From NCBI GenBank assembly GCA_934122215.1, contig CAKOWF010000001.1, positions 6,995-70,994 of the forward strand: 64,000 nt of DNA, read 5' to 3'. The position numbers and the translations under genes are program-made. Positions 1 to 64,000 of the stretch are shown piece by piece (position 1 is the stretch's first letter; every line of letters begins with the position of its first letter). The DNA is from an uncultured Bacilli bacterium (lineage in GTDB: Bacteria; Bacillota_I; Bacilli_A; RF39; UBA660). The notes under the pieces were generated by a model. That model was not told where the DNA came from. It did not search any database and saw only the letters and a list, made by a program, of their open reading frames with translations.

Positions 1-346
1 CAGAAACAAATGCTTTAGCAAACATTTCATCATTTAATAATCCAGATTTGGTTAAATGATCAATTATTTTTTTTTGATCATTTTTTTCTACTTTATTTTT
101 ATTTAAATATTCGATAATTTCTTTTTTAGAGCGCATTTTAATTGATATATACTTTAATACTTTAGTATATATATCATAATAACTTGTTTCAATGTTTATA
201 TTTTCTAATAAATCATGATCTATGTTTTTTTTATATAACAAATTATTATTTATTATAACATCATCATAAGTTAATATTTTATTGTTATCATCTAATTCTA
301 TTTTATATTTACCACTCTTTAATTTTTTTATATTTTTTATTTCCAT
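1..346 (-). CDS. recX: RecX regulatory protein (3' end runs off window start)
   Basis: Own translation of minus strand from ATG at 346: MEIKNIKKLKSGKYKIELDDNNKILTYDDVII...ISIKMRSKKEIIEYLNKNKVEKNDQKKIIDHLTKSGLLNDEMFAKAFVS. No stops to position 1. N-terminal beta region plus helical-repeat pattern match B. subtilis-type RecX. Absent from the ORF track because it is truncated at the window edge. Confidence 0.6.
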   Translation of the reverse strand, partial: MEIKNIKKLKSGKYKIELDDNNKILTYDDVIINNNLLYKKNIDHDLLENINIETSYYDIYTKVLKYISIKMRSKKEIIEYLNKNKVEKNDQKKIIDHLTKSGLLNDEMFAKAFVS

Positions 347-409
347 AACATCACCAATATAATTATAATATTTAAACAAATGTTCGTCAAGAAGAATTAA
401 AAAAAAGAA

Positions 410-610
410 TCAATCTTCTTTTATATGAATTAGGTTCTTTGATACTTCTTCTAATGCTTTACCTATATTCTTTTTAGACACATATTGATTACTTTTCATT
501 TGATAATTGTTTTCCTCTTCCATTTCCTTTACTCTTTTTGATACTAAATTTACTAAAAGAAATTTTGATCCTACCATACTTAAAAGTTTATCAATTGATG
601 GATATATCAT
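410..610 (-). CDS. rpoZ: DNA-directed RNA polymerase subunit omega
   Basis: 66 aa; KFLLVNLVSKRVKEM motif typical of RpoZ. Confidence 0.85.
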   Translation of the reverse strand: MIYPSIDKLLSMVGSKFLLVNLVSKRVKEMEEENNYQMKSNQYVSKKNIGKALEEVSKNLIHIKED

Positions 611-656
611 AAAATCACTCTCCCTATTTTGATTTTATAACACTGCTTGTTTTAAA

Positions 657-1259
657 TCAAGTTTTTTGACAAAAGTTGACATTATATATTATTTCATATA
701 ATTTATTAATTTCTGATTCATTTAATTTTTTATTTTTATATTTTCTTTTAAAATCATTTAAAAATAATTTATATTTTGATATATTTTCAAAAGGAATAGT
801 AACATCACAGTCATTTGAAGTAATAATATATTTTTCTATTGTATATTCTATTAGTGCTTGATATTTTAATAATAGCCTATCCTGCTCCAAAAATATATTT
901 GGTATGTAAAATTTGGTCTTACCATAAGATAAGGATAATATATTACTTTTTATATTTCCAGATACTATACCAGTTTTATTTATAACATATATTATAAATA
1001 CACCATACTCTGATATTAATATAATATGATCGTTTTTAAATATTATCTTTTTATAGCCGTTTATTTCTTTTATAATAGGTAAACACAATTCTGTAAAAGA
1101 TGTATTAACACTTTTAAATTTGTTTTTTTCTTTTTTGTATCTATATATTAAATATAATATAAAGATTAGAACAGATATGATTATTAACCATTTAAATTTT
1201 TCAAATGTTAAAATTATTATACCTATTCCTACAAATATAAATACTAATAAAAAAGTCAT
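657..1259 (-). CDS. membrane-anchored hypothetical protein (possible NERD-like nuclease-related domain)
   Basis: 200 aa; N-terminal two TM helices followed by a soluble domain. No confident family assignment from sequence. Confidence 0.3.
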   Translation of the reverse strand: MTFLLVFIFVGIGIIILTFEKFKWLIIISVLIFILYLIYRYKKEKNKFKSVNTSFTELCLPIIKEINGYKKIIFKNDHIILISEYGVFIIYVINKTGIVSGNIKSNILSLSYGKTKFYIPNIFLEQDRLLLKYQALIEYTIEKYIITSNDCDVTIPFENISKYKLFLNDFKRKYKNKKLNESEINKLYEIIYNVNFCQKT

Positions 1260-2527
1260 TTAATTATTTCAATTATTAATTCTTTTTTAGCTGCTAGTAC
1301 ATCTTCTATTTGAAAACAATCTGTAATTTGTTTTATATCAATATCTAATTTATTAACATATATTTTAGCCAATTCTTCATTTTCAAATACTAAATCACCT
1401 ATTTTTTTATTTAATACTATACCAACAGAATAATCAATAATATCTTCTTTTTTACTTCTTCCGGCACCTATTTTTTTTGCTATGTTACCTAAATTATAAG
1501 CATCTATTTTAGTAACAATGCCATCTTTTGGACTTTTTATCGATACAACCTTATCTGATATAGAAATATTATTTATATCGCCATTTTGATATTCAATCCA
1601 TTCTACAAATTTATTATATGCTTCTCCATTATTAATTTTTCCATCTATTAATTTAATAGCATCTTCTTTTTTTATATTTTCTTTTTCTAAATATATTTCA
1701 GTTAATGTATATATTAATTCCTTTAAGTCTTTTGGACCTCTTCCATGTAATAAATCAATGCATTCTTTTACTTCTAATCCATTTCCTATAGCATATCCTA
1801 AAGGTTCATCCATATTTGTTAAAACGCATACTACATGCTTATTAAATCTTTTACCGATTTTAATCATAGTATTAGCAAGTATAGTAGCATCTTCTTTATT
1901 TTTCATTAAAGCTCCATTTCCTACTTTTACGTCTATTACAATTATTGAAGCAGAACTTGCTATTTTTTTACTCATTATACTACTTGCTATTAAAGGTATT
2001 GATTCTGCTAATCCAGTTACATCCCTTAACGCATATATTTTTTTGTCAACTACTGCTACTTCTGCAGTTTGACTTATAATACTTACACCTATTTTATTTA
2101 CTTGTTCAATAAACTTTTCTTCACTTAAATTAACATTATATCCTTTAATTGATTCTAATTTATCAATAGTTCCACCAGTATGGCCTAATCCTCTTCCGCT
2201 CATTTTAGCTACTTTAAATCCTAAACTAGCAAGTATTGGAGCTAATGCAATAGTTGTTTTATCTCCTACACCACCAGTTGAGTGTTTATCTACTGTAATA
2301 CCATCAATACCACTTAAATCAATAATATCTCCACTTTCAATCATTGCTTTTGTTAAATAATATACTTCATCGTCAGTCATTCCATTTAAAGTAATAGCCA
2401 TAAGTAATGAACTCATTTGATAATCAGCTATATTACCATCAACATAATTTTTAATTACGAAATTAATTTCCTCTTCTGTTAAATTTTCCTTGTTTTTTTT
2501 CTTTATTATTATATCTATAATATTCAT
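1256..2527 (-). CDS. pdp: pyrimidine-nucleoside / thymidine phosphorylase
   Basis: 423 aa; glycosyltransferase family 3 signature HSTGGVGDKTT, full-length pyrimidine nucleoside phosphorylase architecture. Confidence 0.85.
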   Translation of the reverse strand: MNIIDIIIKKKNKENLTEEEINFVIKNYVDGNIADYQMSSLLMAITLNGMTDDEVYYLTKAMIESGDIIDLSGIDGITVDKHSTGGVGDKTTIALAPILASLGFKVAKMSGRGLGHTGGTIDKLESIKGYNVNLSEEKFIEQVNKIGVSIISQTAEVAVVDKKIYALRDVTGLAESIPLIASSIMSKKIASSASIIVIDVKVGNGALMKNKEDATILANTMIKIGKRFNKHVVCVLTNMDEPLGYAIGNGLEVKECIDLLHGRGPKDLKELIYTLTEIYLEKENIKKEDAIKLIDGKINNGEAYNKFVEWIEYQNGDINNISISDKVVSIKSPKDGIVTKIDAYNLGNIAKKIGAGRSKKEDIIDYSVGIVLNKKIGDLVFENEELAKIYVNKLDIDIKQITDCFQIEDVLAAKKELIIEIIK

Positions 2528-2625
2528 ATTATCTACCTCTATTTTATTGTAACATATTTTATTAAATTTAATAAGTATTTTTGATTATTTATTAAGTTTA
2601 TGTTATACTCTTATTGGTGAATTTT

Positions 2626-3855
2626 ATGCAGATAAAACAATTAACTAATGAAGAGTTTAATATCTTTAAAAATAGCTTTAAGGATTCTTCAATTTATCAA
2701 ACTGTTGAATATGGATTTGTTATGAATCATCAAGGATTTGACTCTGTCATATTAGGATTAGTTGATAATGAGGAACATATTATTGGAGCAAGTTTAATAT
2801 TAATTAAAAAAAGTAAAAATACAAAATATGCTTATGCCCCAAGAGGTTTTTTAATAGATTATACTAACTATAATTTATTAGAAATATTTACTAATTTATT
2901 AAAAAAATATTTATCTAAATTAGGTATTGTTGCATTAAGAATTAATCCATTAATAGTAAAATCAATATATGATAAAAAACACAATATATTATCTAATAAT
3001 GATTATTATAATACTATTTATAATAACCTTATAAATTTAGGTTATAAACATTTAGGCTATAATTCTTATTTTGAAGGTTTAAAGCCAAGATTTGAAGCTA
3101 TTATAGATATTGATAAGCCATACTATTTATTATTTAATGATTTAAATAAGGAATTTAGGACAAAAATAAGAAGTGCTTCTAAAAATGGAATTAAAATATA
3201 TAATGGCGATAATTTAGAATATTTATATTTGCAAACAAAAAAGAAATATCCAAGAGATTTAGATTATTTTAAAGATTGTTACAAGTATTTTTCTAAAAAT
3301 AATAACATTGATTTTTATTATACTAAATTGGATACTAAAGAATATCTTAAAATTAAAAATAAACAATTAATTGAGCAAGAAAAAATTGTTAACTATTATA
3401 ATGAAATTGTTACTAAAAATTTGAAAAATATTAATTTAAAAATAACTGCAGATAAACGATATAATGAGTTAAAACTTCAATTAATTGAAGCAACTAATTT
3501 ACTTAAAAATAATCCTGATGGCATTATTACATCATCCGCACTCGTTGTTAAAAATAAAGATGAAGTATATTTACTTATGGATGGTTATGATAATAAGTTT
3601 AAATCACTAAATTCTAAACATTTATTATTATGGAAATTAATTGAAAATTATTCCATCCAAAATTATAAAAAATTTAATTTAGGTGGTATAACTAATCCAT
3701 TTGAAAAAAATAATAAATATGAAGGATTAAATACTTTTAAATTAGGTTTTAATTCAAAAGTTTATGAATATATTGGCGATTTGGAGCTAATATGTAATAA
3801 TACGAAATATTTTTTAATTAAAAATTCATTTTTAAAAAAAGCATTAAAAAAGTAA
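2626..3855 (+). CDS. FemAB-family aminoacyltransferase (peptidoglycan interpeptide bridge formation)
   Basis: ORF-track start is TTG at 2614. Probable ATG at 2626 is preceded by GGTGA. About 410 aa; size and two-domain layout with central coiled-coil insert resemble FemA/FemX/MurM. Confidence 0.5.
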   Translation: MQIKQLTNEEFNIFKNSFKDSSIYQTVEYGFVMNHQGFDSVILGLVDNEEHIIGASLILIKKSKNTKYAYAPRGFLIDYTNYNLLEIFTNLLKKYLSKLGIVALRINPLIVKSIYDKKHNILSNNDYYNTIYNNLINLGYKHLGYNSYFEGLKPRFEAIIDIDKPYYLLFNDLNKEFRTKIRSASKNGIKIYNGDNLEYLYLQTKKKYPRDLDYFKDCYKYFSKNNNIDFYYTKLDTKEYLKIKNKQLIEQEKIVNYYNEIVTKNLKNINLKITADKRYNELKLQLIEATNLLKNNPDGIITSSALVVKNKDEVYLLMDGYDNKFKSLNSKHLLLWKLIENYSIQNYKKFNLGGITNPFEKNNKYEGLNTFKLGFNSKVYEYIGDLELICNNTKYFLIKNSFLKKALKK

Positions 3856-3865
3856 GTCATATGGC

Positions 3866-4687
3866 TTACTTTTGACATTTTGGACAATAATATGTTCCCC
3901 TACCATTTACTTTTATCTTAACAATTTTTGAACCACATATAGAGCATCTCTCTCCATCTTTATTATGAACTAAAAGATTGTCTTGAAATCTACCATGAAC
4001 TCCTTCACTAGATTCATATGTTCTTATAGTTGTACCACCATCTATAATTGCCTTATTCAATATTTCTTGCGTATTATTTATAATATTTTTTAATTCTATA
4101 TCACTTAATTCACAACATTTTTTTAAAGGATTTATATTACTTAAAAATAAAATTTCATCAGCATATATATTTCCTATTCCAGTTATTATACTTTGATCTA
4201 ATAGAATTGTCTTAATAGGCAATTTTTTATTACTATATTTTTGTTTTAAATAATTTGTATTTAAGTTTTCATCCCAAGGTTCTAATCCTAATTCATTTAA
4301 TGGTTTATTGTTAAATGCATCATCTTTTTTATATAAATACATTTTACCAAATTTTCTAGTATCTTTATATCTTAAACATGTATTATCGTAAAATATGAAA
4401 TTTACATGTTCATGTTTTTCTATTTTATCATCAGTATTTTTTAAATTATATTTGCCTTCCATACGTAGATGGCTTAATAAATAATAGTCATTCAATTCAA
4501 AGATTAACCATTTTCCTTTTCTTTTTATATCAATTATTGTTTGATTAATAATTTGTTTTTTAAAATCTTCTACTGATGGCTCTACTATTATATTAGGATA
4601 AAATACTTCTATTTCTTTTATTTTTTTATTTATTACTTTTTTTATTAATGTTCTTCTTACTGTTTCTACTTCAGGTAACTCTGGCAT
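3866..4687 (-). CDS. mutM: formamidopyrimidine-DNA glycosylase
   Basis: Starts MPELPEVETVRR (catalytic Pro2/Glu3), C-terminal zinc finger CxxC...CxxC. Confidence 0.9.
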   Translation of the reverse strand: MPELPEVETVRRTLIKKVINKKIKEIEVFYPNIIVEPSVEDFKKQIINQTIIDIKRKGKWLIFELNDYYLLSHLRMEGKYNLKNTDDKIEKHEHVNFIFYDNTCLRYKDTRKFGKMYLYKKDDAFNNKPLNELGLEPWDENLNTNYLKQKYSNKKLPIKTILLDQSIITGIGNIYADEILFLSNINPLKKCCELSDIELKNIINNTQEILNKAIIDGGTTIRTYESSEGVHGRFQDNLLVHNKDGERCSICGSKIVKIKVNGRGTYYCPKCQK

Positions 4688-4688
4688 A

Positions 4689-5369
4689 TTAACCTCCTAT
4701 AATTAAATGAATTATATAACTAGCACAATTTATTCCAGCTACTGCTGGTACAAAAGAATTTGAAGAAATATGTTTTTTGGTATTGGTAATAGGTTGTTCT
4801 GTGCTTGATACTACCATTATTTTTTCTTTTATTTTTTCTTCATTTACCATTTTTCTTATTTTTTTAGCAATTGGATCATATGAAGTATTTCTAATATCTT
4901 GTACTTTTACTTTTGAAATATCTAATTTTCTTCCCATTCCCATACAACTAATCATTGGTATATTCTTTTTAATACATTCTTTTATTATTAATTTTTTTGT
5001 AGGTATGGTATCACATGCATCAATTAAATAGTCAATTTTTTGTTCAAATAAAATATTTATATTATCTTCATTTATAAATTTATCTATTTTTTTTATTTTT
5101 GCTTTAGGATTTATATCCAAAATTCTTTTTTCAAATGCATCTACCTTTTTCATTCCTATTGTTGAATGTAGGGAAATCAATTGTCTATTTAAATTACTTG
5201 ATTCTATTATATCAGCATCAACAATTATTAAATTTTCTATTCCACTTCTAACAATACTTTCTAAAGCATATCCACCTACTCCACCTAATCCTATTATCAA
5301 AATTGTACTAGTTCTCAATTTTTCTATATTTTCTTTTCCTATTTGTGATTCTAATCTTTCTAAATTCAT
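4689..5369 (-). CDS. tcdA: tRNA threonylcarbamoyladenosine dehydratase (ThiF/MoeB E1-like)
   Basis: 226 aa; Rossmann IIGLGGVGGYALESIVRSGIENLIIVDADIIESSNLNRQ typical of TcdA/CsdL. Confidence 0.7.
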   Translation of the reverse strand: MNLERLESQIGKENIEKLRTSTILIIGLGGVGGYALESIVRSGIENLIIVDADIIESSNLNRQLISLHSTIGMKKVDAFEKRILDINPKAKIKKIDKFINEDNINILFEQKIDYLIDACDTIPTKKLIIKECIKKNIPMISCMGMGRKLDISKVKVQDIRNTSYDPIAKKIRKMVNEEKIKEKIMVVSSTEQPITNTKKHISSNSFVPAVAGINCASYIIHLIIGG

Positions 5370-5403
5370 AATAACTCCTTAAAGAAAAAAATAATACTAT
5401 GTA

Positions 5404-5823
5404 TTATTTTTGTAACATATTTAATAAATTAATTTTAAAAATATCTTTTTCTGAATGTTGTTTTGAAACCATTACTCCCTTATATGTTTCTAATTCTGAT
5501 TGATGACCTTCAGTTAATATTTCAACTGGTTCTATAGAGTCAAGCATTATCATTTTTTCATTTTCATAAACTATATATCTAAGTCTTATATCACCATGTA
5601 CTTTAGCAAACATAATATCAGTTGGCAATTTTAATTCATAAGTTACTGTATTAGCTTCACTATTACTAGAAATTTGTTCACCTAAAAATGTTCCTTCTTT
5701 CATCTTTGGATAAAATTCAAAGCAAAGTTTTTTATATGCTAGCATATTGTATTTTTTTAGTGATCTTTCTAATTTATGAAATTCATTTTCATTAACATAC
5801 TCAAACAAATATATATCTTTCAT
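5404..5823 (-). CDS. hypothetical protein
   Basis: 139-aa ORF with plausible spacing. No recognisable motif. Confidence 0.4.
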   Translation of the reverse strand: MKDIYLFEYVNENEFHKLERSLKKYNMLAYKKLCFEFYPKMKEGTFLGEQISSNSEANTVTYELKLPTDIMFAKVHGDIRLRYIVYENEKMIMLDSIEPVEILTEGHQSELETYKGVMVSKQHSEKDIFKINLLNMLQK

Positions 5824-5896
5824 GTAATGCTCCTTTCTATGGTCATTAAACTAAATTAATTATATCTCATTTATATAATAAAGTCAAACAGTCATA

Positions 5897-5925
5897 AAAA
5901 TAATGTAGAAATTCTACATTATTTT
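5897..5925. terminator. perfect inverted repeat (14-bp arms, 1-nt spacer) overlapping stop codon of 5919..7988; likely bidirectional terminator
   Basis: AAAATAATGTAGAA-A-TTCTACATTATTTT read directly. Arms are exact reverse complements. Flanked by T/A runs. Confidence 0.4.
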
Positions 5926-7988
5926 GACATATGATTAGTTTCAATTTCATCATATATAGTTATAGCTTCTTGATAACTATTCATTGCTTCTTGTAATAAA
6001 GATTTTAATTCTTTATATGATTCTACTTTTTCATCTCTTGTTAATACTTTAACTTCAATTTCACGATTTGAATATTGTGGTTCAATAGAGTTAGTTACTG
6101 TTTCTTCACTAATTGCTTCACCACTTCCTACTGGCACAAATATTGTAGTTTCTTCTGATGGAGCATTTTTACCATCATCTTTGAAATCTTCTTTTTCTTC
6201 TTTTTCTTCTTTATCAACAACTGTTGGTGTTGTTGGTTGAAATTTTGTACCATCATTGTTATTTTTATTTGCTTCTTCGATAGCTTTTTTAGCTTCATTC
6301 CATCCTGTAGTATATGAAGATTTATATAATTCTGGAACACTATTTACATTGTTTATACCATTAGCAGCATCTATTGCACCTTGTTTAGCCCATTTTGCGG
6401 CTTCTTCTTTATCAACAACATTTCCAGTATTATCTTTGAATTCTGTTTTTTCAGTATTCTTTCTAACATTTTCTTCATATTTTTCTTTAGCATTTGGATC
6501 AGTTGGATTTACACCATTTTGAATCATATCTTCTTTAGATATTGTTCCACCTTCACCATTTGATATACCGCTATCGTCTTTACTAACTTGTGGTTTTACA
6601 CTTTTTATTGCTTTTTCTTGTTTTTCTGTATAACTTTCTAGTTCTACATAGTTTTCTAAATTTACATTTTTTGAAACTTCAACTCTTAAAGTTTTATAGT
6701 TTGCTTCATCTAAATAATATAATTGACCCATAGATATTAAATTTTCGATATTTTCTTTTCTTTCATTTAAACTATCTAATACTCTTATATTATTAATACT
6801 TTCTAATGATTTTTTTGTTTCATCTTCTATATTTAGTGTTGATGCTTCACCTTTACTCATTCCACAATTACTTACAACTGTCATTAATTTTGCTTCTAAT
6901 TCATCATCTGGGTAATAACCTAATTTATAATTAGAACTTTTTGTTAATTCGCACCAAGCCCCAAATTCAGCATTTATAAAAGTTGCTAAAGCAGAATTAC
7001 TATATTTTAATTCGTTTGTTGAATCATTTATTAAACTATAAACAAAATCATAGAATTCTTTAGAAATTTCTTTTCTTTCATCTTTTTTAGTTGCTGCATT
7101 TAATCTTGCTAAAATATCAGCGCCATCATTTAATAATTTAACATCATTTTCATTCATATAAAGATTTGAAAAATCAACTTTATTATCTAGTGTTGCCACT
7201 AACATTTGATCTTTTAGTAAATTGTTCATTTCTTTAAAATTATATATTAAATCATCATTGTCTAATACAGCCCCAGGTTGTTCTTTCATAAAGTTAGCAT
7301 ATTCTAAAGTAGTTATATTATCAATATTTGCTACTAAATAGTATTGTAACCATTCACCTGAGATTAAATCTTTTTGAGATTCTTCACTTAAGTTTTTATC
7401 TACTAATTTAACTCCATTTTTTAATAAATTATTTATTGTTTCAGTAGTATTTTCTTTAGCATTAGTTGAGAATTGCATTAAAATTTGTTCTGCAGCTATT
7501 TTATTTTCATCTATTTCTTCAACTGTATTATTTTCTTCTACTGTTTCAATTGTTTGTTGTGGTTCAGTTTCGATAACTTCTTCTGTTATATCTTTTTTAC
7601 CACAAGATATTGAAGTAGTTGCTAAAACAACAGCTAATGTAGAAATAATTCCTACTGCTTTTCCTTTTTCATATTTTTTATTTAATTTAGCATTTTTTGG
7701 TATTTCATTATATAAATTAACATCTACATCTTCTCCAAATTTTTCTACTGCTAATTTAGATAATTTTTCTTCTTCTTTTAAATTTTTATTTTCTAAATTT
7801 TCATAAATTTTAGCAATTCTTTCATCTATTTCTGATTTATAAGAATCCTCATTACCTATTATCATTGCATATAATTTATTTCTTAAATCTTCTATATCTT
7901 TCTCATCAACCTTTAGAAAGCTCATATTTGAGCTTTCATATGGTCTAAGAGTTTTATCAATAGCTTTTTGTATATAAGTTTTAGCCAT
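5919..7988 (-). CDS. bitopic membrane protein with ~105-aa cytoplasmic N-domain, one TM helix and a large K/E/N-rich extracellular domain
   Basis: 689 aa; single hydrophobic segment GIISTLAVVLATTSISC about 110 aa from the N-terminus. Remainder low-complexity acidic/coiled-coil. Anti-sigma-factor-like topology but no adjacent sigma factor. Confidence 0.5.
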   Translation of the reverse strand: MAKTYIQKAIDKTLRPYESSNMSFLKVDEKDIEDLRNKLYAMIIGNEDSYKSEIDERIAKIYENLENKNLKEEEKLSKLAVEKFGEDVDVNLYNEIPKNAKLNKKYEKGKAVGIISTLAVVLATTSISCGKKDITEEVIETEPQQTIETVEENNTVEEIDENKIAAEQILMQFSTNAKENTTETINNLLKNGVKLVDKNLSEESQKDLISGEWLQYYLVANIDNITTLEYANFMKEQPGAVLDNDDLIYNFKEMNNLLKDQMLVATLDNKVDFSNLYMNENDVKLLNDGADILARLNAATKKDERKEISKEFYDFVYSLINDSTNELKYSNSALATFINAEFGAWCELTKSSNYKLGYYPDDELEAKLMTVVSNCGMSKGEASTLNIEDETKKSLESINNIRVLDSLNERKENIENLISMGQLYYLDEANYKTLRVEVSKNVNLENYVELESYTEKQEKAIKSVKPQVSKDDSGISNGEGGTISKEDMIQNGVNPTDPNAKEKYEENVRKNTEKTEFKDNTGNVVDKEEAAKWAKQGAIDAANGINNVNSVPELYKSSYTTGWNEAKKAIEEANKNNNDGTKFQPTTPTVVDKEEKEEKEDFKDDGKNAPSEETTIFVPVGSGEAISEETVTNSIEPQYSNREIEVKVLTRDEKVESYKELKSLLQEAMNSYQEAITIYDEIETNHMSK

Positions 7989-8015
7989 AGTATTTCACCC
8001 TTTCTAAACTTTTAA

Positions 8016-9584
8016 TTATTTAGTAATTTCTTTTAATTTACCTGTATAAGAATATCCTTCTGATAATAATTTTGTATCATTTTTAACACTCCATTTAGTA
8101 TCAGTAGTTCCTTCTATCCAAGTTCTTGTCATATAACTATAATATTTTGTAGTTACAGTTTGATATACTGGTTCTTTTGTTTGTGTAGTTTTATATCCTG
8201 TAATAATTTGAATTGTTGTAGTAACTGGAACTGTTTCTTTAGCAGTTTGAGTACATTGATATTTTGTTACAGGAGTAGCTGTTCTTTCATATACTTTATA
8301 TGCTTTTGTAGTACCTGATGAACAATTATTACCACAAACATCTGGATCAGAAGATACATACACATATTTTGTAGTATTTGTATCTTTTGGTGTATATGTT
8401 AAATATACTGTTTTAACATATTTATATTCACCATATGAATATTCACCTGTTTTAACATATTCATATTTTTTACAAACTGTTTTTTCTTCAGTACCAATTT
8501 GAATTTCTTTTGTACCATAAATTGGTTGAGATTTATCAGTTTTTGTTGTTACATTATAACCAATTAATTTCTTTTCTGTTATAGTTTTAGTTTTAACTGA
8601 TGTATTAGCATCTGCTTTTACTTCTTTTGTTTGCCATTCTGACCAATTACTATATTTATAATATCCTTCAGTTTTTTTGATATATTCATATAAATATTCT
8701 TTTACTATTTCTTTATTACATGAATCTTTATATTCTTTTTCACTTACTACATTACCGTCTTTATCATAATATTGGTTATCTACTACTTCACAGTAATGTT
8801 TTGTATTTGGTGTTGGCGTTGGTGTTGAAGTACAAGATTTATTAAAATCTGCTACACTTACTACATTACCATTTTTATCATAAAATATATTATTTACTAC
8901 TTCACAGTAATGTTTTGTATTTGGTGTTGGTGTTGGTGTTGAAGTACAAGATTTATTAAAATCTGCTGCACTTACCACATTACCATTTTTATCATAAAAT
9001 ATATTATTTACTACTTCACAGTAATGTTTTTGTACTGGTTTAACTGGATAAATTGTTGGTTTTTTAACATCTGCTTTATTTTTTTCACAGATAGTTGTTG
9101 AACAATAATCATAGCATCCCATATAAACTAATAAATAATTTTCTTGTTCTCCACATTTTAAGTTGACTTTCATAACATATTCAGTTTCATGTTTTGTAAC
9201 TTCTACGTATGAATCATCTAAACTACAAGTATCACCATTTTTATCAACGAATGGTAATATAATTTTTAAATCTAACATTTTTCCTAATGTTAATCTAGTT
9301 TTGTCACCTACATTTTTAGGTAATCTTTCTGTTGTGAAATAATCTTTAGCAGAGTCTTTCATCATAAGTACATTTGTATTAAAGATACTATCATATAATA
9401 CTCCTGTATTGCATGTGTCACCACTACATGTTGTTGTAACATTTTTTAAATCACTTTTTAATGGAAATAACCATATTAAAATGAATATAAATAATGCTAT
9501 AAATAAGAATTGAATAATTACATTCTTAACTGAAAAATTTGTGTTATCGTTATACATAAATAACCCCCCTTTGAATTTACGCAC
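8016..9584 (-). CDS. membrane-anchored Cys/Thr-rich surface protein with 38-aa tandem repeats
   Basis: 522 aa; N-terminal TM (IIQFLFIALFIFILIWLF). Three tandem copies of KHYCEVVNNIFYDKNGNVVS.ADFNKSCTSTPTPTPNT; many Cys and T/K/Y-rich C-terminal half. Confidence 0.5.
   Translation of the reverse strand: MRKFKGGLFMYNDNTNFSVKNVIIQFLFIALFIFILIWLFPLKSDLKNVTTTCSGDTCNTGVLYDSIFNTNVLMMKDSAKDYFTTERLPKNVGDKTRLTLGKMLDLKIILPFVDKNGDTCSLDDSYVEVTKHETEYVMKVNLKCGEQENYLLVYMGCYDYCSTTICEKNKADVKKPTIYPVKPVQKHYCEVVNNIFYDKNGNVVSAADFNKSCTSTPTPTPNTKHYCEVVNNIFYDKNGNVVSVADFNKSCTSTPTPTPNTKHYCEVVDNQYYDKDGNVVSEKEYKDSCNKEIVKEYLYEYIKKTEGYYKYSNWSEWQTKEVKADANTSVKTKTITEKKLIGYNVTTKTDKSQPIYGTKEIQIGTEEKTVCKKYEYVKTGEYSYGEYKYVKTVYLTYTPKDTNTTKYVYVSSDPDVCGNNCSSGTTKAYKVYERTATPVTKYQCTQTAKETVPVTTTIQIITGYKTTQTKEPVYQTVTTKYYSYMTRTWIEGTTDTKWSVKNDTKLLSEGYSYTGKLKEITK
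8781..9060. repeat. 114-bp tandem repeat (two near-identical copies plus a partial third; a diverged copy lies just downstream at ~8700-8780)
   Basis: tactacttcacagtaatgttttgtatttggtgttgg... recurs at 8781, 8895 and 9009. Copies differ by about 3 nt. Confidence 0.8.
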
Positions 9585-9695
9585 GATATAATAACATAGT
9601 TTTTTTCGTTTGTCAAATTTTTTTCAATTTCCAATTTTTTCTAGATGCAATATTTCTTTGTTGTTACTAAATAATACCACAAAATAAGGATTTTG

Positions 9696-9965
9696 TCAAA
9701 TTTTAAGACGAACAACTGTACATCCTCTATTGTTGTAATATATCTTATATTCTAAAACATTTTTATTTTGTTTTAATACTCTATGTGCAGACTTCATTAC
9801 TGTTCCTGTTCCTATGCCATGAATTATTACTATAATTTCATTTTTCATTTTAATATTATCATTTATAAAATCATTTACTGCTAGTGCGGCTATATCACTA
9901 GTATATCCATGTAAGTCCAATTTAGGAAACCTATCAATAAATAATATATTATCTATCTTTTCCAT
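9696..9965 (-). CDS. Smr (small MutS-related) domain protein
   Basis: 89 aa; LDLHGYTSDIA...HGIGTG pattern of Smr domain. Confidence 0.6.
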   Translation of the reverse strand: MEKIDNILFIDRFPKLDLHGYTSDIAALAVNDFINDNIKMKNEIIVIIHGIGTGTVMKSAHRVLKQNKNVLEYKIYYNNRGCTVVRLKI

Positions 9966-10012
9966 ACATTACTCCTTTTTAAATTTAAATAAAAAGAATA
10001 TTAACTATTCTT

Positions 10013-10819
10013 CTATTTTACAAATAAATTAATAACAGTCGATATATCTATTTTTAACAAAACAATTATTATAGCTGATAAAGCTAAAAATGGTCCAAAA
10101 GGAATACTATTTTCTGGTATTTCTTCATCTTCAATATATTTTTTATTTTTATATTTAAAACTAAAATATATTGCTACAGGTAAGGCTATAAATGAGGCAA
10201 TAAATATTGAAATAATACTCATTTTCCAGCCAAATACTAATCCAAAAGTAAATAGTAATTTTATATCTCCTCCACCCATAGATTCTTTTTTAAACATAAA
10301 ATCGCCCATTTTTTTCAAAATAAACATTAGTGAGAACGATATTATTCCATTTATTAATGAAGTAGCAAGTAAAGATATACCCCCCTTAACAAATAATAAT
10401 ATAGAAATTATAATCGAACTTGATATTAATACCTCATCTGGTATAATCATCATTTGATAGTCACTAATAATTATTATTAATAACATTGAAATAAATGATA
10501 TTGTTATAAGAAAATCTATACTTGAACCATATATGTAATATGATAAGGCAAATAAGATTCCTGTAGATAATTCGAATATTGGATAAAATAAAGATATTTT
10601 AGATCCACAATGTTTACATTTACCTTTTTGAAATAAATAAGAAAAAAAAGGAACTAATTCACTAGCTCCTAATTTGTGATTACAAGTCGTGCAGTGAGAT
10701 GAAGGATATATTAATGATTGCTTTTTTGGTACCCTATAACCAACTACATTGTAGAAAGATCCTAAGGTTATACCAAAAATAAATGATACAATTAAATAAT
10801 AATATTCCATACTTCTCAC
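10013..10819 (-). CDS. pilD: type IV prepilin peptidase (A24 family, PilD/ComC-like)
   Basis: 268 aa; N-terminal zinc-binding CTTCNHKL...CKHCGSK tetracysteine. Eight TM. Catalytic Asp region (IIISDYQMMIIPDE). Confidence 0.85.
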   Translation of the reverse strand: MRSMEYYYLIVSFIFGITLGSFYNVVGYRVPKKQSLIYPSSHCTTCNHKLGASELVPFFSYLFQKGKCKHCGSKISLFYPIFELSTGILFALSYYIYGSSIDFLITISFISMLLIIIISDYQMMIIPDEVLISSSIIISILLFVKGGISLLATSLINGIISFSLMFILKKMGDFMFKKESMGGGDIKLLFTFGLVFGWKMSIISIFIASFIALPVAIYFSFKYKNKKYIEDEEIPENSIPFGPFLALSAIIIVLLKIDISTVINLFVK

Positions 10820-10822
10820 CTT

Positions 10823-12889
10823 CTAACCATAATTTTGAATTGAACTATACATATTAAACATTGGAACAATTACAGCTAAGATAATTGTACCAACTACTGC
10901 TGTTAAGAATACTGTTAATATTGGTTCAATAAATGATTTAATTCTAGTTACTGATTCTTTATGTAAATCTTGATAATATTCAGATACTTTTCCCATCATT
11001 TCTGCTAACTCACCAGTTTTTTCTCCAGTTACTAACATTTCATAAGCTGGTACAGGAAATGCCCAATGGCCTTCAAATGCTTTAGATATTTTTTCACCCT
11101 TAGCTAAATTTGTTATAGTATCTAGGATTAACATTTTATATATTTCATTGTTTGTAATTTTATTTAATACTTCCATACTATCAGTAATAAATACATTATG
11201 CGCTAATAATGAAGAGAAAGTTTTAGTAAACATTGTAACTTCATTATATATAATAGTTTGACCTATTACAGGAATATGCATTGCTACCCATTGACATATA
11301 GTTCTAAATATTTTGACGTTTTTATATAAGTATATAAATATTAAAATAAATATTACTATGCCAATTAAAATCCAAATTATATAATTTTGTATAAATTCAC
11401 TTACTGCTATTACAGCTAATGTAAATGATGGTATCTGTGATGCATCCATAGTTTCATATATTTCAACAAATTGTGGAATAACAAACATCATTATAAAAGT
11501 AATTACTGCTGTAGCAAATACAAATACAATTGATGGATATGTTAATGCTGTTATCATTTGTTTTCTAGTACGCTCTGTTTCTGTATAATAATTAGCCATG
11601 TCATCTAAAACTTCTGGAAGTTCTCCAGTCATTTCAGCAGTTTTAACCATATTAATTAATAATCTTGGAAATGCTACATTTTGTTTTAATAAAGCTTCAC
11701 TAAAATTTTCACCTGTTGTTAAATCATATACGACACTTTCAAATATTTTTTTATAGCTTTTCTTTTTGAATTGTCTAGAAAGAATTTTTAATGCTTCAAC
11801 AAGTGGTATACCTGCTTTTATATATGTTGATAATTGTGTTAAAAAGAAAATCAAATCTTTTGTTTTTATTTTTGTGTAATTAGTACTTCTACTTCCATGT
11901 AGAAATTGAATCCACTTATTAGTTCTTATACTATATACTTCAAATCCTTCACTCAATAAATAAGAATGTACTTCAACTTTTGAAAAAGCTTCAAAGTATC
12001 CTTTAACTACTTGTCCTTCTTTATTTTTAGCAACATATTCATATAGTAATTTTACATCACTTTTTTGAGCATCTTCTCCATCAAAATTTATTAGAAGAGC
12101 TTCTTTTTCCATCATCTTTTTATTTCGACTATGTTTTACAAAGTCATTATTATTAAACTTGTTTTTAATAGCTGTTGGAATGTTTAATATTCCTTCCCAC
12201 ATTTTCTTTAGTTTTTGTTTAAATCCTGATGTTGAAATATCCACATTCTTATCAATATAGCTATCATTTTCTTTTTTCTTTTTTTCTGCTTGCTTTTCAG
12301 CTTTTCGTATTCTTGCTTCTTCTTTTTTCTTATATTTTTCTTCATCTAAAGCAAGTTTTTGCATTTTTTCTTGATCTCTAACTATTTTTCTTTGAACTTT
12401 TAATTTTTGTTTTTCTAATTTTTTTAACAATTTTTCAGTTATTATTGGTTGTTCATTATATTGTTCAAATAGTTCTTCAGTTTGTTCTACAGAATCGTCT
12501 TTATTTTCTATAACAGGTTCTGTTTTAATTTCTGGTATAGTTTCTTCCATCTTATCGTCAGAAGTTATTTCTAATGTATTTTCTTCTTTTTTATTTTCTA
12601 ATTTTATTTTTGGTTTTTTATTTATTTGTATATACCATATTGGTGTACAGATAAATACACTTATGCCTTTTATAAAATATCTAAATAATTGATATACAAA
12701 ATAGCATACCCAAACAAATCCTTTAATACTATATTCAAATAGTACTAAAATTTTATTTATAGCATACAATGTTCCTATAGTGAAATATCTTATTATATAA
12801 TATGGTATTTTCAATATTGCGAATACTATTTTGTACACAAAAATAAATGGAAGTAAATATATCGGTTTTCGCATATCAAGCACCGCCAT
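10823..12889 (-). CDS. type II secretion / type IV pilus platform protein (GspF/PilC/ComGB family) with ~260-aa N-terminal TM + coiled-coil extension
   Basis: C-terminal ~400 aa has the duplicated GspF domain (DLIFFLTQLSTYIKAGIPLVEALKIL ... second repeat and 3 TM). N-terminal 1-95 has multiple TM helices, and 100-250 is a K/E-rich coiled-coil absent from canonical PilC. Confidence 0.75.
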   Translation of the reverse strand: MAVLDMRKPIYLLPFIFVYKIVFAILKIPYYIIRYFTIGTLYAINKILVLFEYSIKGFVWVCYFVYQLFRYFIKGISVFICTPIWYIQINKKPKIKLENKKEENTLEITSDDKMEETIPEIKTEPVIENKDDSVEQTEELFEQYNEQPIITEKLLKKLEKQKLKVQRKIVRDQEKMQKLALDEEKYKKKEEARIRKAEKQAEKKKKENDSYIDKNVDISTSGFKQKLKKMWEGILNIPTAIKNKFNNNDFVKHSRNKKMMEKEALLINFDGEDAQKSDVKLLYEYVAKNKEGQVVKGYFEAFSKVEVHSYLLSEGFEVYSIRTNKWIQFLHGSRSTNYTKIKTKDLIFFLTQLSTYIKAGIPLVEALKILSRQFKKKSYKKIFESVVYDLTTGENFSEALLKQNVAFPRLLINMVKTAEMTGELPEVLDDMANYYTETERTRKQMITALTYPSIVFVFATAVITFIMMFVIPQFVEIYETMDASQIPSFTLAVIAVSEFIQNYIIWILIGIVIFILIFIYLYKNVKIFRTICQWVAMHIPVIGQTIIYNEVTMFTKTFSSLLAHNVFITDSMEVLNKITNNEIYKMLILDTITNLAKGEKISKAFEGHWAFPVPAYEMLVTGEKTGELAEMMGKVSEYYQDLHKESVTRIKSFIEPILTVFLTAVVGTIILAVIVPMFNMYSSIQNYG

Positions 12890-12988
12890 TCTCTTTATTC
12901 TTATACACTAAATAGATTATATCATAATTTTGTATTTTGTAAAACATTTTTTGTAAAGTTCATATAATATTTTAGAAAGGAGTATATT

Positions 12989-13309
12989 ATGAATTATTAT
13001 AATCCCTATTTCATGCCTTATACTAGTGCTCCAGCAAGTACTGGCTTATTTTCTAGACTATTAGGTGGTAATAAATTAACATTATCTTCTATTTTATCCG
13101 GAACAGGTAAAGTTGTTAATTTTGCTAATCAAGCTATACCACTTGTTAAACAAATAAACCCAGTAATTAAAAATGCTAAAACTATGTTTAAAGTTATGAA
13201 TGAGTTTAAAAAGGTGGAAACACCTAATGTGAATCAAAATGATATAGAAACAAAAAAAGAAGCAGTCATTTCTACTTCCAATACTGAGGGCCCAACTTTT
13301 TTCCTATAA
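12989..13309 (+). CDS. small YqfQ/VrrA-like protein (tentative)
   Basis: 106 aa; GLFSRLLGG...IPLVKQINPVIKNAKTMFKVMNEFKK pattern. Position next to trmK-sigA-dnaG matches B. subtilis yqfQ neighbourhood. 3' end overlaps convergent trmK by ~38 nt. Confidence 0.35.
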   Translation: MNYYNPYFMPYTSAPASTGLFSRLLGGNKLTLSSILSGTGKVVNFANQAIPLVKQINPVIKNAKTMFKVMNEFKKVETPNVNQNDIETKKEAVISTSNTEGPTFFL

Positions 13310-13955
13310 GTTCTATTATCCAATCTATATGTTTCGAATAAGCTAGTCTTTTTTGAGGATATTTATTGGGTATTTTTTTTAGTATGTCTCTATTTTCATA
13401 GAATAATGATTCATAATATCTAAATACCTCATAACTCTTATCTTTTATTAATAATGGTCCTAAATATAGTTCTCTTGCTGTATAATTTTTGCAGCCTTTT
13501 ATAAATTTTATAACTACATAAAATTTATAGTTTTCTAATGCTACTTTTTCTTCTACTATTCTAAATTTTTTTACCATCATTCTTCTTCTCAATAATTTTA
13601 ATTCAGTTTGTGTTGATATAATAATTGATTTTGCTTCATATATTCTTTCATCTTCTAATATTTTTAAGATTGTTTCAGTTCCCATACCAGATAATACGAT
13701 TATTTTATTTTTTATATCCGGAATGTCTTTTAGTCCATCACATACTTTTAATTTTACTTCATTTGTTAGTCCATATCGATATAAATTTTTTCTTGCTTGT
13801 TTTATAGCTCCTTCACTAATATCGGTTGCTATACATTTATTATCATTATACAATGTTAAATATATATCTAATAATGCATGATCACACCCAACATCTATCA
13901 CTTCACTTCCTTTATCTACTAGTGAAGCAATAGTTTTTAATCTTTCATCTAACAT
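13272..13955 (-). CDS. trmK: tRNA (adenine22-N1)-methyltransferase
   Basis: 227 aa; SAM-binding VIDVGCDHALLDIYL, conserved position downstream of sigA (B. subtilis yqfN). Confidence 0.7.
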   Translation of the reverse strand: MLDERLKTIASLVDKGSEVIDVGCDHALLDIYLTLYNDNKCIATDISEGAIKQARKNLYRYGLTNEVKLKVCDGLKDIPDIKNKIIVLSGMGTETILKILEDERIYEAKSIIISTQTELKLLRRRMMVKKFRIVEEKVALENYKFYVVIKFIKGCKNYTARELYLGPLLIKDKSYEVFRYYESLFYENRDILKKIPNKYPQKRLAYSKHIDWIIELIGKKLGPQYWK

Positions 13956-15043
13956 TATTCACCCATGTAATCTTTTAATTTTCTAGAACGACTTGGGTGT
14001 CTTAATTTTCTTAAAGCTTTAGCTTCAATTTGTCTAATTCTTTCACGAGTTACACCAAATAATTGCCCAACTTCTTCTAATGTTCTTGATTTTCCATCTT
14101 CTAAGCCAAAACGTAAACGGATTACTTTTTCTTCTCTTTCAGTTAGTGTTAATAATACTTTAGATATTTCATCTTTTAGCATTTCATTTGTTGCATATTC
14201 TTCTGGTGATACATTTCTTTCATCTTTTATAAAATCTCCTAAATGAGAATCTTCTTCTTCTCCAATAGGTGTTTCTAAGCTAACTGGTTCTTGACTAATT
14301 TTGTATATTTCTCTTATTCTATCTACTGATGTATGCATTTTTTCTGCTAATTCTTCTTCTGTTGGTTCACGATTTAATTCTAGTGTTAATTGTCTTTGGA
14401 TACGAGCTAATTTGTTAATAGTTTCTACCATATGAACAGGAACACGTATTGTTCTTGCTTGATCGGCTATTGCTCTAGTTATAGCTTGTCTAATCCACCA
14501 TGTAGCATATGTAGAAAATTTAAAACCTTTTCCAACATCAAATTTATCTACTGCTTTCATTAAACCAATATTACCTTCTTGAATTAAATCTAGGAATAAC
14601 ATTCCTCTTCCAACATATCTTTTAGCTATACTTACAACTAATCTTAAATTGGCTTCTGCTAGTATCTTTTTAGCTTCTTCATCACCATTTAAAATTCTAT
14701 CAGATAATTCTAATTCTTCTTCCATAGAAAGTAATTTTATTTGACCTATTTCTTTTAGGTACATTCTAACAGGATCATTAATGGTTAAATCTTTTGTTAA
14801 AACTTCATCATCTAGTAATAATGGTGAACCACCATCTTCTTCACTAGTTCCTGCTTCATCTTCTGATACTACTGCTATACTATTTTCATTAAAAGTATTG
14901 TATAAATCATCTAATGAATCTGCATCTAATTCTAATCCTTTTAAAGCATTTGCTAGTTCTTCATAAGTGATAAAACCTTTTTCTTTACCATTTTTTACTA
15001 ATTCTTGTTTTCTTTCTTCAAAACTTTTAATTTCATTTACCAT
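13955..15043 (-). CDS. sigA: RNA polymerase primary sigma factor
   Basis: Regions 1.2-4.2 evident ([27 protein letters not shown]; C-terminal 4.2 HTH). 362 aa. Confidence 0.95.
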
Positions 15044-16799
15044 AATATCCCTCTTTCTTTATTTCTTGTTCTTCTCTTGTTAAATCTAGTATTTTTATTG
15101 CAATTTCATTTCTTTCATTTTTATCAATAACAGTATGCATTAATTCCTGTAATCTTTTTTTCTCTATTTTTATATTATTTAATTTTATTGTATATATATA
15201 CCCAAGTATTTCTTCTTTTGTATATTCTTCTTTTAAGTTTAATAATAACAGTTCATTTATAGTATTTGTTTCTTCTTCATCATTTATAAATTCAGATAAA
15301 AGATCAGCAACTTTAATATCACTTGTTTTAGATATTGCTATTACTTCTAAAGCTAATTTTCTATATCTACTTGTTTGTAAAAATACTTTATTATTATTGA
15401 ATATAGTTACTACTTCTTTGCTATTAATTAAATAATACATTAGTGACTGTTCTGCTTTTAATGCAGCTGTAGTTTGTTTATTTTGAATTACTACTTCTTT
15501 TGGTGTCTCTTTTGTTTGTTCGTTCATATTTTCTAATTTTTCTCTTAAAATGTCAAGACCTAAATTACTTTCAGTTGAAAGTTTTTGTAAAGTTAATTCT
15601 TTTAAAATAACATCATCAGTTTTATTTACTTCATTTAACACATTATTTATATATTTTGAATATTCAACTTGATCTGTTAAATTTAAATCTTTTTTTAAAT
15701 ATTTTAGCTTAAAATCCATAATACTTATTGGATTATTTATTTTATCTAAAAATGAATTCCCATATTTTTTTATATATTCATCAGGATCTAAATTTTCTTC
15801 CAATCTAACCACTTTGGGTATTACATTTAATTTTCCTAATTCTTCACTACATGAAAATGTTGCTTTTGCACCAGCACCATCACCATCAAAACATAATATT
15901 ACTTCTTTTGCCATTCTTTTTATTAAATTAGCTTGATTTTCTGTTACAGCCGTACCCATAGTTGCTACCACATTTTTTATTCCTACTTTATATGCTGCAA
16001 TAACATCCATAAATCCTTCCATTACTATAATTTTTCCGGTTTTTCTTGCTTCTTCTTTCGCCCTATGATAATTATATAAAAGTTCTCCTTTTTTGAATAT
16101 TGGTGTTTCTTTTGTATTAACATATTTTGCAGTATCTAATGAATCATATATTCTTCCACTATATCCAACTATATTTCCATTTAAATCATATAATGGAAAC
16201 ATAATTCTATTATAGTAAATATCATGTAATCCTTTTTCATTATCTCCTACTAACCCACTATTTATTAAATCTTTTTCTTTGTATCCTTTTTTTAATAACA
16301 TATTTGTTATTAATTTAGAATCTTTAATTGCTAATCCAATTCCAAATTCTTTTATTATTTCATTTGTTATTTCCCTATTTTTTAGATATTCTTTTGCTTT
16401 TATTCCTAATTCTGAATTTAGGTTATTTTGATATATTTTTTGACTTGTTTCATATATATCATATAATTCTTTATTTTTGTTTGTTTTTTGTTTTACATTT
16501 CCTAATGATATAGTTATTCCTGCTTTATCTGCTAATTTTTTTAAAGCTTCTACAAAATTAATATTTTCATAATTCATTAAGAATGTTATTACATTACCAC
16601 TTGCTCCACAGGAAAAGCATCTATATATTTGTTTTTCTCTTGAAACACTCATACTTGGTGAATGATCAGCATGAAAAGGACAAACACCAAAGAAATTTTT
16701 TCCTTTGGCTGTTAATGGTATGTATTCGGAAATAACATCGACAATATCAACACTATTTCTAATTTCTTTGATTTCTGATTCTTTCAAATAATTATCCAT
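15033..16799 (-). CDS. dnaG: DNA primase
   Basis: N-terminal zinc ribbon [13 protein letters not shown]...CFSCG, TOPRIM (MEGFMDVIA), overlaps sigA start as in the conserved dnaG-sigA operon. Confidence 0.95.
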
Positions 16800-16859
16800 G
16801 TCATTTCCTCCTTTAGTATATTTTTTTATTTATTAAACATAATATTAGTGGTGAGATTT

Positions 16860-17396
16860 ATGAATTTAAAGAAAGTTAAAATTATAAATGTTTTTGCAGT
16901 ATTTTTGCTATCTTTTTTAGCACATAATATATATAAATGGTTTCCTAATACGATTACTTCAATATTTTTTCCAGTTAATGAAAGTATTTTTGAACATATG
17001 AAAATTATTTCTACTTGCTTTTTATCTTATGGAATTTTTGAATTTTTTATAATTAAACATTTTAATATTAAATTTAATAATTATTTATTTTCTTGTTTTT
17101 TATCTGTTTTATTAGGTATAATTATTTACCTAATTATATTTGTACCAATTCATTTATTTATAAGTCGTTCTATGTTTATACCAATTATTTTATTATTTAT
17201 AGTCTACATTTTCATGAACATAATAAGTTACTATATTTTAACAATTAATGAAATACCTCATATAGAAAATATTTCAATAATTTTAGTAATTGCTTTATAT
17301 ATTTTATTTGGATATCTTACTTATAAGCCTCCACATATTTTCTTATTTTTTGATACTGTTTTAGAAAAATATGGTATTAATGAATATTTAGTTTAA
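16860..17396 (+). CDS. hypothetical polytopic membrane protein
   Basis: ORF-track start is GTG at 16848. ATG at 16860 after GGTGAGA. About 5 TM helices, no motif. Confidence 0.45.
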   Translation: MNLKKVKIINVFAVFLLSFLAHNIYKWFPNTITSIFFPVNESIFEHMKIISTCFLSYGIFEFFIIKHFNIKFNNYLFSCFLSVLLGIIIYLIIFVPIHLFISRSMFIPIILLFIVYIFMNIISYYILTINEIPHIENISIILVIALYILFGYLTYKPPHIFLFFDTVLEKYGINEYLV

Positions 17397-19148
17397 AATT
17401 CCTTTTATTCTCCTTACACCTGAAGAAGATGCTTCTTCTTTTTTTATAGTGAAATGTCCTAATTCTTTAGTGTTTTTTACATGAGGTCCCCCACATAATT
17501 CTTTAGATACAGTACCATATTTATCATTACCTATTGAGTATACTGTTACAATATCAGGATATTTTTCTATAAACATACATTCTGCTCCTGATTTAATTGC
17601 TTCTTCTTTACTCATTTCTTCAACAGTTACATCTAGTCCTGCTTCTATCCATTCATTAACTAATTTTTCAGTATTCATTTTTTCTTCTTCTGTTAATTTA
17701 TGATCGCAATTGAAGTCAAATCTTAATCTTTCACTAGTAATATTTGAACCTTTTTGGTGAACATCTTTACTAACTGTTATTTTAAGTGCTGCATTTAAAA
17801 GATGTGTAGCTGTATGATATTTTGTTTCAATTTCACCATTACCACCTAATCCACCTTTGAATTGTCCAGCAGATGCTGTTCTACTTTTTTCTTGGTGTTC
17901 CTTAAATTTAGCAATAAATCCTTCTTCATCTACTTTGATATTAAGTTCATTTGCTAATTCTTTTGTTAATTCTATTGGAAATCCATATGTATCAAATAAA
18001 TGAAATGCTGTAATTCCATCTATATCAGAATTATTTTTTGTTACTTTTTCAAATTCTCTTAATCCTTTTTCTAAAGTTCTATTAAATTTCAATTTTTCAT
18101 TTTTTAAAACTTCTAATACAACTTCACGATTATCTTTTAATTCTTTATAATATACTTCATACATATTTAAAATTACTTCTGCAATTCTTTGTTCCCAATC
18201 AGAATTAATATCGATATTTAAGTTTTTAGCATGTCTTATAGCACGTCTAATTAATCTTCTTAAAATATAACCTTGTCCAACATTGCTAGGCTTAATTCCT
18301 GCCGGATCAGCACTTATAAATACAGAAGTTCTCAAATGATCTGCTATAATACGCATACTTTTTTCATTTCCCTCATATGTTTTTCCTGATACTTCTTCAA
18401 TTATTTTTATAACAGGAATCCATATTGATGATGCATAATTATCAGTTTTGCCTTCTAATATAGCAGTCACTCTTTCAACTCCCATTCCTGTATCTACATT
18501 TTTTTTAGGAAGTTCAACAATTTTACCATCTTCATTATGATTGTATTGCATAAATACGTCATTCCATATTTCAACCCATCTGCTATCTTCTGGATCAAAT
18601 GTTTCTGGTATTGGATCATTACTACGCCAATAAAACATTTCAGAATCAGGTCCACATAGTCCTGGCATTTCTAAGTTAGGCCACCAATTATCTTCTTTAG
18701 TAGCGAAAATTCTTTTTTCAGGAATTCCTAATTTTAGCCAAATATTTTTTGTGTATGTATCCATTGGAGCAATTTCATTTCCAGCAAATATTGTTACAGC
18801 TAATCTTTCTACTGGTATATTTAATACTTTTGTTAAAAATTCAAAACTCCATGATATAGCTTCATCTTTAAAATAATCTCCTAATGACCAATTACCTAAC
18901 ATTTCAAAAAATGTATGGTGATATGTATCTCCTACTTCATCCAAATCATTTGTTCTAATACACTTTTGGTAGTCACATAATCTTGTACCATATGGATGTG
19001 GTTGTCCCATTAAGTAAGGTATTAATGGTTGCATTCCTGCTGTATTAAACAAAACTGTATTATCATTTTCTGGTACTACTGGTGCACTTGGTATTTGTTT
19101 ATGCCCTTTACTTACAAAAAAATTTATGTATAAGTCTTTTAAATTCAT
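17388..19148 (-). CDS. alaS: alanine--tRNA ligase, compact form (catalytic + tRNA-recognition + editing domains, no C-Ala domain)
   Basis: 586 aa; class II motifs (FEMLGNWSLGDYFK, GMGVERV), editing-domain HTATHLL (HxxxH) and CGGPH zinc site. Ends right after editing domain. Canonical AlaRS is ~870 aa. Confidence 0.7.
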   Translation of the reverse strand: MNLKDLYINFFVSKGHKQIPSAPVVPENDNTVLFNTAGMQPLIPYLMGQPHPYGTRLCDYQKCIRTNDLDEVGDTYHHTFFEMLGNWSLGDYFKDEAISWSFEFLTKVLNIPVERLAVTIFAGNEIAPMDTYTKNIWLKLGIPEKRIFATKEDNWWPNLEMPGLCGPDSEMFYWRSNDPIPETFDPEDSRWVEIWNDVFMQYNHNEDGKIVELPKKNVDTGMGVERVTAILEGKTDNYASSIWIPVIKIIEEVSGKTYEGNEKSMRIIADHLRTSVFISADPAGIKPSNVGQGYILRRLIRRAIRHAKNLNIDINSDWEQRIAEVILNMYEVYYKELKDNREVVLEVLKNEKLKFNRTLEKGLREFEKVTKNNSDIDGITAFHLFDTYGFPIELTKELANELNIKVDEEGFIAKFKEHQEKSRTASAGQFKGGLGGNGEIETKYHTATHLLNAALKITVSKDVHQKGSNITSERLRFDFNCDHKLTEEEKMNTEKLVNEWIEAGLDVTVEEMSKEEAIKSGAECMFIEKYPDIVTVYSIGNDKYGTVSKELCGGPHVKNTKELGHFTIKKEEASSSGVRRIKGILN

Positions 19149-19690
19149 TATTTCACCTCATCTAATATATTATTAATTTTAATTCTTAATTCTTCTAATG
19201 TTCCATTATTGATTATTTTGTAATCATATTTATCATAATTATTTAATGCTGTTTCAGTTATGTGTTGTTGTTGCTTTTCTGTCAAATCAGAATAATTTCT
19301 TTCTATCTTAATTCTAATTACTTTTTCATATTTATTATATGGTACTTCAATTTCTTCTTTTAATCTAGCATCTGCTATTATAATTACATCATAAAAATAT
19401 GAATAGACTTCTATATCTTGTAACATTCTATTTATGAAAAAATTATTATCTATTTTATTTCTTATTATTTCAGTACCTAATTGTTGTAAAAATTCTCTTG
19501 GCTTTGTTTCCTCTGATCCATCCCAATTTAATATTTTTTGTGCATAATTTTTAATTGATTCAGCATAAATTAAATCGATAACTTTCATATTTTTATTATT
19601 ATAATATTCTTTAATATAGTCAGTAATAGTATTTTTACCACTTCTTGCTTTTCCATATATCACAAATATTATAGGTTTCTTTTTTTTCAT
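19148..19690 (-). CDS. P-loop NTPase, (deoxy)nucleotide-kinase-like
   Basis: 180 aa; Walker A YGKARSGKNT at the N-terminus. Stop overlaps alaS start (ATGA). Confidence 0.4.
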   Translation of the reverse strand: MKKKKPIIFVIYGKARSGKNTITDYIKEYYNNKNMKVIDLIYAESIKNYAQKILNWDGSEETKPREFLQQLGTEIIRNKIDNNFFINRMLQDIEVYSYFYDVIIIADARLKEEIEVPYNKYEKVIRIKIERNYSDLTEKQQQHITETALNNYDKYDYKIINNGTLEELRIKINNILDEVK

Positions 19691-19728
19691 TTTTTCACCT
19701 TCATAAACAAAGTACCACTATGTGATAC

Positions 19729-20886
19729 TTATTTTTGATAATTTAGTAGTTCATATTTTTCTATAAAGTATATTATTATTATTTTTATTGCAGCTATTAT
19801 TGGTGTTGATAATACCATTCCAACAATTCCAAAGAAATGTCCAAATATTAATAATCCTACCATTATTGTTACTGGATGTAATTTTGTAGTTTTGCTCATT
19901 ATTACTGGTTGTAATAAATTTCCTTCTAAAAATTGAACTACAAATATTACCAATAAAGTTAATAGTCCGGTTAATGGTCCTTGAGAGAAACCAACTATCA
20001 CAGCTGGAATCCCACCAATATAAGGACCTGCATATGGTATCACGTTTGTTATACCACAGAATAAACCAAATAATAATGCACCTTTAAGTCCTACTAACAT
20101 AAATCCAATTGAAGTTACAACAAATACTAAACTACAGTCATAAAAAGCACCTTTTATAAATCTTCTAAATGATGTATTTACTTCATTTAATAAGTCTCTT
20201 GCATCATTTTGCATTCTTCTTGGTAACCATGTAATCATTAATTCATTTGCATTATCAAATCCAACTAAAAGGTAAAAACCTATAATCAAACCAATTAAAA
20301 ATGTTCCAATACCTGAAAAGAATGATTTTACTGTATTTATTAATAGTTCTGGTAATGATGAAGTTAAACCTATTCCAATTTTTTCAACTTTTTTATATAC
20401 TTCATCTTTCATTGACATTGCATCTAAACCTTCAATGTTATTTAATTTATCAAATATATCATTTATCCAATTTTTAATGCTATCAAATATTGATGGTAAA
20501 GATTTAGCAAAATCATTTATTTGTTCTATTAATATTGGAATTATTGAACCAATTATAATTGCTAAAATTGCTATAAATATTATATAAGCTATAGTTGCTC
20601 CTAAACTTCTTTTTATTCCCTTTTTCTTTAGTTTTTTTACAAAAGGATCAAATAGCCATGCTACAGCAATACCTATAAATAGTGGTGTTAATATTTTTAA
20701 AATAACTAATAATGTTGATTTTATGTTTAATTCTTTAAATAATTTCAATGCTACATAAATAGCTAAAATAATAAACAAACCATACATTATTTTAAGGATT
20801 TTTTTTGATAATCCAATTACATCATTTAAATTTTTTGTATCTACTTCTTTAGTTAATTTTTCTTTTTTGTTAAACATTAGAATCAC
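19729..20886 (-). CDS. AI-2E family transporter (UPF0118/PerM)
   Basis: 385 aa, 8 TM, C-terminal conserved PVTIMVGLLIFGHFFGIVGMVLSTPI segment. Confidence 0.7.
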   Translation of the reverse strand: MILMFNKKEKLTKEVDTKNLNDVIGLSKKILKIMYGLFIILAIYVALKLFKELNIKSTLLVILKILTPLFIGIAVAWLFDPFVKKLKKKGIKRSLGATIAYIIFIAILAIIIGSIIPILIEQINDFAKSLPSIFDSIKNWINDIFDKLNNIEGLDAMSMKDEVYKKVEKIGIGLTSSLPELLINTVKSFFSGIGTFLIGLIIGFYLLVGFDNANELMITWLPRRMQNDARDLLNEVNTSFRRFIKGAFYDCSLVFVVTSIGFMLVGLKGALLFGLFCGITNVIPYAGPYIGGIPAVIVGFSQGPLTGLLTLLVIFVVQFLEGNLLQPVIMSKTTKLHPVTIMVGLLIFGHFFGIVGMVLSTPIIAAIKIIIIYFIEKYELLNYQK

Positions 20887-20960
20887 CCTTGTTGTTATTA
20901 TATCAAAAAAAAAGAAAAAATACCATTTATTTATATCTTTTTAGGTATTTATTTCCATAT

Positions 20961-21509
20961 TTATTTACTATAATTTATATCTTCTGCTATTGTTGTTTTA
21001 CTTCTATATTCATTTGGAATTATTATTTTTGTTCCTTCTTTTATATTATCAGGATTTTTTATATGATTAATACTTATTATTTCTTTTACTAATTCATTTA
21101 AATCTAAATATTCTTTTATATCATCTGGATATTGTTCATAGTAATTACTTGCTATAGTTGATAAACTATCACCATATTTTACTTCATAATTTGTATATAT
21201 TTTATCATAACCTTGAAAAGTAGCTTTTTCCATAGCATTATTATATAGTTTAAGAGTACCTGTTGCTACTAATGCAGCAAATGCTGCAGATATTACTATT
21301 CTTTGTGGTGTCAATGTTTTTTTATTGTTTACTTTTGAACCTATTAATTTTTTTTGTTCTTGAACTGGTTTTTTATGAAATTCATAATTTTGTATATATG
21401 TTTCATATTGTTTTCTTTGCATTAATGGAAGATTTGAATTTTTTAACAATTCTTTATATTGTTTAACTACTTCGTCAGGATGGATATTTATAGTTTCTAA
21501 TTTTTCCAT
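20961..21509 (-). CDS. LysM domain membrane protein
   Basis: 182 aa; single TM (IVISAAFAALVATG), C-terminal LysM (YEVKYGDSLSTIAS...IKEGTKIIIP). Confidence 0.55.
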   Translation of the reverse strand: MEKLETINIHPDEVVKQYKELLKNSNLPLMQRKQYETYIQNYEFHKKPVQEQKKLIGSKVNNKKTLTPQRIVISAAFAALVATGTLKLYNNAMEKATFQGYDKIYTNYEVKYGDSLSTIASNYYEQYPDDIKEYLDLNELVKEIISINHIKNPDNIKEGTKIIIPNEYRSKTTIAEDINYSK

Positions 21510-21542
21510 ATTATCACCTATTTATAACCTAACATTTTTATT

Positions 21543-22811
21543 TTATTTAGTCAATATACCTATGGCATAAGGATATTCTACTTTACTAATTTTGACATTT
21601 TTACTATTATGATTCAATTCCTCATTGCTTTCTAATTTTACCATTATATAATTTCCTGTATGTCCTATTAAATAGTTTTCTTTTTTTATTTCTGGAATAA
21701 ATTCTAAGTTTTTTCCTATAAATTTTTCCATATATTCCTTTTCTAATTCATTAGATAATTCAATTATCTTTTTTACTCTTTCTTTTTTTATTTCTTCTTT
21801 TATTTGATTTTCCATCATGTCTGCTTTAGTACCTTTTCTTCTTGAATATGGAAATACATGAACTTTTGAAAATTTTATTTCTTTTATATTTTTGATTGTT
21901 TCATTAAAATCTTCTTCTGTTTCATCAGGAAATCCTACTATTAAATCAGTTGTAATTGATATATCTGGTCTTATATTTCTAATAGTATTTATTTTATCTT
22001 TAAAATATTTAATATCATATTTTCTATTCATTAATTTTAATATTTTATCACAACCACTTTGTAATGGAATATGCATATGATCTACTAGTATTTTATTATT
22101 TTTAAGTACTTCCAAGAATTTTTCATCTAATTCTGTTATTTCTATTGAAGATATTCTAAGTCTTTCTAATCCATTTATTTTTAATATATCAAGTAGTAAA
22201 TCAGCAAATTTATAGTTTTCATTTTCTTCTCCATAATGTCCAGTATGAATACCTGTTAATACTATTTCTTTATGTCCTTTTTTTATTAATTCTATTATTT
22301 CTGTTAATACATCTTCTCTTTTTTTACTTCTTACATTTCCTCTTGTATATGGAATTATGCAATAACTACAAAAGTTATTACATCCATCTTGTATTTTAAC
22401 AAAAGCTCTTGTCTTATTAAAATTGCCTAATTTCATTTCTTCAAAACAAGTATCCATTACATCTTTTATATCTATTATTTTTTCTTTATTTTGAACATAT
22501 TTTCTTATATAATCAGCTATTAAGCTTTTTCCTACATTACCAATTAATATATCGGCATTATCATCTTCTTTTTTATTTTGTATCATACATCCTACAGCTA
22601 CAACTATACTTCCTTCATTTTTTGCTCTATGAATTATTTTTTTGCTTTTATTGTCTGCTGTATTTGTTACTGTACATGTATTTACTATAATAACATCTGC
22701 ATGTTCATTTTGATTTACTAATTTAAATCCTTCTTTTTGTAATTGTTCTTCTATAACATTACTTTCATATGTATTTACCTTACAACCTAATGTATATATT
22801 TTAAATGTCAT
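21543..22811 (-). CDS. mtaB: radical-SAM methylthiotransferase, MiaB/RimO family (MtaB-like)
   Basis: 422 aa; N-terminal MTTase Cys triad (CKVN..C..C), radical-SAM CSYCIIPYTRG, TRAM C-terminus. Position after rsmE as B. subtilis yqeU-yqeV. Confidence 0.7.
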   Translation of the reverse strand: MTFKIYTLGCKVNTYESNVIEEQLQKEGFKLVNQNEHADVIIVNTCTVTNTADNKSKKIIHRAKNEGSIVVAVGCMIQNKKEDDNADILIGNVGKSLIADYIRKYVQNKEKIIDIKDVMDTCFEEMKLGNFNKTRAFVKIQDGCNNFCSYCIIPYTRGNVRSKKREDVLTEIIELIKKGHKEIVLTGIHTGHYGEENENYKFADLLLDILKINGLERLRISSIEITELDEKFLEVLKNNKILVDHMHIPLQSGCDKILKLMNRKYDIKYFKDKINTIRNIRPDISITTDLIVGFPDETEEDFNETIKNIKEIKFSKVHVFPYSRRKGTKADMMENQIKEEIKKERVKKIIELSNELEKEYMEKFIGKNLEFIPEIKKENYLIGHTGNYIMVKLESNEELNHNSKNVKISKVEYPYAIGILTK

Positions 22812-22844
22812 AATAACCTCCTCTAAGAAAAAAAGCCTTATGGC

Positions 22845-23597
22845 TTATAAATTTTCTCTAAATTCCTTTAATGCTTGTAAGAAATCCTCATTCTTTTTTA
22901 TTTCAGAACTTATTGGTTCCATATCTAAAGTTTGTTCTAAACTATCTATTTTTTTATTATCATTGAATTCTTCTAAATAATCTTCTAATTTATAATTATT
23001 AATTTGTTTATCAAAATTTTCTAAATATTCATTAATATCTTCTTCTTTTTTGAATGAACTAACTTTTGGATAATCTAAATGTTCTTCCATTTTACCATAT
23101 ACAGGTGAAATAAAATCAGTATTTTTAAATTTCTTATCATATGCTGTTTCTGTTAATTCATTAGCATTAGCTGCTTCTTTTATTTCATCAACTAAAATAT
23201 CAATAGTTTTTTCTTCTTCAGGTTGATTCTTTTTTAAAGTTTTAACAAGTTCAGAATAACTAATTATCGCTTTTTCTTCCTGTTCTTTCTCAAAATTAGC
23301 AACTACATCTACTGGTTTAGCTTCCAAATCTTTTTGCATTTTTTCGAGTACATCTTCTAACTCTTTTGTTTTATCATCTACTACTTCTACTTCTTCTTTT
23401 GGTTCTTTTCTCTCTTGAACCATATTACTTATAATTGAATCTATTTCTTTATCTTCTTTTCGTTTAGATTTAATAATAGTAAAAATAACAGTTAAAAGTA
23501 TAACTAATAAAATTATGCATGAAACTATTAAAACTACTTCACCATTTATATTTATATTTAACAATATATTTAACATATTATCACTCCATATATTCAT
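22845..23597 (-). CDS. hypothetical N-terminally anchored acidic coiled-coil protein
   Basis: 250 aa; one TM near the N-terminus then E/K-rich sequence. Confidence 0.4.
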   Translation of the reverse strand: MNIWSDNMLNILLNININGEVVLIVSCIILLVILLTVIFTIIKSKRKEDKEIDSIISNMVQERKEPKEEVEVVDDKTKELEDVLEKMQKDLEAKPVDVVANFEKEQEEKAIISYSELVKTLKKNQPEEEKTIDILVDEIKEAANANELTETAYDKKFKNTDFISPVYGKMEEHLDYPKVSSFKKEEDINEYLENFDKQINNYKLEDYLEEFNDNKKIDSLEQTLDMEPISSEIKKNEDFLQALKEFRENL

Positions 23598-24300
23598 AAT
23601 TAATAATGCTCATTAGATATAATGGAACTGTTTCTACTCTCATTATTCTATTACCTAAAGATACTGGTATAAAACCATTATTTATTAATATTTCTTCTTC
23701 TTTAGGAGAAATACCACCTTCAGGACCTATCAACATATTAATTTTATCACAATTATAATTATTTTTAAATACCTTTTTTATAGTATTTTGTTTTTCTACA
23801 GTACTACATACCAAGTTTAAACCATTTAATTTTAAAGTATTAATTTTTTCAATTTTGTCTATTTTTGGAATAGTATTTCTATGAGATTGTTCACTTGCTT
23901 CCTTGACAATTCTATTCCATCTTTCTAGTTTTTTTAATTCTTTTTCATTTACTTTTACAATAGATCTTTCCATTATTACAGGTATTATTTCATTTACTCC
24001 AAGTTCAGTTGCTTTTTGTAAAATATAATCCATTTTTTGTTCTTTTAAAATAGGTATTAAAATTGTTACATAAGGCATTTTATCTTTAATTACATCTAAT
24101 TCTTTAACTATTTTAATTTTTATATCATTTTCTATATTAGTAATTTCACAAAGATATGGTATTTCCTCATATACTACTTCTATATTATCATTATTTGTCA
24201 TTCTCATAACTGTTTTAATATGATAATAATCGTCATTATTTAAAATAAAAGTATTATCTATTTTTTGTTTTGAAAAATATCTTTGCAATTTAATCACCAA
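23581..24300 (-). CDS. rsmE: 16S rRNA (uracil1498-N3)-methyltransferase
   Basis: 239 aa; C-terminal GPEGGISPKEEE...VSLGNRIMRVETVP SPOUT motif. Confidence 0.8.
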   Translation of the reverse strand: MVIKLQRYFSKQKIDNTFILNNDDYYHIKTVMRMTNNDNIEVVYEEIPYLCEITNIENDIKIKIVKELDVIKDKMPYVTILIPILKEQKMDYILQKATELGVNEIIPVIMERSIVKVNEKELKKLERWNRIVKEASEQSHRNTIPKIDKIEKINTLKLNGLNLVCSTVEKQNTIKKVFKNNYNCDKINMLIGPEGGISPKEEEILINNGFIPVSLGNRIMRVETVPLYLMSIINYEYME

Positions 24301-24366
24301 TTTAATTATATAATAATATTTGTTATTTTTAAAATAAAATCAATTAAAATTTAAAAAACTTGTCAA

Positions 24367-24936
24367 TTATTTACAAGTTTTTTTAAAGCAATATAGCATT
24401 GAGAACAATATTGATCCTAAAAATGCACATATCATATCTGTCATAGTATCAGTAACACCTGTAGTCAATACTCTTTGTGCATCTCCTCCTAATAATCCAT
24501 CAGCAGTAAATTCAAAAAATTCCCATAAAGCTGCTACTGCAAGTGTTGAAAAGATGATAAATATTGTATCAGTTAATTTTGTTCTATTTTCTAGTTTAGT
24601 ATTGTTTAATAAAGTTAAAGCAAATGTACTAGTTAATACTCCTGAACAATAATGAATAATATTATCATAATTACCTATTAAATCATAAACTTTAAATGTT
24701 GATCCAATTAATTGTGCAAATATAATAAATAAAATATAAATCAATTCTGTAGTATCATCTATTTTTAATTTTAACAAATTGCGTGATATTCTAACTAAGA
24801 ATAAAATTGGTATTATTGATAATAATACTAATATTTCTGATAAATTTAAATTATTAATATTTAATATTAAATAAAGAAAAGAAAAAACACTTGTTAAAAT
24901 AATTATTGATAAATTTACTTTTTTCATATTAATCAC
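24367..24936 (-). CDS. hypothetical polytopic membrane protein
   Basis: 189 aa, ~5 TM, WEFFEFTADGLLGGD loop. Hairpin AAAAACTTGT-n9-ACAAGTTTTT overlaps its stop. Confidence 0.4.
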   Translation of the reverse strand: MINMKKVNLSIIILTSVFSFLYLILNINNLNLSEILVLLSIIPILFLVRISRNLLKLKIDDTTELIYILFIIFAQLIGSTFKVYDLIGNYDNIIHYCSGVLTSTFALTLLNNTKLENRTKLTDTIFIIFSTLAVAALWEFFEFTADGLLGGDAQRVLTTGVTDTMTDMICAFLGSILFSMLYCFKKTCK

Positions 24937-25807
24937 CTTCTATATATTTTTCCACATCATCTATTGTTTTATTAAAATTATCAAAATTTACATCAAACCA
25001 TTTAACATTCAATTTATTATTAAACCATGTATATTGTCTTTTAGCATAATTTCGACTTCTTTTTTTTATTAATTCTATTGCTTCTTCCCTTGATATAATA
25101 GAATCAAAGTAAGCAAATAATTCTTTATAACCAATAGGTGTCATTACTGCCTTACTTCTTATACCAGTATTATATATCTTTTTTGCTTCTTTTTCTAGTC
25201 CATTTTCTATCATTATATCAACTCTTTTGTTGATCCTATCATATAATTTTTCTCTATCGGTAGTTAGTCCTATTATAAAAGCATCATATAATAAATTATT
25301 AGTAGTTTCTTTTTCACTCATTGGTTTATTATTATTTTGATAATAATTAAGTGCTCTTATAATTCTTTTTCTATTATTTTTGTGTATATTCGTATTTGGA
25401 TCAATACTTATTAATTGTTGATATAATTCATCATTATTAAATTCTTCATATGAACTATCATTTTTTTCTTGTTCAAATTTATAATCATATAGTACTGCAT
25501 TTATATACAAACCCGTTCCACCTACTATTATAGGTGTTTTGTTTTTTAACAAAATTTCTTCTATTTTTTTTCTGCAATCTTTCTGATAATCATACACAGT
25601 ATAATCTTCATCTATATTTTTGATATCTATTAAATGATGAATTACACCTTCTTTTTCTTCTTCTGTCACTTTAGCTGTAGCTATATTTAAATCTTTATAT
25701 ACTTGTGTACTATCAGCGTTTATTACTTCGCCATTATATATTTTTGCTAATTCTATACTTAATTTAGTTTTTCCTACACCTGTAGGTCCTACAATTACTA
25801 TTATCAT
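24929..25807 (-). CDS. miaA: tRNA dimethylallyltransferase
   Basis: 292 aa; IVGPTGVGKT P-loop, ADSTQVYKDLNIATAK motif. Confidence 0.9.
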   Translation of the reverse strand: MIIVIVGPTGVGKTKLSIELAKIYNGEVINADSTQVYKDLNIATAKVTEEEKEGVIHHLIDIKNIDEDYTVYDYQKDCRKKIEEILLKNKTPIIVGGTGLYINAVLYDYKFEQEKNDSSYEEFNNDELYQQLISIDPNTNIHKNNRKRIIRALNYYQNNNKPMSEKETTNNLLYDAFIIGLTTDREKLYDRINKRVDIMIENGLEKEAKKIYNTGIRSKAVMTPIGYKELFAYFDSIISREEAIELIKKRSRNYAKRQYTWFNNKLNVKWFDVNFDNFNKTIDDVEKYIEGD

Positions 25808-26826
25808 TTTACCTTACCTTCATAATTATATATTGAATTTTTAATAATATTTAATGTTTCATTAATCATCTCTTCATCTACATTAATTCCAACTTTATCT
25901 AAAATGTCTTCTATTGATAATTGTGAATATTTACCATTAATATTATCATTTAAATCAATCATATCTTCTATTTTAGAATATTCTAAAGCATAATATGCTA
26001 AAAAAGTACCAATAATATATTTATAATCTCTAGTTGCTAGATTTACCATTTTTCTAATACTATCCTTTTGGTTATTTAGTTTATTAATTTCATCAAATTT
26101 ATTTAAGACTACAGCACATCTATTTTCAAATTTATCATCTTCTATTCTTATTATATTTTTTAAATCATTAATAGTATTTTCACTTATATTTCCTAGATTT
26201 TCATAAGCAAGTAATATTGTACTATACATATAAAATGAATAATTACAGTTTAATAAATTAATAATTCTTATATTTATATCTAATTCTTCTACTGGAACAT
26301 TTTCTTCTTGTAAATATTTTGTAGCTATTTTTTCAAAATAAATTGCTATAAATTCTGTTAAAAATTCATATTGAAATGATTTATTACAACCTATTTTATT
26401 TTGTGTATAATGAGAAAATTCATGAATTAATAATACAACGTCATCATAATTAAATTTCCTATAAATATCAATAGTTTTATTATTTATAACACCATTATAG
26501 TAAACACTGCAACAACTATTTCCACTTTTTTCATAATCAAAATTTAATTTACCACTATTAATTAATTCATCATATTCATTTAAATAATTGGGATTAATTT
26601 TTTCTATTATTTTTCTTGCTAATAAATAAACATCATTAAATGATAGATTATTTTCATATGATTTAGATGATACTTTTTTTATGTTTTTTAAAGTAAAATC
26701 ATATATCATATAACTTAATCTCCATATAGGAATTAAATTATTTACAAACAATTTATCTTTTTTATTAAGTTCTAAGAAAATATCATTTAGATAATTATTT
26801 AATCTTTTATACATTTCATCAGTCAT
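25804..26826 (-). CDS. hypothetical protein with HExxH zinc-metallopeptidase motif
   Basis: 340 aa; VVLLIHEFSHY followed by E ~20 residues on (HExxH...E). Too short for M3B PepF. 4-nt overlap with miaA. Confidence 0.35.
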   Translation of the reverse strand: MTDEMYKRLNNYLNDIFLELNKKDKLFVNNLIPIWRLSYMIYDFTLKNIKKVSSKSYENNLSFNDVYLLARKIIEKINPNYLNEYDELINSGKLNFDYEKSGNSCCSVYYNGVINNKTIDIYRKFNYDDVVLLIHEFSHYTQNKIGCNKSFQYEFLTEFIAIYFEKIATKYLQEENVPVEELDINIRIINLLNCNYSFYMYSTILLAYENLGNISENTINDLKNIIRIEDDKFENRCAVVLNKFDEINKLNNQKDSIRKMVNLATRDYKYIIGTFLAYYALEYSKIEDMIDLNDNINGKYSQLSIEDILDKVGINVDEEMINETLNIIKNSIYNYEGKVK

Positions 26827-26871
26827 ACAAATTCACCTAATTAATTATATCAAAAAAAGACTAAAAAGTCT

Positions 26872-27897
26872 TTATTTAATAAACATAGAATCTCCAAATG
26901 AGAAAAATCTATATTTTTTATTAACTGCTTCTTTATATGCCTTCATTACATTTTCTTTTCCAGCAAAGGCACTTATCAACATAATTAAAGTTGATTTAGG
27001 TAAATGAAAGTTAGTTATTTGAGCATTTATTGCCTTAAATTCAAATCCAGGATATATAAATATATCTGTATTGCCACTACATTCTTTAAATTCACCATAT
27101 TTGTGTATTATTGTTTCTAATGTTCTAGTTGATGTAGTTCCAACACTTATAATTCTTCTATTTTCTTTTTTAGCTTTATTTAATATATCAGCTGTTTCTT
27201 TAGTCATTTGATAAAATTCTGTATGCATTTTATGTTTTGTTACATCTTCTACATTTACAGGTCTAAATGTACCTAATCCTACATGTAGAGTAATTGGAGC
27301 AATTATGATACCTTTTTCTTTAATTTTATCTAATAATTCTTCTGTAAAATGTAATCCAGCCGTTGGTGCAGCAGCACTACCTAAGTTTTTAGCATATACT
27401 GTTTGATATCTATCTTTATTTTCTAGTTTTTCATGAATATAAGGAGGTAATGGCATCTCACCTAATTTATCTAAAATTTCATATAAAATTCCATCATAAA
27501 TTAGTTTTACATGAGTTATTCCCTCATCCATTATTTTTGTTACTTTTGCTTTTAAAAGACCATTTCCAAATGATACAATAGTACCTTCTTTTAATCTTTT
27601 TTGAGGTCTTGATAAAGTTTCATAGATATTATCTCCTAAATCTTTTAATAATAATAATTCTATTACAGCATTTGTTTCTTCCTTGTTTCCAATTAATCTA
27701 GCTGGTATTACCTTAGTATCGTTTATAACCAAAACATCACCTTTATTTAGATAATTAATTATTTCATGAAATTCAGTATGTTCTATTTCACCTGTTTTTC
27801 TATCCAATACTAATAATCTTGAAGCTGTTCTATCTTTTAATGGAGTTTGAGCAATTAATTCTTCTGGTAATTCATAATCAAAATCTTCTGTTTTCAT
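26872..27897 (-). CDS. queA: S-adenosylmethionine:tRNA ribosyltransferase-isomerase
   Basis: 341 aa; [19 protein letters not shown] start and full-length QueA. Confidence 0.9.
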
Positions 27898-28130
27898 TTT
27901 ATCTTCCTTTCACTTATTTCATAATAAATATTAATTTCTGACATATCAAATTTATTAATTATTTTATAGATTAATAATTGTTTTAAAACTTCTATATTTA
28001 TTTTATCAATTTTATCTTTATAATATAAAATAATATCTATACAATCAGAAATATTTTCTAAATTTTCTATTAAATTTTTTGATATAGATTGACTAAATCT
28101 CATAAGAATAACGAATTTATTATAACACAC
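27894..28130 (-). CDS. small hypothetical ORF (doubtful)
   Basis: 78 aa, no RBS at listed start, very AT-rich. May be non-coding leader of queA. Confidence 0.15.
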
Positions 28131-28387
28131 ATTATCTAATTTTTTTATTTTTTTAATATTATTTATTATATATTCATTAGGAACATTGTTTGTTAAATTT
28201 TTTAAATTATATACTTCATAAAAATAATTTACTAAATAAATATAATATTTATCATTTTTAATTCTTCTTCATTTTCTATTTTTTTAAATATTTCTAATAT
28301 TTTTAAATGTACATTAATGAATTCAACTACTTTTTCTATAAACATACATCTTTACAATTATATCATAAAAGAAAAAGAATAGAAATT

Positions 28388-31300
28388 CTATTCTTCTACT
28401 AAAGTACCATCAACACCACCCGTACCTATTTTAGTTACTGTTGATGTATATGTACCATTTACAGATCCTGAATATTTATAACCAACAGATATTCCTACTG
28501 TTTGATTACCTCTAATTGTACAATTAGTAACTTTACCTGCTGTGTATGATCCATATCTTGTATCTCCTACAAGTCCACCTACTGATTTATTACCAATAAT
28601 ATTTGATGATGATATTAAATCTGTAGCACTACATCCGTTATAAACTTTTCCCATGATACCACCACAATTTGTGCCAGTGCATGTTATAGTATTATTTGAT
28701 ACTGCAGTTGTTATTGTTTTATTATTTAATCCTGCTATACCCCCTACATTATCTACACCTTTAACTACATTATTATTTGTTACAACATTTGTAATTGTTC
28801 CTGTATTATTTCCAGCAATTAAACCAATTCCTCCACCACTACCTAATCCAGTTAAACTTGAATTAGTTATTTCGATATTTTCTATAGTTCCTGAATTTGT
28901 ATTTGTTATAATTCCTGAGTAAATATTTTTTGATGAGCCTGTTACTATAGCTTTATTTATTTTTAAATTTTTAATTGTTCCTGTATTATTTCTAAATAGT
29001 CCTGCATAAGCTGTATTTAATTTTATATTTGATAAAGTATGATTATTACCATCAAATACTCCATTGAAGTCACTAAATACATAATATATTTGATTAGAAA
29101 AATCTATATCACTATTTAATTTAAAGTATTTTGTTTGATTACTATATAATGTAGCTGACTTCATATCATTAACATTATTTATAATATATGGATCTTCTTC
29201 TGTTCCACTCCCTGTTAATGTGCTTACTATTGTTGATGATGGTTTAATAGATACTACTTTTGTTAATGAATCATAATCAAAATAGTAATTATTTGTTGTT
29301 CCATTAATCCATGTATCAACAACGATATCATATGTATTAATTTCGTTTAAGAAATCTGTTTGTATTGTTGTACTATCTTCTGCTGTATCTTCTACACCAT
29401 TTATAACTCTTTTAACATTTTCAAATGCTAAACCACTTACTCCACCAGAATATTGATACCCAACAAGTTTTCCAACACTACTTGTTCCACTTAATGTACC
29501 ACCAATAACTAATCCTGTTGTTGAAGTACCATATCTTGTATCTCCTACAAGTCCACCTACTGATTTATTACCAATAATATTTGATGATGAAATTAAACTT
29601 GATGCACTACATCCGTTATAAACCCGTCCCATAATTCCACCACAATTAGTTCCCGTACATGTTATTGTATTATTTGATACTGCAGTTGTTATTGTTTTAT
29701 TATTTATTCCTGCTATACCACCAACATTATCTACACCTTCAACTACATTATTATTTGTTACAACATTTGTAATTGTTCCTGTATTATTTCCAGCAATTAA
29801 ACCAATTCCTCCACCATTACCTAATCCAGTTAAACTTGAATTAGTTATTTTAATATTTTCTATAGTTCCTGTATTAGTATTTGTTATAATTCCAACTGTA
29901 TTTTTTCCATATACATTTGCTTTATCAATAATTAAGTTTTTAATTGTACCACTATTACCTGTAAATACACCATAAACTGTATTAATATTTGATAAAGTAT
30001 GATTGTTACCATCAAACACTCCATTAAATGAAGCAAATGAATAAAAGTGTTGATTAGAAAAATCTATATCACTATTTAATTTAAAGTATTTTGTTTGATT
30101 ACTATATAATGTAGCTGATTTCATATCATCAACATTATTTATAATATATGGATCTTCTTCTGTTCCACTTCCTGTTAATGTACTAATCATTGTTGATACA
30201 TCTTTAATAACAATATTATCTGTACCATCTTCATAATCAAAATAATAGCCATCACCATCATCGTCACCATTAATCCATGTATCAACAATTAAATTATATA
30301 TATTTATATTATTCATTTTTTCATGGTCAATTACTTTTGCATACAAAGCATCAGTTTCAGATATCACTTTTTCTGTTTCATTAAGATATATTTTATATGT
30401 GTCTGACATATAAGCATCATATCCACCATTTTTATATCCTTCTATAAAGTCTACATCATTAGTACCAGTAACTGTTCCGCCTGTTATTAAGCCTGTTATA
30501 CTGTATCTATATCCACCACTACCAACTAAACCAGCTACTTCTTTAACACCAGTTACAATTGATGAAGAAATAACTGATGAAGTAGATGCTGAACCGCCAA
30601 CTACACCACCAACAGTTGACCCAGTTGATGTAACTTTATTAGATACTATAGCTGTTGTTAATTTATTAGCATAACCTGCTATTCCACCAACTCTATTTAC
30701 TCCAGTAATTTCATTATCAACTGTTATAACATTTTTAACAGTTTGACCTTGCCCTATTGACCCAACAGCATTATTACCTATAACTTTATTGTTTTTGAAA
30801 TAAACTTTTTCTACATTATTACCATATCCTACAATGCCGGTATAATCTCCACCTGTTATATTACAATTTAAAACTGATAAATTATATATAGTACCACCAC
30901 TATAACCTATAACACCAGTATAGTTTCCTCCAGTTATATTAGAATCCTTTATTGTTAAATTTTTAATTGTACCATCATTATTACCAATAAAACCTGCTTT
31001 AACTTGTGATGTTGTTAAATTAATACCAGCTATATAATTATTATTTCCTTCAAATGTACCTTTAAATGTTGATGATAAAGGATATGAATTCTCTAATTCA
31101 GTAATTAATGGTTCTACTTTTCCATCTCCATTAATATCTCCAAAAGTTGTATTTAAAGAATCAACATATGATACTTCTTTTGATAAATTTATAGAATTAT
31201 CTAAATATACTGTTTTCTTATCAAAATTTTTTCCTGATTTAACTAAAGTAGAAAAAGCTATCAAATCTTCAGCACTTTTGATATGACATTCGTTTGCATT

Positions 31301-31771
31301 TGTATAATCTTCTTCATTAGTACCACAAATTATTCCTGGATTTTCATCTTCTACTTTTGGGGTAGTTTCTTTATTATATGCGAAATCTATATTACAATTA
31401 TCTATTTCATCGCTCATTTCAATTTCAGTTATAGATTGATCTTTTCTTTTAGTAAAACATTTATCACCTATTAATAATGCGAAATCTATTTCACCATTGT
31501 AATATACATATATTTCTCCTTTTGCTTCTATTCCTTTTACTTTTAATTCATTAATAATATTTTTTCCTATTTTATCTTGCTTTCCTAAATCTGTTTCAGA
31601 TAAAACATAAAAATTTTCTGCTGATTTTAAATATCCTTCAGCACTCCTTCTATAGCTTTTTATTCTTGAGTCTTCAATAACGTTCATTATCATTGGTGTT
31701 GCAATCAAAGCTATTATAGATAGAATTACTATAACTGCTAGTAACTCTATTAATGTAAACCCTTTCTTCAT
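28388..31771 (-). CDS. giant type IV pilin-like protein: prepilin N-terminus fused to three parallel beta-helix (GLUG-like) modules
   Basis: True start ATG at 31771 (AGGAGATGCGGT-ATG) gives MKKGFTLIELLAVIVILSIIALIATPMI (class III signal, G-1/F+1/E+5). Followed by ~1100 aa with three modules each opening with (SGTEEDPYIINNV..)-like segment and repeated VGG(I/L)AG / N.TG.I.N turns. ORF-track start 31822 adds 17 aa and is unlikely. Confidence 0.8.
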   Translation of the reverse strand: MKKGFTLIELLAVIVILSIIALIATPMIMNVIEDSRIKSYRRSAEGYLKSAENFYVLSETDLGKQDKIGKNIINELKVKGIEAKGEIYVYYNGEIDFALLIGDKCFTKRKDQSITEIEMSDEIDNCNIDFAYNKETTPKVEDENPGIICGTNEEDYTNANECHIKSAEDLIAFSTLVKSGKNFDKKTVYLDNSINLSKEVSYVDSLNTTFGDINGDGKVEPLITELENSYPLSSTFKGTFEGNNNYIAGINLTTSQVKAGFIGNNDGTIKNLTIKDSNITGGNYTGVIGYSGGTIYNLSVLNCNITGGDYTGIVGYGNNVEKVYFKNNKVIGNNAVGSIGQGQTVKNVITVDNEITGVNRVGGIAGYANKLTTAIVSNKVTSTGSTVGGVVGGSASTSSVISSSIVTGVKEVAGLVGSGGYRYSITGLITGGTVTGTNDVDFIEGYKNGGYDAYMSDTYKIYLNETEKVISETDALYAKVIDHEKMNNINIYNLIVDTWINGDDDGDGYYFDYEDGTDNIVIKDVSTMISTLTGSGTEEDPYIINNVDDMKSATLYSNQTKYFKLNSDIDFSNQHFYSFASFNGVFDGNNHTLSNINTVYGVFTGNSGTIKNLIIDKANVYGKNTVGIITNTNTGTIENIKITNSSLTGLGNGGGIGLIAGNNTGTITNVVTNNNVVEGVDNVGGIAGINNKTITTAVSNNTITCTGTNCGGIMGRVYNGCSASSLISSSNIIGNKSVGGLVGDTRYGTSTTGLVIGGTLSGTSSVGKLVGYQYSGGVSGLAFENVKRVINGVEDTAEDSTTIQTDFLNEINTYDIVVDTWINGTTNNYYFDYDSLTKVVSIKPSSTIVSTLTGSGTEEDPYIINNVNDMKSATLYSNQTKYFKLNSDIDFSNQIYYVFSDFNGVFDGNNHTLSNIKLNTAYAGLFRNNTGTIKNLKINKAIVTGSSKNIYSGIITNTNSGTIENIEITNSSLTGLGSGGGIGLIAGNNTGTITNVVTNNNVVKGVDNVGGIAGLNNKTITTAVSNNTITCTGTNCGGIMGKVYNGCSATDLISSSNIIGNKSVGGLVGDTRYGSYTAGKVTNCTIRGNQTVGISVGYKYSGSVNGTYTSTVTKIGTGGVDGTLVEE
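28440..30300. repeat. ~960-bp direct duplication inside the giant pilin gene (modules 2 and 3)
   Basis: Long near-identical stretches at 28840-28920 vs 29810-29890 and 29085-29160 vs 30050-30125. Protein segments STMISTLTGSGTEEDPYIINNVDDMKSATLYSNQTKYFKLNSDIDFSNQ and STIVSTLTGSGTEEDPYIINNVNDMKSATLYSNQTKYFKLNSDIDFSNQ. Confidence 0.8.
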
Positions 31772-31823
31772 ACCGCATCTCCTATCATAAAATATGATAT
31801 CAAAAAAAATAGACATTTTCAAT

Positions 31824-32822
31824 CTATTTTTGAATAAACGGAATATTTAAATGATCATATGCTTCTTTAGTAGCAATTCTACCTCTATTTGTTCTTTTAA
31901 GTAAACCTATTTGTAACAAATATGGTTCATATACATCCTCTATAGTTGTTACTTCTTCACCAATTGATGCAGCTAAAGCATCTATACCAACCGGTCCTCC
32001 ATTGAATTTTTCGATTATTGATCTAAGCAAATTATAATCTGTATCATCTAATCCTAATTTATCAACTTTTAGTTTATCTAATGCATATTTTGTTATTTCT
32101 AAATCTATAACATTTTTACCATCTACTAAAGCAAAATCTCTAACTCTTCTAAATAAACGATTTGCTATTCTAGGTGTTCCTCTTGAACGACAAGCTAGTT
32201 CTAAAGCAGCTTCATCATCAATTGGGCTTTCTAAAACTCTGCTTGTTCTTTTAACAATTTCTTTTAATTCATCTACTGTATAGTATTGTAATTTTGATAC
32301 AATTCCAAATCTATCTCTTAGAGGACTAGATAAGTCACCTGCCCTTGTAGTTGCTCCAACTAATGTAAATGGAGGTAAATCTATCCTTATATTTTTTGAA
32401 TTGGAATCATTTCCAACCATAATATCCAACACATAGTCTTCCATAGCTGGATATAGAATTTCTTCTATATATCTAGGCATTCTATGAATTTCATCTATAA
32501 ACAAGACATCCCCTTTTTCTAATGAAGATAATATTGCTGCTAGGTCACCACTTTTTTCAATTGAAGGTCCACTTGCTGTTTTGATATTACTTCCTAATTC
32601 ATTAGCAATAATATAAGCTAATGTTGTTTTACCTAATCCTGGTGGGCCATATAATAAAACGTGATCAAGTGATTCTTCTCTCATTTTGGCTGCTTTTATA
32701 AATATATCTAAGTTTTCTTTTACTTCTTTTTGACCTATATATTCATCTATACTATCTGGGCGAATTGATTGTTCAAAATTGTCTTCTTTTAGTTCTTTTG
32801 ATGTTATAATTCTCTCATCCAT
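31824..32822 (-). CDS. ruvB: Holliday junction branch-migration ATPase
   Basis: 332 aa; Walker [10 protein letters not shown], full RuvB. Confidence 0.95.
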
Positions 32823-32837
32823 TTTTTCACCTCAATT

Positions 32838-33386
32838 TTATTTTAAAAATAATTTTAAAGCTTCTCTTACTTGTTCTTCTATTGTATTTGAAGTTACTTT
32901 TGGTAATATTTTATTAATATCTGATTGTTTATACCCTAATGATTTTAAAGTTTCTACCAATTCATCTTTATCATCATTAGATGATACAACTTCCATATTT
33001 AATTTTCCTTTTAAATCTAAAATTATTTGTCTTGCTACCTTATCACCTATTTTTGGGAATTTTTTCAAATATAGAATATTTTCTCTTTCAATAGCATCTT
33101 TTATTCCATCTATTGAACCAGTAGCAAGCATAGGAAGTGCCATTTTACATCCTAAACCTTTAACACTAATTAGTTTTAAAAATAAATTTCTTTCTTCCTT
33201 TGTCTTAAATCCATATAAAGTAATTTCATCTTCTTTTACATTTTGATATATATATATTTTGTATTCTTTTCCAATTTCAAAACTATATGGATTTCCAGTA
33301 TAGATTAAATAACCTATATTATTGTTATTTAAACTAATATAATTACTATCTAATTCTTCTACTTTTCCAATTATAAATTCTATCAT
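32838..33386 (-). CDS. ruvA: Holliday junction DNA helicase subunit RuvA
   Basis: 182 aa; OB-fold N-terminus, HhH pair (KGLGCKMALPML), C-terminal domain III. Immediately upstream of ruvB. Confidence 0.8.
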   Translation of the reverse strand: MIEFIIGKVEELDSNYISLNNNNIGYLIYTGNPYSFEIGKEYKIYIYQNVKEDEITLYGFKTKEERNLFLKLISVKGLGCKMALPMLATGSIDGIKDAIERENILYLKKFPKIGDKVARQIILDLKGKLNMEVVSSNDDKDELVETLKSLGYKQSDINKILPKVTSNTIEEQVREALKLFLK

Positions 33387-33439
33387 ATTTCTAACCTCTG
33401 TTTAATTGTACCACACGTACAGTTGTTCGTCAATATATT

Positions 33440-33955
33440 TTATAGTAAATTACCTATAGTATCAAATATATCAATAATTAAATCATGTATAAAATAGTAC
33501 ATATCTTTTATTTTATTATTTTTTGCTTTTGATGAATTAATAACAAATATTCTACCATCTAAACAATTAATAATTTTAATGTCTTTTGTATATCTTTTAT
33601 ACATATTAAATATTGTTTCATCACTATTTTTGTCTATTACTATAATGTTTCCTTTTGTAATATAAGTGCTATCTTTAACAAATGTATTTTTATACTCTTT
33701 TACCTCTTCAAAATTAACTATGGTATTATTTATTTTATTTTTTTTATAATGTTTTTTTATTTTCTTTATATTTAATCTCTTAGTTTTACCTTTACCTTTT
33801 CCATCTACAACATTACTTGTTAACTCATCACAAAATAAAATATTTTCATTATTATCTATTATTTCTTTCAATTTATTAGAGTAATTACCTATTAACAATA
33901 ATTTACCATTCATGACTTTTATTATTTCTTTTAGTTCATTTTCTATTTTTTTCAT
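33440..33955 (-). CDS. hypothetical protein
   Basis: 171 aa; K/N-rich, no motif. Confidence 0.35.
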   Translation of the reverse strand: MKKIENELKEIIKVMNGKLLLIGNYSNKLKEIIDNNENILFCDELTSNVVDGKGKGKTKRLNIKKIKKHYKKNKINNTIVNFEEVKEYKNTFVKDSTYITKGNIIVIDKNSDETIFNMYKRYTKDIKIINCLDGRIFVINSSKAKNNKIKDMYYFIHDLIIDIFDTIGNLL

Positions 33956-34114
33956 ACAATCATCTCTTATTTATTATATCATGGAAAAAATTTTTTGACA
34001 AAAATTAGATAATAAAAATAAAAAGATAAGAAATAGAAATAATCTACAAACATATTAAAGTTTATAAAAAAAGCAGAACTTTTTTGAATTTAATTTTTAA
34101 GTTCTGTTTTTATT

Positions 34115-35164
34115 TTATAAATGCTTTTCTTGTTCTTCAATATATGTTCCTTCTACAACAATATTTAACACTTTAGTTAAATCTACCTCTTCACCAGTTG
34201 ACAATTTAACAATTGGAGTTAATGGATATCCATCATTATTTTTAATAACTATTGCTTTAGAGTTATCTGATAATTTAACTATAGTTCCAATTGGATAAAT
34301 AGGAAGAAATTTTAAAAATTTTGAAGCAATATCATAATTATATAATTTATCAATAATTCCTTGTTCTATCTGATTTCTTGCTTTTATAGTATCATTTTCT
34401 TTAATTAAGACATCCACATAATCAGAGCAAATATGAATGATTTTAGCAGTATCTCTAATATCACAATTATGATTAATTCCCATTTTTTTGTAAAAGTTTT
34501 GAACAACGCCTGTTCCATTTTCATTTTCTCTATGATAATAAACTGAATGAATTATCATAGGATCGGCGTAGGCTTGTGAAACAGCATATCTTCCCAATAT
34601 TGGATATGTTTCTGAAATTGGTAATTGTAACAAAATTTGTTTTAGTTTTTCTAATTCTTTTTCTAGTATTTTTTCTTTTTCTTTTGGACTTAAAATTAAA
34701 CCAATATCTGATAGTAGTGCTGAAGCAACTAATTTATTTAAACTATCATTATCCATATCAAGTCTTTTTCCCAAACTCAAACATAATTCACATATATTTA
34801 TAGCTCTTTCATAATATGTAGTTTCGCCTATCATTCTATTTAAATCTATTTCTGTAATTTTAAAATTTTCTACTATATCTTTTGCTATATCTTGTGTCTT
34901 TTGAACATCTTTTTGTTCCAATGCATTAATTGCCATATACTTTATCTGTGCTGGTATAGATTCATCAATTTGGACATCTTTTGATATTTCATCTTCAACA
35001 TAGATTCCATTAATTTTTCTCTCTTTTAATTTTGAAATAATATATTCTGATAAAATAGTATTATTTGCTTTTAATAAAATGTTTCCTTTAATATCTGTTA
35101 TATCTTTAGCTAGTACATTTCCAGCTTTTAATTCATCTGTTTTTACATATCTCATCGTTTTCAC
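34115..35164 (-). CDS. HD-GYP-like domain protein with degenerate catalytic motifs
   Basis: 349 aa; HD-GYP layout but H..H->YERAINICE, HD->SD (ALLSDIGL), HHE.DGSGYP->YHRENENGTG. Metal ligands largely replaced. Confidence 0.5.
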   Translation of the reverse strand: MKTMRYVKTDELKAGNVLAKDITDIKGNILLKANNTILSEYIISKLKERKINGIYVEDEISKDVQIDESIPAQIKYMAINALEQKDVQKTQDIAKDIVENFKITEIDLNRMIGETTYYERAINICELCLSLGKRLDMDNDSLNKLVASALLSDIGLILSPKEKEKILEKELEKLKQILLQLPISETYPILGRYAVSQAYADPMIIHSVYYHRENENGTGVVQNFYKKMGINHNCDIRDTAKIIHICSDYVDVLIKENDTIKARNQIEQGIIDKLYNYDIASKFLKFLPIYPIGTIVKLSDNSKAIVIKNNDGYPLTPIVKLSTGEEVDLTKVLNIVVEGTYIEEQEKHL

Positions 35165-35199
35165 CTACCATAATTAGATTATAAAGTATTAGTTCTAAA

Positions 35200-37728
35200 C
35201 TAATACTTTTCTAATTGATTAATAATATTTTGTAAATTATTTTCTTCTTTTAATAAATCTTCTTTTTCTTTTTCTACTATATTTTGTGGTGCCTTTGAAG
35301 TATAATTTTCATTACTTAATAATTTTTTTCTTCTTTCAATAGAATTTTCTAATCTTTCTTTTTCTTTTAATAAATTATTTTTTTCTTCTTCTAAGTTTTT
35401 AGTATTATCAAATATATAGTATATAGTATATCCATTATAACTAATACTATTATCACTTATTTCATCTGTTAAATTTTCACTTTTTACCTTTAACATATTT
35501 AGTATTAATTCTTCATATTTACCACTATAATTTACTTTTGAATCACTTGGAATATTATTTTCTTGTTTATAATTTCTTACTTTTACAATAAATTCCATTA
35601 TATTATTCATATCATTTGTTTCAAATTTGAATTCTTCTTTATATTTAGGATATGAACTTATCATAATTGATTCATCATGTATTGGTAACATTAAATATAT
35701 TTCTTCTGTTACAAAAGGCATAAATGGATGTAATAGTTTTAATATATCTGTTAAAACTGTAAATAATACTGTTTTAGTTGTGTTATTATTATTAAATTTT
35801 GATAGTTCAATATACCAACTACAAAAATCATCCCAAATAAAATTGTATAATTCAGTACCTACTACATTAAATTCATATTTTTCCATATGATTTCTTACTT
35901 TTAATATTACTTCATTTAATCTATTTAATATCCATTTATCTTGTAAAGTTAAATTTTCTAAAGTTTTATTTTTTTCTTCAAATCCTTCTAAATTCATTAA
36001 TACAAATCTTGAAGCATTCCATAATTTGTTAATAAAATTCCATGTAGAAGCTACTTTTTCTTCATCATATCTTAAATCCATTCCAGGAGATGATGATGAT
36101 GCTAGAAAGAATCTTAATGAATCAGTACCATATTTTTCTGCCACTTCCATAGGATCTACTCCATTACCTAAAGATTTAGACATTTTTCTTCCTTCTTTAT
36201 CTCTAATTAATCCATGAATTAAGCAATCTTTAAATGGTCTAGTATTTGTAAAATGTAATCCTTGAAAAGTCATTCTATTTACCCAAAAAGGTATAATATC
36301 ATAACCTGTTACTAAAACATTATTTGGATAATATCTCTTTAATAATTCTGTATTTTCTGGCCAACCTAAAGTTGAAAAAGGCCAAAGTGCACTTGAAAAC
36401 CAAGTATCTAATACATCATTATCTTGAGTCCAACCATCTTCAGTTGGAGCTGTTTCACCAACATAAATTTTGTCCCCCTTATACCAAGCAGGAATTCTAT
36501 GACCCCACCATAATTGTCTTGATATACACCAATCATATGTAATTTCCATCCAGTGATTCATTACTTTCTCAAATCTTTCTGGTACAAAGTTTACTTTTGT
36601 TTCACTATCTTTTTGATTTTCTAGTACTTTATCTGCTAAAGGTCTCATTTTGACAAACCATTGTTTAGATAATCTAGGTTCTACCATAACATCTGTTCTT
36701 TCAGAATGCCCTACACTATGAGTCATTTTTTCTATTTTGATTAATATATCTTTTTCTTTTAACTCTTCTACAAGTTTTTCTCTACATAAAAATCTATCCA
36801 TGCCATTATAATGAAGAGCATTTTCATTCATTGTTCCGTCTTCATTCATGACATTTATTCTTTCTAAATTATGTCTATTTCCTACTTCAAAATCGTTAGG
36901 ATCATGTGCTGGAGTAATTTTAACTACACCTGTTCCAAATTCTGGATCAGCATGTTCATCCCCTACGATTGGAATTAATTTATTAACTATTGGCAATATT
37001 ACATTTTTTCCTATATATTTATTGTATCTTTCATCACTAGGATTTACTGCTACTGCTGTATCTCCAAATAATGTTTCAGGACGAGTTGTTGCCACTTCTA
37101 AATAATCATTAGTACCTTCTATATAATATTTTAAATGATAAAATGCTCCTTCTACATCTTTATATATAACCTCTTCTGTAGATAAAGCTGTCCTAGCTAA
37201 TGGATCCCAATTTATTATTCTTTCTCCTCTATAAATTAATCCTTCATTGTATAATGTAACAAATACTTTTTTGACTGCACTTGATAATCCTTCATCCAAA
37301 GTAAATCTTTCTTTTGAATAGTCTAAACTTAGTCCTAAAGTTGCCCATTGATTATGAATATTTTCTGCATATTCTTTTTTCCAAGCCCAAGCATGTTCTA
37401 ACCATTCTTCTCTTGTTAAACTTCTTGGATCTATTCCCATTTCTTTTAGTTTTTTATCTACTTTTGCTTGTGTAGCAATTCCAGCATGATCCATACCAGG
37501 AAGCCATAATGCATCATATCCATCCATTCTTTTATAACGAATCATTATATCTTGTAAAGTAGTATCCCAAGCATGTCCTAAGTGTAACTTGCCTGTTACA
37601 TTTGGTGGTGGTATTACTATTGAATATGATTTTTTTGATAAATCTCCTGCTTCAAAGTATCCTTTTTGTTTCCAATTTTCATATTTATTTTTTTCTACTT
37701 CTAAATGATTATATTTTTTATCTAACAT
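35200..37728 (-). CDS. valS: valine--tRNA ligase
   Basis: 842 aa; HIGH ([15 protein letters not shown]), KMSKS (KMSKSLGN), C-terminal coiled coil. Confidence 0.95.
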
Positions 37729-37740
37729 ATATTCAATCTC

Positions 37741-38220
37741 CTATCTCTCATAATTTAACTTTTTTACTAAAACTTTAATTGCCTCTTTATCTTCTTTTTT
37801 AGCCATCTTTCCTAATCTTAAAAATTCTTCAGCAGTTAATAAATGAGGTATAATATTTTCTTTTTCTAAATCATTTAAAATACTATTAATAAAATCTGAA
37901 TTAAACTCCATAAAATATGTATAATATTCATTAATTGATTCAAAACAACATTTTTTTAATTTATTATTACTTGTTTTAAAACGCTCATAATAACCAACTA
38001 ATCTTACTAATTCTTCTTCATCTTTTAATAATGGCTTAAATACATTATCAAATAAAGTAATTGTATATCCACTTGAATAATTAACATTCTTAGGTAATCT
38101 AATTGCATTACTTACTTTTAAAAATAATATTTTATTTTCACTATTATATAATATATATTTTTTCTTAAGTACTGTTTCTATAACTGGATAATTTGCTTTT
38201 TTTATTATTATTGTATTCAT
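37741..38220 (-). CDS. hypothetical protein encoded between T-box leader and valS
   Basis: 159 aa; strong RBS AGGAGGAATAT-ATG directly after the T-box terminator. 12-nt gap to valS. Confidence 0.5.
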   Translation of the reverse strand: MNTIIIKKANYPVIETVLKKKYILYNSENKILFLKVSNAIRLPKNVNYSSGYTITLFDNVFKPLLKDEEELVRLVGYYERFKTSNNKLKKCCFESINEYYTYFMEFNSDFINSILNDLEKENIIPHLLTAEEFLRLGKMAKKEDKEAIKVLVKKLNYER

Positions 38221-38224
38221 ATAT

Positions 38225-38440
38225 TCCTCCTATATAAAAAATCACATCCTATATAAGGACGTGATTTACGTGGTACCACCTTAATTTAATAGTATTTCTA
38301 CTATTCTCAATGTCTTAATGCGACTAACAATATATCCTACTACTATTTCAGATATATAACTCACAAGCTACCTTCTATATTCTATATTATTCATTTCCAC
38401 CAACCATGAACTCTCTTTAAATATAATAATATATACTCCT
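38225..38440 (-). promoter_or_regulatory. T-box riboswitch leader (valS-type)
   Basis: Minus-strand AATTAAGGTGGTACCACG (38286..38269) matches T-box consensus AATTAGGGTGGNACCGCG. Followed by terminator hairpin AAATCACGTCC..GGATGTGATTTTTT. Stem-I-like AGAGAG/GAA region upstream. Possible TTGAAA-n18-TATATA promoter at ~38430-38459. Confidence 0.6.
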
Positions 38441-38499
38441 CTTGTTCCTCGTTTTTCAAATTAAATTAATTTTAACACAATTATTTCATAAAATCAACA

Positions 38500-40782
38500 C
38501 TATTCAGTTCTAAGTGCTACAACAGGATCTTTTTTACTAGCAATTCTTGAAGGTATAGCTCCACCTATTACTGTTAAACATATACTTATAATTATTAATG
38601 TAATAGCATGTATTATATTTAATTTTGCTACATTTGGAAGACCTGATATATTTTTTATTATCATGTTTATTGGAATATTAAGTAAATATGTTATCCCAAT
38701 TCCTATTATTCCTGAAACTAGACCTATTATAAATGTTTCAGCATTGAATACTCTTTTTATATCTTTTGCTCTAGCACCTAGCGCTCTTAAAATACCTATT
38801 TCTCTTGTTCTTTCTAATACTGATATATAAGTGATTATACCAATCATTATGCTAGAAACTACTAGTGAAATGGATGAAAATGCTACCAAAACTACCGTTA
38901 TAGCATCCATTATTCCACCAGATAATGATGATATCATACTAGCCATATCTGTATATTGAATTTGTTCTTCTTCATTTAATTCCTTATTATAATTATCTAA
39001 ATATTCTATGATTTTTTCTTTGGTATTAAAATCTTTTGGATACAAATAAATAGCTACAGGTATTGTATCATCGCCTAAATAACCTAGAATATAATCTTTT
39101 GTAATATTTTCATCAAATGGCATATTAGTTAAAATATTATAATCTTTTTCTTTTTGTAATTTAACTATATTTGAATTTTTATTATTGTTTATTATTAGTT
39201 CTGTTAAAGCATTAGTATATGCAAATCCACTACCATTTGTTATCATAGCTTGTTCTTCTTTTCCTCTAATAATTGCTTGAACTTTTATAGTGATACTATT
39301 ATTACTATTATATAATTCTTCTAAATTACTATTAGGATAAAAAACATCTCCTATTTGTTTATAGTAGTCATCATTTATAATTAATTTTAATTCTTGATTT
39401 AAAATATCATCAAAAGTTAATGATTCTTTGTTTTCTAGTCCTAATACTTCTAAAACTGATTCATATATTTGATTTTTATTATCAACTTGTAAAACTAAAC
39501 CAGGCTCATCATCTTTTATTTCACCAGCTAATACATCGTACATTGTATCAATTACACTATTTTCATTATCATTTGGATTACTTGGTAATAAACTCCAAGA
39601 TTGAGCACCTGAATTTAAAGTACTTACTAAATTGTAATTACCATTATAATCTTTATTTACAATTATTAAATTTGTTCCTTTTTGATAAGCAATTCCAGAT
39701 AAATTAGTTTTATCTAAATTTTCTATATATTCTATATATTTTGATGTAATAATATTTTTATGAACTTGTGATGTCATAATGTCTTTTTCTACATATATAT
39801 TACTACCATTTGGAAATTTTTCACGATTATTTGCTTCTATTATAGTACTCTTCATAGCTGTATTAGTAATAGTTATTGGTGCTTGAGATAATGATTTTTT
39901 TTCAAAATTATCTATTTCTACTTTAAAACCATTCGATAATGATAATATTAATGCTATACCTATTATTCCAATAGATCCAGCAAATGATGTTAATATAGTT
40001 CTTCCTTTTTTTGTCATTAAATTATTTAAACTTAATGATAAAGCTGTTAAAAAGGACATAGAAGTTTTTTTGGTTTTACTTTTATTTATTATTTTATCTT
40101 CTCCATCAAATGGATTTGAATCATCTATAATTTTTCCATCTAATATTTTAATTATTCTATTTGAATAAATAGTTGCCAATTCAGGATTATGTGTAACCAT
40201 AATAACTAATTTTTCTTTTGAAATATTTTTTAATAATTCCATTATTTGAATACTTGTTTCAGAATCTAAAGCACCAGTTGGTTCATCTGCTAGCAAAATA
40301 TCTGGATTATTTATAAGTGCTCTGGCTATAGCAACCCTTTGCATTTGTCCTCCAGACATTTGATTTGGTCTTTTATGCATATGGTGTTCAAGTCCAACAC
40401 GTTTTAAAACGTCTATTGCTCTTTTTCTTCTTTCTTCTTTTTTTACACCTGATAAAGTTAAAGCAAGTTCTACATTAGAAAGTGCTGATTGATGTGGTAT
40501 TAAATTATAACTTTGAAATACAAATCCCACTTTATGATTACGATATGCATCAAAATCCTTATCATTATATTTTTTAGTTGATACACCATTTATAATTAAA
40601 TCACCACTAGAATACTTATCTAATCCACCTATTATATTTAACAAAGTTGTCTTACCACTACCACTTGGACCTAATATAGAAACAAATTCATTTTTTCTAA
40701 ATTTTACGTTTATATTTTTTAAAGCTGTTTGTTTTAAATCATTTGTTTTGTATATTTTATTAATATTTTTTAATTCTAACAT
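38500..40782 (-). CDS. fused ABC transporter ATP-binding/permease protein (MacB/FtsX-type)
   Basis: 760 aa; N-terminal ABC ATPase (GPSGSGKTT, LSGGQMQRVAIARAL, LLADEPTGALD), then 4-TM FtsX permease with ~380-aa extracytoplasmic domain. Confidence 0.75.
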   Translation of the reverse strand: MLELKNINKIYKTNDLKQTALKNINVKFRKNEFVSILGPSGSGKTTLLNIIGGLDKYSSGDLIINGVSTKKYNDKDFDAYRNHKVGFVFQSYNLIPHQSALSNVELALTLSGVKKEERRKRAIDVLKRVGLEHHMHKRPNQMSGGQMQRVAIARALINNPDILLADEPTGALDSETSIQIMELLKNISKEKLVIMVTHNPELATIYSNRIIKILDGKIIDDSNPFDGEDKIINKSKTKKTSMSFLTALSLSLNNLMTKKGRTILTSFAGSIGIIGIALILSLSNGFKVEIDNFEKKSLSQAPITITNTAMKSTIIEANNREKFPNGSNIYVEKDIMTSQVHKNIITSKYIEYIENLDKTNLSGIAYQKGTNLIIVNKDYNGNYNLVSTLNSGAQSWSLLPSNPNDNENSVIDTMYDVLAGEIKDDEPGLVLQVDNKNQIYESVLEVLGLENKESLTFDDILNQELKLIINDDYYKQIGDVFYPNSNLEELYNSNNSITIKVQAIIRGKEEQAMITNGSGFAYTNALTELIINNNKNSNIVKLQKEKDYNILTNMPFDENITKDYILGYLGDDTIPVAIYLYPKDFNTKEKIIEYLDNYNKELNEEEQIQYTDMASMISSLSGGIMDAITVVLVAFSSISLVVSSIMIGIITYISVLERTREIGILRALGARAKDIKRVFNAETFIIGLVSGIIGIGITYLLNIPINMIIKNISGLPNVAKLNIIHAITLIIISICLTVIGGAIPSRIASKKDPVVALRTE

Positions 40783-40879
40783 ATATTCATCCTTTCTTTT
40801 TATTATATTTATTTCAATTTCATCATAGACTTTATTTTATATTAATTTTTTTTATATGTAAAGAAAAAGATAAACTTTA

Positions 40880-41218
40880 TTATCTTTTCTTACATCCATT
40901 AAAATGTCCATTTTCATCTTTACATATAATATTTATTGTTGATGATTTTTTACCACCTTTAATATTACCATCTATTTTATTTTGTTTTCTCATTTCTTGA
41001 ATCTTTTCATATTCTTCTTGACTTATATAATCTTTTATTCTTTTTCCAGTCAAATCTCTTCCAACAGTACTAGATGAAGTAACAAATCCCTCCATTGATA
41101 CTAGTCTAGCTAGATATTCATCACTAATTTTACCTTCATTTTCATAAAATAATTTTAATGTTATTAATATTCTCTCTTCTATTTTAATCTTTTGCTCTCT
41201 ACTTATCATATAACTCAC
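40880..41218 (-). CDS. small putative DNA-binding protein (DeoR-type HTH-like)
   Basis: 112 aa; ISDEYLARLVSMEGFVTSSSTVGRDL resembles DeoR-type HTH (..TIRRDL). Confidence 0.3.
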   Translation of the reverse strand: MSYMISREQKIKIEERILITLKLFYENEGKISDEYLARLVSMEGFVTSSSTVGRDLTGKRIKDYISQEEYEKIQEMRKQNKIDGNIKGGKKSSTINIICKDENGHFNGCKKR

Positions 41219-41320
41219 CTGCTTTTTAGTATACTATAAACTTTTAATTTTTAAAAGATGTATATTTAAATTATGCGTATTTGAACATTTTTCATATTCT
41301 ATACTAAGGAGGAAAATATT

Positions 41321-41986
41321 ATGAAATGTAATAATAATGATGAAATATATAAAAAAGCATTAAAAAAAATAGATTGGGAAAAGAAATACAATTTAGTAAT
41401 TGTTGGGCCAACTGGTCCTACTGGACCACAAGGTGAAATTGGTCCTACTGGACCACAAGGTGAAATTGGGCCAACTGGTCCTACTAGTTCATCTAGTAAT
41501 ACAGATCGTTCTGCTTATTTAGTAACTTTTAATGACGACAGTAATGAAATAAATATTCCAATTCTCACTAAATTACCAATCAAACGAAAAGAACTAGATT
41601 TAACTAATTTGATAACACTTGAAAACAATGCCATTAAATTTAACGTGATAGGATATTACCATATAAGTATTATAGTTTCAACTTTTATTAAAAATATTCA
41701 ATCTAATCCTAAAACTGATTTTATAACTATAGGACTTAGAAAAAATAATACAGATAATATATATATTGGAGCTAGTTTGTTTAAAGATAATGAATTACCT
41801 TCACAAATAAAAGCAGAAGGTATGATAGCAGTTGTAGACACAAAAGACACTTATGAACTTGCTAACTTAAGTAATCAGACAATATATCTAAATTCTCCTG
41901 ATTTAAATGATATTAGTTCTAATTCTTATTTTACTAATTCACTAGTAACAATATTTATTGAATATTTAGGAAAGCAAGAAATTTAA
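41321..41986 (+). CDS. collagen-like triple-helix-repeat protein with C-terminal globular domain (BclA-like)
   Basis: 221 aa; [48 protein letters not shown] (9 GXX triplets), then ~160-aa beta-rich domain. Confidence 0.6.
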
Positions 41987-42127
41987 AAAGAAGCTAATTT
42001 AAGTTTCTTTTTTATTATTTTATCATTTGATATATTAATCGTTTTTAATACTTCTTTTATTTTTATTCAATTTTTTATCATTTCTTCATTTTTTCCATTA
42101 TTCAATTTATAAATATTGTATTTTGAT

Positions 42128-43330
42128 TTAATTTTTCATATATTTTATTTCAAAAGTGGTACCACTATTTTTTACAGAAGAAGCTATTATAAATCCATTA
42201 TCTTTTTCAATGATTTTTTTAGATAAATTTAATCCTATTCCTACACTACTAGAAATTGAATTTTCTCCTTTATAAAATCTCTTAAATATATTTTTTAAAT
42301 CTAGTTCACTCATTCCTATTCCATAATCTGAAATAGTAATTTTAACATAAAAATGGTTATCTTCAACAATTATATCAATAATAGAATTATTATTAGAATA
42401 TTCGATAGAGTTTTTCAAAATATTAGATAATGCTTCTACTTCCCAAATAAAGTCTCCATTAATATATGTTTTATCATCACAATCAATATTAATTAATATA
42501 CCTTTTAATTCTCTTATTATTTCTATTTTATCTACTGCTTTATTAAGTAAGCTTAAAACATTTATTTTTTCATTTTTGAATTCTATAACATTCGCATCAA
42601 ATTTAGATAACTTAAGTAAATTTTGAACTAAAGTTTGTATATTGTTAACTTCTTTTCTAATACTATATAAAAACTCATCCTTCGTTTTTTTATCCATATT
42701 AGGATTTTCAATTATATCATCAAGTAAAATAGAAATAGAAGTTAATGGTGTTTTTAATTGGTGTGATATATCACTTATAGAGTCTTTTAAATTTACTTTG
42801 TCCTTCTTTAAATTTTCTGTTTGTTCTTTTAACATGATAGTTATTTTATATAATTCATTTTTTAAAAGTGATAATTCATCTTCATTATTATCTAATATAT
42901 CTAAATAATAATTTTTTCTATTTATTTCTTTTATATAATTAGTAATCTCATTTATTTTTCTTCTATCTTTATTATGATAATACAGATATATTAGAAAAAT
43001 TACTAAAGTATATATAATTAATAATAGCATATTAATTTTTAAATAATTATTTTTGATGTCATTATATTCTAATAACATACTATCATTATTTATATCTATT
43101 CCATATTTATGAACTATATCTTCTATATCACTATTTAAAATATTAAATATCTCATCATCTGTTATATTTGTTTTTTCTTTTATTAAATAAATTAAATTAT
43201 TAATTTTAATATTTGCTTGAGTACTATATTCTTTATATTGTTTAATACTAACAAAACTATTAATTATTATAAATAATATTAATAATATACTAACTAATAT
43301 AAGTATTTTTATATGATTTTTTTCTTTCAT
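42128..43330 (-). CDS. sensor histidine kinase
   Basis: 400 aa; 2 TM, HisKA H-box (SHQLKTPLTSI), HATPase N/G boxes (DYGIGM). Confidence 0.85.
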   Translation of the reverse strand: MKEKNHIKILILVSILLILFIIINSFVSIKQYKEYSTQANIKINNLIYLIKEKTNITDDEIFNILNSDIEDIVHKYGIDINNDSMLLEYNDIKNNYLKINMLLLIIYTLVIFLIYLYYHNKDRRKINEITNYIKEINRKNYYLDILDNNEDELSLLKNELYKITIMLKEQTENLKKDKVNLKDSISDISHQLKTPLTSISILLDDIIENPNMDKKTKDEFLYSIRKEVNNIQTLVQNLLKLSKFDANVIEFKNEKINVLSLLNKAVDKIEIIRELKGILINIDCDDKTYINGDFIWEVEALSNILKNSIEYSNNNSIIDIIVEDNHFYVKITISDYGIGMSELDLKNIFKRFYKGENSISSSVGIGLNLSKKIIEKDNGFIIASSVKNSGTTFEIKYMKN

Positions 43331-43959
43331 TTACTATCAATCCTATACCCTATTCCTTTTACTGTTTTTATAATATTATCTCCTATTTTAGATCTTATTC
43401 TTTTTATATAAACGGTTAAAGTATTATCTTCTACAAAATTTTCTGATTCATCCCATATTCTATTTAAAATAAATTCTCTTGTAATTATTTTATCTAAATT
43501 ATGAAATAATAAAGATAATATTTTGTATTCTAATTGTGATAAAGTTATTTCTTTATTATCTTTTAAAACTATCATTTTATCTAAATCTAATGTTATATTT
43601 TTTACTTTTATAATATTTTCTTTATTTAAAATTCTTTTTATTTTTGCTAGTAACTCACCTGTTTTAAATGGTTTAGTTATATAATCATCACAACCTAAAT
43701 TAAAACATTTTAATATATCTTCTTCTTCGTCTAAAGCTGTTAAAAATATTGTTTTAACATCATTATTTTTTTTATAAAAATCTATTCCATTACCATCTGG
43801 TAAAGTAATATCTAATATCATTAGATCATATTTTTTTGTATCTTTCTTATTAATTTCATTAATACTAGTACATAAATCTACTTCATATTTATTTTCATTT
43901 AATAAATATATTAATGCTTTAGCTATTAATTCATTGTCTTCTAATAATAATATTTTCAT
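43327..43959 (-). CDS. OmpR-family response regulator
   Basis: 210 aa; receiver (LEDN...DLMILDITLPDGNG...K) plus winged-helix C-terminal domain. 4-nt overlap with kinase. Confidence 0.85.
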   Translation of the reverse strand: MKILLLEDNELIAKALIYLLNENKYEVDLCTSINEINKKDTKKYDLMILDITLPDGNGIDFYKKNNDVKTIFLTALDEEEDILKCFNLGCDDYITKPFKTGELLAKIKRILNKENIIKVKNITLDLDKMIVLKDNKEITLSQLEYKILSLLFHNLDKIITREFILNRIWDESENFVEDNTLTVYIKRIRSKIGDNIIKTVKGIGYRIDSK

Positions 43960-44003
43960 GATATCACCTACTTTATTATACCATAAAAGAAGGATTAAAC
44001 CTT

Positions 44004-46526
44004 CTATATGTTATCATTTCTAATAGTTTCAATAATATTTTGTTTATTTATTTTCTTTAATGAAAATCTCATAATAAAGAATACTAAAATAAATACTGCT
44101 ATTATAGATATTACTATTGGAACTAATGGAATTTTAAATCCATTATCAAATGCTGTTGCGAATGCTTTATAAATTCCAAATGATCCTAATATACCAAGAA
44201 CTATACCTATTACTAATGATTTTGTTGAATAAAATAAAGTTTCTAAGTTAATCATTCTATTAAATTCTTTTTTAGTCATTCCTATGCTTTTTAACATAGC
44301 AAATTCTTTTTGTCTTAATTCCATATTAGTTGTAATAGTATTAAATATATTTGTTACTCCAATTAATGTTATTACAGTAATAAATCCATACAAGAATATT
44401 GAAATAACTAAAATCATTGATTTATTTTGTTTCATCATTTGTTCTATATTAGTCAAATTTGCATTTAATTTTAGATTATTAAAATCTTTTTCAAATTGTT
44501 CCGCATTATTTGATTTTATAGTTATACTTTGTGGTATTAAATTTCCACCTATATGTTCTTTATAATAATTTTCACTAACATAAATCATTCCACCATCAAT
44601 ATATGTATTTTCTAATCCATCTGGATGTGTTGATGTAATATAATCTATTTTAATATTTATATTATCATTTTCAATAGTTCCAGTTATTGTATCATTTGTA
44701 TTATAAGTTAAGAATCTATCATATTTACGACCTTCATCTGTTGAATACAAGAAATAATCATTAAATATAACTTTATCTTTGTAATCTTCATATTTTAAAT
44801 TTAATTTTTCAATATAATTTTTGAATGAAGTTTCATCAAATACATATATCATAATAGTTACATCATCTATATATTTTCCAGCTACTTCTTCTCCTAATTT
44901 ACTCAAATATTTTTTATCTATTGTAATTGTTTTTCCATTTGATAGTTTTGTATATTTTTGAATGTTATCAAGAGATAGTATTTTACTAACATCTTTTTCT
45001 TCATAACTATAAATCATAATGTTATAGTCTATATTTGTATAATACATATTTGATAAAGAAAATCCATAATTTATAAATGTATTCATTGTAATGAATACTA
45101 ATATACTTACAACTAAAGATATAACTGTTGTTCTATATTTTTTAGAACTTCTTTTTAAATTTTTATAAGCAACTACTCCACCTGTTTTGAATAATTTTTT
45201 AATTATAAATGGAGTTCTTAATTTTTTAGCTTTAATATTATAATTATTACTTCCCCTTATTGATTCAATTGGACTTATTTTACTTGCTTTTTTAGTTGAA
45301 GCTAATGATGATAAATATATTGTTATAAATCCTAATATAGTAGATGCAATAATAGCTATAAATGATACTTTAAATACCATACCATTTAAATCACCAAACA
45401 TAAAATCTCCTACTAATAAGTTAACTATAATAACTAATATATAGTCGGCTAATATTCCTGATAATATACCAAGTGGTATAGCAATTATTCCTAGTATCAT
45501 GCCTTCTGTTACGATACTTTTTTTGATTTGTTTTTTAGTAGCACCTATACTTTTTAACATTCCTATCATTTTAGTTTTTTCGGTTGTTGATATAGCAAAA
45601 GCATTTCTAATTACAAATATACTAGTACCAATAATAATTAATATTACTATACTTACTACCTTTATTAACATACTTGTAGTAGTATCACCAAAGTTAAATA
45701 TCTCCCATCTTAACAAATCATCGTTTATAACATAATTATATTTTAAATTACATTCTTTTGTATAATCTGACGAACATACATCCACCATATTTTCTTTTAT
45801 ATCTAATATTTCACTAATAGATTTTTTGTATTCTCTTGGATGTTTAAATGATATATATAAATTAGTATTACTACCTTCTAAATTGGTTGTTAAAGCTGTA
45901 AATCCCGGATCAGAATATCTTTCAAAGGTGTAATCTGGTCTTTCGATAATACCTACTATAGTAAATTTCATTGTTCTAGCATTTTCAATATTTTCTTCAT
46001 CTTCATAATAAGGATTGCTTGGATTTAATTTATATCCATCTGACATTCTATTTCCAACATTAAGTTCTATAGTATCCCCTATTTTATAATCCATTTCTCC
46101 TAACGTTTTTAAATAATGACTAATTATTATTTCATTCTCATTATTTGGAAATCTACCTTCTATTAATTTAAATTTTAAATTATTAAAATCATTATTATTT
46201 ATTGAATATAAATGTATATATGGTTTACTACTATAATTTATTTTTTCAAGTTTAGCATAACCTATTTCATTTACTTCGTATATATCTTTTACATCGTAGT
46301 TATGTTTTAGACTACTTTTGATTGAATCATCAACATCTTCTATTTTAACATGATAATATCCTGATGATTCAATAACACCTTTTACAAGTGTTGCTCTAAA
46401 GCTTGTAAACATTCCTGCTACAGCGCATATTAAAGCAACTGATAACATAATTCCTATAATTGTTACAATTGATCTTTTTTTATTTAATTTTAAATCTTTA
46501 ATTATAATTTTATTTAATATTTTCAT
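44004..46526 (-). CDS. ABC transporter permease with two FtsX modules and two large extracytoplasmic domains
   Basis: 840 aa; TM1, ECD (~50-280), 3 TM, TM5, second ECD (~490-700), 3 TM. Tandem FtsX/MacB-type permease. Confidence 0.7.
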   Translation of the reverse strand: MKILNKIIIKDLKLNKKRSIVTIIGIMLSVALICAVAGMFTSFRATLVKGVIESSGYYHVKIEDVDDSIKSSLKHNYDVKDIYEVNEIGYAKLEKINYSSKPYIHLYSINNNDFNNLKFKLIEGRFPNNENEIIISHYLKTLGEMDYKIGDTIELNVGNRMSDGYKLNPSNPYYEDEENIENARTMKFTIVGIIERPDYTFERYSDPGFTALTTNLEGSNTNLYISFKHPREYKKSISEILDIKENMVDVCSSDYTKECNLKYNYVINDDLLRWEIFNFGDTTTSMLIKVVSIVILIIIGTSIFVIRNAFAISTTEKTKMIGMLKSIGATKKQIKKSIVTEGMILGIIAIPLGILSGILADYILVIIVNLLVGDFMFGDLNGMVFKVSFIAIIASTILGFITIYLSSLASTKKASKISPIESIRGSNNYNIKAKKLRTPFIIKKLFKTGGVVAYKNLKRSSKKYRTTVISLVVSILVFITMNTFINYGFSLSNMYYTNIDYNIMIYSYEEKDVSKILSLDNIQKYTKLSNGKTITIDKKYLSKLGEEVAGKYIDDVTIMIYVFDETSFKNYIEKLNLKYEDYKDKVIFNDYFLYSTDEGRKYDRFLTYNTNDTITGTIENDNINIKIDYITSTHPDGLENTYIDGGMIYVSENYYKEHIGGNLIPQSITIKSNNAEQFEKDFNNLKLNANLTNIEQMMKQNKSMILVISIFLYGFITVITLIGVTNIFNTITTNMELRQKEFAMLKSIGMTKKEFNRMINLETLFYSTKSLVIGIVLGILGSFGIYKAFATAFDNGFKIPLVPIVISIIAVFILVFFIMRFSLKKINKQNIIETIRNDNI

Positions 46527-46527
46527 A

Positions 46528-47226
46528 TTAATTTCTCACATCTTTTATAATTTTTCCATCTTCAATTGTAATAATTCTATCAGCATTTTTAGCTATTTCT
46601 AAATCATGAGTAATCATAATAATTGTTTGATTGTATTTTTTATTTGAAGTTTTAAGAAGTGATACTATTTCATCACTTGCTTTTGAATCTAAATTACCAG
46701 TTGGTTCATCTGCTAAAACTAAAGATGGATCAGTTATAAGAGCTCTTCCTATTGAAGTTCTTTGTTGTTGTCCTCCTGATAATTCATTAGGTAAATGTTT
46801 TCTTCTATTTTCTAATCCCAAAGTTTCTAATAATTCATTTAATTTTTTATTATCTACTTTCTTATTATCTAAATCACTTGGTAAAGTTATATTTTCTTCT
46901 ACATTTAATATTGGAATTAAATTATAGAATTGATATATTAACCCTATTTGTCTTCTTCTAAATATAGCTAAATTGTCATCATTCATTTTGTAAATATCAT
47001 TACCATCTATAAATACTTTACCACTTGTAGGTCTATCTACTCCACCTAGTAAATGTAATAATGTTGATTTACCACTACCACTAGCTCCTACAATAGCAAC
47101 AAATTCTCCTTTTTCAACGGAAAATGATACATTATCTAAAGCAGTTACTTTTGTTGTTCCTTTTCCATATATTTTTGTTAAATTTTCTACTTTTAAAATC
47201 TCCATATTATCTCTCCTTTTCTTCAT
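46528..47226 (-). CDS. ABC transporter ATP-binding protein (MacB/BceA-type)
   Basis: 232 aa; Walker A GASGSGKST, signature LSGGQQQR, Walker B LVLADEPTGNLD. Confidence 0.9.
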   Translation of the reverse strand: MKKRRDNMEILKVENLTKIYGKGTTKVTALDNVSFSVEKGEFVAIVGASGSGKSTLLHLLGGVDRPTSGKVFIDGNDIYKMNDDNLAIFRRRQIGLIYQFYNLIPILNVEENITLPSDLDNKKVDNKKLNELLETLGLENRRKHLPNELSGGQQQRTSIGRALITDPSLVLADEPTGNLDSKASDEIVSLLKTSNKKYNQTIIMITHDLEIAKNADRIITIEDGKIIKDVRN

Positions 47227-47259
47227 TATATATTTTCAAAATGACTTTAAAATGACTAT

Positions 47260-47892
47260 TTAACTAATTCTATAATGTCCTATTATTTCATAATTTTCTA
47301 ATATATCTTCCTCATAATTTATTTGAAATGGATTAGCATGATGAATTACATAGTTTATTCCTTTACTATTTCTTTTGTCTGATACAATTCCAATGTGCTT
47401 TTTAAATACTACTATATCTCCTCCTTGCCATGATGATATTTCTTTTGGATTTAGTGTTAATGATATAGAATTATATTTAAAATATATATTTAAATTATTT
47501 ACTCTTCTAAAATCAATATTTTTATCAATTATTTTTATATTATATCTTTCTTTATGTGATTTTATATCTTCATTAACTAGTGTCATTAGATCATATCCTG
47601 CATCTTTTAAAGCAAATCCAACTACATCAGTACATACACCATACTCATCATTTGGATAACCAGTTTCATAGTATTTACTTTTATATTTTGGTTTTGTTTT
47701 TATATATTTTTTTGCATTATTTAAAATATCAGTTTGATCATCTATATTATCATTATCTTTATCAATACTACTTATATATGTTTCAATATTGAAGTCTTTA
47801 TTATTATATTTGTGTTCTGGTAATATAATAATTAACAAAATAGTTATTATTCCAATTATTATTATTTTTTTCATGTTATCACCTAAATTCAT
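47260..47892 (-). CDS. DUF1287-like secreted/anchored protein (tentative)
   Basis: 210 aa; N-terminal TM/signal. YETGYPNDEYGVCTDVVGFALKDAGYDL resembles DUF1287 core. Confidence 0.4.
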   Translation of the reverse strand: MNLGDNMKKIIIIGIITILLIIILPEHKYNNKDFNIETYISSIDKDNDNIDDQTDILNNAKKYIKTKPKYKSKYYETGYPNDEYGVCTDVVGFALKDAGYDLMTLVNEDIKSHKERYNIKIIDKNIDFRRVNNLNIYFKYNSISLTLNPKEISSWQGGDIVVFKKHIGIVSDKRNSKGINYVIHHANPFQINYEEDILENYEIIGHYRIS

Positions 47893-47923
47893 ATTATCAT
47901 ACTAGTAAATTAAAAGTAAATCT

Positions 47924-49081
47924 TTATTTTGATTTACTTTTTTTCATCATTATATTTGTTGTTATAAATTGATATATTGAAGAGCATATTTGACCTAAAC
48001 AAGTACAAAACGGTGTTGGTAATAATGACACTATTAATCTTAGTACACCAGATACTAATTTATTAGTTGTTATTAAAATAGTTGAATACTCTAATTGTAA
48101 AGAGCAAGTATTTATTCTATATATTGGGTATATAGCAAAATTTACTATTTCAAAAATTAAATATATTGATACTAATTTTAAATCTAAATTATACATATTA
48201 TGAAGAAATAAAAACATTAAAAATACTGTTATTAATAAAATAAATAATAATTTATAAGCATTTTTAATATGTTCTTTATAATTGAATTTCTTTTTAGCAA
48301 GATCTATCTTAGCTACTTCTGAAATTGCTTCAAATGAATCCCATTGACAATCAGTAATAAGTGACACAAAATTAATTGCTACTATGTACTGAATTCCAAA
48401 ATCTGAAGCATTGCTTAATCCAAATAAAAATATTAAAAAATATAAAACATTATTTATTACATCAACAGAATCATATTTTATTTTTGAAATAATATTTAAA
48501 TCTAGTTTAAATTTATTCCATTCTATTATTAGCATAATAATCACATACAAAAGTATTATTATTAAGGTTATAAATATAATATATAGTTGATTTTTAAATA
48601 TTAAGGAAGTTACAACTAAACAAATAAAATTTAACAAATTAAATGTAATTGTATAAATATTTGCTTTTGTATTTTTTTCTTCATAATATAATTTTTCGAT
48701 TAATAAAACAAAAATTGAATGTATATATAATTGAATCATTGAATATATACAAAAGTTATGATAAATTGTAATATCCATATTCATAAATGTAATATAATTA
48801 TCAGCATTTAATACAAATAGTCCAAACACTATGAATCCAACAACTATACCACTTATTATTCCAGACATGACTATATTTGAATTTTTTTCTTTTTCTTTAC
48901 ATATATTAGGAGATACTCCAAATATTGATTTTATTAATGAATAAATAAATTGTAATGGATATGTCAATGTAAATACATTTATTAAATTTTTATCTACAAG
49001 TATTCCTAATGCAAACCAGGATATAATTGGAACAAATGAAAAAAATAATGAATCAAAACTAATTTTTAACAATCTTTTCAT
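47924..49081 (-). CDS. hypothetical polytopic membrane protein (possibly flippase/Wzx-like)
   Basis: 385 aa, ~10 TM, no catalytic motif. Confidence 0.35.
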   Translation of the reverse strand: MKRLLKISFDSLFFSFVPIISWFALGILVDKNLINVFTLTYPLQFIYSLIKSIFGVSPNICKEKEKNSNIVMSGIISGIVVGFIVFGLFVLNADNYITFMNMDITIYHNFCIYSMIQLYIHSIFVLLIEKLYYEEKNTKANIYTITFNLLNFICLVVTSLIFKNQLYIIFITLIIILLYVIIMLIIEWNKFKLDLNIISKIKYDSVDVINNVLYFLIFLFGLSNASDFGIQYIVAINFVSLITDCQWDSFEAISEVAKIDLAKKKFNYKEHIKNAYKLLFILLITVFLMFLFLHNMYNLDLKLVSIYLIFEIVNFAIYPIYRINTCSLQLEYSTILITTNKLVSGVLRLIVSLLPTPFCTCLGQICSSIYQFITTNIMMKKSKSK

Positions 49082-49293
49082 TTTCTTACCTCCTAATATG
49101 TTTAATTATATCAAAAATTTCAATTATTTTCTAGTTAATAATTTATCATCTAAATTTAAGTTACCTAAATTTTCTATCTTAGAAAAATAACTATTAAATA
49201 AAAAATAAGCAAGTATATTTACTTGCTTACTAAGTGTATTTGTATCTTTTAAAAGAAAATATTTTACTTTTTCAATTATTTTAATATATTATT

Positions 49294-50082
49294 CTACATA
49301 TATCTTCTTTTTTTGATTAATTGGTATAATTTATTTTTTCCTACATCCTTATCACTACATTTATTTATATAATATGTTGTTTTAAACACATGATTATTGT
49401 TATTATTCAATATGTAAAATTGATAATTATATATTTTTTCAGGATAAGTTGATAGTAATTTTATCATTTGTAAATGATAAATATCAGTTGCTAATTTACC
49501 TATATTTCTTGCATAAGTATTATATTCAGAATACATATGGATATTTTCATCATCCAGTACATTAACATATTTTGTCTTATAATATGGTATTTCTACTTGT
49601 TCATCAATTGTAGTAGGAAGTAATTTTAGTCTTCCTGTTGGTATATTAACACTTAATCCTAATCTTTGATTTTTATCAAATAATTCTAAATCTTCTATTT
49701 TTTCTTTTAATTGCCTAATAATAAACTCACAATCTACTATACTTGTTTTCATAAACACTGATGTTGCTTGTAAATATAAATTTGAATTAATTTGTTCTTC
49801 AGTCAATGAACTCATAAAATGTTTTAATTTATTAAGTCTTTTTATTTTATGTGCGATTTTATAATCAATACTTTTATTTATTAAATTATCATCTAATCCA
49901 TAGGTACCAACAATTTTAAATAATTTTGTTTCTAATTTTATATTTTCTCTTTTGTGATAATTATTTAAAAACTCTTTAATTTTTTTGAATCTGTCGGATT
50001 CTAATTCATTACTTTGAATTAGTTTTTTACATTTTTCAAATTCTTCTTTAGTCATACCTTTTTCATTTTGATTATCTGTCAT
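49294..50082 (-). CDS. hypothetical protein
   Basis: 262 aa, no motif. Last of a 3-gene set downstream of tRNA-Glu. Confidence 0.4.
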   Translation of the reverse strand: MTDNQNEKGMTKEEFEKCKKLIQSNELESDRFKKIKEFLNNYHKRENIKLETKLFKIVGTYGLDDNLINKSIDYKIAHKIKRLNKLKHFMSSLTEEQINSNLYLQATSVFMKTSIVDCEFIIRQLKEKIEDLELFDKNQRLGLSVNIPTGRLKLLPTTIDEQVEIPYYKTKYVNVLDDENIHMYSEYNTYARNIGKLATDIYHLQMIKLLSTYPEKIYNYQFYILNNNNNHVFKTTYYINKCSDKDVGKNKLYQLIKKRRYM

Positions 50083-50095
50083 TTTAATTTATTTC

Positions 50096-51379
50096 CTACT
50101 TTCTTGTTTTCTTTAATATTGGTCCTTGTTCTTTTTCATATGATGATTTTTGTTCAAATTGATTTTCTATTGCATTTACTAGTCTTTGATTTAACTCATC
50201 TCTTATCATGGAAATACTTCTTTGAAATTCAGATTCAAAATTTTGATGAAACCAATCATACATACCTTTAATATCTTCATCAAAATAGTTTTTAAATTCT
50301 TCTATCTTTTTTTCTATATTTATTTCATCAGTATAACTCTTATCAGAATTAGAAAGACATATTCTTACTTTTCCTATATTTTTTATACCTTGTGATATTG
50401 AATAAATCTCATGTCTAGCATTTATTTTATTATCTTGATTAATTCCATAATAATGAGAAGGTCTTTTATAATTACAAAAAGTCGCTAATGAAATACATCC
50501 ATTTTCTAAAATTTGACCTTTAATATATTCATCACTATTTAAAATACCTTCGAAAAAACCTTTTTCATCTATTAAGATTGTTCCTTTATAATAATTATAA
50601 TAACATTCTAAATATTCTTCACAACAATCATCAAATAAATTCAATGAAATTGAAATGTCCATAATTTTATGTTCTTTTAAACTTTCCATTGCATCTTCAA
50701 ATTTATAACCCATATTTAATTTTTTATTAAATTCTTTCATTTTATTTATATATTTTTTTTCTTCGTTATTAATATATCTACGATTCATAAAATTAAATAA
50801 AGCTGGGCCACGATTAGCATATAATAAAATTATATTCATTGTTTTAGAATAAGTCATTCCACTATGTCCATCATTTAATACTTTTTCTTTTATTTCTTTA
50901 AATAATTTTCCATCTTCTATCATTTGCATAATTTCTAACGCTTTTTCAACTTCTAAGCCATAATAATCACCATTTGCAGAAGCAACACAAGTTTTTTCCC
51001 AATTTATAAATTTTTCAGGATGAATATATTTTTTTCCTTCTTCTATCCAATTAGGAAGCTTTTCTTGTGCTTCTTTTTTAGATTTTTCAATCTCTATTCT
51101 AGTTTCTTCCAACCATCTTTTTTCTCTTCTTAGCCATGTTTTTCTTGTACATTTTAAGCATTCATTAAAAGCACTATCCATAGTTACATCTAAAGAATAA
51201 AGTTTTATACCATTAAAATTTGCATAATAATTAAATTTACCTTTTCTTCTCAATTTTTCTAACCTAATTACTATGTCATCCAAACCTTCTCCAGCATATG
51301 TTTCAATTTCGATTGCATGACTTTTTATATATTCTATATATTCTGCAGATAAGCCATTTAAAAATTGATTTAAATTCAT
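50096..51379 (-). CDS. hypothetical protein
   Basis: 427 aa, several Cys pairs (CLKC, CCEEYLEC), no recognised family. Confidence 0.4.
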   Translation of the reverse strand: MNLNQFLNGLSAEYIEYIKSHAIEIETYAGEGLDDIVIRLEKLRRKGKFNYYANFNGIKLYSLDVTMDSAFNECLKCTRKTWLRREKRWLEETRIEIEKSKKEAQEKLPNWIEEGKKYIHPEKFINWEKTCVASANGDYYGLEVEKALEIMQMIEDGKLFKEIKEKVLNDGHSGMTYSKTMNIILLYANRGPALFNFMNRRYINNEEKKYINKMKEFNKKLNMGYKFEDAMESLKEHKIMDISISLNLFDDCCEEYLECYYNYYKGTILIDEKGFFEGILNSDEYIKGQILENGCISLATFCNYKRPSHYYGINQDNKINARHEIYSISQGIKNIGKVRICLSNSDKSYTDEINIEKKIEEFKNYFDEDIKGMYDWFHQNFESEFQRSISMIRDELNQRLVNAIENQFEQKSSYEKEQGPILKKTRK

Positions 51380-51452
51380 AATTAAACCTCCTTTAAAGTT
51401 CTGTTTAATAGTATAACATATATTTACATATTTTTAACATATTTTAGATAAT

Positions 51453-51731
51453 TTATCGTTCAAAATCATCTTTTTCTTTGCTTAAATCTAATTCTTCAAT
51501 TTCGTCATTATTTAAAACATTATCATCGTACATATCATTAACAACATCAATATATTTATCATCTTTATCATACCAACTATGAAGTTTATCATGCAAGAAA
51601 GATATTAACTTATTAAACTTTTCTTTCCAATATTCAATAGTATTTTTTAAATCTTGCATTTTAAATTTTAAAAATGATATTTCATTAGCTTTTTCTTTAA
51701 AAAACCTTTTTCTAAACAAGAAAAAAATCAA
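51453..51731 (-). CDS. hypothetical small acidic protein
   Basis: 92 aa; directly downstream of tRNA-Glu. Confidence 0.35.
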   Translation of the reverse strand: MIFFLFRKRFFKEKANEISFLKFKMQDLKNTIEYWKEKFNKLISFLHDKLHSWYDKDDKYIDVVNDMYDDNVLNNDEIEELDLSKEKDDFER

Positions 51732-51796
51732 TCCTAATTTAGAATTGATTGTCTATTTATTCTCGAAACTATAAAAAGTTCGAGCGGATTTCCCAA

Positions 51797-51873
51797 TGGT
51801 GGCCCGTATGGGATTTGGACCCATGAATAATACCTTGAGAGGGTACCGTGTTAAACCACTTCACCAACGGGTC
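51797..51873 (-). tRNA. tRNA-Glu (anticodon CUC)
   Basis: Hand-folded: GACCCGU acceptor (A2·C71 mismatch), D-arm with GG, anticodon stem GUACC/GGUAU, loop CUCUCAA, 5-nt variable loop, T-arm AUGGG-UCCAAAU-CCCAU, discriminator A, encoded CCA. Overall very similar to B. subtilis tRNA-Glu. Confidence 0.75.
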
Positions 51874-51898
51874 AGTTATTGACTAGTTAACTAGTCAA

Positions 51899-53542
51899 TT
51901 ATTTATTTTTTAAGATATTAATTCTTCTCTCAATTTCTTCTTTTCCTAAAAGTTTTAATATTTCATATAAATCAGGAGTCATAGTAAGTGAAGTTACTGC
52001 ATAACGAATCAATTCACAAATATCTCCTACATGTCCTTTATAATTATCAGGATTTTCTTTATATTCTTTTACTTCTTTAGCATAACCATGATTTTCTGCT
52101 AATGCCTTAATATTATTATACCATTCTTCTTTAGTATTATTAATATCATAATAACTATTAAAATATTCTTCTACTAATTTGATTTCATCTAATGTTAATT
52201 TTCTATCATAAGTTGATCCATCAAATAAATTAGGATACATATACCATATAGCATTTTTAATATCACTATACATTGAAAAATCTTTTCTTGGTTTCTTCTG
52301 ATATCTTTCAATACTTAATATATTAATTGTATATTCTTTATTTTCACTTAATAATTTATATAAATCATAATCAAATTCTTTAGAATATTCTAATGCTCCA
52401 TTATATACATCTTCAGCTTTTAAAGTACTTATATAATTTTTAGAAATATTTAATAACTTATCCATATCAAATAATGATCCACTTTTACTTATTTTATTAA
52501 ATTCAAATTTAAAATCATCTAATGATTTATCTTTGTTACAATTATACCAATCTTCAAAATTAGTATTAGCTATAGTCATTAAATACAATTTAACAGCTTC
52601 TACTGGAATACCTTTTGAAAAATAGAAACTAACTGCTGCTTCTGGATCTTTTCTTTTAGATAGTTTTCTCTTTTTACCATCTTCTTCTTTCATTAAAGGC
52701 GATAAATGTGCATATTTTGGAGCTTTAAAACCTAAAGTTTTAAATAAATCAATATGTACTGGTAAACTACTTACCCATTCATCTCCCCTAATAACATGAG
52801 TTGTGTGCATCAAATGGTCATCAACAGCATGAGCAAAATGATAAGTTGGAAGTCCATCACTTTTAATTATAATTACATCTATATCATTTTCTGGAAATTC
52901 TATATCACCTTTTACTAAATCTTTCACTTTAATTTTTCTATCAAAATTTCCACTTGATTTTAATCTAATTATATATGGTTCATTATTTTTTACTTTTTCT
53001 ATTACATCTTCTCTATTTAACTTACGACATTTAGCTGATAATCCATAGTAACCAATTCTTCTTTTTGTTTCTTCTTGTTTTGTTCTTATTTCATTTAACT
53101 CTTCTTCACTACAGAAACATGGATATGCTTTATCTTCTTCTATTAGTTTTCTAGCATATGCTTGATATATATCTTTTCTTTTAGATTGAATATAAGGCCC
53201 ATATTCTCCTATTTCCTCATTTCTTGAAATAGCACCTTCATCAAATGAAATATCAAAATTTTTTAAATCTGAAACTATTCCTTCTATTCCATTTTCAACT
53301 TCTCTTTTTTGATCTGTATCTTCTATTCTAAGATAAAATACACCATTAGTATCATGTGCTGCTTTTCTAGCTATAAAAGCTGCTAGTAAAGAACCCATAT
53401 GTACAAAACCAGTTGGAGATGGCGCAAAACGTGTTACAACACATTTTTCATCTAAATTTCTTGGTTTGTATAGATTTTCGTAATATTCTACATCATGCTC
53501 TACATTTGGTAATAACATTTCTGCATATTCTTTATTTGTCAT
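51899..53542 (-). CDS. gltX: glutamate--tRNA ligase (GluRS) with ~35-aa N-terminal extension
   Basis: ORF-track start (53572) is a TTG overlapping tRNA-Gln. Likely start ATG at 53542 (MTNKEY...). HIGH-type PSPTGFVHMGS, Zn motif CFCSEE...C..C, KMSKS-type KLSKR. Confidence 0.8.
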   Translation of the reverse strand: MTNKEYAEMLLPNVEHDVEYYENLYKPRNLDEKCVVTRFAPSPTGFVHMGSLLAAFIARKAAHDTNGVFYLRIEDTDQKREVENGIEGIVSDLKNFDISFDEGAISRNEEIGEYGPYIQSKRKDIYQAYARKLIEEDKAYPCFCSEEELNEIRTKQEETKRRIGYYGLSAKCRKLNREDVIEKVKNNEPYIIRLKSSGNFDRKIKVKDLVKGDIEFPENDIDVIIIKSDGLPTYHFAHAVDDHLMHTTHVIRGDEWVSSLPVHIDLFKTLGFKAPKYAHLSPLMKEEDGKKRKLSKRKDPEAAVSFYFSKGIPVEAVKLYLMTIANTNFEDWYNCNKDKSLDDFKFEFNKISKSGSLFDMDKLLNISKNYISTLKAEDVYNGALEYSKEFDYDLYKLLSENKEYTINILSIERYQKKPRKDFSMYSDIKNAIWYMYPNLFDGSTYDRKLTLDEIKLVEEYFNSYYDINNTKEEWYNNIKALAENHGYAKEVKEYKENPDNYKGHVGDICELIRYAVTSLTMTPDLYEILKLLGKEEIERRINILKNK

Positions 53543-53561
53543 ATAATCACTCTTCCATATT

Positions 53562-53636
53562 TGGCTGCCCAAGTAGGATTCGAACCTACGAATGTCGGAG
53601 TCAGAGTCCGATGCCTTACCGCTTGGCTATTGGGCA
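53562..53636 (-). tRNA. tRNA-Gln (anticodon CUG)
   Basis: Hand-folded: U1:A72 acceptor UGCCCAA/UUGGGCA, anticodon stem UCGGA/UCCGA, loop CUCUGAC, T-loop UUCGAAU, discriminator G, encoded CCA. Confidence 0.8.
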
Positions 53637-53695
53637 ATGCATATATATTATACTATGAACTAAAGTAAATTGGAAGTAATAAAAAAGAAAAAGTA

Positions 53696-54093
53696 TTACT
53701 TTCTCTTTATTTTTTGAATTGGTTTTTCTACTTTAATAGAAATATTTTCTTGTATAAAATTATTTATTAATGCAACTATTTCTTCCCTTGTCATTTCAGG
53801 ATTTTCTTGCATTATTTTTTTAGTAAGAGTTTTGATTACTTCAAATTTTTTATTACATTCAAATCTATCATCTACATCATAATGTAATAAATATTTTTCT
53901 GCATTTATTATATATCCTGTTTTTGCATTTTCCTTTTCACACAATATACAACGATATTTATCTTGTCCTAAATTTACATTTAAATGATTACAATTTTTTT
54001 CTAAAGCATCTATTTTTTTATTAGTTGCAATTAATTCAAATTGTAATTGCTTTTTTCTTTTATTTAATTCTTCTATACATTTTATTTTTTCAA
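53696..54093 (-). CDS. hypothetical Cys/His-containing small protein
   Basis: Likely start ATG 54093 (MNDIEKIK) after AGGAGG. ORF-track start 54154 lies inside rpe. C..H...CxxC spacing suggests a zinc ribbon. Confidence 0.4.
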
Positions 54094-54131
54094 TATCATT
54101 CATTTTTTTACCTCCTGATAAATTAATTATA

Positions 54132-54758
54132 CTATTTTTTAATAATATGGTCAATTAATTTATTAATCTGTAGTTGAAAGTCATTAGATGAAGTTATAAA
54201 ACTACCTACAACAGCTATATCAGTATCAATGTTCTTTATATTACTATCTTTTATTCCACCATCTACTTCTATTAAGAAATTATATTTTTTTTGAAGTAAT
54301 CTAGCTTGTTTTAGTTTATTTGAAACATCTATATATGATTGACCTCCTAATCCTGGTTCTACACTCATAATTAATAATATATCAATCTTATCTAAATATT
54401 TTTCTATTTCATTGATATTTGTTTTAGGATTAACAGCTAAACCAACTTTGATATTTTTTTCTTTTATTAAATTAATTGATTCTAATAAATTGTTTTTTAT
54501 TTCATAGTGAATTGTTATATTATTTGGATTTAACTTACTATATTTATTTATATAACTTATAGTATCTTCTACCATTAGATGAACATCTAATGGTTTTATT
54601 ATTTTATTGTTATTAATAAATTCAAACATATCACTTTGATTTTTAACAAATTTACCATCCATAATATCTATATGAATATAATTAGTTGTTGTATTATTTA
54701 ATTTTTCTAGTAATTCTTTTTCTTTTTTCATGTTTAAAATAGATGTTGCTAATTCCAT
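54132..54758 (-). CDS. rpe: ribulose-phosphate 3-epimerase
   Basis: 208 aa; HIDIMDGKFV, HLMVE, VDGGI motifs. Downstream of rsgA as in B. subtilis. Confidence 0.8.
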   Translation of the reverse strand: MELATSILNMKKEKELLEKLNNTTTNYIHIDIMDGKFVKNQSDMFEFINNNKIIKPLDVHLMVEDTISYINKYSKLNPNNITIHYEIKNNLLESINLIKEKNIKVGLAVNPKTNINEIEKYLDKIDILLIMSVEPGLGGQSYIDVSNKLKQARLLQKKYNFLIEVDGGIKDSNIKNIDTDIAVVGSFITSSNDFQLQINKLIDHIIKK

Positions 54759-54762
54759 ATAA

Positions 54763-55587
54763 TTACCTTTCTATAAAATGAATATAATTTTCGTAACGAC
54801 TTTTTAAAATCTCATTATTTTTTACTGCTTCTTTAACAGCACATTCATCTTCTTTATTATGCATACAATCTCTATACTTACAATGTTCTTTATAATTTTC
54901 AAATTCAATAAAATTATCTCTTATATCCGATTCTTTCATATCATAAAAATTTAAGCTAGAAAATCCAGGAGTATCTGCTACTAGACCTCCATATAAAGGA
55001 ATTAATTCAACATGTCTAGTAGTATGTTTTCCTCTGCCTAATGCATATGATATTTGATTTGTCTTTATATTTAAAGAGTTGTCTATATTATTCATTAATG
55101 TTGATTTACCGGCACCACTTTGACCAGTAAAAACAGTTATTTTATCTTTAAATATTTTCTTTATATTAGTTAAATCAGTATTTATAAATACTTGATAGCC
55201 AATTTTTTTGTAATAATTAATTATTACATTTATCTCATCATTTGTTTTTAATAAATCTAATTTAGTAAAACATATAATAGGCTTTATGTTATGAAATTCT
55301 ATAATAGATATTAATTTATCTAATAAATTTAAATCTAAATTAGGATATGCAACACTTGTTACTATGACCGCTTGATCTATATTAGAAACTGGCGGTCTAA
55401 GTAATTCATTTTTTCTGGGATAAATATTTAAAATATAATTATTTTTTTCATCGAAATCAACCTCATCACCTACTAATGGTGTCAGTTTTAAATTTCGAAA
55501 TTTCCCTCTACTTTTACAAACATATATATTATTATTTGATAATACTGTATAATCATTACTAATATTTTTTATTATTTTTCCTTGCAT
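54763..55587 (-). CDS. rsgA: ribosome small-subunit-dependent GTPase A
   Basis: 274 aa; circularly permuted GTPase (GQSGAGKSTLMN), C-terminal zinc site CKYRDCMH...C. Confidence 0.8.
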   Translation of the reverse strand: MQGKIIKNISNDYTVLSNNNIYVCKSRGKFRNLKLTPLVGDEVDFDEKNNYILNIYPRKNELLRPPVSNIDQAVIVTSVAYPNLDLNLLDKLISIIEFHNIKPIICFTKLDLLKTNDEINVIINYYKKIGYQVFINTDLTNIKKIFKDKITVFTGQSGAGKSTLMNNIDNSLNIKTNQISYALGRGKHTTRHVELIPLYGGLVADTPGFSSLNFYDMKESDIRDNFIEFENYKEHCKYRDCMHNKEDECAVKEAVKNNEILKSRYENYIHFIER

Positions 55588-57401
55588 TATTCTTTGTCCG
55601 TCTTTGTACTTTCTTTATTATCATTATTGTTTGTGTTTGTTTTATCATCTACTTTTGTATCAGTCTTGTTATCATCTTTTGTATCGGTTTTATCATCTAC
55701 TTTTGTATCGGTTTTATCATCTTTAGGAGTTTCTATAACAGTTGGTTTTTTAGCTACTTCTATTCTAAGAGTTACACCACTCATTACTTTAGTACCTTCT
55801 GCTCTACTTTGTGAAAGAATAGTTCCTTCTGTTTTATCAGATGTTTCTTTATATGTAATATTTAAAGTTATTCCATTATCTTCACAGAATTTTTTTACAC
55901 CATCTATTGAGTAATCTTCTGATACAAAATCTGGATAAGTAGTTATAATTTTTATAACCTTAAATATAATTGTATTTCCTTTTTTTAAAATAGTTCCTGC
56001 TTCTTTATCTTGTGAGACAATTATTCCATCTTTTAAATTATCTTTTTCAGGATGTTCTTCATAATTTATAATAACATTTATACCAAGTGCTTCTAATTCT
56101 GGCTTTATTTCTTCAATATCTCTATCTTTATAATCTTCTATTTCTTTTCCATCTATTCCACTTGATACTATTAATGTTACCAAAGTACCCTTTTTTACAC
56201 TTCTTCCTTCGACAGGATCTGTACTAATTACATTTCCTTCTTCTACTGAATTGTTATATTCATATTTTACTTCAGTAGCTACTTCAAATCCAGAATTTTT
56301 TAAAGTACTTTCAGCATTTACTACTGTCATACCAGATACATTTGGAACTACTATATCAGGATCTTTTTTATATTTAGGTAAAACTAATAAAAATACACAT
56401 GTTATAATAATACCAATTAGTAATACTACAGCTGATATAATTAAAGCTAATAATCCTTTTTTATTTTCTTTTTTTTCTACTTCTTGAACTTTTGATTCAT
56501 TTTTCTTTTCTCTAGTTATCTTTTTTTCTTCTTCGAATTCAGGATATGGATATACATATTTTGGTTCTGATATTCTAGTACTATCTAAACATGTAGTTAA
56601 ATCTTCATACATTTGTCTAGCACTCTCATATCTATTTTTAGGATTTTTAGCGCATGCTTTTAATATGATATTTTCTATACTTTGAGGCATATTTGGATTT
56701 TGTTCTACAATTGAAGGTATTGGTTCTTTCATTTGTTTTATAGCTATTTCTACTGCTGAATCTCCTTTAAATGGTAGATTACCAGTAAGTAATTCATACA
56801 TTAATATACCTAGTGAATATATATCACTTTTAATAGTTGCTCCTGTTCCATTTGCTTGTTCTGGTGGCAAATAATGAACTGATCCCATTACTGAATTTGT
56901 TTGAGTTAATTCATTACTATTTAAAGCCATTGCTATACCAAAGTCAGTTATTTTTACTCTTCCATCATCTAATATTAAAACATTTTGTGGTTTAATATCT
57001 CTATGAATGATATAACTATCATGAGCACATGCTATTGCACTAGTTAATTGTAACATTATGTCAATTACTTCTGATAAAGTTAATGCTCCTCTTCTCTTAA
57101 TTAAATTTTTTAATGTTACACCTTCAACATATTCCATTACAATAAAATATCTTCCATCATCTTCACCAACATCATACATTTCTACAATATTTGGATGACT
57201 TAATGAACTGGCTGATATAGCTTCTCTTTGAAATTTTCTAACAAATTTTTCATCTTCAGCTAAATCTCCTCTTAGTATTTTTACTGCAACATTTCTATCT
57301 AATATAGTGTCATAAGCTAAATAAACATTAGCCATTCCACCTTCTCCAATTGTTCTTATTATCTGATATCTATCATTTATTTTTTGACCTCTAACTATCA
57401 T
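55587..57401 (-). CDS. prkC: Ser/Thr protein kinase with PASTA repeats
   Basis: 604 aa; Hanks kinase (HRDIKPQN, DFG), TM, three PASTA-like repeats, C-terminal (D/K)T-rich tail (DDKTDTKVDDKTDTK...). Confidence 0.9.
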   Translation of the reverse strand: MIVRGQKINDRYQIIRTIGEGGMANVYLAYDTILDRNVAVKILRGDLAEDEKFVRKFQREAISASSLSHPNIVEMYDVGEDDGRYFIVMEYVEGVTLKNLIKRRGALTLSEVIDIMLQLTSAIACAHDSYIIHRDIKPQNVLILDDGRVKITDFGIAMALNSNELTQTNSVMGSVHYLPPEQANGTGATIKSDIYSLGILMYELLTGNLPFKGDSAVEIAIKQMKEPIPSIVEQNPNMPQSIENIILKACAKNPKNRYESARQMYEDLTTCLDSTRISEPKYVYPYPEFEEEKKITREKKNESKVQEVEKKENKKGLLALIISAVVLLIGIIITCVFLLVLPKYKKDPDIVVPNVSGMTVVNAESTLKNSGFEVATEVKYEYNNSVEEGNVISTDPVEGRSVKKGTLVTLIVSSGIDGKEIEDYKDRDIEEIKPELEALGINVIINYEEHPEKDNLKDGIIVSQDKEAGTILKKGNTIIFKVIKIITTYPDFVSEDYSIDGVKKFCEDNGITLNITYKETSDKTEGTILSQSRAEGTKVMSGVTLRIEVAKKPTVIETPKDDKTDTKVDDKTDTKDDNKTDTKVDDKTNTNNNDNKESTKTDKE

Positions 57402-58141
57402 TTTCCCACTACACCTTTCAATTCTAAATATGCAACTGATATATTGTCATTACCACCGCGATTATTACATTTAAATATTATTTTTTTTACTTTATCTTCT
57501 ACACTATTTTTATCATTTATTACTTTTTCAATTATTTCTGGTTCTAGCATATTAGTTACACCATCACTGCATAAAAATATTCCATCTACATCTCTTTCTA
57601 CATCAAATATATCCATTTCTACATTTGTTATAGCTCCTAGTGCTTTCATTAAAACATTTTTCTTTGGATGATCTTTTGCTTCTTCTTCTGTTAATTCTCC
57701 AGATTTTACTAATAAATTTACTAGTGTATGATCTGTTGTAATTTTATGTAATTTCTTATTTTTAACAACAAATCCACTTGAATCACCAATATTACCTATA
57801 AGTAAAAAATTATTTGTTAATATAGCTGTTACTAGAGTTGTACCCATTCCTGTGCTTTCTGGATGTTCATCAGTATATTTATATATTAGGACATTTATTT
57901 CACTTACTGTTTCTTGTAACCAATTTATAGCATCTTCTTTATTACCAACTGAAGCTACTTCTTTAAATCTTTTCCCCAAATGAGTTATAGCTATTGATGA
58001 AGCAACCTCTCCAGCATTGTGTCCTCCCATTCCATCTGCTACAGCAAGTAGTATTTCTTTATTATAATTTTCTACAATTACAACACTATCTTCATTATGA
58101 TCTCTTACTTTTCCAACATCGGTTAAATAATAATAATCCAT
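57398..58141 (-). CDS. prpC: PP2C-family Ser/Thr phosphatase
   Basis: 247 aa; DGMGGH motif, adjacent to prkC. Confidence 0.9.
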   Translation of the reverse strand: MDYYYLTDVGKVRDHNEDSVVIVENYNKEILLAVADGMGGHNAGEVASSIAITHLGKRFKEVASVGNKEDAINWLQETVSEINVLIYKYTDEHPESTGMGTTLVTAILTNNFLLIGNIGDSSGFVVKNKKLHKITTDHTLVNLLVKSGELTEEEAKDHPKKNVLMKALGAITNVEMDIFDVERDVDGIFLCSDGVTNMLEPEIIEKVINDKNSVEDKVKKIIFKCNNRGGNDNISVAYLELKGVVGK

Positions 58142-59166
58142 TATAATCCTCCTTCATACTTACTTCTAAGTTGACCACAAGCAGCATCTACAGTACCACC
58201 AAATTCTCTTCTTATTGTTACACTTATATTATTTTTTTTAAGTATATCATAAAATTTCATTATATTTTCTTCACTACTTCTTTTAAATTCTATATGACTT
58301 GTTTCATTATATGGAATTAAGTTAACATAAGCATTCATGCCTTTTATTAATTTTACTAATTCTAATGCACATTCTTCTGTATCATTTATACCACTTAGTA
58401 ATATATATTCAAAAGTTAATCTTCTATTTGTTTTTTTTATATATTCTTTTAAAGTTGGTATTAACACTTCAAGTGGATATGCTTTATTTATAGGCATTAA
58501 TTTATTTCTTATTTCATTATTTGGTGCATGTAATGATATTGCTAAATTAATTTGTTTTCCAAAATTAGTAAATTCTTTTATTTTAGGTACTACACCACAA
58601 GTTGATACAGTAATATGTCTTGCTCCTATATCCATTCCTTTTCCTGAATTTATTATATCTATAAAATTCATTACATTTTGATAATTATCGAATGGTTCAC
58701 CAATTCCCATTAATACCACATGAGTTATTTTTATATTACATATCTTTTCTATATTTAATAGTTGTAACACCATTTCATATGTTTCTAAGTTTCTAACCTT
58801 TTTTAACCTTCCACTTTCACAAAAAGCACAACTCATATTACAACCTACTTGACTAGATACACATACACTATTACCATAATCATGTTTCATAAGGACTGCT
58901 TCAACATATCTTTTATCATTTAATTCAAATAAAAATTTAATTACATCTTTTCCTTCTTTTTTATCTACTAATTTTATATTATTAAAATTAAAATCTTTAT
59001 TTAAGATTTCTATTTGTTCTTTTTTTATATTAGTCATTTCTTCAAATGATTGTACTCTCTTTTTATATAGCCATTCAAAAACTTGGATAGCTTTAAACTT
59101 TTGGTATCCTAAATTTACAAAGTATTCTTCTAGATCATTTAATGTTATTCCATAAATATTTTTCAT
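58141..59166 (-). CDS. rlmN: 23S rRNA/tRNA (adenine-C2)-methyltransferase, radical SAM
   Basis: 341 aa; CNMSCAFC radical-SAM cluster, conserved position upstream of prpC. Confidence 0.9.
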   Translation of the reverse strand: MKNIYGITLNDLEEYFVNLGYQKFKAIQVFEWLYKKRVQSFEEMTNIKKEQIEILNKDFNFNNIKLVDKKEGKDVIKFLFELNDKRYVEAVLMKHDYGNSVCVSSQVGCNMSCAFCESGRLKKVRNLETYEMVLQLLNIEKICNIKITHVVLMGIGEPFDNYQNVMNFIDIINSGKGMDIGARHITVSTCGVVPKIKEFTNFGKQINLAISLHAPNNEIRNKLMPINKAYPLEVLIPTLKEYIKKTNRRLTFEYILLSGINDTEECALELVKLIKGMNAYVNLIPYNETSHIEFKRSSEENIMKFYDILKKNNISVTIRREFGGTVDAACGQLRSKYEGGL

Positions 59167-59250
59167 ACTTTCACCTATTTAATTATATCAAAAAAAATGA
59201 TATACTTAAATATCATTTTAACTAAATATAATAAATTTATTGCTTTTTTA

Positions 59251-59793
59251 TTATATAATCATCAATTCTTTTTCTTTAGTAGAAACAACATCTTCTACTT
59301 TTTTATTGAATTTTTGAATTAATTCTTGTACTTCATCTTGTCCAGATTTTATTTCATCTTCAGTAATTTCTAATTTTTTAATATCATTATTAGCATCTTG
59401 TCTTATATTTCTTAAAGCAATTTTTGCTTCTTCGCCAATAGCTTTTGCTTGTTTTACATATTCTCTTCTTGTTTCTTCTGTCATAGCTGGAATATTTAGT
59501 ATAACAACTTCTCCATTATTATTTGGAGTTATACCTATATTTGCTGCCAAAATAGCTTTTTCTATTAAACCAATGCTTGATCTATCAAATGGTTTTACTT
59601 GTAACATTCTAGCTTCTGGTACTGATATAGTCGCTAATTGTTTTAAAGGTGTATCAACTCCATAATAAGATACCATTACACCATCTAACATTGCAGGATT
59701 TGCTCTACCTGCTCTAATATTTAATAATCTTTTTTCTAAATTATCAATTGCACTTTCCATACGAGTTTCTGTTTCTAATAAAATTTCATCCAT
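59251..59793 (-). CDS. frr: ribosome recycling factor
   Basis: 180 aa; full-length RRF. Confidence 0.9.
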   Translation of the reverse strand: MDEILLETETRMESAIDNLEKRLLNIRAGRANPAMLDGVMVSYYGVDTPLKQLATISVPEARMLQVKPFDRSSIGLIEKAILAANIGITPNNNGEVVILNIPAMTEETRREYVKQAKAIGEEAKIALRNIRQDANNDIKKLEITEDEIKSGQDEVQELIQKFNKKVEDVVSTKEKELMII

Positions 59794-59885
59794 ATATATT
59801 TTCCTTTCAATTTAGTAATCTAATTGTATCATATTTTACATATAATTTTCAACAATAATAAGAAAATAAGTACTAAGTACCTATT

Positions 59886-60956
59886 TTATGATATTATTGT
59901 CTTTTCAATTGTTATTACTGGACGAATACCAATACTAACTTTATTTTTTTCCATACAACCTAATGACCCATTCGAATTAATAATCCATACATAAGTTGAT
60001 CCTGGCACAGATGAACTTGTCCAATATCCAAAAATATTTGACGTATATATATCATATGTATATCTATTGTTATCCTCTACATTACATCCATATGATGAAC
60101 AACTATTTGTATAATCAAATAACCATGCATATTTGCTTGCTCCTTGACTTGTAGCTGTTTGTGTTTGACTATTACTATCAAGATAGAATGATTCCCCTAA
60201 AGTACTACCTGTAAATTTATCATTATTAGTTATTTTAGCTACTTCTTCTGCTGAAATTATTCTAGGATTTACTACCCATCCTGATGTTGTTTTTAAATCT
60301 TGTATTGCTGAAGATAAATTACTATCTTCATAAGATAAATTTTCACCATAATTATTCCAAGTAATCATACTAGATGTATTATGGTCTAATATCATATTAA
60401 CTGTTGATGAATCTTCATTATCATTAAATGTATACCATTTCATACATCCTGTTTTTGTTCCAGTTGTACTTACTGATTCTGATTCACTACATATGCTATT
60501 TGTTTGTGGATTATAATAGATTGCTGTTCCATTTGAATATACTTTATATGTTGTTTTTGGATGTTCTCCTATTTCACCATTTTTTATTGTTTCTCCATTA
60601 CAATTTATTACATATTCTCCTATTTTTAATGAACATGCTATTACTTGTCCTTTTTCTATTTTTACCCAACTATCTTCTGTTGGTTGTTCTCCTTTTACTT
60701 TAACATCATATGTTGTACTTTTTAATGTACTTACTTCATATATTCCATCTTCTATATTTGTTTTATTTGTATCTAACATATTAGTAGCTATTGTTTTTTC
60801 TACTGCATCCAAATATCCTAGAGCACTTGATTCTGCTCCTCCTTTTTTTGCTTTTTCTATTATTCCTAATATCATTGGTGTTGCGATTAATGCTATGATT
60901 GCTAGTATTACTATTACTGCTAGCAATTCTATTAATGTAAACCCTTTTCTTTTCAT
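59886..60956 (-). CDS. type IV pilin-like protein with C-terminal DUF1566/Lcl-C-like domain
   Basis: True start ATG at 60956 after AGGAGAG: MKRKGFTLIELLAVIVILAIIALIATPMI (class III signal). C-terminal ~130 aa has W..P...E...I and YWTSS...VW.I..G....K...IRPV, resembling DUF1566. Confidence 0.75.
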   Translation of the reverse strand: MKRKGFTLIELLAVIVILAIIALIATPMILGIIEKAKKGGAESSALGYLDAVEKTIATNMLDTNKTNIEDGIYEVSTLKSTTYDVKVKGEQPTEDSWVKIEKGQVIACSLKIGEYVINCNGETIKNGEIGEHPKTTYKVYSNGTAIYYNPQTNSICSESESVSTTGTKTGCMKWYTFNDNEDSSTVNMILDHNTSSMITWNNYGENLSYEDSNLSSAIQDLKTTSGWVVNPRIISAEEVAKITNNDKFTGSTLGESFYLDSNSQTQTATSQGASKYAWLFDYTNSCSSYGCNVEDNNRYTYDIYTSNIFGYWTSSSVPGSTYVWIINSNGSLGCMEKNKVSIGIRPVITIEKTIIS

Positions 60957-60999
60957 TTTATCTCTCCTACTCTCATTATATGTTATCAAAAAAAGAAAG

Positions 61000-61045
61000 T
61001 TTATTCAATAAACTCTCTTCATATTTTATATAATTTTACATTAAA
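61000..61045 (-). terminator. rho-independent terminator downstream of tsf
   Basis: Minus-strand GAAGAGAGTTTATT-GA-ATAAACTTTCTT followed by TTTTTTT. Pilin RBS/start follow within ~35 nt. Confidence 0.5.
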
Positions 61046-61056
61046 TATAAATTATA

Positions 61057-61938
61057 TTATCCATTAATTTGTTTTGCTACTTCTTCAGCAAAATTTTCTT
61101 CTTTCTTTTCCATACCTTCGCCAACTTCAAAACGAATCATATTAACAATTGTTCCACCATTATTTTGAACAAATTGTCCTACTGTTTCTTTGTTTTCAGC
61201 TTTAACGAAGATTTGGTTTTCTAAACATACTTCTTCATAGTATTTTTTAACTTTACCAACTAATATAGATTCAATTCTATCTTCTGGTTTACCTTCATTA
61301 ATTAATTGTTCTCTCATGATAGCTTTTTCTTTTTCTAATACATCTGCTGGTACATTTGTTGATTTAACATAAAGTGGTCTCATAGCTGCAGCATGCATTG
61401 CTACATCTTTAGCTACTGCTTCTGAAGCATTGTCAACTAAAGTTAAAACAGCAATTCTACCACCCATATGAATGTATTCACCAAATGATTCTGAATCAGT
61501 TTTTTCTATTTTTGCAAATCTTCTTAAAGATAATTTTTCTCCAATAGTTGCTGTTTTAGAAATTATTAATTCACTTACTGTTTCTTCTGAATCTACTACT
61601 TTTTCATTTAATAATTCTTCAGTAGTTGTAACATTACTATTTAAAATAGTTTTTAAAATAGTTTGTACTAATGATTTAAATTCTTCATTTTTAGCAACAA
61701 AATCTGTTTCAGAATTTACTTCTACTATAGCTGCTTTATTACCATCTATTAAAATTGATGCTAATCCTTCAGCTGCAATTCTGTCTGCTTTTTTAGCAGC
61801 TTTTGAAATTCCTTTTTCTCTTAACCAATCTATTGCTTCATCAATATTACCATTAGTTGCTTCTAGAGCTTTTTTGCAATCTAACATACCAGCTCCACTT
61901 TTTTCTCTTAGTTCTTTTACTAAACTAGCACTAATCAT
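61057..61938 (-). CDS. tsf: elongation factor Ts
   Basis: 293 aa; MISASLVKELREKSGAGMLDCKKAL N-terminus. Confidence 0.95.
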   Translation of the reverse strand: MISASLVKELREKSGAGMLDCKKALEATNGNIDEAIDWLREKGISKAAKKADRIAAEGLASILIDGNKAAIVEVNSETDFVAKNEEFKSLVQTILKTILNSNVTTTEELLNEKVVDSEETVSELIISKTATIGEKLSLRRFAKIEKTDSESFGEYIHMGGRIAVLTLVDNASEAVAKDVAMHAAAMRPLYVKSTNVPADVLEKEKAIMREQLINEGKPEDRIESILVGKVKKYYEEVCLENQIFVKAENKETVGQFVQNNGGTIVNMIRFEVGEGMEKKEENFAEEVAKQING

Positions 61939-62044
61939 GTTATGTCCTCCTTTTATATTAACATAATATATGTAATTAACTTAAATAGGCTTTTCAACAA
62001 AATTGATGGAAAGAATATGAATATTCATATTCTTTCTTTATATA

Positions 62045-63052
62045 TTATTTTAAAGCTTCTAATAATTCAGCTTTTTTCATTGTAGAGTATCCTTTGATAT
62101 CTTTTTCTTTAGCTAATTCTCTAAGTTCAGCTACAGTCATTTTATCTAAAGATACTTCTTTTTTTTCTTCTTTTACTTCTTTTTTAGTTTCTTTAACTTC
62201 TTCAGTTTTTACTTCTTTTTTATCATTTTTCTTGAAACCTTTATTTTCAAATTTATTTGATTTAAAATTTTTATTTTCTTTTCTTCTATCTTCTCTTTTT
62301 TTAACAGTTTCTAAAGCTTTTTCCATGATATTAACATCTTTTTCTTCTTCTTTAGTGTAGTCTACTAATTTACCACCATTAGCTTCTACTATAGCATTAG
62401 CCATAACACCAGTAATTAATTTTACTGCACGAATTGCATCATCATTACCTGGAATTACATAGTCTACCATATCTGGATCACAGTTAGTATCTACGATACC
62501 AAATACTGGAATTCCTAATCTTCTAGCTTCACGAATTGCTATATATTCTTTAGATGGATCTACAATAAACATTGCTTGTGGTAATTTGTACATATCTCTA
62601 ATACCACATAATAATTTATTTAATTTTTCGTATTCTTTTTTGATTCCAATTACTTCTTTTTTAGGTAATTTATCAAAAGTACCATCTTTTTCCATTTTTT
62701 CGATGTCTTCTAATCTTTTAACTCTTCTTCTAATTGTTTTGAAGTTTGTTAAAGTACCACCTAACCATCTTTCTGAAACATAATAAGAGTTTGAACGAAT
62801 TGCTTCTTCTTTGATAGCTTCACTAGCTTGTTTTCTAGTTCCAACGAAAATAACTTTTCCACCATTAGCTACAATATTTTTTAATGCAGCATAAGCTTCT
62901 TCTATTTTTTCTGCTGTTTTCTTTAAATCAATTATATATATTTCATCTCTTGAAGTATATATATATTCTTTCATTTTTGGATTCCATCTTTTTGTTTGAT
63001 GACCAAAATGTACACCTGTTTCAAGTAAATAACTCATTGACACTACTGCCAT
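62045..63052 (-). CDS. rpsB: 30S ribosomal protein S2 with ~85-aa K/E-rich C-terminal extension ending in a Rho_N/SAP-like motif
   Basis: N-terminal 250 aa is canonical S2. Tail ...[45 protein letters not shown]. Confidence 0.9.
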
Positions 63053-63241
63053 TTAAATTCCTCCTTTTGTTATTAACTTCCATTACTTCGAACTTATACC
63101 ACTTTATAAAAAGCACCCGATATAAGAATCCATAATGTGACAATTGAAAAGCCAAACATAGTATATCAAAATTATTATGAATTTACAAGAAAAATATATG
63201 TATTTAAAAGAAAAAATATGAAAAAAAGATAACATTTATTG

Positions 63242-64000
63242 TTATCTTTCTGTTAAATTATCTATAGGTCCATTTTCAATGGTACTTTTTACAAAATTAT
63301 ATTTTCCTGTTGTTTTATTTAATTTATATATATGAGTAATAGTTGCTGCTTTATCTAAATATGAATCAACAGAAAGTACCTTACCAGAATCTTTATCTCT
63401 ATGATAAGTTTTAGAATCTATATATGGACTATTTGCTTCATAATGATTTAAATTATAAATTGTGCAATCAATACTCATATTTTCATCTACTGAGTAATCA
63501 ACATATATTACTTTTTCTTTTACTGTTATTGTATCATCTGATAAGGTTGCTGATACAATTTTTCTTAAATCAAATTTAATATATGGTAATAAATGTACAC
63601 CACTTGCACCAAAGATAACTGTATATGTATCATCATCTTTATTGTAAGAATATATAGACATATAAGTGTTTTCTGGTTCTACATTCTCTACTACCTTTAT
63701 ACCTGTTCCTATTGCTTTTTCCTTTTCGAATTTTACATTTTCTCCAAATATTTCTGATATTTTATCTTGAAATAATGAAGCTTTTATTAAATAATAATTT
63801 GTACCAAAATCAGATATATCATTAGTTTTAGTAAAATCGGTTTCTTTAAATTGAATACTATCAAATGCTATTTTAGCTAACTCATCTTGAGTAAAGCTTT
63901 CATAAGAAATACGATTTTGTTCATATGTATAATCTTTTAATTCATTATATAAGTTTATAAATCTTTCATCATTTAAATTTAAATTTTCTTCCTTTGTTTG
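63242..64000 (-). CDS. hypothetical protein (5' end beyond window)
   Basis: ORF-track lists 63242..63661, but own translation shows the frame stays open upstream to position 64000 (...GENVKFEKEKAIGTGIKVVENVEPENTYM SIYSYN...). At least 253 aa. Confidence 0.45.
   Translation of the reverse strand, partial: QTKEENLNLNDERFINLYNELKDYTYEQNRISYESFTQDELAKIAFDSIQFKETDFTKTNDISDFGTNYYLIKASLFQDKISEIFGENVKFEKEKAIGTGIKVVENVEPENTYMSIYSYNKDDDTYTVIFGASGVHLLPYIKFDLRKIVSATLSDDTITVKEKVIYVDYSVDENMSIDCTIYNLNHYEANSPYIDSKTYHRDKDSGKVLSVDSYLDKAATITHIYKLNKTTGKYNFVKSTIENGPIDNLTER

Follow-up and report, generated by a model that had tools for sequence, protein, structure and literature searches.

The window analysed here, a 64-kb stretch of DNA from an uncultured Bacilli bacterium, has a G+C content of ~24% and holds nearly all of its genes on the minus strand, where every feature given coordinates below also lies. 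Read in that direction from 63052 to 54132, the gene order is rpsB, tsf, a gene for a prepilin-type protein (hereafter the pilin), frr, rlmN, a PP2C phosphatase gene, a PASTA Ser/Thr kinase gene, rsgA and rpe. Strong Pfam matches identify rpsB (62045-63052), tsf (61057-61938) and frr (59251-59793), and the three genes stand in one orientation and, as a preliminary description of this DNA had stated, in the conserved order. That description had also placed a 356-aa protein between tsf and frr, with an AGGAGAG ribosome-binding site (RBS) of its own. Both are there, in the same orientation as the flanking genes, and the site lies at 60968-60962, 5 nt 5' of an ATG. The open reading frame as listed begins at the first TTG (59886..60989); we regard the gene as real and prefer the ATG at 60956-60954 as the biologically sensible start. 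The resulting 356-aa coding sequence (59886..60956; stop codon 59888-59886) accords with the listed frame, with the sequence and with full-length homologues of 52-96% identity.

The pilin begins MKRKG/FTLIELLAVIVILAIIALIATP, where the slash marks the predicted prepilin-peptidase cleavage after Gly5. This N-terminus scores above the cut-off against both N_methyl (PF07963, 32.7 bits; cut-off 21.2) and TIGR02532 (33.5 bits; cut-off 16.3), which identifies MKRKG (60942..60956) as a class III signal peptide leader and bears out the earlier recognition of a second prepilin-type protein in the window. In an alignment of 40 homologues, G5, F6, T7, L8, I9 and E10 are invariant (G-FTLIE, with G-1, F+1 and E+5). 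An AlphaFold2 model built from the same 40-member alignment (mean pLDDT 83) contains a 54-residue alpha1 helix, a beta-sheet at residues 97-125, a linker between two modules at about residues 126-140 and an alpha/beta domain of ~215 residues. Residues 6-135 (60552..60941) form the pilin module, in which the long, extended alpha1 helix (8-61) is predicted to pack on the small antiparallel beta-sheet, as in the pilin fold. In the predicted model this module is joined to a second domain that folds on its own, has no particular tie to type IV pili and also occurs behind non-pilin N-termini, which is the arrangement of a modular pilin. The pilin module (residues 1-135) is 84-100% identical among paralogues with differing heads, and this suggests a constrained interaction surface, for example one used in filament packing.

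The head of the protein, residues 141-356 (59889..60536), is a C-type-lectin-like module of DUF6273/Lcl_C-like character. Four cysteines (C156, C171, C286 and C291) are invariant across the 40 aligned homologues, as are the motifs GCMKWY, LDHNT, GYWT and GIRPVI (the last two extended to GYWTS and GIRPVIT in the module); the YWTSS...IRPV elements that the preliminary description had picked out are thus family-wide. By hmmscan the pilin matches neither the Lcl_C/DUF1566 HMM (PF07603) nor the DUF6273 HMM (PF19789) at E<=1, which rules out direct DUF1566 membership. Lcl_C matches weakly in 6 of the 40 homologues (best E=0.0083) and DUF6273 in 9 of these close homologues (best E=1e-6). Because a profile of the C-terminal-domain family gives 0 matches to PDB sequences at E<=10, the domain assignment rests on the predicted structure together with the weak matches in homologues. 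Among predicted viral structures, the best fold matches to the pilin model are DUF6273 proteins of gut phages; the predicted model is structurally similar to DUF6273-carrying proteins and to the C-type-lectin-like fold of Lcl-CTD, and FGE-type domains are also named in the fold comparison of the C-terminal module. Lcl-CTD contains DUF1566 and binds glycosaminoglycans, and canonical CTLD Ca2+/carbohydrate motifs are absent from Lcl (PMC11162425). The Thomasclavelia ramosa IgAse has a C-type-lectin-like domain that is similar to Lcl-CTD and annotated DUF6273 (PMC12237041, PMC12402451), and gut-phage DUF6273 proteins are C-lec receptor-binding proteins, some of them targets of diversity-generating retroelements (DGRs) (PMC10743442). 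The DUF1566-like label first given to this C-terminus therefore stands as a relationship of fold and falls as a Pfam match. DUF6273-like is the more exact term, and, judged on the model, assignment of the domain to a DUF6273-like C-type-lectin fold related to DUF1566 appears largely right.

A six-frame motif scan finds exactly two prepilin-type N-termini in the window, that of the pilin between tsf and frr and that of a giant pilin of 1127 aa (28388..31771, from the ATG at 31771) encoded between ruvB and queA. The two N-termini are one substitution and one leader residue apart, in agreement with the near-identity noted in the preliminary description, and at the 5' end of their coding sequences the two genes share a 78-nt stretch with 87% DNA identity.

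In Firmicutes such as Bacillus subtilis, the canonical cluster is rpsB-tsf-pyrH-frr(-uppS-cdsA). The window keeps the order and orientation of rpsB, tsf and frr; by contrast, pyrH is missing both here and in all sampled relatives, and frr is followed by rlmN-prpC-pknB-rsgA-rpe, not by uppS-cdsA. A PyrH query, checked against PDB uridylate kinases (E=2e-120), finds no match in the window by six-frame tblastn, even at E<=10, and the scanned ORFs of the window contain no amino-acid-kinase domain. A pyrH hidden in or fused to this region, which the preliminary description had raised as a point to check, is thereby ruled out in every frame. Tblastn with the same query gives nothing credible in 85 loci of relatives (~0.92 Mb; 80 frr loci and five homologue loci), where weak matches at E>=0.29 are noise, for example GrpE. 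The 80 frr loci come from GTDB species representatives; these are all gut MAGs of uncultured 'Bacilli/Tenericutes', and their Frr is 69-94% identical to that of the window.

The synteny of these relatives, to which the preliminary description had also pointed, shows unrelated genes or none between tsf and frr, and in no case pyrH. The two genes are directly adjacent, 93-267 bp apart, in five loci (L007, L009, L010, L012 and L085). They are separated by a gene for a 204-207-aa unknown protein in L013 and L017, by one for a 500-aa membrane protein in L021, and in L008 by a signal peptidase I gene, a 90-aa ORF and genes for an 848-aa secreted protein and a PH-like protein. Most of the remaining relatives have frr away from tsf (dnaJ-frr or ATPase-frr-ndk, for example). 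In this respect too the clade departs from the canonical cluster, in that the tsf-frr and frr-rlmN junctions hold differing accessory surface-protein genes from species to species.

The nearest sister species, L007 (Tsf 97%, Frr 94%), has neither pyrH nor a pilin gene between tsf and frr. By blastn, the homology between the window and L007 runs precisely up to the stop codon of tsf (61057) and starts again at 59872, and the indel between them (59889..61056) measures ~1.18 kb in the window against ~80 bp in L007, including the latter's own, different tsf terminator. A pilin gene is present at tsf-frr only in the window's species, namely in L001, whose flanking proteins are 99-100% identical to the window's, and in five further tsf-pilin-frr contigs with identical Frr. 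Because pyrH is absent near frr in all sampled relatives, and because tsf and frr are adjacent in L007, the loss or relocation of pyrH predates the insertion of the pilin gene and is independent of it. The statement that the pilin 'occupies the pyrH slot', with which the preliminary description began, is thus true of position only, and not of replacement.

The pilin gene is preceded by a 5' leader of ~90 nt (60957..61044). It contains a 13-bp hairpin (61020-60992; -11.2 kcal/mol, z=-4.1) with TTGAAT in its loop (61008-61003), a T7 run (60994-60988), the sequence TGA-TAACAT (60987-60980) 17 nt beyond TTGAAT, overlapping a perfect TATAAT (60980-60975), and then the strong RBS; the boxes are putatively promoter-like. 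Upstream of the giant pilin gene the layout is similar, with a hairpin bearing TTGAAA in its loop, T8, TGA-TATCAT and an RBS (hairpin/T8/TGATATCAT/RBS). The leader is also ~90% identical 5' of two eno-linked paralogues, L087 and L089, in which G-U to G-C changes keep the hairpin stem and whose proteins are 61-64% identical to the pilin overall and 98% identical over the first 60 residues. Because the hairpin is common to the pilin and the eno-linked paralogues, it travels with the pilin gene and not with tsf; what had been taken for a tsf terminator ahead of the gene belongs to the pilin cassette.

At the other end, a hairpin over the pilin stop codon followed by UUUUCUU forms a terminator-like 3' end (59863..59887; -8.1 kcal/mol, z -3.3). 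The 3' arm of this hairpin is local frr-upstream sequence common to L007, and the 3' flank of the cassette, unlike the 5' leader, is not shared. Further, a promoter-like site of frr itself (TTGAAA-18-TACAAT with TG; 59823..59852) is conserved in L007. With its own terminator-like hairpin, promoter-like boxes and RBS on one side, and frr's promoter-like site on the other, the layout looks insulated rather than co-transcribed. If the promoter-like boxes are active as their sequences suggest, the cassette would be a self-insulated unit seated between housekeeping genes without coupling to them.

Two further ideas about the leaders were rejected. A known RNA element is not indicated, since no Rfam family reaches its gathering score in the window, L001, L002, L003 or L005, save for tRNAs and a T-box located elsewhere. 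Nor does the T7 tract point to phase variation, since all four homologous leaders have T7, with no variation in length. No G/C run of at least 8 occurs in the window.

The reading that we favor, with a probability of roughly three in four, is that the product is a modular type IV pilin bearing a lectin-like head, and that its gene forms a self-contained cassette of ~1.18 kb that does not replace pyrH. On this reading, the MKRKG/FTLIE signal peptide would be cut by the window's prepilin peptidase, membrane anchoring would fall to the conserved hydrophobic alpha1 helix and the small pilin module, and these would enable the pilin to join a type IV/Com-like filament, in which it would most probably be a rare subunit or one at the tip. 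The ~215-residue, disulfide-rich C-type-lectin-fold module may act as the binding head of an adhesin, with its specificity set by the hypervariable C-terminal hairpin region. The cassette would have been inserted downstream of the tsf stop codon and ahead of the promoter-like site of frr, in a single species-level lineage of uncultured gut Bacilli (~24% GC) that also carries the giant paralogue after ruvB. The protein is most likely a pilus-presented or membrane-anchored adhesin, to judge from its sequence and predicted structure, and a 356-aa subunit with so bulky a head could equally be anchored in the membrane without polymerising.

The window encodes part of the machinery for such a pilin. 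A prepilin peptidase (A24_N_bact and Peptidase_A24; 10013..10819), which would be expected to process it, is encoded ~50 kb from the pilin gene, and a PilC/ComGB-like platform protein with two T2SSF domains and a ~340-aa N-terminal membrane and coiled-coil extension is encoded at 10823..12889. No PilB/ComGA-type (T2SSE-type) ATPase occurs among the scanned ORFs of the 64-kb window, and no short major pilin was found in it. The 'conserved pilin' of TANB77 (PMC11680825) was considered as a relative and rejected; it belongs to a Tad-type cluster in Clostridia and is unrelated to this family.

The family itself is large. A search of ~5.8 billion protein clusters with the pilin returned 7343 matches, including many full-length relatives of ~345 aa with 52-60% identity, and PF19789 is precomputed for many of the matches. 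Searched with a profile built on the C-terminal domain, 1.84 billion cluster representatives (50% identity) yield 1768 proteins at E<=1e-3, 608 of them at E<=1e-30, with one to five copies of the domain per protein. Half of the top 146 domain proteins have the canonical G(F/Y)T(L/M)(I/V)E N-terminus, and the remainder have degenerate 'KGFA(I/V)SG' N-termini, ordinary signal anchors or lipoprotein signals. The variety of N-termini ahead of the lectin module indicates that in low-GC gut Firmicutes and their phages this module is an extracellular head of general use, with the pilin as one carrier among several. The sampled loci contain ~3 prepilin-type genes per 100 kb, with C-terminal parts that are diverse and often huge (124 to >1100 aa).

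These findings also bear on whether the protein enters a pilus at all. The signal peptide could be a processing and anchoring device only, and the protein a surface lectin held in the membrane or on a pseudopilus stub, never part of an extended pilus; the sugar-binding proteins of the Sulfolobus bindosome, which have archaeal class III signals, offer an analogue of an anchored surface lectin. Prepilin-type genes at such a density are too many for all of their products to be filament blocks, the lectin module also sits behind signal anchors, lipoprotein signals and degenerate N-termini, and the window has no visible assembly ATPase. Against this, the near-constancy of the pilin module among paralogues with different heads, the invariant E+5 and the presence of a PilC-like platform gene all argue for assembly, and we consider such a purely anchored lectin unlikely.

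Single homologues or paralogues in the family lie after eno or frr, within gap-pgk, or ahead of prfA or mraZ, and the pilin gene itself lies between tsf and frr in their orientation. Taken singly, these positions are suggestive of a pilin that took the pyrH position of a conserved operon, such positions being selected for high transcription, as the preliminary description had proposed. We scanned metagenome contigs with the domain profile, called the immediate neighbours of 34-35 complete genes and searched these against Pfam. Upstream neighbours (n=34) include L32 (3), SASP (3), Clp ATPases (2), GyrA/ParC (2) and DUF4186 (2), together with RsmD, Ddl, thioredoxin, a PBP and an ABC transporter; downstream neighbours include HrcA (3), FtsW/RodA (2), FabG (2), YlmH (2) and other pilins (2), together with UvdE, SpoIIGA, ApbE, MraZ, ThiF, LexA and FtsA. 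No excess of translation or glycolysis genes is evident among the neighbours of these 34-35 genes, a set of mixed taxa compared with no formal null. Such a broad housekeeping mix is expected because the genomes are small (~1.2 Mb in L079), so that almost any site adjoins a core gene. Selection for highly transcribed sites thus finds no backing in these neighbourhoods, which are generic (3 of the 34 upstream genes are L32); pyrH is absent from the junction in every sampled relative, with or without a pilin; terminator-like hairpins bracket the pilin gene; and frr has its own promoter-like site. Capture of a pyrH position for its transcription is therefore very unlikely.

A role in DNA uptake rather than adhesion, as a minor pilin of the competence (Com) pseudopilus, is more improbable still. 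The platform and peptidase genes stand side by side, and in Bacilli such machinery genes belong to the Com system. The pilin N-terminus also resembles ComGC, ComGD, ComGE and ComGF models weakly, at E=4e-6 to 2e-3, far below cut-off. However, this similarity is confined to the generic N-terminal helix (27 bits against an equivalog cut-off of 75), and the head has a lectin-type fold common to phage receptor-binding proteins and a surface protease.

Within the lectin module of our preferred modular pilin, variation is concentrated in a mosaic segment, residues 286-343 (59928..60101), defined by column entropy, allele differences and discordant identities between homologues. Column entropy peaks at 2.0-2.9 bits at residues 321-340, between GYWTS and GIRPV. 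The pilin gene and its same-species orthologue in L001 differ at 77 nucleotides, 61 of which fall in codons 271-358 and 16 in the first 270 codons. Many of these differences are synonymous, and many have no adenine on either side, which points to recombinational replacement rather than to mutagenesis by a DGR. Diversification of the head by a DGR, as in C-lec/DUF6273 phage proteins and TvpA, would suit both the fold class, which matches known DGR targets, and the position of the variable segment at the C-terminal end of the fold, but the 64-kb window contains no VR/TR pair or other template-like repeat of the 3' region, its scanned ORFs include no reverse transcriptase, and the allelic differences are not adenine-specific, so we reject this idea almost entirely.

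Identities to other members of the family are discordant along the protein. P0012 is 100% identical to the window's pilin over residues 1-60, 89% over residues 61-135 and 34-46% across the head; in P0025 the segment identities trend in the opposite direction. An eno-linked paralogue is found in the same samples as tsf-pilin-frr contigs and shares with the tsf-locus pilin a 5' segment of ~0.5 kb that is 86-100% identical in 100-nt blocks. The window's species thus appears to carry an eno paralogue with the same leader and pilin module and a different head.

Assemblies tend to break at these genes. The exact Tsf protein occurs at eight places; four of the contigs break off within the pilin gene, and another stops ~150 nt past tsf. 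The domain lies within 1.5 kb of a contig end in 7 of 26 metagenome contigs of at least 10 kb, against 2.7 expected. In two contigs, with 99.7% and 93% identity to the window, eno is followed directly by a pilin gene of the tsf-locus type and by frr; they are either assembly chimeras across a repeat or real recombinants. None of the contigs with the exact Tsf protein shows the reciprocal product, tsf-pilin-HI0933. In a related lineage, the conserved, structured leader contains a poly-G tract of G9-G11.

One tentative account would join these observations. The ~90-nt leader and the pilin module could serve as a carrier that is reused at several sites, with heads exchanged by homologous recombination, giving surface variation like that of pilE/pilS or of mycoplasmas. 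Were this so, the poly-G tract would add on/off switching in the related lineage, and the eno-pilin-frr contigs would be real recombinants and not assembly chimeras. We think it doubtful that this whole account holds.

The modular pilin that we favor has a known precedent. Streptococcus sanguinis PilB and PilC carry a vWA module and a concanavalin-A-like lectin module, respectively, and the design is widespread (PMC8179133, PMC9934059). Like them, the window's pilin starts with a class III signal peptide, and a short linker connects its small pilin module to a bulky binding module; it belongs to a monoderm Firmicute and has a predicted role as an adhesin. It differs in that its head has a predicted C-type-lectin fold instead of a vWA or ConA-like one, in that its gene lies outside any pil operon, as a solitary cassette among housekeeping genes, and in that it has many paralogues with swapped heads. 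Compared with other DUF6273 domains, such as the N-terminal domain (NTD) of the T. ramosa IgA peptidase (PDB 9qa6) and the gut-phage 'tentaclins', the window's protein falls short of a Pfam match at E<=1 and carries its domain on a pilin, not on a protease or on Ig-like domains; further, its head has four invariant cysteines, whereas the IgAse NTD has a zinc site. Relative to Lcl-CTD, the domain is about twice as large and without an HMM match, and the protein has neither the collagen stalk of Lcl nor evidence of trimerisation. We conclude that this is an ordinary but well-defined modular pilin and probable adhesin, of known architecture, notable mainly for its portable leader and the mosaic heads.

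For the clade, the missing pyrH is a general feature unrelated to the pilin, which corrects a tempting argument from synteny. These loci are repeat-like, to judge from the leader that they share, their mosaic heads and the breaks in their assembly, so that contig joins made there in metagenomes may be wrong. For the family, a very large and unnamed group of proteins of uncultured, small-genome gut Bacilli, these results give an architecture and a likely role, as a lectin-headed adhesin of the pilus or the surface, and they link it to the DUF6273/DUF1566 C-type-lectin fold of gut phage receptor-binding proteins and an IgA protease.

The two junctions of the tsf-frr-rlmN segment act like a hot spot for accessory genes that encode surface proteins. 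In three sister species of the window's organism, this segment carries a three-gene module encoding signal peptidase I, a secreted repeat protein of ~850-1060 aa and a PH-like protein of ~130 aa (L006:6545-10613, L007:4060-8376 and L008:2142-5987; L007 is the locus of the nearest sister species). The module occupies the frr-rlmN junction in two of these species and the tsf-frr junction in the third; in the window, neither junction contains it.

A different arrangement was found on two contigs whose Frr protein is identical to that of the window, L173 and L175, where the gene order is eno-pilin-frr-rlmN rather than tsf-pilin-frr-rlmN. The pilin gene of L175 is 99.7% identical to that of the window. 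Either these contigs are assembly chimeras, joined across the ~0.5-kb repeat of leader plus pilin module that is shared with the eno-linked paralogue, or they record real recombination between the paralogous loci.

The window also encodes a PilC/ComGB-like platform protein (10823-12889, minus strand), the gene for which directly follows dnaG-sigA-trmK and precedes a prepilin peptidase gene, with no ATPase gene among the adjacent genes. This protein has an unusual N-terminal extension of ~340 residues in which membrane helices occur together with a long, charged coiled coil. Downstream of the prepilin peptidase are genes for two large proteins without a Pfam match, a 522-aa Cys-rich protein (8016-9584) and a 689-aa charged protein (5919-7988), both on the minus strand; the former combines an N-terminal membrane anchor with three tandem repeats of ~45 aa (KHYCEVVNNIFYDKNGNVVS.ADFNKSCTSTPTPTPNT), and the latter has a single membrane segment.

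Several features of the translation apparatus in the window, all encoded on the minus strand, were observed alongside. Ribosomal protein S2 (335 aa; 62045-63052) carries a Lys/Glu-rich C-terminal extension, kept in close relatives, with a Rho_N/SAP-like helix-extended-helix domain at its end (PF07498, E=1.7e-9). Typical bacterial alanyl-tRNA synthetase is about 870 aa long; the enzymes of the window (586 aa; 17388-19148) and of L079, a locus from a relative with a genome of about 1.2 Mb (580 aa; L079:9625-11367), end directly after the tRNA_SAD domain and appear to lack the C-terminal part. A 159-aa ORF and valS are preceded by a T-box leader (38252-38458; 129 bits). The gltX gene is flanked by two tRNA genes (53565-53636 and 51800-51873), and because the listed TTG start of its ORF overlaps the first of these, the real start must lie further downstream.

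The window, in which the uridylate kinase gene pyrH was not seen, encodes a pyrimidine-nucleoside phosphorylase (1256-2527) and a small dNMP-kinase-like protein (PF21448; 19148-19690), both on the minus strand. In L079, a tandem pair of small dNMP-kinase-like genes adjoins alaS. One of these enzymes might take care of phosphorylating UMP in the clade.

Prepilin-type genes are frequent in these small genomes: 0.92 Mb of sampled loci hold 29 matches to the prepilin motif, at least one of which is spurious. Examples lie at L001:3295-5469 (on the locus of the same-species orthologue), L031:6624-9173, L034:6624-9251, L039:6629-8779, L079:1887-3455 and L081:9117-12542. Several relatives have such a gene directly downstream of frr. 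The C-terminal parts of the encoded proteins are very diverse, and many of these parts are very large (up to >1100 aa); the 522-aa example from L079 looks repeat-rich.

In a related spore-forming lineage, each of nine pilin genes of the window family is preceded by the same ~100-nt leader, which is not present in the window and matches no Rfam family (positions include L002:12781-12886, L003:5900-6003, L005:5908-6012, L094:9464 and 19405, L108:9528, and L110:588 and 1900). The leader contains a nested hairpin (GUUUGU..GGCAAA..UUUGCC..GCAAAC), followed by a poly-G tract that pairs with a CCUCUCUUUUUU tail to form a second, terminator-like hairpin. Tract length varies among the nine leaders (G9 in six, G10 in two and G11 in one). 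In genomes of ~25% GC, this poly-G leader may serve as an attenuator or as a switch for phase variation by slipped-strand mispairing.
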